From positions 1 to 31,366 of the forward strand of contig JAWCKV010000006.1 in NCBI GenBank assembly GCA_038851565.1: 31,366 bases of DNA. The letters run 5' to 3'. Positions 1-31,366 of this stretch are shown here, in pieces. The notes beneath the pieces are model-generated. The model had not been told where the DNA came from. It saw only the letters and a program-made list of their open reading frames with translations, and did not search any database. Each line of letters starts with the position of its first letter. Within the stretch, counting starts at the first letter, position 1. Source of the DNA: Candidatus Hadarchaeales archaeon (GTDB taxonomy: Archaea; Hadarchaeota; Hadarchaeia; Hadarchaeales; Hadarchaeaceae). Position numbers and translations under genes: made by a program.

Positions 1-37
1 TTTGACCTTAAACCCAACCAGGTCAGCGTGATGCGCT

Positions 38-835
38 TTGCGTAGAGCACTGGACGGCATCTTGGGGATCATGCTCGATCTCGATGGAGTTGTGTGGGTG
101 GGGAAAACTCCGGTGGAAGGGGCTCCGGAGGCCGTGAGTAGGTTGAGGGAAATGGGAAAGAAAATAGTTTTCACAACTAACAACTCCGCGAGGAGCAGGA
201 AAGAATGCATTCGCATGTTGGGGAAGATCGGGATAAGGGCGAGGGAGGAGGAAATAGTCACTTCGGGATACGCAACCGCCGTTTATCTTAGCCGTTTGCG
301 CAGGGAGGTTAGGGCGTACGTCATAGGTGAAAGGGGATTGAAGAGAGAGCTAGTGCAGGTTGGCATAAAAGTTCTTTCCGATGAGAATGCCGGAAATGCG
401 ACCCACCTCATCGTCGGTAAGGACAGCACGATAAATTACAGGAGGATATGGGCGGGATTGAGGGCCCTCATGGGTGGGGCCGAGTTCGTGGCTACCAACA
501 CGGATCCGACGTATCCCACAGAACTGGGCCTTGCGCCCGGAGCCGGAGCGATGTTAGGCGCAATAACCGGATGTTCCGGGAGGACTCCGGATCTGATAAT
601 CGGAAAGCCCTATCTCCCCATGCTTAAGATCGGGCTCGAGATCATGGGCACAACGTCCCGTGAGACAGCCATAATTGGGGACAGGCCAGAAATAGACGTG
701 ATGGCCGGAAAGCTGGCTGGCATGAGGACGATCTTGGTTCTGAGCGGGGTGACCAAGAAAAATGACCTGAAGAGGATGAGGGGGGATATGCGACCCGATT
801 ACGTTTTCGAGAGCCTGATGGAGGTGGTATCTTGA
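38..835 (+). CDS. HAD-superfamily subfamily IIA hydrolase (NagD-like phosphatase)
   Basis: Motif I DLDGV, TNN, GKP and GDRPEID motifs. Stop overlaps the DP2 start (TTGA). Start codon uncertain. Confidence 0.9.
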   Translation: MRRALDGILGIMLDLDGVVWVGKTPVEGAPEAVSRLREMGKKIVFTTNNSARSRKECIRMLGKIGIRAREEEIVTSGYATAVYLSRLRREVRAYVIGERGLKRELVQVGIKVLSDENAGNATHLIVGKDSTINYRRIWAGLRALMGGAEFVATNTDPTYPTELGLAPGAGAMLGAITGCSGRTPDLIIGKPYLPMLKIGLEIMGTTSRETAIIGDRPEIDVMAGKLAGMRTILVLSGVTKKNDLKRMRGDMRPDYVFESLMEVVS

Positions 836-3800
836 GCCGTGCGAATGAAGAGATGAAGGATTACTTCAAGGCCATAGATGAGCATATAGAGAGGATATAC
901 GAGGTTGCGAGAAGGGCGAGGGCGCTCGGGATGGATCCGGAATTTGAGCCGGAGATACCGCGCGCTGGTGACCTGGCCTCAAGGGTGGAGCAGCTTGTGG
1001 GCCCAAAGGGGGTTGCGGATGTCATACGCGAGATGGAGAAGATCATGGACAGGGAAGAGCTGGCCCTCAAGGTTGCCGAGATGGTGATAGATGGAAGATT
1101 TGGCAGGTTGGACGAGGAAAAGGCGGCGGAGCAGGCCCTGAGGACCGCGCTCGCCATCCTGACTGAGGGAATAGTTATCGCTCCTCTTGAGGGGATAACA
1201 AGGGTGGAGATAAGGAGGAACCCTGACAACACGAGATACCTCTCTATATGGTTCGCCAGCCCGATCAGGGCGGCGGGCGGAACAGCAGCCGCGCTCTCCG
1301 TGCTTGCGGGTGACTTCGTGAGGAGGAAGCTCTTTCTGAGCCACTACAAGCCCACCCCGGAGGAGGTGGAGAGGTTCGTGGAGGAGGTTGAGATATACGG
1401 CAGCGTTGTTGCGCACGAGCAGTACAAGCCCCCGGCCGATCACATAAGGCTCGCCATCCAGAACATCCCGGTTGAGATAACAGGGGAGCCAACTGAGAGG
1501 GACGTCACGGTGACGGCCTTCAGGGACATCGAGCGCATAGGGCACAACATGGTCAGGGGAGGGGCAGTTCTCGCGTTGACGGAAGGCGTCCTCCAGAAGG
1601 CTTCAAAGATAATGAAGTACGTGGAGAAGCTCGGGATAGATGGCTGGGGATGGCTCTCCAGCGTTGTTCCTAAGGTTTCAGCCGAAGAGTCCGAGGCTCC
1701 TGTTTTTCCAAAGGGAGACAGGTATCTCAGCGAGGTGATAGCAGGGAGGCCGATATTCTCCCACCCAGGAACCGAGGGGCAGATGGGGAGAAGGGGTGGA
1801 TTCAGGCTCAGGTACGGGCGAGCCAGGAACACCGGAATTGCTGCGATAGGAATTCACCCTGCCACGATGGTCATATGTGACGACTTCATCGCAGTGGGGA
1901 CCCAGCTGAAGGTGGAGCGCCCGGGCAAGGGAGGGGCAGCAGTTCCGGTCGACTCAATAGAGGGGCCTGTGGTCAAGCTCGCGGATGGCTCCGTAATACA
2001 GCTCTCCTCAGCTGAAGAGGCGTTGAGGGTTAGGGATAAAGTGGTTGAGATACTATGCCTCGGAGACATGCTCGTCGGTTACGGGGAATTTCTTGAGAAT
2101 AACCATCCGCTGATGCCCGCAGGATACTGCGAGGAATTATGGAGTCAGGAGGTTGAAAGGGCGCTGGCCGGAAAAAATTTGGGGGAAATAGCTAAACATC
2201 TCCGGGGGCCCTACCCCAGGCCAGATCCCGTGCTTGCGGTCAGGATCTCGGATGAGCTTAAGGTGCCCCTTCACCCCGCATACACTTACCCGTATCATGA
2301 CCTTGAGATAGAGGAACTGGTTGAGCTGGCAAGATGGCTTGTCAGGGGAAAAGCGGAGTTCGACGGTGAGGTGATCAGGAGCCTCAGAGTTCCGGTGGAG
2401 GAAATCCCGAAGAGAATTCTGGAGGAGCTCTGCGTTCCGCACAGGGTGGAGGGCGGTGAGGCGGTCATAGAGGAGCACGCCTATCCTCTCTGCAGATCCC
2501 TTGGGCTCATATCTAATGGATCGCTCTCCCTAGAGAGATTTGAGCGGGTGATGCAGGCGAGCGCATCAAAGGACATAATGGACATCATGCGCGAGCTTGC
2601 AAGATTCCCGATCAGGAAAAAGGCTCCAACCAGAATCGGCGCGAGGATGGGAAGGCCGGAGAAGGCTAAGGAGAGGGAGATGAGTCCGCCCGTTCATGCC
2701 CTTTTTCCGGTCGGGTTTAAGGGAGGGGCAACGCGGAGCATACCAAAGGCGGCGCAGCAGGACTTCATTGAGGTTGAGCTGGCCAACATGGTTTGTCCGA
2801 GCTGCGGATGGTCCGGGTTCACAAGAAGATGTAAAAAATGCGGGGCAAAGGCAGAGCCGGTGAGGCTTTGCCAGAAATGCGGGCGTCCGGTTGAGGATGA
2901 AAGGTGTCCGGTTTGTAATGCCAGGGCGGAGTTCTTCTCTAAGAGACGGATAGACCTGAGGGCGATGTTTGAGGAGGCGCTGGAAAAAATTGGGGAGAGG
3001 TACCCTGATCTCGTTAAGGGAGTCCAGGGGATGACCAGCGATTGGAAGATCCCGGAGCCGCTGGAGAAGGGCATCCTGCGCGCAAAGCACGGAGTTCAGG
3101 TCTTCAAGGATGGCACGGTCCGATTTGATGCGACGAACGTCCCGCTTACCCATTTCAAGCCGAGGGAGATCGGAGTCTCGGTGGAAAAGCTTGTGGAGCT
3201 TGGGTACACTGTTGACATAGATGGAAACCCCCTAGAGCGCGATGACCAGATAGTTGAGCTCAAGGTTCAGGATGTCATCATATCGAAATCGTGCGCTGAG
3301 TACCTCCTTGCGGCATCGAGGTTCGTTGACGAGCTGCTCGAAAAGGTATACGGGCTGGAGCCATATTACATGGCGAAGGACACGAGGGACCTGATAGGGC
3401 ACATAGTTCTCGGTCTGGCTCCCCACACGTCGGTCGGGATAGCCGGGCGCATAATTGGTTTCGTCGATGCCAGCGTTTGCTACGCGCATCCGTTTTTCCA
3501 TGCGGCTAAGAGGAGGGACTGTTTTTCCTATGATGAAACCCTGCCGATTTTCGATGGTTTTGGCTGGAAAATCGTGAAAATAGGCGAGTTCATCGAGGAC
3601 TTATTTAAGAAACATAGGCCGCGAAAAACGGAATTCGGCGATCTGGTGGTTGAGATAGATAAATATCAGACGCTCACATTGACCGATGATCTTAAGTATG
3701 AGCTACGGCCGATTGTTGCTTTCTCGAAACATCCAGAACAGAATCATCTGGTCAAAGTCATCACAAAAGACGGCAGGGAGTTGGTCACGAGCGGCCTGCA

Positions 3801-5682
3801 TCCGTTTTTGGATGAGAATCAACAGAAGGTGCGAGCGTTTGAGGTAAGACAGGTAGTTCGTCCCATGAGGTTCAGCATCAAGGAAAAGGAGGTCAGGGAG
3901 CTGGATTTGTTGGATTATGCGGACGATGAGACAATGGTGGTTGGTGTAAAGGACCGGCTTAAAGAATATTTGGACGCCCACGGACTAAAACAAACGGCGG
4001 AGAAAATTGGTCTGCCCAAAACCACTTTATTTGACTATTACATGAGGGACTCCGTGCCAGCGAGAGTTTTGGTGAGCTTGGGGATACAGATACCGGCTGA
4101 TGCGAGGCTCAAGGCCCGGCACGATACGGTGATCCTGCCGAGGCTGATAAAAGTGGACAGGGACTTCCTGAGGCTCCTTGGGCTTTACGTTGCGGAGGGC
4201 CATCTCAGAAAAGAGGAGGGTTCCTTTTACCAGGTTTCCTTTGCAGTGACCCGAAACAAAAGGGAGGTCGAGCGGGCCATAGCTAAAGTGTTTGGCATAT
4301 CACCTTCAAGGAGCAAATACGCGGTCACCATTTCCTCGCGCCTTGTTTACAACTTATTCAAAGGTCTAGGCTGCGGGGAAAGGGCGGAGGAAAAGCGTGT
4401 CCCGAGTTTTGTGTTGTCGCTGCCCCTCGATCAGGTCAAGTACTTCTTACAGGGGTACTTCGAAGGGGACGGTGGTATAAGCAAACCTTGTGGAAAAGGG
4501 AGCACACCAGAAGTTTCATGCACTTCGGCAAGTAAGATGCTGTTGAGGGATATCGAATTTCTCCTTACCAGGTTTGGGCTCCCCTGTAGCTGGCAGAAGG
4601 ATCAAAGACGTATGGGCACAGGGAAGGTCGCGGATTTCTATAAAAAGAGGGGGCGCGTGCTTGAATGGACCTGTTACAAGTTGAGAATGTATGGCTCCAC
4701 AGCGCGGGAATTTTGTGAGAAGATAGGTTTTTGGTGGCCTGGAAAGCGCCGGAAGGCGGAGAGGATACTGAAAGGCCATAAGTTCAGATCTAAGAGGCTG
4801 GACCGGCGCGGGGATGCCGTCGTCAGCGCAGTGAAGGAAATAAGAATAGAACGTTCGCCTCAGCCGCTTTATAACTTCACGGTCAAGGAAACCCACAACG
4901 CAATCGTTTCTGGCTGTTCGGTGAAACAGTGCGATGGCGACGAAGACTGCGTAATGTTGCTGCTCGATGCCCTGCTGAACTTCAGCAAGCGCTTCCTGCC
5001 GTCAAAGCGCGGTGGGACAATGGATGCCCCCCTGATTCTCAACACCCGCATCAATCCCACCGAGATAGACAAGCAGGCCCACAACATGGACGTGATGAAA
5101 GCGTATCCGCTGGAGTTCTACGAGGCAACCCTCCGCTACGCAAGGCCGCAGGAGGTCCTGGAATTGATGACAACCGCGGGCAGGAAAATAGGGACCGAGA
5201 ACGAGTACAGTGGGTTTGGGTTTTCCAGTGAAACCACCGATATCTCGGCGGGCCCGAAATCCACCAGGTATGCCACACTTGCCACGATGGAGGAAAAGAT
5301 ATCCGCCCAGTTGACTCTGGCGCGAAAGATCCGTGCCGTGGACGAGAGGGATGTGGCAGAGCGCCTCATCAAACACCACTTCATACCGGATCTCAAGGGC
5401 AACCTGAGGACCTTTGCCACGCAGAAGTTCAGGTGCACCTCCTGCAACCAGACCCACCGCAGGATACCTCTCTCGGGAAAGTGCACCAGATGCGGCGGAA
5501 AGCTGGTCCTCACCGTGACCAGGGGGGGCGTGGAGAAGTACCTGCGGGTGGCTATGGATGTCGCTGAGGAATATCACGTCAGCGAGTACACAAAGCAGAG
5601 GCTGGAGCTGACCAGGAAGGACATAGAGTCGATGTTTGAAAGCGATGCCTCAAAACAGTTGAGCCTGGCGGATTTCCTGTGA
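832..5682 (+). CDS. polC: DNA polymerase D large subunit DP2, intein-containing
   Basis: PIRAAGGT, GFRLRYGRARNTG, RMGRPEK, FKDGTVRFD, and catalytic HAAKRR.../CDGDED split by an intein. Zn fingers present. C-terminal PIP-box-like QLSLADFL. TTG start. Confidence 0.97.
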   Translation: MSRANEEMKDYFKAIDEHIERIYEVARRARALGMDPEFEPEIPRAGDLASRVEQLVGPKGVADVIREMEKIMDREELALKVAEMVIDGRFGRLDEEKAAEQALRTALAILTEGIVIAPLEGITRVEIRRNPDNTRYLSIWFASPIRAAGGTAAALSVLAGDFVRRKLFLSHYKPTPEEVERFVEEVEIYGSVVAHEQYKPPADHIRLAIQNIPVEITGEPTERDVTVTAFRDIERIGHNMVRGGAVLALTEGVLQKASKIMKYVEKLGIDGWGWLSSVVPKVSAEESEAPVFPKGDRYLSEVIAGRPIFSHPGTEGQMGRRGGFRLRYGRARNTGIAAIGIHPATMVICDDFIAVGTQLKVERPGKGGAAVPVDSIEGPVVKLADGSVIQLSSAEEALRVRDKVVEILCLGDMLVGYGEFLENNHPLMPAGYCEELWSQEVERALAGKNLGEIAKHLRGPYPRPDPVLAVRISDELKVPLHPAYTYPYHDLEIEELVELARWLVRGKAEFDGEVIRSLRVPVEEIPKRILEELCVPHRVEGGEAVIEEHAYPLCRSLGLISNGSLSLERFERVMQASASKDIMDIMRELARFPIRKKAPTRIGARMGRPEKAKEREMSPPVHALFPVGFKGGATRSIPKAAQQDFIEVELANMVCPSCGWSGFTRRCKKCGAKAEPVRLCQKCGRPVEDERCPVCNARAEFFSKRRIDLRAMFEEALEKIGERYPDLVKGVQGMTSDWKIPEPLEKGILRAKHGVQVFKDGTVRFDATNVPLTHFKPREIGVSVEKLVELGYTVDIDGNPLERDDQIVELKVQDVIISKSCAEYLLAASRFVDELLEKVYGLEPYYMAKDTRDLIGHIVLGLAPHTSVGIAGRIIGFVDASVCYAHPFFHAAKRRDCFSYDETLPIFDGFGWKIVKIGEFIEDLFKKHRPRKTEFGDLVVEIDKYQTLTLTDDLKYELRPIVAFSKHPEQNHLVKVITKDGRELVTSGLHPFLDENQQKVRAFEVRQVVRPMRFSIKEKEVRELDLLDYADDETMVVGVKDRLKEYLDAHGLKQTAEKIGLPKTTLFDYYMRDSVPARVLVSLGIQIPADARLKARHDTVILPRLIKVDRDFLRLLGLYVAEGHLRKEEGSFYQVSFAVTRNKREVERAIAKVFGISPSRSKYAVTISSRLVYNLFKGLGCGERAEEKRVPSFVLSLPLDQVKYFLQGYFEGDGGISKPCGKGSTPEVSCTSASKMLLRDIEFLLTRFGLPCSWQKDQRRMGTGKVADFYKKRGRVLEWTCYKLRMYGSTAREFCEKIGFWWPGKRRKAERILKGHKFRSKRLDRRGDAVVSAVKEIRIERSPQPLYNFTVKETHNAIVSGCSVKQCDGDEDCVMLLLDALLNFSKRFLPSKRGGTMDAPLILNTRINPTEIDKQAHNMDVMKAYPLEFYEATLRYARPQEVLELMTTAGRKIGTENEYSGFGFSSETTDISAGPKSTRYATLATMEEKISAQLTLARKIRAVDERDVAERLIKHHFIPDLKGNLRTFATQKFRCTSCNQTHRRIPLSGKCTRCGGKLVLTVTRGGVEKYLRVAMDVAEEYHVSEYTKQRLELTRKDIESMFESDASKQLSLADFL
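3520..4929 (+). mobile_element. Intein (470 aa) with LAGLIDADG homing endonuclease domain in DP2
   Basis: Inserted at KRRD|C...Q|CDGDED. Block A CFSYDETL, block B VTSGLHPF, endonuclease motifs LLGLYVAEG and FLQGYFEGDG, block F LYNFTVKETHN, C-terminus SVKQ followed by Cys+1. Confidence 0.95.
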
Positions 5683-5716
5683 TTTATTATTTATCATGGA
5701 GAAGTTCTAATTAGGT

Positions 5717-5807
5717 GCCGGGGTAGCGAAGCCAGGTCCAACGCGCCAGACTCGAGATCTGGTTCTCCTAACGGAGATCAGGGGTTCAAATCCCCTCCCC
5801 GGCGCCA
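5717..5807 (+). tRNA. tRNA-Ser(CGA)
   Basis: Acceptor GCCGGGG/CCCCGGC, anticodon arm CCAGA-CT-CGA-GA-TCTGG, long variable arm TCTCC-TAAC-GGAGA, T loop GTTCAAATC, G73, encoded CCA. AT-rich TATA-like tract at about 5683-5694. Confidence 0.95.
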
Positions 5808-5839
5808 TGACCTATCCACGCTAGATCTCCACAAAGCTT

Positions 5840-5876
5840 ATTAGTCAAAAACGACTTACATTAGTCAAAAGTGACG
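5840..5876 (+). promoter_or_regulatory. Tandem palindromic operator-like repeats upstream of the MNT gene
   Basis: ATTAGTCAAAA at 5840-5850 and 5860-5870 (20-bp period). Each unit is GTC-N6-GAC (AGTCAAAAACGACT; AGTCAAAAGTGACG). SD GGTGA follows at 5876-5880. Confidence 0.6.
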
Positions 5877-5884
5877 GTGATAAA

Positions 5885-6496
5885 ATGCGCTTCACGAAAT
5901 ACCTTGAAGATCTCTTGGGCACAAAATCAGACATTAAAATTCTTCGCACATTATGTGAATATCCTACCAAAGAGTTCAACGAGAGCGAGCTGGCGAGGGT
6001 ATCGAGAGTTGGGCAGAAGACCGTGAACCGCATGATGCCAAAATACGTTGGTTATGGTATCGTTAATGTCAGGACAATTGGGCGAGCGAATGTTTACAGT
6101 TTGAACTCCGAGCATTACATAGTCAAGCAGCTCATGCAGTTGTTTAAGGCAGAAAGTGTGGCCAGGTTGGAACTGGAACGTCGGCTCAGGGAAGCCTTCA
6201 AGGATGATGAGGATATCATATCGCTTGTGGTCTTTGGCAGTCTCGCGCGGGGAGAAGAGAAACCAACTTCTGATATCGATGTTTTCGTCGTTGCCGAAGA
6301 TAAAGAAGGGGTAAAAAATAGGCTACAGGCGGTGGAGGAAATCACGATGAAAGAGTTTGGCAATGTGATCTCGGAATACATCCTGACGCCTGAAGAGTTC
6401 AGACGAAAGCGGAAAGCCCAGGCCATTAAAGAGATCTTGGCCCATGGAGTGCTGATAGTTGGAAAACCTCTGGGGGAAAAAGATGCCGGCTATTAG
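5885..6496 (+). CDS. Winged-HTH + minimal nucleotidyltransferase (MNT) antitoxin-like protein
   Basis: N-terminal HTH/wing (FNESELARVSRVGQKTV...GIVNVRTIGRANVYSLN). C-terminal GS-x10-DxD motif FGSLARGEEKPTSDIDV. Confidence 0.88.
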   Translation: MRFTKYLEDLLGTKSDIKILRTLCEYPTKEFNESELARVSRVGQKTVNRMMPKYVGYGIVNVRTIGRANVYSLNSEHYIVKQLMQLFKAESVARLELERRLREAFKDDEDIISLVVFGSLARGEEKPTSDIDVFVVAEDKEGVKNRLQAVEEITMKEFGNVISEYILTPEEFRRKRKAQAIKEILAHGVLIVGKPLGEKDAGY

Positions 6497-6896
6497 GACA
6501 AAATCCGTTTTGAAAGACTCGTACAAAGTTTTTCTCCAAAAATCGGAGGAGTTTTTGGATGCCGCGAAGTATTCGCTTTCTAAAAACAGCTTCAATGCGG
6601 CCGCCGGATGCGCCGCCCACGCAGCGATAAGCGCCCTTGACTCCCTCGCAGCGTTTTACCTGCAGCGAAAGCATGCAGGGGAAAAACACGAAGATGCAGC
6701 CCACCTTTTCAAGGAGAGAGGAATAGCTGAGCTTGAAGGCAGGGAAAAGGCAGCCGGCCAGTTCAGGAACATCGTTAGAATCAAGGGGCTTGCGGAGTAT
6801 GAGCAAAGAGAGGTCTTTAAGGGGGAGGCAGAAGAGGCGGTGAAAGCTGCAGAACGGTTTCTTGGCTGGGTTAAGAAAAATATGCCGGGGCTCTGA
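6483..6896 (+). CDS. HEPN domain protein (MNT-HEPN pair)
   Basis: All-helical pattern FLQKSEEFLDAAK...AAHAAISALD...KH...LAEY...AEEAVKAAERFL. Overlaps the MNT stop. ATG at 6483 chosen over the ORF-track start at 6459. Confidence 0.85.
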   Translation: MPAIRTKSVLKDSYKVFLQKSEEFLDAAKYSLSKNSFNAAAGCAAHAAISALDSLAAFYLQRKHAGEKHEDAAHLFKERGIAELEGREKAAGQFRNIVRIKGLAEYEQREVFKGEAEEAVKAAERFLGWVKKNMPGL

Positions 6897-6901
6897 ACCA
6901 A

Positions 6902-6922
6902 GCTCAAACCCCTCCGGCGCCA
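6902..6922 (+). repeat. Degenerate direct repeat of the tRNA-Ser 3' end (att-like)
   Basis: GCTCAAACCCCTCCGGCGCCA versus tRNA 5784-5807 GTTCAAATCCCCTCCCCGGCGCCA (one substitution, three missing bases). Confidence 0.65.
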
Positions 6923-6927
6923 GGAGT

Positions 6928-7530
6928 TCAGAGTTTCCACTCCTCAACTTCCCCGCCCGGTTCCCTCTCGGAGAATATCTGCGCGGAGAACCGGCTGATC
7001 CTCGTGCCTTTCTCCAGCCAGGCGTCCGGCGGAAGCCCTGCCTTCATGCAGGCGTGGGATAGAAACTCCTCGGAATCCCATCCCCACTCAACGGGGACCT
7101 GCGGAAGGAGCAGGCCGGCGTATGCCCCTCGCTCCACGATCAAGCCATCCCTGCCTATTACCACGTGCCTTGGGTAATCGGATGGGCGCTCGACCTTTAT
7201 CAGCTCAGGCTCGGTCAGGACGCTCACCTCTATCTCTATTTTTTCAAGCTCGTCGGGTGAGACGGGAGGAAATCGGGGATCCCTTGTCGCGGAGCTTATC
7301 GCAGCGTCTATAGTTGCCTCTATGAGAGGCAGCTGGGGGAGGGGATGACCTATGCACCCCCTGAGCTCTCCGTTCATCGTCAAAGTGACAAAAACTCCCA
7401 TCTTCCTCTTCAGCCTCTCGGATACCCTCGGCGGACGGATCACCGTTCCATCCCTGATGTATCCCTCCACGGCCTGCCTTGCAACCTTTACCAGTATTTT
7501 GCCCTCCTCAAGGCTCAACAAGGAGATCAC
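6928..7530 (-). CDS. AMMECR1 domain protein (TIGR00296-like)
   Basis: GVFVTL, LRGCIG, DPRFPPV, EVSVLT, GRDGL, GLLLPQV and KAGL motifs. Confidence 0.93.
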   Translation of the reverse strand: MISLLSLEEGKILVKVARQAVEGYIRDGTVIRPPRVSERLKRKMGVFVTLTMNGELRGCIGHPLPQLPLIEATIDAAISSATRDPRFPPVSPDELEKIEIEVSVLTEPELIKVERPSDYPRHVVIGRDGLIVERGAYAGLLLPQVPVEWGWDSEEFLSHACMKAGLPPDAWLEKGTRISRFSAQIFSEREPGGEVEEWKL

Positions 7531-8018
7531 TTCATCAACTGGTTATACCTCTTCACAACTTTAAGTATGCTCCTCCACTGCTTTCCCTTCCAGTACGCCT
7601 TTCCGCAGCTTTTGCACCTCCAGAACTCATCCTGTTCTTCAAGCACCCTCCTTGGAACAACTTCGGCCACGGATTTCTTCTCGGCACGGACGAGTTCTCC
7701 ATTACATGCCGGGCACCTCGCCTTTTCCGGATCGAGATCTATCCTTCTCCCGGTCTTTCTGCAGAGCTCAACCATCTGCGAGACAACCTCACCTGGTCCG
7801 ATGAACGTGCTCCTCACGCCCGACTTCCTCGCCTTGATGTGGAGCCCGAGGTCGGATGTCAGGAGCTCCCTGTCCTCGGACCTTGCGAGATCTATTAGAA
7901 ATGAATCCTGTCTCTCGGGGGGAAGGTTCAGGTCTCCAACGTACACCACATCGCAGCCGGCGAGCCTCAGCCATCTCGTCAGCTTCCCGAGCATCCCGTC
8001 CGTGACGAACCTGCCCAT
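7527..8018 (-). CDS. Mut7-C RNase domain protein (DUF82)
   Basis: DGMLGKLTRWLRLAG-D N-terminus, LLTSD, RCPACNGEL and FWRCKSCGKAYW Zn ribbon. Confidence 0.9.
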   Translation of the reverse strand: MGRFVTDGMLGKLTRWLRLAGCDVVYVGDLNLPPERQDSFLIDLARSEDRELLTSDLGLHIKARKSGVRSTFIGPGEVVSQMVELCRKTGRRIDLDPEKARCPACNGELVRAEKKSVAEVVPRRVLEEQDEFWRCKSCGKAYWKGKQWRSILKVVKRYNQLMK

Positions 8019-8068
8019 CGGTCTACACTCGTTCTCATCAAAGGTAAGTTTTTTCTTTATCCGCTGCG

Positions 8069-8440
8069 ATGGAATACGGTGAGCGGTTGAGACAGAGAAT
8101 TCAGGTCAAGTGCCCGCTTTGCGGGAAGACGTTTGACCTTGAGGTGGATGTCACAGCTTACGTCACGGCGGAGCCAGCCCCGCCGCAGCCGAGGGCACGC
8201 ACGGCCCTTGTCCTTAGGGGGCACGAGGCAAAGGTGGATTTCGTCCTAAGGGCCATGAGGGCGCTTGCGAGCAAGGATCCGAGCGGAATGGTGGAGGTCG
8301 AGGAGATCGCTGAGATAGCTGAGAAGGTCGGGCTCGGCAGGAATGACGTGGAGGAGATCCTCGCTGAGGAGAAGGGCGCGGGGAGGATTTACGAGCCAAA
8401 GCCGGGTTTCGTGAGCTTCACGTCTCCGCCGAGGTCCTAG
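8069..8440 (+). CDS. Hypothetical protein: N-terminal CxxC, Pro-rich linker, C-terminal winged helix
   Basis: CPLCG motif. C-terminus VEEILAEEKGAGRIYEPKPGFV resembles MCM/RPA-type terminal winged helix. Codon usage is host-like. Confidence 0.75.
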   Translation: MEYGERLRQRIQVKCPLCGKTFDLEVDVTAYVTAEPAPPQPRARTALVLRGHEAKVDFVLRAMRALASKDPSGMVEVEEIAEIAEKVGLGRNDVEEILAEEKGAGRIYEPKPGFVSFTSPPRS

Positions 8441-8577
8441 TCCTCAGGAGTTATATCCAGATCCTCGTCGAGTTTTCCCAGAAGATCCCTTATCTCCCTT
8501 TCCTCCAGTTTTCTCCTCTTCTCGCTCCCCTTTCTCTCCTTGTCACGACGTCTGAAACGTCGCAAGGGGAACACCAC
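8437..8577 (-). CDS. Putative 46-aa highly charged small protein (not in ORF track)
   Basis: GTG start, MVFPLRRFRRRDKERKGSEKRRKLEEREIRDLLGKLDEDLDITPED*. Purine-rich host-like codons, upstream GAGGGAG, stop overlaps the convergent gene's stop (CTAG). Confidence 0.55.
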   Translation of the reverse strand: MVFPLRRFRRRDKERKGSEKRRKLEEREIRDLLGKLDEDLDITPED

Positions 8578-8650
8578 TATGATATATCTCCCTCAGCGCA
8601 AAAATGTTTTTCCTTTTATAAACTACCTCTGGAGAAGTTGGATGGGGAGA

Positions 8651-9838
8651 ATGGTTAAAAAGTATGACGTAGTCATCGCGGGGGGCGGTCCCTCCGGGCT
8701 TTCAGCCGCCGCCAAGGCCGCGTCGATGGGCTGCAGCGTGCTGGTCATGGAAATGCAGTCCCAGATTGGCGGACAGGGGCAAGCAGCCTGGGTGGGCGGA
8801 GGAATATGGAAGGCTGTCCCTGCATCTCTCCTATCCAGGATCAGGGAGGTCACGCTGAGGTGTACGGGGGAGAGCCTCACAGTCAGAGGGAATTTTGGGG
8901 TGGTGCTGGACAGGAGGACGTTTGACAGGGGACTGGCGCTCAGGGCAGCGGACGCGGGAGCGGACATATGGCTCAGCTCCCCGGTCAGGGACCTGCTGTT
9001 TTCGGACGGGAGAGTGGTGGGCGTTAAGAGCGGGCTGGGAAGCTGGGCGGAGGAGGTGCGCGCGGATGTGGTAATAGATGCGACAGGCTCAAGAGGCGAG
9101 TGGTCGTGCCTCTTCATGAGAAGGGTGGCGCAAAGGGAGCTGAGCAGGGAGGAGATCTCCTTCAGCAGCGAGTACCTTGTTGCCAAGTGCGGGGAAAAGG
9201 CGGTGAATCTCGTTTTCAGCTCCTATCTGACCCCCGGTGGCCACGGGTGGGTTTACCCGTGCGGAAACGGGATGGCGGCGGTGGGCGTCCATGGCGTGAG
9301 AATAAATCCCGAGCTGGCGCTGGATGAGTTCATAGGCAGGGACTCTGTTCGGGGCCTGAAGGGTTCCGTGCCGGTTGCGGCCTTCCGATCTCAGTTTCCG
9401 CTCATCGGCCCGTTGGATCGCGCGCACGGGGCCGGCATAGTTGCTGTGGGAGGCGCGGCGGGTCAGATCTATCAGCTTTCCCCGAGAGGGCTGGAGCACG
9501 CGGTCAGGGCAGGGGAGATAGCCGGAGAGGCAGCGGCGGAGGCGGTTTCCAGCCGCGAGACATCTGAGGAGGGCCTTTCGGGATACGAGCAGGCGTGGAG
9601 GGAGAAGCTTTACGGTGACCTCAGGATTGGAAAAATGCTTAGAAATTCGCTGAGCACCTTTCAGGACAGGAAAATGAGTTCGATCATATCGGCTGCCAGG
9701 GATGAGCCTAAGCTGGCGCGCGCGCTCGTTGATGTGTTCCTGTGCAGAAATCTGGGAAGGTCAGTGAGGTCCCTGCTCAGGAGCGAGAGGATCTCCAGAG
9801 CCCTGGGCGTGAACTCGGTGGAGGGGCTGCTGGATTGA
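8651..9838 (+). CDS. Geranylgeranyl reductase family FAD-dependent oxidoreductase (divergent)
   Basis: YDVVIAGGGPSG Rossmann motif, LDRRTFDRGLA, VIDATG, PGGHGWVYP. Start is probably ATG 8651 (or 8642), not 8540. TATA-like TTTTATAAA at about 8614-8622. Confidence 0.85.
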   Translation: MVKKYDVVIAGGGPSGLSAAAKAASMGCSVLVMEMQSQIGGQGQAAWVGGGIWKAVPASLLSRIREVTLRCTGESLTVRGNFGVVLDRRTFDRGLALRAADAGADIWLSSPVRDLLFSDGRVVGVKSGLGSWAEEVRADVVIDATGSRGEWSCLFMRRVAQRELSREEISFSSEYLVAKCGEKAVNLVFSSYLTPGGHGWVYPCGNGMAAVGVHGVRINPELALDEFIGRDSVRGLKGSVPVAAFRSQFPLIGPLDRAHGAGIVAVGGAAGQIYQLSPRGLEHAVRAGEIAGEAAAEAVSSRETSEEGLSGYEQAWREKLYGDLRIGKMLRNSLSTFQDRKMSSIISAARDEPKLARALVDVFLCRNLGRSVRSLLRSERISRALGVNSVEGLLD

Positions 9839-9856
9839 GCGGAGAGTGGATTTCAG

Positions 9857-10762
9857 ATGAGGTGCCCCACCTGCGGGAGTTCCTCGGTCCTGCACGATCA
9901 GGTGAGGGGAGAAATAATATGCACGAGGTGTGGGCTCGTCATCCTGGAGCGCCTTCTCGATCCCGGACCCGAGTGGAGATTAAAAGAAACCGAGAGGTCA
10001 GGAAGGGCAGATGTTGGCTCTGGCTCCGATGTGACCCTCCATGACCTAGGTTTGGGAACAACATTCACTGTGCCGCTCGACGTGGCGCCGAGCATACGCG
10101 CTTCCCTCAGAAGGATGGAAAGGCTGCAGAAGCGTTCACGCGCCACAAGCTGGAGGGATAGAAGTCTCAGGGACGCGCTGGTGGACCTGGATAAAATTTG
10201 TGAGATGATGGGCGTCCCAAAGGGCGTGAAGACCGAGGCGAGCGTGCTTTACCGGAAGATCATGTCAAGGGGACTGACGGTTGGCAGGGACCACGTGCTT
10301 ACTCTCTCAGCAATTCTGTTTCTGGTGTTCAGGTCCAGAGGGATACCGAGAAGATGTGAGGAAATAGCGGATGTGGTTAAAAGGGGATTTGGAACGAAGC
10401 AGTCCTGGGGGAGCAGGTCCATAAGAAGGCTTGCAAATTTCCTGTCTAGGGAGCTCAACATAAGGCCGAGGATGATCGGAGCCGAGGAGCATCTTGACAG
10501 ATTTTCCTCCCAGCTCGGACTTACGCCTGATGTGATCACGCGAGCCAGAAATTTCCTGAGAGGAATGCCGGATCGCATGAGGATGGGAAAGTCTCCAGTC
10601 CTCCTCGCGGCGGTTTCGATCTATCTGGCGACCAGGGCATCGGACGAGAGGCTGACGCTCAGGAGGATAGCGGATGTCACGGGCGTGGGCGTTTCAACGA
10701 TCTCGAAGAATATCTCTTCCATGAGGTCGGGGGGAGAGGTATCACTATCTCTCCCTCCCTAG
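9857..10762 (+). CDS. tfb: Transcription initiation factor IIB (TFB) family protein, divergent paralog
   Basis: Zn ribbon CPTC...CTRCG, GPEWR, HDLGLGT, two cyclin-like repeats, C-terminal HTH LRRIADVTGVGVSTI. Confidence 0.88.
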   Translation: MRCPTCGSSSVLHDQVRGEIICTRCGLVILERLLDPGPEWRLKETERSGRADVGSGSDVTLHDLGLGTTFTVPLDVAPSIRASLRRMERLQKRSRATSWRDRSLRDALVDLDKICEMMGVPKGVKTEASVLYRKIMSRGLTVGRDHVLTLSAILFLVFRSRGIPRRCEEIADVVKRGFGTKQSWGSRSIRRLANFLSRELNIRPRMIGAEEHLDRFSSQLGLTPDVITRARNFLRGMPDRMRMGKSPVLLAAVSIYLATRASDERLTLRRIADVTGVGVSTISKNISSMRSGGEVSLSLPP

Positions 10763-11270
10763 GATCACCAACGGTTTCTGAAAATCCGCGAAGGTGGAGC
10801 CATCCGGTCAGGGCGGCCATGCACGCATCCACCTCATGTCTGCTTTTCATGTCCCCAAATCTGAATCCCATCCGCCTGAGCTCTCTCAGCCAGGCTTCCC
10901 GCCTGTTGGTTCCGAAGAGGATCAGCCCCGAAGTTCTTGGGTGGATTTCTATGATCTTGATTTTCCTTAATCTGAGGAGATTTGAGAGCTGAATTCCCCT
11001 ATTGGTGAGGGAAAGCATGCCGCCGAAGGTCGGAGGGAAAACCCGGAAACCCATTTTTATGAGTTCCACATCGGCCCTCCTCAGGTTTCCGGAACTTGGC
11101 ATCGTGAGTGGAGCATCAATTGCCACAATGCTCGGGTCCTCTTCTGAACACAGTTCAATTATTTCCTCATCTTCGTGAAGCGTGGCGGTTCTGAACGATC
11201 TTCTTGATAGAACCGCGATGCCAGTGTCCCTATTAGGATTTCCAGCGAGGTCTATCCCGACGACCCTCAT
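10677..11270 (-). CDS. DUF429 family predicted RNase H-fold nuclease
   Basis: VVGIDLAG, IDAPL, LRRAD, IEIHP and HEVDACMAAL motifs. Confidence 0.85.
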   Translation of the reverse strand: MRVVGIDLAGNPNRDTGIAVLSRRSFRTATLHEDEEIIELCSEEDPSIVAIDAPLTMPSSGNLRRADVELIKMGFRVFPPTFGGMLSLTNRGIQLSNLLRLRKIKIIEIHPRTSGLILFGTNRREAWLRELRRMGFRFGDMKSRHEVDACMAALTGWLHLRGFSETVGDPREGEIVIPLPPTSWKRYSSRSLKRPRP

Positions 11271-11328
11271 AGGACCATGAATATTCCGCGTTTAATATAA
11301 ATCTGGGGAGCGGTATCTAATCATCGGT

Positions 11329-11457
11329 GGGGCTGTGGTGTAGCTTGGCAGCACGGCAGGCTCCAGTGGACAACGTGGGTCTGCTGACTGATGGATGATG
11401 ACCCACTGGAGCCGAAGAGACCTGCAAACCCGGGTTCAAATCCTGGCAGCCCCACCA
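11329..11457 (+). tRNA. tRNA-Trp(CCA) with a 53-nt intron at 37/38
   Basis: Acceptor GGGGCTG/CAGCCCC, anticodon arm GCAGG-CT-CCA-G^A-CCTGC, T loop GTTCAAATC, encoded CCA. TATA TTTAATATAAA at 11291-11301. Confidence 0.95.
11367..11419 (+). ncRNA. tRNA-Trp intron, box C/D guide-type RNA
   Basis: CTGA (11384-11387), ATGATGA (11395-11401). Antisense elements GTGGGTCTG (to positions 35-43) and CCACTGGAGCC (to the anticodon region). Known feature of euryarchaeal tRNA-Trp. Confidence 0.8.
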
Positions 11458-11592
11458 GGATCTTAGGTTCAGGCCATATCTTATGCTCTGAAGGGCCTAA
11501 AACAGAAAATACGGTGAATCCAGCAGCTCCCGCCAAGCGATGGCCTCAAAAGGTATTTTAGCCACAAGCCATAAACGGAAAAAGGCGATTGA

Positions 11593-12849
11593 GTGGCAGA
11601 AACCAAGATAAGGTCGATCAGGGCGCGGAGGATATTTGACAGCCGCGGGAATCCAACGGTTGAGGTAGAGGTAGACGTTGGAAGAGGGTGCGTGGGGAGG
11701 GCGGCTGCCCCAAGCGGCGCGAGCACAGGCAAGTACGAGGTCGTCGCGTTTCCGCAGGGGGGACCAGAAAAGTCCATAGAGCTGTTGAGGAAGGAGGTCG
11801 AGAAAAGGCTCGTTGGGTTCAATGCTGAGGACCAGGAAGGTGTGGACGGAATTCTTCACGAGGTTGATGGCACCTCAAACTTTTCCAGGATAGGGGGAAA
11901 TGCCGCCGTTGCGGTATCCATGGCGGTGGCAAAGGCCGCTGCCAGAGCGCTTGGCCTGCCGCTTTACAGGTATCTTGGCGGAGAGAAGGCGCGCGATCTC
12001 CCGTATCCAATAGGAAATGTCCTCGGAGGAGGAGCGCACGCCGGGAAGATGGCCCCGGACATTCAGGAGTTCATATCCATGCCGAAGGGGGCCAGGAGGT
12101 TCGCCGATGCGGTGTTTGCAAATACCAGAGTTCACAAGGCGGTGAGGGCAGGAATAGAGAGGAGGGACAGCACTTTCTCAGGGGGAAAGGGAGATGAGGG
12201 CGCCTGGGCACCAAATCTGGACTCCCTGCAGGCAATGGAGGTCCTGGCGGAGGCATGCATCTCAGCGAGCAAGGAGGTCGGATTTGAGGTGAGGCCCTCC
12301 CTTGACATAGCCGCAAGCAGCCTGTATGACGAGGAAAAGGGAGTTTACGTCTACGAGAGGGAGGGAAAAACCAGGGATGCCGGGGAGCAGATAGAATTTG
12401 TGGTGGAGCTGGTGAGGAAATATGGAGTTTTCTACCTTGAAGATCCGCTGCAGGAAGAGGACTTTGACGGTTTTGCGGAACTTACTCGAAAGGTGGGCAA
12501 AAGCTGCTTGGTGTGCGGTGACGACCTCTACGTGACAAATGTAAACCGGATTAAAAGGGGTATAGAGAAAAAGTCGACGAATGCCGTCCTGATAAAGCCA
12601 AACCAGATAGGCACTCTGACGGACACCCTCTCAGCTGTCAGGCTGGCGAAGAGGAGCGGCCAAGTCCCGGTGATCTCCCACCGCTCCGGTGAAACGACGG
12701 ATGAGACGATAGCGCACCTTGCGGTGGGTTGGGGCTGTCCGATGATAAAGACCGGCGCGGTGGGCGGTGAGAGGATGGCGAAGCTCAACGAGCTCATAAG
12801 GATAGAGGAGGAACTTGGAGAAAGGGCAAGGATGGCGAGTTTGAGATGA
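11593..12849 (+). CDS. eno: Enolase
   Basis: DSRGNPTVE, PSGASTG, GDEG, EDP, GDDL, LIKPNQIGTL, SHRSGET, ERMAKLNEL. Confidence 0.97.
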   Translation: MAETKIRSIRARRIFDSRGNPTVEVEVDVGRGCVGRAAAPSGASTGKYEVVAFPQGGPEKSIELLRKEVEKRLVGFNAEDQEGVDGILHEVDGTSNFSRIGGNAAVAVSMAVAKAAARALGLPLYRYLGGEKARDLPYPIGNVLGGGAHAGKMAPDIQEFISMPKGARRFADAVFANTRVHKAVRAGIERRDSTFSGGKGDEGAWAPNLDSLQAMEVLAEACISASKEVGFEVRPSLDIAASSLYDEEKGVYVYEREGKTRDAGEQIEFVVELVRKYGVFYLEDPLQEEDFDGFAELTRKVGKSCLVCGDDLYVTNVNRIKRGIEKKSTNAVLIKPNQIGTLTDTLSAVRLAKRSGQVPVISHRSGETTDETIAHLAVGWGCPMIKTGAVGGERMAKLNELIRIEEELGERARMASLR

Positions 12850-13469
12850 GCGCGGAGTTCGAGGGAGTGGCCAAGCTGGCTGATTTCGATACATATCTCT
12901 CAAGCGGGGTTCACATAGGCACGAGACAGAAGACCGGCGCAATGAGGGAGTTCATATACAGGGTTCGCCCGGACGGCCTGTACATAATAGATGTCAGGAA
13001 AACCGATGAGCGAATAGCCGTGGCCGGAAAGTTCCTGGCGAGGTTTGATCCTAAGAGGGTCGTGGTGGTTTCCGCCAGGCAGTACGGACAGAGGCCGGCC
13101 CAGAAGTTCGCTGAGGTCACAGGAACAACCGCAGTTGTTGGCAGGTTCATTCCGGGAACGTTCACTAACCCAAAGTACAGCGGATACATGGAGGCATCAG
13201 CCCTCGTGGCCACGGATCCGCTGGCGGACGAACAGCCCCTCAAGGAGGCAGCGATGACCGGCATACCCGTTGTCGGGCTGTGTGATACCGACAATGAAAC
13301 AGCGGACATAGACCTCGTCATCCCAACCAACAATAAGGGAAGAAAGGCCCTAGCGCTTGTCTACTGGTTGCTGGCGAGGCAAGTCCTGAGGGAAAGGGGG
13401 GCTCTGGCGCCAGACGCACCGTTTGAGGTAAAGGTTGAGGAGTTTGAGACGAAGGCCGTGGGTGAATAG
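12846..13469 (+). CDS. rps2: 30S ribosomal protein S2 (uS2)
   Basis: GVHIGT, RPDGLYIID, GRFIPGTFTNP, IPTNNKG. Confidence 0.97.
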   Translation: MSAEFEGVAKLADFDTYLSSGVHIGTRQKTGAMREFIYRVRPDGLYIIDVRKTDERIAVAGKFLARFDPKRVVVVSARQYGQRPAQKFAEVTGTTAVVGRFIPGTFTNPKYSGYMEASALVATDPLADEQPLKEAAMTGIPVVGLCDTDNETADIDLVIPTNNKGRKALALVYWLLARQVLRERGALAPDAPFEVKVEEFETKAVGE

Positions 13470-13472
13470 GTT

Positions 13473-14309
13473 TTGAGGCCTCCAGCCGTGGCGGGCGCGT
13501 TTTACGAGGGCAGCAGGGACGGCCTGCTCAGGCAGATAGAGTGGTGTTACAGGCACGAACATGGTCCGGGTGAGATACCCTCAATCGTCCAGGGCTCCAG
13601 AAGATTGGTTGCTCTCGTTTCTCCCCACGCCGGGTATATGTACTCCGGCCCAGTGGCGGCCCACGGCTTCTCAGAGCTCGCTGGAGACGGCAGGCCCGGC
13701 AGCATTGTGGTCATCGGACCGAATCACACTGGGATGGGCTCCGGGGTTGCAGTTTCTATCTCCGGCAGGTGGAAAACACCTCTGGGGGCGGTCGAGCTCG
13801 ATGAGGCGCTGGGCAGAAGGATCATGGCTAAATCCGATATATTTGACGTCGACGATGGTGCTCATCTCCATGAGCATTCCATAGAGGTTCAGCTGCCCTT
13901 CCTTCAACACCTCTTCGGCGAGCTGAAGATAGTTCCGATATGCATGATGATGCAGGATCCGGAGACAGCTAGGGAGGTTGGCGAGGCAATAGCGGGTGGG
14001 GCCTCCGGAACCGATGTGTTCATCATAGCATCCTCAGATTTCACGCACTATGAGCCGCGCGATTCCGCACATGCGAAGGACAGGGCTGTGATAGAAAAAA
14101 TACTTGAGCTCGATCCCGACGGAATGATGGATGTGGTGGAGGAGAAAAATGTCACAATGTGCGGACCCGGTCCGGTGTACGCAGCCCTGTGGGCGGCAAA
14201 GAGGCTTGGAGCCAAGAGGGCCAAGCTGCTCAAGTACGCGACCAGCGGTGACACGGGCCCGCCGATGGAAGAGGTTGTGGGCTACGCTTCCATATCGATA
14301 AGAAGGTGA
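13473..14309 (+). CDS. MEMO1 family protein (AmmeMemoRadiSam protein B)
   Basis: RPPAVAGAFY, PHAGYMYSG, GPNH, EHSIEVQLPF, SSDFTHY, MCG, YATSGD, VVGY. Confidence 0.95.
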   Translation: MRPPAVAGAFYEGSRDGLLRQIEWCYRHEHGPGEIPSIVQGSRRLVALVSPHAGYMYSGPVAAHGFSELAGDGRPGSIVVIGPNHTGMGSGVAVSISGRWKTPLGAVELDEALGRRIMAKSDIFDVDDGAHLHEHSIEVQLPFLQHLFGELKIVPICMMMQDPETAREVGEAIAGGASGTDVFIIASSDFTHYEPRDSAHAKDRAVIEKILELDPDGMMDVVEEKNVTMCGPGPVYAALWAAKRLGAKRAKLLKYATSGDTGPPMEEVVGYASISIRR

Positions 14310-15088
14310 ATCGAGAGTTGAGGATAGTTGTCAAGTTCGGCGGGAGCGCGATAACGGACAAGGGCAGAAGGTTCTCGGTGAGGAGGCGCATCCTGCACCG
14401 CCTGGCCGGGGAGGTTGCAGGCATCGATGCGGAGCTTGTCATAGTTCACGGTGGGGGATCCTTTGGGCATCCCCTGGCGAAGAAATACAGCCTTGCGGAG
14501 GGATACAGGAGTCCAGGGCAGCTGGTTGGGGCTTCCCTCACGCACTCCGCGATGGTGAGGCTCAATGAGATCGTTATAGAGGCGCTTAGGAAAAGGGGAA
14601 TCCCGGCATTCCCGGTTCAGCCCTCCTCTTGCATGGTGGTCAGCAATGGAAGGATAAGGTCGGCAGAGCTGGCTCCGGTGAGGAAGATGCTGGAGCTGGG
14701 GATGGTCCCCGTGATGTATGGGGATGTCGTGCCAGACATGGAGCGTGGCCTCTCCATACTCTCCGGAGATCACATCGTGACCAGGCTGGCGCTGGAGCTG
14801 GGAGCCTCAAGGGTTGTTCTGGGTGTTGATGTGGACGGCGTTTACACAGCAGATCCAAAAACCGATGAAAACGCAGAGCTCATCCCGGTCATAACCCCCA
14901 AAAACGTGCCGCATATAGGCAGGATAAAAGCCATGGACGTAACAGGAGGAATGGGTAGAAAGGTCATGGAGCTGGTTGATCTGGCAAGGAGGGGCATAGA
15001 ATCCCAAATTGTTAACGCCTTGAGGCCCGGGGCCCTTCGGGAGGCGCTGAAGGGAAACAGAGAGATAGGGACGCTGATAAGGGCGTGA
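14306..15088 (+). CDS. ipk: Isopentenyl phosphate kinase
   Basis: KFGGSAITDK, VHGGGSFGH, GD, SGD, DVTGGM. Adjacent to fni. Confidence 0.93.
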   Translation: MNRELRIVVKFGGSAITDKGRRFSVRRRILHRLAGEVAGIDAELVIVHGGGSFGHPLAKKYSLAEGYRSPGQLVGASLTHSAMVRLNEIVIEALRKRGIPAFPVQPSSCMVVSNGRIRSAELAPVRKMLELGMVPVMYGDVVPDMERGLSILSGDHIVTRLALELGASRVVLGVDVDGVYTADPKTDENAELIPVITPKNVPHIGRIKAMDVTGGMGRKVMELVDLARRGIESQIVNALRPGALREALKGNREIGTLIRA

Positions 15089-15092
15089 GCTA

Positions 15093-16172
15093 ATGAAGGG
15101 AAGGACCGCAGAGAGGAAGAACGACCACATTCGAATATGCCTGAAGAGGGACGTAGAGAGCTTCATGAAGGGAACCGGGTTCGAGGACATAGAGCTCGTG
15201 CACGTGGCGGCTCCGGAGCTTGATTTCGATGAGATAGACATCGGCACCACATTTCTTGGAAGAAAGCTGAGGGCGCCTTTAATGCTTACCGCCATGACAG
15301 GCGGAAGCGAGCTTGGAAGAACCCTCAACAGGAGGATGGCAGCCGTTGCCCAGAGGTTCGGGATAGCGTTCTGCGTGGGCAGCCAGAGGGCCGCGCTTGA
15401 GAACCCGAAACTTGCAAGGACTTATGCCGTGAGGGACGTTGCACCTGATGTCTTCCTGGTGGGAAACCTGGGGTTCTCCCAGCTGTCTGAAGGTTACGGG
15501 GTGAAGGAGGTAAAGGCGGCTGTTGACATGATAAGCGCGAATGCCATCTCGCTGCACATGAACCCGCTTCAGGAGCTAATACAACCGGAGGGTGAGCCCA
15601 GATACAGGGAGGCGATGAGAAAGCTCTCCTCGGTCTGCAGAGGTCTCGAATATCCGGTGATAATAAAGGAGACGGGCTGCGGCATCAGCGCAGGTGTTGC
15701 GAAAAAGCTGGTCGCGGCCGGGGCATCGGCCATAGATGTCAGCGGTGCCGGAGGGACATCATGGGCAGGCGTTGAGACTTACAGGAGAAAGGCTCCAGAT
15801 GCAGGAATAGCCTTCTGGGACTGGGGCATACCCACCGCAGTGAGCACGCTGGAGGTATGCAGCGCGGTTGACATACCTGTGATTTCAAGCGGCGGGATAA
15901 GATCCGGTCTAGATGCCGCAAAGGCGATAGCGCTGGGCGCGGATTTGGTCGGGGTGGCTCTTCCTGCGCTCCGGGCTGCGGCATCCAAGAGAGGGGAACT
16001 GGAAAGGTTAGTGCAAAACTTCCTGTTCGGGCTCAAGGCGGCGATGTTCCTCACTGAGTGCAGGAGGATAGAGGAGCTGAGGAGCGTTCCATTGGTGGTC
16101 CTTGGAAGAACCAGGCAGTGGATGGAGTCCAGAGGAATCGACGTTAGGAGCGTGGAGGAGGGCAGAGATTGA
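15093..16172 (+). CDS. fni: Type 2 isopentenyl-diphosphate delta-isomerase
   Basis: RKNDH, AMTGG, GSQR, HMNPLQELIQPEG, KETGCG, GAGGTSW, SGGIRSG. Confidence 0.96.
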   Translation: MKGRTAERKNDHIRICLKRDVESFMKGTGFEDIELVHVAAPELDFDEIDIGTTFLGRKLRAPLMLTAMTGGSELGRTLNRRMAAVAQRFGIAFCVGSQRAALENPKLARTYAVRDVAPDVFLVGNLGFSQLSEGYGVKEVKAAVDMISANAISLHMNPLQELIQPEGEPRYREAMRKLSSVCRGLEYPVIIKETGCGISAGVAKKLVAAGASAIDVSGAGGTSWAGVETYRRKAPDAGIAFWDWGIPTAVSTLEVCSAVDIPVISSGGIRSGLDAAKAIALGADLVGVALPALRAAASKRGELERLVQNFLFGLKAAMFLTECRRIEELRSVPLVVLGRTRQWMESRGIDVRSVEEGRD

Positions 16173-17494
16173 GCGTTGAAATACTCCCGGTGGGCGGCCT
16201 CGGAGAGGTCGGAAAGAACATGACCGCCATCGGCCTGGATGGGAGATACGTCATCGTTGACATGGGAATAAGGCTCGACAGCATCATGGCGTTTGAGGAC
16301 GCTAACATAGGGGAGATGGGAAAGGAGGAACTGATAAGCATAAACGGAATACCGGACGATTCCGTGCTCAGGGGACGCAGGGTTTCCGCGATACTGCTCA
16401 CACACGGCCATCTGGATCATGTTGGGGCGGTGGGAAAGCTGGCGAGTTCATACAGGGCGCCAATTTACGGCACCCCGTTCACTATGGAGATAACGAAGAG
16501 GCTGCTGAGGGAGGAGCGCAGCGCGCACCTGAGCAACGAGTTCATATCGGTTGAGCCGGGGGACGCGATAAGGGTGGATGGTATAGAGGTGGAGTTCCTC
16601 AGAGTCACCCACAGCATACTTCATACGGCCGCGCTTCTGATCGGCGACGGGAGTTCCCGTGTTCTCTGCGCCACGGATTTCAAGCTGGATGAGGAGCCGA
16701 TCCTGGGATACACAACCGACAGGAGGAGACTGTCCGAGATAGGAAAGGAAGGATTGCTCGCAGCCCTCGTTGGAACGGTGAGAGTCGATGAGCAGGGTCC
16801 AACTCCGTCCGAGAGGTGGGTAAGGGACAGGCTGAGGGAGGTCATGAAGGAGGCAATGGCGACCAGCGGACTGGTAATCGTCACCACTTTTTCCTCGCAC
16901 ATAGTGAGGCTGAAGTCCATAGTCGACATAGCGCTTGAGCTCGGGCGCATGCCAGTGATGGTTGGTAGATCACTGAGAAACTACTGCACGGCCGCGCTGG
17001 ATCTGGGCATGGTGGAGTTCCCCAGCGACATGCCGATCCACGGAAGGCCGAATGCGGTTCAGAACCTCATGAAGAGGGTGCAGGCATCGAAGGGGGACTA
17101 CGTCCTGTTATGCACCGGCCATCAGGGCGAGCCGACCTCCGTTCTCACCCGGATAGCGGACAGACAGCTCCCAATAACGATCTCCCCCGGGGATGAGGTC
17201 ATATTTTCGGCGAGCGTCATCCCAAACCCGATAAACGAGTCAAATCGCGCCCTGCTGGAGACCAAGCTCAGGGCACAGGGAGCGCACATATACAGGGATG
17301 TGCACGCCTCCGGGCACGCCGGCAGGGTGGACACGGAGGAGTTCCTCAGGATGATCAGACCGGAGCACCTGATACCCTCCCACGGGACCTCAGACAAGCT
17401 GAGGCGCATGGTTGAGATATCCATGGGGCTCGGATATCCCCCTGGAAACGTTCATCAGCTCAGAAACGGAACCTCCTTGGTTCTGGGTGATTGA
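16169..17494 (+). CDS. rnj: Ribonuclease J (beta-CASP metallo-beta-lactamase)
   Basis: GGLGEVGKNMT, THGHLDHVG, THS, DFK, TTFSSH, TGHQGEP, HASGHA, PSHG. Confidence 0.95.
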   Translation: MSVEILPVGGLGEVGKNMTAIGLDGRYVIVDMGIRLDSIMAFEDANIGEMGKEELISINGIPDDSVLRGRRVSAILLTHGHLDHVGAVGKLASSYRAPIYGTPFTMEITKRLLREERSAHLSNEFISVEPGDAIRVDGIEVEFLRVTHSILHTAALLIGDGSSRVLCATDFKLDEEPILGYTTDRRRLSEIGKEGLLAALVGTVRVDEQGPTPSERWVRDRLREVMKEAMATSGLVIVTTFSSHIVRLKSIVDIALELGRMPVMVGRSLRNYCTAALDLGMVEFPSDMPIHGRPNAVQNLMKRVQASKGDYVLLCTGHQGEPTSVLTRIADRQLPITISPGDEVIFSASVIPNPINESNRALLETKLRAQGAHIYRDVHASGHAGRVDTEEFLRMIRPEHLIPSHGTSDKLRRMVEISMGLGYPPGNVHQLRNGTSLVLGD

Positions 17495-17495
17495 G

Positions 17496-18494
17496 TTGGA
17501 GGTGCTGAAGTATCTCGCAAAAAGGGCGAGGATGGTGGAGCGGGAGATAGACCGCTGGATGCCGGCGGACGTTTCACCGGAGGAGCTGGCGAGGGCAAGC
17601 AGACACCTCATAGAGGCAGGTGGAAAGAGGCTCCGTCCGTGTCTGGTGCTTACGGCCTGCGAGGCGGTCGGCGGGAGGGCAGAGGACGCGATCGAAGCGG
17701 CAGCGGCAGTGGAGATGCTGCACAACTTCACGCTCATCCACGACGACATAATGGACAGGGACGAGTTCAGGCGCAATGTGAAAACCGTCCACGCCGTCTG
17801 GGGAGAGCCCATGGCGATAATAGCGGGGGATGCCCTCTTCGCCAGAGTTTTCAGCGCTGTCGCGGAAAACGCCAGAAGGCTGGGCCTCGGCGGAAAGGAG
17901 GTCGCGGAGGCGCTCACGACCGTGAGCGAGGCGAGCTTTGAGGTGTGCAGGGGGCAGGCGATGGACATGCTGTTTGAGAAACGCGGTGAGGTGAGCGAGG
18001 AGGAATACATGGCGATGGTCAGAGGCAAAACCGGCGCGCTCACATGTGCCTCGACCAAGCTGGGTGCCCTTCTGGGTCGGGGAAGCAGGTCCCAGGTCGC
18101 TGCCCTCTCGGAATACGGAAGGCTGATCGGGATGGCATTTCAGATACAGGACGATGTCCTGGGCCTGCTGGGAAAGGAGGAGAAGTTCGGAAAGCCGATA
18201 GGGAGCGACCTCAGGGAGGGCAAGAAAACCCTGATACTCATAAGGGCACTTTCAACGGCAGGCGGACGGGACAGGGAGGCGATCATGAGGGTTCTGGGAA
18301 ACAGGAATGCCAAGAAGTCGGAAATAGCAGCGGCAATAAACGCGCTGAGGAGGACAGGGGCGGTTGATTATGCGTCCAGGAAGGCCGCTGGGCTTGTGGG
18401 GAGGGCCAAGGCTAGGCTCAAGGCACTCCCTGATTCCGTGCCGAAAAGGGCCCTGCTTGGGATCGCGGATTTTGTGATATCGAGGGAATTTTAG
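17496..18494 (+). CDS. idsA: Polyprenyl (geranylgeranyl) diphosphate synthase
   Basis: GGKRLRP, HNFTLIHDDIMD, GQAMD, KTGAL, FQIQDD, GKPIGSDLREGKKT. Start placed at TTG 17496 after SD GGTGA (GTG 17487 is an alternative). Confidence 0.93.
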   Translation: MEVLKYLAKRARMVEREIDRWMPADVSPEELARASRHLIEAGGKRLRPCLVLTACEAVGGRAEDAIEAAAAVEMLHNFTLIHDDIMDRDEFRRNVKTVHAVWGEPMAIIAGDALFARVFSAVAENARRLGLGGKEVAEALTTVSEASFEVCRGQAMDMLFEKRGEVSEEEYMAMVRGKTGALTCASTKLGALLGRGSRSQVAALSEYGRLIGMAFQIQDDVLGLLGKEEKFGKPIGSDLREGKKTLILIRALSTAGGRDREAIMRVLGNRNAKKSEIAAAINALRRTGAVDYASRKAAGLVGRAKARLKALPDSVPKRALLGIADFVISREF

Positions 18495-18545
18495 TACCGC
18501 ACCGTAGGCTTATTTTGCACGGCCGAGAGGTAAAGATGGGTTGGG

Positions 18546-20237
18546 ATGGAGGATCTGAGGAGACAGGCCCTCCGGTGGGCTCTCGTTAACGCACTCGAGC
18601 ACGGCGGAAGGGCAAGTACAAAGGCAGTTCTCGGCAAGCTGTTTGCCTCGTTTCCAGGAATCAAGGATAGGATACAGGAGGTATCCAGGCTTGTGGATGA
18701 TGTGGTCTCCGAGGTGAACTCTTTGAATAGGGAGGAACAGGAGCTTCAGCTCAGCATCCTCGGCAGACCGGAGAAGGGGGCGCGCGAGGAGAGGAGGGAG
18801 CATGCAGAGCTGCCGGACGTTGAGAAGTGGGGCAGGGTGGTGACAAGGTTTGCCCCGAATCCAAACGGCCCCCTTCACCTCGGCCACATCAGGACAGCGC
18901 TCCTCAGCCACTTTTATGCGAGAAGGCACGGGGGGAAGTTCATATTGAGGTTCGAGGACACAAACCCGGAGAACGCACTCCTTGAGATGTACGATCGGAT
19001 AAGAGCGGACCTCAGGTGGATGGGAATAGAGTGGGATGAGGAGCACGTGCAGTCTGACAGGATGGAGCTCTATTATGATCACGCCAGAACGCTTCTGGAG
19101 GGCGGAAAGGCCTATGTATGCGTCTGCGATGTTGAGAGCTTCAGGAGGCTGAGGGACGGGAGAAAACCCTGTCCCTGCCGCGGGCTGGAGCCTGAGGAAC
19201 ATCTTCAGAGATGGGAGCAGATGGTGTCGGGAAGGATATCGAAGGGAGGGGGGGTGGTGAGAATAAAAACTGATCTCGATCATCCAAATCCGGCAGTTAG
19301 GGACTGGCCGGCGCTTAGGCCTGTCAGCAAACCCCATCCGCGGGTGGGCAGCAGATACCTCGTCTGGCCGCTGTACAATTTTTCCGCGGCCATAGACGAT
19401 CACGAGATGGGGATAACGCATATACTGAGGGGAAAAGAGCACGAGGTGAATGAGGAGAGGCAGAGGACACTGTACGCGCACATGGGCTGGGAGTACCCAA
19501 CCGCGGTTCAGCACGGAAGGCTTTCGATGCCGGGCACGGCCCTAAGCAAGACGCAGATGATGGCCGCGATAAGGAGGGGCGAGCTCTCCGGATACGATGA
19601 CGTGAGGCTCGCGACCGTGGCGGCCCTCAGGAGGAGGGGTTTTTCCCCAGAGGCCATAAGGTCCCTCATTATGGACATAGGGCTGACTCTGGTTGATTCC
19701 TCCCTGAGCTGGGAGACGCTGTATGCGTACAACAGAAAGGCGATCGATGATGTTGCTCACAGGTACTTCTTCGTGCCTTCACCGGTAAAGCTCGAGGTTT
19801 CCGGCATGCCCGAAATGAAGGAGATAAGGTTGCGCCTTCACCCTGGAAAACCGGAGGCTGGGGAGAGAATAATTCCGATAATGAGGAAGGATGGCCTTGG
19901 AGTTTTCTACGTCCCGTCTTCCGATGTTAAAAGGTTGAGCGTGGGAGATGCTTTCAGGCTTAAGGATCTCATGAACATCAGAATCGCGAAAATGGGCGCG
20001 GAGATGGAGGGAAAATATGAGGGGGCGGAGGTTCTGGATCTTCCAAAGATTCAGTGGGTTTCAGCTGGCGCTGTGCGGATCGAGGTGCTCAAACCGGATG
20101 GGAGGCTGGAGACAGGCCTTGCAGAACCCGCTGTTGGCGGCCTCCAAGTTGGCAGCGTTGTGCAGTTCGAGAGATACGGTTTCGTGAGGGTGGAGTCGCT
20201 CAAGCCGATCATCAGGGCCGTATATGCGCACAGATAA
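18546..20237 (+). CDS. gltX: Glutamate--tRNA ligase (archaeal type)
   Basis: TRFAPNPNGPLHLGH, RFEDTNP, DDHEMGITHILRGKEH, LSKT, VQFERYGF. Confidence 0.97.
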   Translation: MEDLRRQALRWALVNALEHGGRASTKAVLGKLFASFPGIKDRIQEVSRLVDDVVSEVNSLNREEQELQLSILGRPEKGAREERREHAELPDVEKWGRVVTRFAPNPNGPLHLGHIRTALLSHFYARRHGGKFILRFEDTNPENALLEMYDRIRADLRWMGIEWDEEHVQSDRMELYYDHARTLLEGGKAYVCVCDVESFRRLRDGRKPCPCRGLEPEEHLQRWEQMVSGRISKGGGVVRIKTDLDHPNPAVRDWPALRPVSKPHPRVGSRYLVWPLYNFSAAIDDHEMGITHILRGKEHEVNEERQRTLYAHMGWEYPTAVQHGRLSMPGTALSKTQMMAAIRRGELSGYDDVRLATVAALRRRGFSPEAIRSLIMDIGLTLVDSSLSWETLYAYNRKAIDDVAHRYFFVPSPVKLEVSGMPEMKEIRLRLHPGKPEAGERIIPIMRKDGLGVFYVPSSDVKRLSVGDAFRLKDLMNIRIAKMGAEMEGKYEGAEVLDLPKIQWVSAGAVRIEVLKPDGRLETGLAEPAVGGLQVGSVVQFERYGFVRVESLKPIIRAVYAHR

Positions 20238-20287
20238 AAACGGGCATACACAACCCTTTTTAGGGGGCAGGTTTCTATTTCAAAACC

Positions 20288-20332
20288 GGGGCTCAAACCC
20301 CAATGAGTGATGAGGTAAAAACCGAAGGAGGG
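20288..20332 (+). promoter_or_regulatory. Putative K-turn/K-loop autoregulatory leader of rpl7ae
   Basis: Hairpin GGGG-CTCAAA-CCCC, then GTGATGA-GGT-AAAA-ACC-GA (GA flanking a GGT/ACC stem) abutting SD GGAGG at 20327-20331. Confidence 0.6.
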
Positions 20333-20337
20333 ATTGT

Positions 20338-20709
20338 GTGCCGAAGTCAGCGTATGTGAGGTTTGAGGTTCCGAAGGACCTCGCCGAGAAGGCATATGAG
20401 GCCGTGGAGCGCGCCAGAAGCAGCGGAAAGCTGAGAAGGGGCGTCAACGAGGCGACCAAGGCGATTGAGCGAAAACAGGCGGCTCTGGTTGTGATAGCCG
20501 AGGATGTGGATCCGCCGGAGGTAGTGGCCCATTTGCCCCCTCTTTGCGACGAGAAGGGCATTGCCTATATCTATGTTCCATCAAAGCGTGAGCTTGGTGC
20601 GGCAGCCGGGATAGAGGTTGGATGCTCTGCGGTCGCGATCTCAGCGCCGGGCGAGGCCGAGGAGCTGGTGAAGGAGATCGTTGCGAAGGTCAAGGAACTC
20701 AAAAAGTGA
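20338..20709 (+). CDS. rpl7ae: 50S ribosomal protein L7Ae (eL8)
   Basis: [33 protein letters not shown]. Confidence 0.97.
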
Positions 20710-20714
20710 GCTGA

Positions 20715-20930
20715 ATGCCTGGCGAGGAAGTGAGCTATCCCGCGGAGGTAATTGAGATAAGGGCACGCACAGGGGTCACCGGGGAGATCCTCCAGGTGAA
20801 GTGCAGGATACTCGAGGGAAGGGACAAGGGCAGGATAATCACAAGGAATGTCAAGGGACCGGTCAGGGTGGGGGACATATTGATGTTGAGGGAGACCGAG
20901 AGGGAAGCGAGGGAAATAAGGGTGCCCTAG
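20715..20930 (+). CDS. rps28e: 30S ribosomal protein S28e
   Basis: [31 protein letters not shown]. Confidence 0.97.
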
Positions 20931-21122
20931 ATGCCGATCGCGAGGAAGTGTTCTTTCTGCGGCGGGAGGATCGAGCCCGGGAGCGGGCTGATGTTCGTGC
21001 GCAGGGACGGATCGATAAACTATTTTTGCTCCTCGAAGTGCGAGAGGAACATGGGGCTCGGGAGAAAGCCTCACAGGGTGAGGTGGACCGAGAGATACAG
21101 GAGGATGAAGGGGAAGGAATGA
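20931..21122 (+). CDS. rpl24e: 50S ribosomal protein L24e
   Basis: CSFCG, IEPGSG, FCSSKC, WT. Confidence 0.96.
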   Translation: MPIARKCSFCGGRIEPGSGLMFVRRDGSINYFCSSKCERNMGLGRKPHRVRWTERYRRMKGKE

Positions 21123-21526
21123 GCGAGAGAACCCTGGTCGTGATAAAACCGGATGGCGTCAGAAAGGGGCTGGTGGACGAGATAAAGAGGAGAATAGAGG
21201 GAGCCGGCCTGAGGATAACTGCAGAGATGGTGACTAGGCTTTCCAGGGGGACCGCTGAGAAGCTCTACGAGCCCCATCGTGGCAGGGACTTCTTCGGTCC
21301 GCTAGTTGAGTTCATGATCTCTGGGGATGTTGTCGTGATGAGGGTGGAGGGAGATCGGGCTATATCCAGGATGAGGGAGATATCTGGGAATACGGATCCA
21401 AGGCTGGCCCCCGAGAACACCATACGGGGAAGATTTGGCACTACGGTCAGGGAGAATGTGATCCACTCCTCCGATTCGCCTGAGACAGCGGAAAGGGAGC
21501 TTGCTATATTTTTCCGCGGCAAATGA
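21119..21526 (+). CDS. ndk: Nucleoside diphosphate kinase
   Basis: MSERTLVVIKPDGV, TIRG, NVIHSSDS. True start is ATG 21119 (ATGA overlap with rpl24e), not 20801. Confidence 0.95.
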   Translation: MSERTLVVIKPDGVRKGLVDEIKRRIEGAGLRITAEMVTRLSRGTAEKLYEPHRGRDFFGPLVEFMISGDVVVMRVEGDRAISRMREISGNTDPRLAPENTIRGRFGTTVRENVIHSSDSPETAERELAIFFRGK

Positions 21527-21571
21527 AAAGAAAAATATAAAAGGAAAAAGGAAAAGCCGACGGAGGGAACC

Positions 21572-21748
21572 ATGACCATATGTTCGGAATGCGGCAGGGA
21601 ATGTCCGGATGAAGAGATAGTGAAGTGCAGGGAGTGCGGGAGGCCATACTGTGCCGAGTGCGCTGAGGCAGAGGACTCGATGAGTGAGCTCGGGATCTGC
21701 CCAGATTGTGAGGAGACCTGGGAAGCAACGGATGAGGAAGAGGAATGA
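21572..21748 (+). CDS. 58-aa acidic Cys-rich zinc-finger protein (not in ORF track)
   Basis: MTICSECGRECPDEEIVKCRECGRPYCAECAEAEDSMSELGICPDCEETWEATDEEEE*. Four CxxC pairs, SD GGAGG upstream, hairpin downstream. Confidence 0.85.
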   Translation: MTICSECGRECPDEEIVKCRECGRPYCAECAEAEDSMSELGICPDCEETWEATDEEEE

Positions 21749-21768
21749 AAACAGGGTCCCCTGTTTTT
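21748..21768 (+). terminator. Inverted repeat with T-tract, putative terminator
   Basis: AAAACAGGG-TC-CCCTGTTTT(T) directly after the zinc-finger gene stop. Confidence 0.55.
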
Positions 21769-21825
21769 GTCCGGTGACCTCTCCCCCAAACCAGCTTAAC
21801 CACGTCCCTTAGTTATAGGACACTT

Positions 21826-23058
21826 ATGTTAGAGCTAGATGAGGGGTTCAATTTGGGCTTGCTTGATATATGGGGCATATGCAAGCAGATGAAAATCCCG
21901 TCACAGAGCGGCAATACGAGCTATGAGCCAATCTTAACTAAACATGGAGGGGAGATCGAAATATGGTATAAAACCGGTCCTGGACAGTTTATTTCTCATC
22001 CTTTTAGAGTACAAAGGTTCATTCCCCTACATAGGAAAACCTTTCAGGCTTTCGGGTTAATACAGGCTGAATCCACCAAAAAATTGAAGCACGTTTCTTT
22101 TGATTTCTCCAACATTATACCAGAAGTGGTTCGGTTTATTATGGATTATTTTGAGGAGATTTGGGGGATCAGTAGGAAAAATTGGAAAGTATATGTGGAG
22201 TACTGGAGAGGCAAACCCAGCGATTTCAAAAAGAAAGGGATAATCAGATTTTGGGCCCATCAACTCTCAGTCAGCGAGTGGCAAATTAAAGTTCGAGTTG
22301 GAAAGGAAACACGATTCAGCAGGCGAGCAGCCGTGTTTGGAACAGCGGCAATTCGTTTAAACAGCAGGATAGCCCAGACGCTGATAATGACGGTACTCGA
22401 CCGGATTAAAACCTTGGCAGAAAGCGATTCCCGAGCAGCTGGAGCGTATTTATGTGGGCTCTTGGCCGGGGACGGTGTCGTGCTAGAATACAAAGGCATA
22501 TTTACTGCGGTGGGACTCTCCTTTAACCCTCATTCGGATGAGCTTGAGCATTATACGAAGGTTCTTGCCACGGCAGGTGTTCATATTGAAAAAGAAAAGT
22601 TGGCCCGCAGTGGGGCAAAGGTAATGTACTTCACCCATTGGCGTGATTCCATCGCCCTATTGAAAGCGTCCGATGGGTACCTGTTTTTGCCCCACCGAAG
22701 GAACGCAGTTAGGTTTTACAAAGGTTTCCTGTATAACCAGTACATACGTCCACTCCTAAGGTTAAGAGTATTCAAAGAGCGTCAGTTGACAGCTAGAGAA
22801 TTTGCAAGACTTGTAGGTATTTGTAAACGGACGGCAAACCTTGGCTTAAACCGTTGCGTCAACCTTGGTTTTCTGGGAATTAACGGAAAAGGCACGACCT
22901 CCTCACCCTTCCGGTTTTATTTAACTGAGGGAGGAAGAATGTTTCTTGAGGTCGTGAATAAAATTGAGCGTTTGAGGTGTGAGCTAGATGGGAAGGCTTC
23001 GATGCCCGATTGTTGCAACGATGGGACAGGTGGATGCAGGGAAAACAACACTGCTTGA
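21826..23058 (+). CDS. Free-standing LAGLIDADG-like endonuclease with C-terminal winged HTH
   Basis: Motifs AFGLIQAES and YLCGLLAGDG. wHTH LTAREFARLVGICKRTANLGLNRCVNLGFL...FYLTEGG. Visibly more AT-rich than neighbours. No intein splicing motifs. Overlaps infB by 71 nt. Confidence 0.75.
   Translation: MLELDEGFNLGLLDIWGICKQMKIPSQSGNTSYEPILTKHGGEIEIWYKTGPGQFISHPFRVQRFIPLHRKTFQAFGLIQAESTKKLKHVSFDFSNIIPEVVRFIMDYFEEIWGISRKNWKVYVEYWRGKPSDFKKKGIIRFWAHQLSVSEWQIKVRVGKETRFSRRAAVFGTAAIRLNSRIAQTLIMTVLDRIKTLAESDSRAAGAYLCGLLAGDGVVLEYKGIFTAVGLSFNPHSDELEHYTKVLATAGVHIEKEKLARSGAKVMYFTHWRDSIALLKASDGYLFLPHRRNAVRFYKGFLYNQYIRPLLRLRVFKERQLTAREFARLVGICKRTANLGLNRCVNLGFLGINGKGTTSSPFRFYLTEGGRMFLEVVNKIERLRCELDGKASMPDCCNDGTGGCRENNTA
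21832..22990 (+). repeat. 10-bp direct repeat GAGCTAGATG bounding the endonuclease ORF
   Basis: Exact copies at 21832-21841 and 22981-22990. The second copy contains the infB ATG. Confidence 0.7.
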
Positions 23059-24775
23059 CACAATTAGGGGCACCACCGTTGCATTCAGGGAGCCCGGACA
23101 GATAACTCAGGCAATTGGGGCTTCAGAGGTCCCCGCCCAGGTGATCAAGAAGGTTTGCGGCAAGCTCATCGATACGTTCAAAATAAAGCTAACAATCCCA
23201 GGACTCCTTTTCATAGATACACCCGGCCACGAGGCATTCGCCAATCTCCGTCGTCGGGGAGGCGCTCTGGCAGACCTCGCCATCCTCGTCGTGGACATCA
23301 AAGAGGGTTTTATGCCTCAGACGCTAGAATCCCTCGAGATATTGAAAATATACAAGACACCGTTCATGCTCGCCGCCAACAAGATCGACCTCATCCCGGG
23401 CTGGCGATCAACTCCGAAATCGTGTTTCTTAGACTCCTTTACGAACCAATATCCCAAAGTTCAGCAGGCGCTTGACGGCAAAGTTTATGAGCTGGTAGGC
23501 AAGATGCACGAACTTGGCTTTGAATCAGAGCGCTTTGACAGGGTGAGCGACTTCCGGAGGCAGGTCTCGATTGTTCCTACAAGCGCCAAGACGGGGGAGG
23601 GAGTGCCCGAGGTGCTCGCGGTGCTCGCTGGACTCGCACAGCGCTTTCTTGAGAAAGAACTAACGGTAGAGGTGAAGGGTCCAGCGCGCGGGACGGTGCT
23701 GGAGGTAAAGGAGGAGGTTGGACTCGGCAAGACAATAGATGTCATTGTTTACGATGGCACGCTCGCGAAGGGGGATTTTTTCGCCGTCGGAGGTCTTGAC
23801 AAAGTTATAACCTCCAAGGTTCGTGCGCTACTTCAACCAAAGCCGCTTGACGAGATACGGGATCCGGAGGACCGATTCAATCCAGTCGAGAGAGTGTATG
23901 CGGCGGCAGGCGTCAAGGTGGTCGCTCCGGGTCTGGAGGGAGTGGTGGCTGGTGCCCCGCTGTTGGTTATTCGTGACATATCTGAGGCTGAGAAGCTGTG
24001 GCAGGAGATGCAGGATGAACTTGAACGGATCAGAATAAGCGCGGACATAAATGGAGTTGTGGTGAGGGCAGATGCCCTAGGCTCGCTGGAGGCCCTCGTG
24101 GGGCAGCTACAGGCGAGGGGCATACCCATCCGACGCGCCGATGTTGGGGATGTTTCAAGGCGCGATGTGGTCGAGGCAGTAACCGTTGCCAAAAGTGACC
24201 CATCGCTTGCAGTCGTGCTCGCATTCAGGGTGAAAATTCTGCCAGATGCACAAATGGAGGCCGAACGCGAGGGAATACCTATCCTGCATGAAGAAATAAT
24301 CTACCGGTTACTGGAGGGATACGAGAAATGGGCAAAGCAAAAGCGCGATGAACTGAGGGAAATGAAGCTAGCCGGGTATGTGAGGCCGGCCAAGATCCTG
24401 GTGAAGCCCGGATACATCTTCAGGAGGAGCGACCCGGCGATCGTCGGTGTGGACGTTTTGGGCGGCGTGCTCAGGCCAAAGGCCCCGTTGATGCGCTCCG
24501 ACGGCAAGCCGGTCGGGACGGTCAGGGAGATCCAGAGGGAAAAAAGGCCCGTGACAGAGGCCAGGATTGGCGAGGAGCTTGCGGTTTCAATAGATGGGCC
24601 CCTCGTCGGGAGGCATTTCGATGAGGGAGACGTGCTGTACACGGACATCCTCAGGGATCAGGTCCTCGCGCTCAGGAGGGATCTCAAGGACATGTTGAGT
24701 GGGGATGAGCTCTCGGTGCTCGATGAGATAGTATCGATAAAGCAGAGGCGGGATCCAACCTTCGGAGTGATGTAG
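22988..24775 (+). CDS. infB: Translation initiation factor aIF5B (IF-2)
   Basis: LRCPIV...GQVDAGKTT, PGLLFIDTPGHEAF, NKID, SAKTGEG, GSLEA, IFRRSDPAIVGV. SD GAGGTG at 22974-22979. Confidence 0.96.
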   Translation: MGRLRCPIVATMGQVDAGKTTLLDTIRGTTVAFREPGQITQAIGASEVPAQVIKKVCGKLIDTFKIKLTIPGLLFIDTPGHEAFANLRRRGGALADLAILVVDIKEGFMPQTLESLEILKIYKTPFMLAANKIDLIPGWRSTPKSCFLDSFTNQYPKVQQALDGKVYELVGKMHELGFESERFDRVSDFRRQVSIVPTSAKTGEGVPEVLAVLAGLAQRFLEKELTVEVKGPARGTVLEVKEEVGLGKTIDVIVYDGTLAKGDFFAVGGLDKVITSKVRALLQPKPLDEIRDPEDRFNPVERVYAAAGVKVVAPGLEGVVAGAPLLVIRDISEAEKLWQEMQDELERIRISADINGVVVRADALGSLEALVGQLQARGIPIRRADVGDVSRRDVVEAVTVAKSDPSLAVVLAFRVKILPDAQMEAEREGIPILHEEIIYRLLEGYEKWAKQKRDELREMKLAGYVRPAKILVKPGYIFRRSDPAIVGVDVLGGVLRPKAPLMRSDGKPVGTVREIQREKRPVTEARIGEELAVSIDGPLVGRHFDEGDVLYTDILRDQVLALRRDLKDMLSGDELSVLDEIVSIKQRRDPTFGVM

Positions 24776-24831
24776 GCCTCGAAAGATTTTTATAATGGCC
24801 GCTGTGAATTGAGTTGATTCCGGGTGGTCGC

Positions 24832-26835
24832 TTGAACATCGAGTTTCTCATCCCACTAGCAGGGCTTGTGGCTATCGTGGCTGCCGCTATCTCCGCGCGT
24901 CTTGTTCTAAAGGAGGATCAGGGACCCCAGCGGGTGAGGGAGATCGCCGGGGCAATTCAGGAGGGCGCGAGCGCCTACCTCAAGAGACAGTACACCTCAA
25001 TATGGATCTTTACGATAATAGTGGCCGCACTGCTTTTTTTCATACCGGCGTGGGGCTGGCAGGCATCGCTGGCGTTCCTTGCCGGAGCGGCTTGCTCGAC
25101 GGTCTCCGGTTTCGTGGGCATGAATGTCGCTGTCAGGGCCAATTCAAGGACCGCAAATGCAGCTACCAAGGGGATAAACACCGCCCTCAAGGTCGCGTTT
25201 CGTGGCGGTCTGGTGATGGGCATGACAGTGGTTGGGGTCGGAGTGCTCGGCGTCATCCTCTTCTACTACGTCTTCGGTGTGCCGGCTCTGATAATGCCTT
25301 ACGGCTTTGGGGCGAGCTTCGTCGCGCTGTTTGCCAGGGTTGGCGGCGGGATATACACCAAAACCGCGGACGTTGGAGCTGACCTGGTGGGAAAGGTTGA
25401 AGCCGGAATTCCGGAGGACGATCCGAGGAATCCTGCGGTGATAGCGGATAACGTTGGGGATAATGTTGGAGATGTTGCGGGGATGGGGGCGGATCTCTTC
25501 GAGTCCTACGTCGCCAGCATAATCGCCGCCATGATCGTCGGCGTCACGGTTCAGATGACATACGGAGCCTCAGCCGTTATGTTTCCCCTCTGGGTGGCTG
25601 CAGCAGGGATATTTGCCTCCATAATTGGGGTTCTCTTCGTCAGGGTGAAGAAGGGGAAGGACCCGAGCCGTGCCCTCAATAACGCGAGCATAGGAACCAT
25701 TGTCCTGACCGCGATCGGTTCGGCCCTCATGGCATTTTACATGTTTGGTCCTGAGAGGTGGGTTGGACTTTTCGTCGCTGTTCTCTCCGGGCTCATATCC
25801 GGTCTCGTGGTGGGGCTTACCTCAGACTATTTCACGAATAGAATGTACTCTCCCGCTAGGTTCGTGGCGAGATCACACCAATCCGGCGCGGCCGTGGGCC
25901 TTCTGAACGGCTTCTCAATAGGGCTCGCAAGCGTCGTGCTACCAATCCTGGCGATATCGATATCGGTGGTCATATCATATACGGTGCTGGGCGGCGGGGC
26001 GGCCGGACTTTATGGAATATGCCTCGCGGGAGTTGGCATGCTTTCGGTCACCGGCATGATAGTATCATCGGATGCGTATGGCCCCATAGCGGATAACGCA
26101 GGCGGAATAGTTGAGCAGTCAAAGATGCCGGAAAAAATAAGGACGGTCACGGACACGCTGGACTCGGTTGGGAACACCACAAAGGCCATCTGCAAGGGGT
26201 TTGCCATAGGTTCAGCTGCCCTGACAGCCATAGCGCTTTTCGCGACGTACACCTCGCCCAACTTCGCAAATTTGGGCCAGCTTAACCTCATGGATCCCAG
26301 CGTTCTGGCCGGCGTCTTCCTCGGGGCGGCCACGGTGGCCCTGTTCTGTGCCCTGACGATCCTCGCGGTTGGGAGGAATTCCTTCAGGATGGTGGAGGAG
26401 GTGCGCAGGCAGTTCAGGGAGATAAAGGGCCTGATGCAGGGGAAGGCGAGGCCGGACTACGCGCGCTGCGTTGGCATAGCGACAAGTGGCGCCCTGAGGG
26501 AGCTGGTCATTCCGAGCGTGCTTGCCCTCATAATCCCGATCGGGGTTGGATTTTTGCTCGGTAAGGCGGCCCTCGGAGGGTTCCTCGCGGGGAGCGTGGG
26601 GGTCGGCCTTGTGTTCGCGCTTCTCATGGCAAACGCGGGCGCTGTATGGGACAACGCTAAGAAGTACGTGGAGCTCGGCAACTTCGGGGGGAAGGGATCC
26701 AAAACTCACGCAGCGGCTGTTATAGGAGATACAGTAGGCGACCCCTTCAAGGACACAGCAGGCCCGTCAATCAACATATTGATAAAGCTCATGTCATGGG
26801 TGGCGCTGATCTGCGCGCCCCTCCTGATGTTTTGA
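24832..26835 (+). CDS. hppA: Membrane-bound ion-translocating pyrophosphatase, predicted K+-independent H+-PPase
   Basis: [58 protein letters not shown] carries the Lys determinant of K+ independence. TTG 24832 preferred (SD GGTGG). TATA TTTTATAA at about 24788-24795. Confidence 0.95.
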
Positions 26836-26908
26836 TGTACCTATTCTGTGACCCTTGGAAAAGGTTTTATGAGCGCCGAATGAATAAGGTTGATTTCGAG
26901 GTGGACAC

Positions 26909-27310
26909 ATGCCGTTCAAGGTCGTGATATCGGATCCCGAATCCGGGAAGAGTTACCAAGTGGAGGTGAGAGACCCGGAGTCCAGGAAGCTGATAGGGCT
27001 CAAGATCGGCGACTCATTCGGCGGAGATCTGGTCGGGCTGCCGGGATACGAGCTTCAGATCACCGGGGGAACAGATCGCGATGGGTTCCCGATGAGGCCG
27101 GACATCGCAGGGACCGGAAGGGTCAGCGTCCTTCTGGCCGGGGGCACGGGTTTCTCCCCCAGAAGGAAGGGAGAACGAAGGAGGAAGAGAGTGAGGGGAT
27201 CCAGGATCTCCGAGGCCATAGTTCAGGTGAACGCTAAAATAGCCAAGAGAGGCGAAAAGCCGGCGGAGGAGTTGCTTGGAGTCAAGGAAAAGAGCGAGGA
27301 GAAGAAGTGA
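26909..27310 (+). CDS. rps6e: 30S ribosomal protein S6e
   Basis: FKVVISDP, ITGGTDRDGFPMR, GERRRKRVRG. Upstream BRE/TATA-like GAAAAGGTTTTAT. Confidence 0.96.
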   Translation: MPFKVVISDPESGKSYQVEVRDPESRKLIGLKIGDSFGGDLVGLPGYELQITGGTDRDGFPMRPDIAGTGRVSVLLAGGTGFSPRRKGERRRKRVRGSRISEAIVQVNAKIAKRGEKPAEELLGVKEKSEEKK

Positions 27311-27361
27311 CCCACACTTGATTTTTAAGAGTTCCGTGCGAAATCTTTCCGTGGTGTCGAG

Positions 27362-28576
27362 ATGCCCCAGGCGTCTGTGAACATAGGCCTTGTGGGTCAC
27401 GTGGACCACGGGAAGACAACCCTCACAGAGGCCCTTTCTGGAGTATGGACGGATGTCCACAGCGAGGAGATACGCAGGGGGATCTCGATAAAGCTTGGGT
27501 ATGCAGACACGTCCTTCATGCAGTGCACACAGTGCGGCAGGTACAGCACAAAGAAAAAATGCCCGTACTGCGGGGAGAAAACGGAGTTCAGGCGCAGGGT
27601 CTCCTTCGTGGATTCACCTGGACACGAGATGCTGATGGCCACCATGCTCTCCGGTGCGGCGCTGATGGACGGGGCCCTTCTCGTGATCGCTGCTAACGAG
27701 CAGTGCCCCCAGCCACAGACCAAGGAGCACCTGATGGCTCTAGACATAGTTGGCGTGGGGAATCTTGTGGTCGTGCAGAACAAGATAGAGCTTGCTCCCA
27801 AGGAGAGGGTGCTGGAGAACTACAGGCAGATAAGGGAGTTCCTGTCGAATACTCCCTACAGGGACGCACCTATCATCCCAGTTTCCGCGATTCACAGGGC
27901 AAACCTGGACAGGCTCATAGAGGCGATAGAGAGACACATTCCGACCCCCAGACGAAATCCGGATGCCCCACCGCTGATGTACGTGGCGCGTTCGTTTGAT
28001 GTCAACCTCCCAGGAACTAGGCCCGAGGAGCTGAAGGGAGGGGTGGTGGGAGGCTCGCTGATGCGTGGAAAGCTATGCGTGGGCGATGAGATAGAGATAA
28101 GGCCCGGGCTCAGGACATCCCAGGAGGGAAGACAGGCGTGGAAGCCGCTGACGTCAAGGATAGTGGGCCTCAGGGCCATGGACAGCCAGCTCAGGGAGGC
28201 CTTTCCGGGAGGGCTGATAGGCGTCGGGACTGTGCTGGATCCTTTTTTCACCAAGGGGGACTCGCTTGTGGGGTCAGTGGTGGGTCACCCCGGTGAGCTT
28301 CCTGAGGTGAGGGATGCCCTTGAGATGGAGATACACCTCATGGAGCGGGTGGTGGGGATGGCAGAGGAGCTGGAGGTGAAGCCGCTTGCTATAGGGGAGC
28401 CACTTGTGGTGAACGTGGGAACCGCTACCACGGTTGGAACGGTGGCGACCGCAAGAAAGGAGCTTACGGTTCTTAGGCTGAAGCATCCAATATGCGCGGA
28501 GGGCGGCGCAAGGGCGGCCATCAGCAGGAGGGTCTCCGGAAGGTGGAGGCTGATCGGGTACGGCGTGATAAAGTGA
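27362..28576 (+). CDS. eif2g: Translation initiation factor aIF2 gamma subunit
   Basis: NIGLVGHVDHGKTT, RGISIKLGYA, Zn ribbon, DSPGHE, PQPQTKEH, RSFDVN, RWRLIGYG. Confidence 0.97.
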   Translation: MPQASVNIGLVGHVDHGKTTLTEALSGVWTDVHSEEIRRGISIKLGYADTSFMQCTQCGRYSTKKKCPYCGEKTEFRRRVSFVDSPGHEMLMATMLSGAALMDGALLVIAANEQCPQPQTKEHLMALDIVGVGNLVVVQNKIELAPKERVLENYRQIREFLSNTPYRDAPIIPVSAIHRANLDRLIEAIERHIPTPRRNPDAPPLMYVARSFDVNLPGTRPEELKGGVVGGSLMRGKLCVGDEIEIRPGLRTSQEGRQAWKPLTSRIVGLRAMDSQLREAFPGGLIGVGTVLDPFFTKGDSLVGSVVGHPGELPEVRDALEMEIHLMERVVGMAEELEVKPLAIGEPLVVNVGTATTVGTVATARKELTVLRLKHPICAEGGARAAISRRVSGRWRLIGYGVIK

Positions 28577-28583
28577 TGAACTG

Positions 28584-28979
28584 ATGAAGATAGTTGTTGA
28601 CACGAGCTTCATAATGGCCCAGGGCCTATACGGGGTGGATTTGGTGGGTGAGCTGGAGAGGGTCGTTGAGGGAAAATTTGAGCTCATAGTGCCTTCCCGG
28701 GTTATAGAGGAGCTGAAGAACCTGGCAGAGAAAGGAAGCCCCAGGGAGAGAGCCGCTGCCAGGATTGGGCTCGACCTCATCTCCGGCGCCAGGGTTGTGG
28801 AGGCCACCGGGTCGACGGATGAGGCGATCTTCAGGATGGCGGTGGAAAATGGGTGGGCGGTCGGCACGAACGATCGCAACCTCAGAATGAGGCTGAGGAG
28901 AGGCGGCATAACTGTCATATACCTGAGGGGGCTTTCACATCTTGAGATGTCAGGAGGACCTCATGCCGACCCTTTATAA
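28584..28979 (+). CDS. PIN domain protein (Fcf1/Utp24-like)
   Basis: IVVDTSF, VIEEL, TD, TNDRNLR. Conserved position after eif2g. Confidence 0.9.
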   Translation: MKIVVDTSFIMAQGLYGVDLVGELERVVEGKFELIVPSRVIEELKNLAEKGSPRERAAARIGLDLISGARVVEATGSTDEAIFRMAVENGWAVGTNDRNLRMRLRRGGITVIYLRGLSHLEMSGGPHADPL

Positions 28980-29023
28980 GGAGAGGTACAAAAGAAAAAG
29001 GATGTAAGTTCGGGGCTGACAGC

Positions 29024-29572
29024 ATGGGATTCAAGATAATAACAGTGGAGGATACGGTGCGGGTCCCCCCAAACAGATTCTCAGAGCCCACGGAGGAGGT
29101 GATACTGGATGTCCTGCGCAAGAACTACGAGGGAGTCACGGACAAGGACGTGGGCGTGATACTTGCGGTAACAGAGCTCAAGGACGTCGGAGTGGGGAGG
29201 GTGATAATGGGTGACGGCGCGAGCTATCACGATGTTGTGTTCGAGGCGCTTGTGTACAAGCCTGAGGTCAATGAGCTCGTCATGGGTGAGGTGGTCGAGA
29301 TAGTGGAGTTCGGGGCCTTCCTGAGGATAGGACCTGTTGATGGGCTCGTGCACGTTTCTCAGGTCATGGACGATTTCGTCGGATACGACAAGAAGAAGGG
29401 CGTGCTCTACGGAAAGGAGTCAAAGAGAACCCTCAAGGAGGGGGACAGGGTCATAGCCAGGATAGTCAGCGTCAGCCTCAGGCGCGGGGCGAAGGGAGAG
29501 AAGATAGGGCTGACGATGCGCCAGCCGGGCCTGGGGAAGCTGGAGTGGCTTGAGGAGAAAAAGGAGGGTTAG
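29024..29572 (+). CDS. rpoE1: DNA-directed RNA polymerase subunit E' (Rpo7)
   Basis: DTVRVPP, GDG, FGAFLRIGPVDGLVHVSQ, IGLTMRQPGLGKLEW. Confidence 0.97.
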   Translation: MGFKIITVEDTVRVPPNRFSEPTEEVILDVLRKNYEGVTDKDVGVILAVTELKDVGVGRVIMGDGASYHDVVFEALVYKPEVNELVMGEVVEIVEFGAFLRIGPVDGLVHVSQVMDDFVGYDKKKGVLYGKESKRTLKEGDRVIARIVSVSLRRGAKGEKIGLTMRQPGLGKLEWLEEKKEG

Positions 29573-29575
29573 GCG

Positions 29576-29761
29576 GTGACCGAAAAGGTGTGCAGGAAAT
29601 GCAAGCTGGTGACCGATGAGAAGACCTGCCCAAACTGCGGCGGAAGCTCATTTTCGACCGACTGGACCGGCTATGTGGTCATACTGGATCCATCCGGTTC
29701 TGAGATCGCCCAGAGGCTCGGAGTGTCAAAACCGGGAAGGTACGCCTTGAAGGTAAGATGA
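29576..29761 (+). CDS. spt4: Transcription elongation factor Spt4 (RpoE'')
   Basis: CRKC...CPNCG, WTGYVVILDP, SEIA, PGRYALKVR. Confidence 0.96.
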   Translation: MTEKVCRKCKLVTDEKTCPNCGGSSFSTDWTGYVVILDPSGSEIAQRLGVSKPGRYALKVR

Positions 29762-29791
29762 CCCTGATCTTAACCCTGGGAAGGCGAACGC

Positions 29792-30310
29792 ATGGAAAGG
29801 GACGAGGTGATCAGGGCCCTTCGTGAAGCGGGATGCTCAAGGGAGGTCGTGGCGCACTGTCTGGCGGTCGAGAGAGTTGCCGTGAAGCTTGCCGAAGAAA
29901 TAGCAGCCAGGGGTCACAGGGTGAACAGGAGGCTGGTGAGCCTCGGCGCGCTTGCCCACGATATAGGGCGCTCCCAGACGCACGGGATAGAGCACGGTGT
30001 CAGGGGTGCGGAAATTCTGAGGAGGATGGGGATGGATGAGCTCTCGCGCTTCGCGGAGAGGCACATCGGCGCAGGGATACCAGCTGATGAGGCGGGGACT
30101 CTCGGCCTCCCAAAAAGGGATTTCGTGCCCAATACGGTTGAGGAGAAGATCGTGGCATACGCTGACAAGCTTGTCGACGGGAGGAGGATAATCCCCTACG
30201 ACAGGGCTCTTGAGAGGTTCAGGATGGAGTTCGGCCCCACCCATCCCGCGGTTGGCCGTCTGGAGCAACTCCATGCGGATATCGAGAGGCTGCGCTCCGG
30301 CTCATCTTAG
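29792..30310 (+). CDS. HD(IG) domain metal-dependent phosphohydrolase (TIGR00295-like)
   Basis: HC, HDIGR, HGVRG, RHIGAG, EEKIVAYAD. Confidence 0.9.
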   Translation: MERDEVIRALREAGCSREVVAHCLAVERVAVKLAEEIAARGHRVNRRLVSLGALAHDIGRSQTHGIEHGVRGAEILRRMGMDELSRFAERHIGAGIPADEAGTLGLPKRDFVPNTVEEKIVAYADKLVDGRRIIPYDRALERFRMEFGPTHPAVGRLEQLHADIERLRSGSS

Positions 30311-30895
30311 CCTCGGGATGGTTTCCATCACAAAAATTTCGTCAGCGTGAGCGCTCACGTTGTCACATACGAGCTGGCCGCCGGCCCAAAGTTGGTTTCT
30401 GAAGGTCGAGGCTGATGCCTTCATCCTTATCCTGAACTCATTTTCGGCCCTCCAGACCACAACCACAACGTCGTTGAAGTCCGGATTCCACCTCTCACCG
30501 TTCTCCCACCTCAATTCGTAGTGGTAGTCCTCGAAGTAGTACGCCCACATGTTGGGGGTGAGTGGCTTTATCCTGCACCACGCTTCGTCGTCCGCCGCGG
30601 TTTCGTCCACGAACCCGGTTTTCTCAGGATTGAAGTCATATGATTTTACGCTCACGTCATATATCTGAACGTTTTCAGGAGTGGGCGGCAGGATGCCGGG
30701 GTCTATATCATCAGGGTGCTTGAAGTCCACGGTCACCGGCTCGTATAAGAAGAATAGCGCCTCCTCGATGGCATTTTCGTGGTTGTCCTCGATGGGATGG
30801 TTCTCCTCGGGCGGCTTTCCCCAGGCGCTCAGCAGTATTGCCGAGATAACGGCGATTGCGATGATGACGGGGGCGAAGATCAGGCGCTTTTTCAT
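30302..30895 (-). CDS. Secreted or membrane-anchored acidic protein with DUF4114-like motif
   Basis: MKKR plus hydrophobic N-terminal segment. FED...DFNDVVVVV motif. Start is ATG 30895 or GTG 30898. Confidence 0.7.
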   Translation of the reverse strand: MKKRLIFAPVIIAIAVISAILLSAWGKPPEENHPIEDNHENAIEEALFFLYEPVTVDFKHPDDIDPGILPPTPENVQIYDVSVKSYDFNPEKTGFVDETAADDEAWCRIKPLTPNMWAYYFEDYHYELRWENGERWNPDFNDVVVVVWRAENEFRIRMKASASTFRNQLWAGGQLVCDNVSAHADEIFVMETIPRLR

Positions 30896-30947
30896 CACAT
30901 CATTCTACGATCGGCCGTTATTTAATCAATCCCCCATGAAACGGAGC

Positions 30948-31023
30948 TGGTGGGCCCGGAGGGAGTCGAACCCTCGGTCTTCACCTTGTAAGGGTGACGT
31001 CTTGACCGCTCGACTACGGGCCC
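30948..31023 (-). tRNA. tRNA-Val(TAC)
   Basis: Reverse complement GGGCCCG...TCACC-CT-TAC-AA-GGTGA...GGTTCGACTC...CGGGCCC-A-CCA, 76 nt. TTTAAG about 25 nt upstream. Confidence 0.96.
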
Positions 31024-31067
31024 GCTTGAAACTCAGCAACCGGCCTTAAACTGGTTCCGATTTGAGA

Positions 31068-31366
31068 TCACAGTCCCTGCAGCACCATGAGAACCTCGAG
31101 CACCACAAGGGAGATTATGAGTAGTATGACGAGGAACTCAAGGCTTGTTGCCCTGTGCACATCAACGCGCTCCATGGCCATGGCGTACAGCTCCTGCAGC
31201 TGGTCGAGCTTCTTGTCTACCAGAACAAGCCAGTCCCCTATCCTGAACCTCTCGCTCGCGATCCTGTAGAGCTTGCCCAGATACCATTCACCCGTGAACT
31301 TCAGGATGTTCCTCAGATCCCCCACGTAGTCCATGACCTCTATCCTGAGCTCTGCCAGATCGCTTG
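31068..31366 (-). CDS. C-terminal part of a membrane protein, RMD1/DUF155-like; begins outside the window
   Basis: WYLGKLY...F...W...KL..L...Y coiled segment, then R...LEFLVILLI transmembrane helix. Frame stays open to the window edge. Confidence 0.55.
   Translation of the reverse strand, partial: SDLAELRIEVMDYVGDLRNILKFTGEWYLGKLYRIASERFRIGDWLVLVDKKLDQLQELYAMAMERVDVHRATSLEFLVILLIISLVVLEVLMVLQGL

Follow-up and report, generated by a model that had tools for sequence, protein, structure and literature searches.

Organization of the ndk–infB locus

The window, meaning the whole analysed stretch of 31,366 nucleotides, is contig C6 of the Hadarchaeales genome G000 and carries the genes rpl7ae, rps28, rpl24, ndk, a 58-aa Cys-rich gene, an endonuclease ORF and infB in that order. 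The following features are referred to below.

21119..21526, + strand: ndk, native upstream host gene (Pfam NDK, 1e-46; the same-genus genome G047 is its best match, rank 1 of 20)
21572..21748, + strand: 58-aa Cys-rich, zinc-finger-like native gene, the last host gene before the element
21749..21825, no strand: left junction region; an old infB start stub is not recognisable here, unlike in relatives
21826..23058, + strand: free-standing two-motif LAGLIDADG endonuclease gene, 410 aa, pI 9.7, with an N-terminal beta extension, the LAGLIDADG domain and a C-terminal winged helix-turn-helix (wHTH)
22054..22074, + strand: LAGLIDADG motif 1, GLIQAES, acid E82, invariant in alignments
22456..22476, + strand: LAGLIDADG motif 2, GLLAGDG, acid D216, invariant in alignments
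22723..22995, + strand: wHTH domain, residues about 300-390
22974..22979, + strand: GAGGTG, Shine-Dalgarno-like sequence for infB within the endonuclease ORF, 8 nt before the infB ATG
22988..24775, + strand: infB (aIF5B), 595 aa, without intron or intein (Pfam GTP_EFTU and IF-2), the sole infB match in G000
22988..24340, + strand: 5' portion of infB, putatively imported with the element by co-conversion; the break lies between codons 446 and 456 (24323-24355)
23024..23047, + strand: altered P-loop codons, GQVDAGKT, predicted immune form of the target site

The 58-aa acidic protein encoded at 21572-21748, whose matches to zinc-finger Pfam families were weak and below the cut-off, was found only in the window and in G047 among the examined loci. 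In G047, which is element-free, a 70% identical copy of this gene immediately precedes infB, and the DNA likeness between the window and G047 fades just past the stop at 21748. A hairpin at 21748-21767 was at chance level.

An earlier note on this DNA had described an AT-richer ORF that runs 71 nt into infB in another frame and contains the Shine-Dalgarno sequence GAGGTG of infB. All of this was confirmed for the 410-aa ORF at 21826-23058, whose GC content of 45% versus 57% places it in the lowest 0.5% of the genome's 447 long frames. The note had also proposed that the element is hard to delete, a proposal that the comparisons do not support. The long overlap is incidental, since the distance to infB is variable, with a gap of 5 nt at one extreme and the window's overlap of 71 nt at the other, and genome G244 keeps just a decayed 3' tip of the endonuclease gene before infB. 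In the window the endonuclease stop codon has slipped, and GGTG-like words recur at the very end of the gene, in its final codons or its stop, in several relatives (loci L045, L047, L050 and L051).

Elsewhere in the window, polC (DP2, 832-5682) harbours an intein with a LAGLIDADG domain at residues about 913-1360 and is directly followed, at 5885-6896, by a low-GC gene pair of a nucleotidyltransferase (with HTH) and a HEPN gene, which resembles an MNT-HEPN toxin-antitoxin module. A divergent TFB paralogue at 9857-10762 had no match at E ≤ 1e-60 in the 65 other genomes of the phylum.

A free-standing LAGLIDADG-wHTH protein

The 410-aa protein has the fold of a two-motif LAGLIDADG domain followed by a C-terminal wHTH, which bears out its earlier assignment as a LAGLIDADG-wHTH protein with both acids intact. 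Each of the two LAGLIDADG helices has the metal-binding acid expected at its base (E82 and D216), and the sequence and fold features are those of a monomeric LAGLIDADG endonuclease. In the alignments the E82 column holds D or E in all 154 aligned rows (gap in 9 rows), the D216 column in 154 of 156 (gap in 7 rows), and K85 is kept in 114 of 163 rows. Foldseek returned nothing at E ≤ 0.001 for the protein; its weaker fold matches include a LAGLIDADG maturase. The gene has its own start and stop with a full-length infB downstream, and it is in this sense free-standing. Pfam gave no Hint or Intein_splicing match and the frame differs from that of infB, and an intein-encoded endonuclease was rejected on these two grounds.

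Among the best representatives of the family, 149 of 150 are at most 590 aa long, and dN/dS was 0.17 and 0.11 in two pairs of members. The archaeal monomeric LAGLIDADG enzymes I-Tsp061I and I-DmoI (from rRNA introns) and PI-PfuI (from an intein) are 12-14% identical to the 410-aa protein which, unlike them, lies outside any intron or intein and has an extra N-terminal beta region and the C-terminal wHTH.

Distribution of the family and its neighbour genes

No close copy of the ORF was found in the 65 other genomes of the window's phylum, 10 of which held just 25-31% matches located elsewhere; infB itself was found in 64 of all 66 genomes (63 of the 65 besides G000). The site is empty in the same-genus G047, where nothing lies between ndk, the Cys-rich gene and infB, and a related contig from the public hot-spring run X1 is 1097 nt shorter across it. 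The patchy distribution at ndk–infB that the earlier note had looked for as a sign of mobility is thus found, with a close copy in 1 of 66 phylum genomes and empty alleles in relatives.

Protein collections yielded seven homologues of 38-63% identity. In a second phylum, represented by a 301-genome sample of small-genome archaea that are probably DPANN, 37 genomes held a family member at E ≤ 1e-6, and the neighbour survey, which inspected 30 of the 47 matches, showed that the three strong matches and one weak match adjoin infB on its 5' side. Three metagenome loci likewise place the endonuclease immediately 5' of infB. The window's clade adjoins infB in two phyla, and its other six members with DNA context (L044, L045, L046, L047, L050 and L051) all lie directly 5' of infB, a count that leaves out the closest homologues P0002-P0007.

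The earlier note had asked whether homologues sit beside other conserved genes, and this is the case, the inspected members adjoining tfb, gatD, proS, a DEAD-box helicase, top6A, fibrillarin and cbf5, and further ones rpsJ, a class I tRNA synthetase, rtcA and hypD. The names lhr, hef, elp3, trpS and EndoQ used for neighbour genes are tentative ones, given to genes with Pfam domains or with no match. A tree of 53 proteins clusters by neighbour gene, with 7 changes for 7 labels against a shuffled mean of 18.4 (0/200); it is a quick tree with long branches. Members from both phyla occur in the infB group as well as in the tfb group, and two separate clades of the family have colonised infB.

The second, unrelated clade before infB is seen at L076:420-1757 and L141:80-1462. 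Since L076 has an upstream infB stub and a ribbon-helix-helix (RHH) gene in common with L047 and L050, one endonuclease seems to have taken the place of another at this locus. In the window's phylum a tfb-linked clade is located 3' of tfb (L003-L008, L010, L012 and L013); an intein-sized frame was observed in tfb at 5 of 9 clade-linked loci versus 6 of about 43 others (Fisher p 0.014), a comparison in which detection is insensitive and kin are not independent. Two near-identical tfb genes in G047 (contigs C15 and C27) are each followed by a different family member, and one of them contains an intein; this may reflect a duplication or a mixture in the bin. A reverse transcriptase gene is found upstream of the infB-linked endonuclease of G302 (L051:3127-4098).

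Probable insertion into the 5' end of infB

The N-termini of the relatives P0002, P0005, P0007, P0009 and P0011 are decayed infB starts that match other genera of the window's family, with infB-start scores of 72-111 compared with a median of 31 across 160 proteins. At L047, L050 and L076 an upstream infB stub breaks off where the P-loop has its first Gly-His/Gln; a small antisense RHH gene (Pfam RHH_1) comes next, then the endonuclease, and after it infB begins anew with a complete start. As relatives keep these stubs of the old start upstream, the element seems, from sequence comparison, to have entered the 5' end of infB and brought a replacement start with it. The C-terminal tails of P0016 and P0018 read as an out-of-frame infB start with an insert, scores of 46 and 69 against a median of 33 being suggestive. 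The small DNA-binding genes divergent from the endonuclease (RHH at L047:249-389 on the minus strand, L050 and L076; HTH-like upstream in L051) possibly encode its repressor.

Altered P-loop and mini-introns

The P-loop of the window's infB reads GQVDAGKT. None of the other distinct uninterrupted alleles at the examined loci, 61 in all with the window's, has Gln in second place; 59 have GH[VI]DHGKT, and one, which is element-free, has GHVDSGKT. The window's infB contains no intron and does not itself form a collaborative homing pair. The earlier description of an intron-less element therefore stands for the window; it does not extend to most of the distant relatives, which are paired with a mini-intron of the archaeal bulge-helix-bulge (BHB) type.

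Seven loci of the second phylum came up solely through their endonuclease, and in six of these (L044, L046, L047, L050, L051 and L076) the same P-loop motif is interrupted by an insert of 18-30 nt within the first His or the Lys codon. Counted as independent events, 4 of 5 have the insert (binomial 0.007 at a generous background of 20%). Both mini-intron sites and both His changes of the window fall within 8 codons. At L045 the endonuclease looks intact, yet GHVDHGKT is unaltered and intron-free.

Among the matches listed, pattern and protein searches detected 44 distinct interrupted P-loops, 38 in infB and 6 in aIF2-gamma, with inserts of 18-34 nt whose removal restores the P-loop motif and the frame. 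In 34 of the 44 the central helix expected for a BHB has all 4 of its base pairs (shuffles: mean 1.4, maximum 7 of 1000), and in all 44 it has at least 3, the paired bases co-varying. The relatives' inserts thus have the archaeal BHB architecture of a 4-bp helix and two 3-nt bulges. All five intron-bearing genomes tested encode the tRNA splicing endonuclease.

The second phylum has at least 33 interrupted infB genes out of 279 and the window's own phylum at least 3 out of 64 (in G003, G008 and G011), the search patterns overlooking some cases. The 38 distinct infB cases, at two sites in the P-loop and mostly without an adjacent endonuclease, are at loci L102-L118, L130-L146, L164-L169 and L187-L191 in the former and L021, L119 and L120 in the latter. 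An endonuclease gene or remnant lies upstream of 6 of 33 intron-bearing infB alleles, those of G264 and G244 having been found through the intron, while none was detected upstream of the remaining 27, nor upstream of any of the 28 uninterrupted alleles inspected. Introns without an endonuclease fit decay of the latter, but they also fit an independent origin of the intron.

A mini-intron in the His codon also occurs in aIF2-gamma (L129, L131, L139, L147, L148 and L149, near position 1500), where it perhaps arose by transfer between similar P-loop sequences. Three further genes of G000, aIF2-gamma at 27395 among them, encode the same P-loop core, and so the core alone could not be the whole site and infB-specific flanks would be needed. 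Directly downstream of other family members, rpsJ and cbf5 contain short inserts (L067:2735-2800 and L056:2680-2760), of which that in rpsJ is a clear BHB (z -5.1) and that in cbf5 is not (z -0.35). The infB P-loop is also used by inteins in some euryarchaeal IF2 genes.

Possible import of the 5' part of infB

Five flanking genes for which several homologues exist match G047 best. For infB codons 441-595 this genome ranks 1 of 30, in contrast to codons 1-440, for which it is the worst (rank 30 of 30). Triplet counts were 50:23:24 in control genes compared with 24:79:28 in the infB 5' part, and the triplet break at codons 446-456 was matched, with four comparators, in 0, 0, 0 and 4 of 500 permutations. 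That the first and third triplet counts are near-equal agrees better with a replacement in the lineage of the window than with one in that of G047. Rare shared residues were 4 versus 8 (p 0.004). In the AU test a vertical 5' tree was not rejected (p 0.35), the 5' part of G047 being a long branch. Judged from these alignments, codons 1 to about 450 of infB (~1.3 kb) look to have been imported along with the element.

In run X1, a contig over 21720-24270 has 0 differences from the window, as have five further pieces within this interval from X2, X3 and X5. The flanking X1 contigs differ at 3/927, 3/770 and 13/1628 nt, differences that are clumped and could stem from other strains, and the X1 contigs end at 21720-21748 and near 24270-24346. 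These comparisons, which are based on part of the match tables and in which X1 may be the source sample itself, hint at a recent sweep of the element stretch.

Proposed mechanism and alternatives

We consider it likely that the ORF encodes a free-standing homing endonuclease living at the 5' end of infB, which cuts element-free infB near the P-loop codons and is copied by repair, the resident allele being protected. The monomeric enzyme would cut element-free infB in or near the GHVDHGKT codons, and repair from the donor chromosome would copy the gene together with the new start of infB and, in the window, some 1.3 kb of the donor's infB. The window's own allele would be immune through its changed P-loop codons; in relatives immunity would come from the 18-34 nt BHB intron interrupting these codons, which the tRNA splicing endonuclease would remove from the mRNA in a form of collaborative homing. 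The endonuclease gene would decay later, leaving the intron behind. The wHTH would probably, as a guess, contribute DNA contacts or autorepression.

The enzyme might instead cut elsewhere in the first 1.3 kb of infB, in the switch-I codons or further 3', with the P-loop changes and mini-introns hitchhiking in the conversion tract. The unaltered P-loop at L045, an imported tract that reaches codon ~450 and a P-loop core common to three other genes of the genome would all agree with this, as would the phage free-standing enzymes, whose cleavage sites lie hundreds to thousands of bases away from the gene that encodes them (the accessible part of PMC2988022). We nevertheless regard it as rather unlikely, for the upstream stubs reach no further than the P-loop, ending within it or immediately ahead of it, the two intron sites and the two His changes are confined to its 8 codons, and rpsJ and cbf5 beside other family members carry mini-introns near the endonuclease. 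That the gene was once mobile, is now inactive and was spread by ordinary recombination among co-occurring strains, the odd P-loop reflecting drift, appears distinctly improbable. Its frame is intact, both acids are kept, K85 persists in most alignment rows and there is zero variation across the element in four runs, although about nine in ten putative LAGLIDADG enzymes were decayed in a recent survey (available sections of PMC13619312), the stop codon has slipped in the window and an element-free allele has GHVDSGKT.

The earlier note had offered a domesticated WhiA-like regulator, here of infB or of the ribosomal-protein operon, as its alternative. WhiA/DUF199 likewise combines a LAGLIDADG domain with a following HTH domain, but its catalytic acids are gone, and it is conserved by vertical descent as a single copy across Gram-positive bacteria (PMC3384342, as far as its text was accessible). 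The ORF keeps both acids and is patchy, 65 of the 66 phylum genomes being without a close copy and G244 having a decayed remnant, so that this alternative fails on catalytic residues and distribution and is very unlikely. An RNA-acting, maturase-like partner of the mini-introns in place of a DNA endonuclease is hardly probable at all; the gene does associate with intron-bearing alleles and has a LAGLIDADG maturase among its weaker fold matches, but the window and L045 are intron-free, most intron-bearing alleles lack the gene, and the intron-bearing genomes tested all encode the splicing endonuclease.

Beyond the homing endonuclease at infB, we lean, with less assurance, towards a large archaeal chromosomal LAGLIDADG-wHTH family in which each clade is tied to one essential gene, enters its start, replaces that start and mobilises tiny BHB introns (infB, aIF2-gamma, rpsJ and cbf5). 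The window would then represent an intron-free route to immunity that rewrote two near-invariant P-loop histidines, in a recent sweep importing three quarters of the marker gene from another genus.

Relation to known systems and implications

Stand-alone endonuclease genes beside a conserved essential gene, co-conversion of flanks and an endonuclease-free intron paired at the cut site are likewise described for intronless and collaborative homing in phages (T4 seg/mob, F-CphI and T3/T7-like phages) in the accessible parts of PMC2988022 and PMC10448857. The archaeal element differs in residing on a cellular chromosome, in being LAGLIDADG instead of GIY-YIG, HNH or EndoVII, in duplicating and replacing the gene start and in the predicted partner of its relatives, an enzyme-spliced BHB intron of 18-34 nt instead of a group I ribozyme. 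Fungal mitochondrial free-standing homing endonuclease genes (atp9, atp6 and cox1) similarly show gene-end insertion, with part of the gene duplicated and a stub left as a pseudogene (PMC7487136, in part), but the present element is on an archaeal chromosome and not in an organelle, has an added wHTH and involves BHB mini-introns.

The crenarchaeal cbf5 intron and the 5' UTR intron of HVO_1309 are also small mRNA BHB introns removed by the splicing endonuclease (portions of PMC7714728 and PMC12397907). Those of the relatives, in contrast, are in infB, aIF2-gamma and rpsJ, in other phyla and adjoining an endonuclease gene, the window's infB being without one. As archaeal mRNA BHB introns, the accessible text of PMC7714728 names only cbf5 and HVO_1309, and that of PMC12397907 (2025) cites only three older pre-mRNA papers; the accessible parts of PMC13149111, PMC13619312 and bioRxiv 10.64898/2026.10.13.758758 add nothing on the element. 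Literature searches, with thin coverage of subscription journals and with supplements outside their scope, returned no description. Within this scope, tiny BHB introns in protein-coding genes appear to be a largely unreported class.

The occurrence of family relatives next to copies with mini-introns suggests a concrete and testable route by which mRNA introns could have arisen in archaea and spread into protein-coding genes. It would extend intronless and collaborative homing, described for phages and organelles, to cellular archaea, and it implies DNA exchange across genera and phyla. Gene callers truncate the infB genes that mini-introns interrupt. Since infB, tfb, rpsJ and proS serve as phylogenetic markers, archaeal trees could be distorted where homing replaces most of such a gene. 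As thermophilic monomeric LAGLIDADG enzymes with predictable targets, the members of the family are also candidate new meganucleases.
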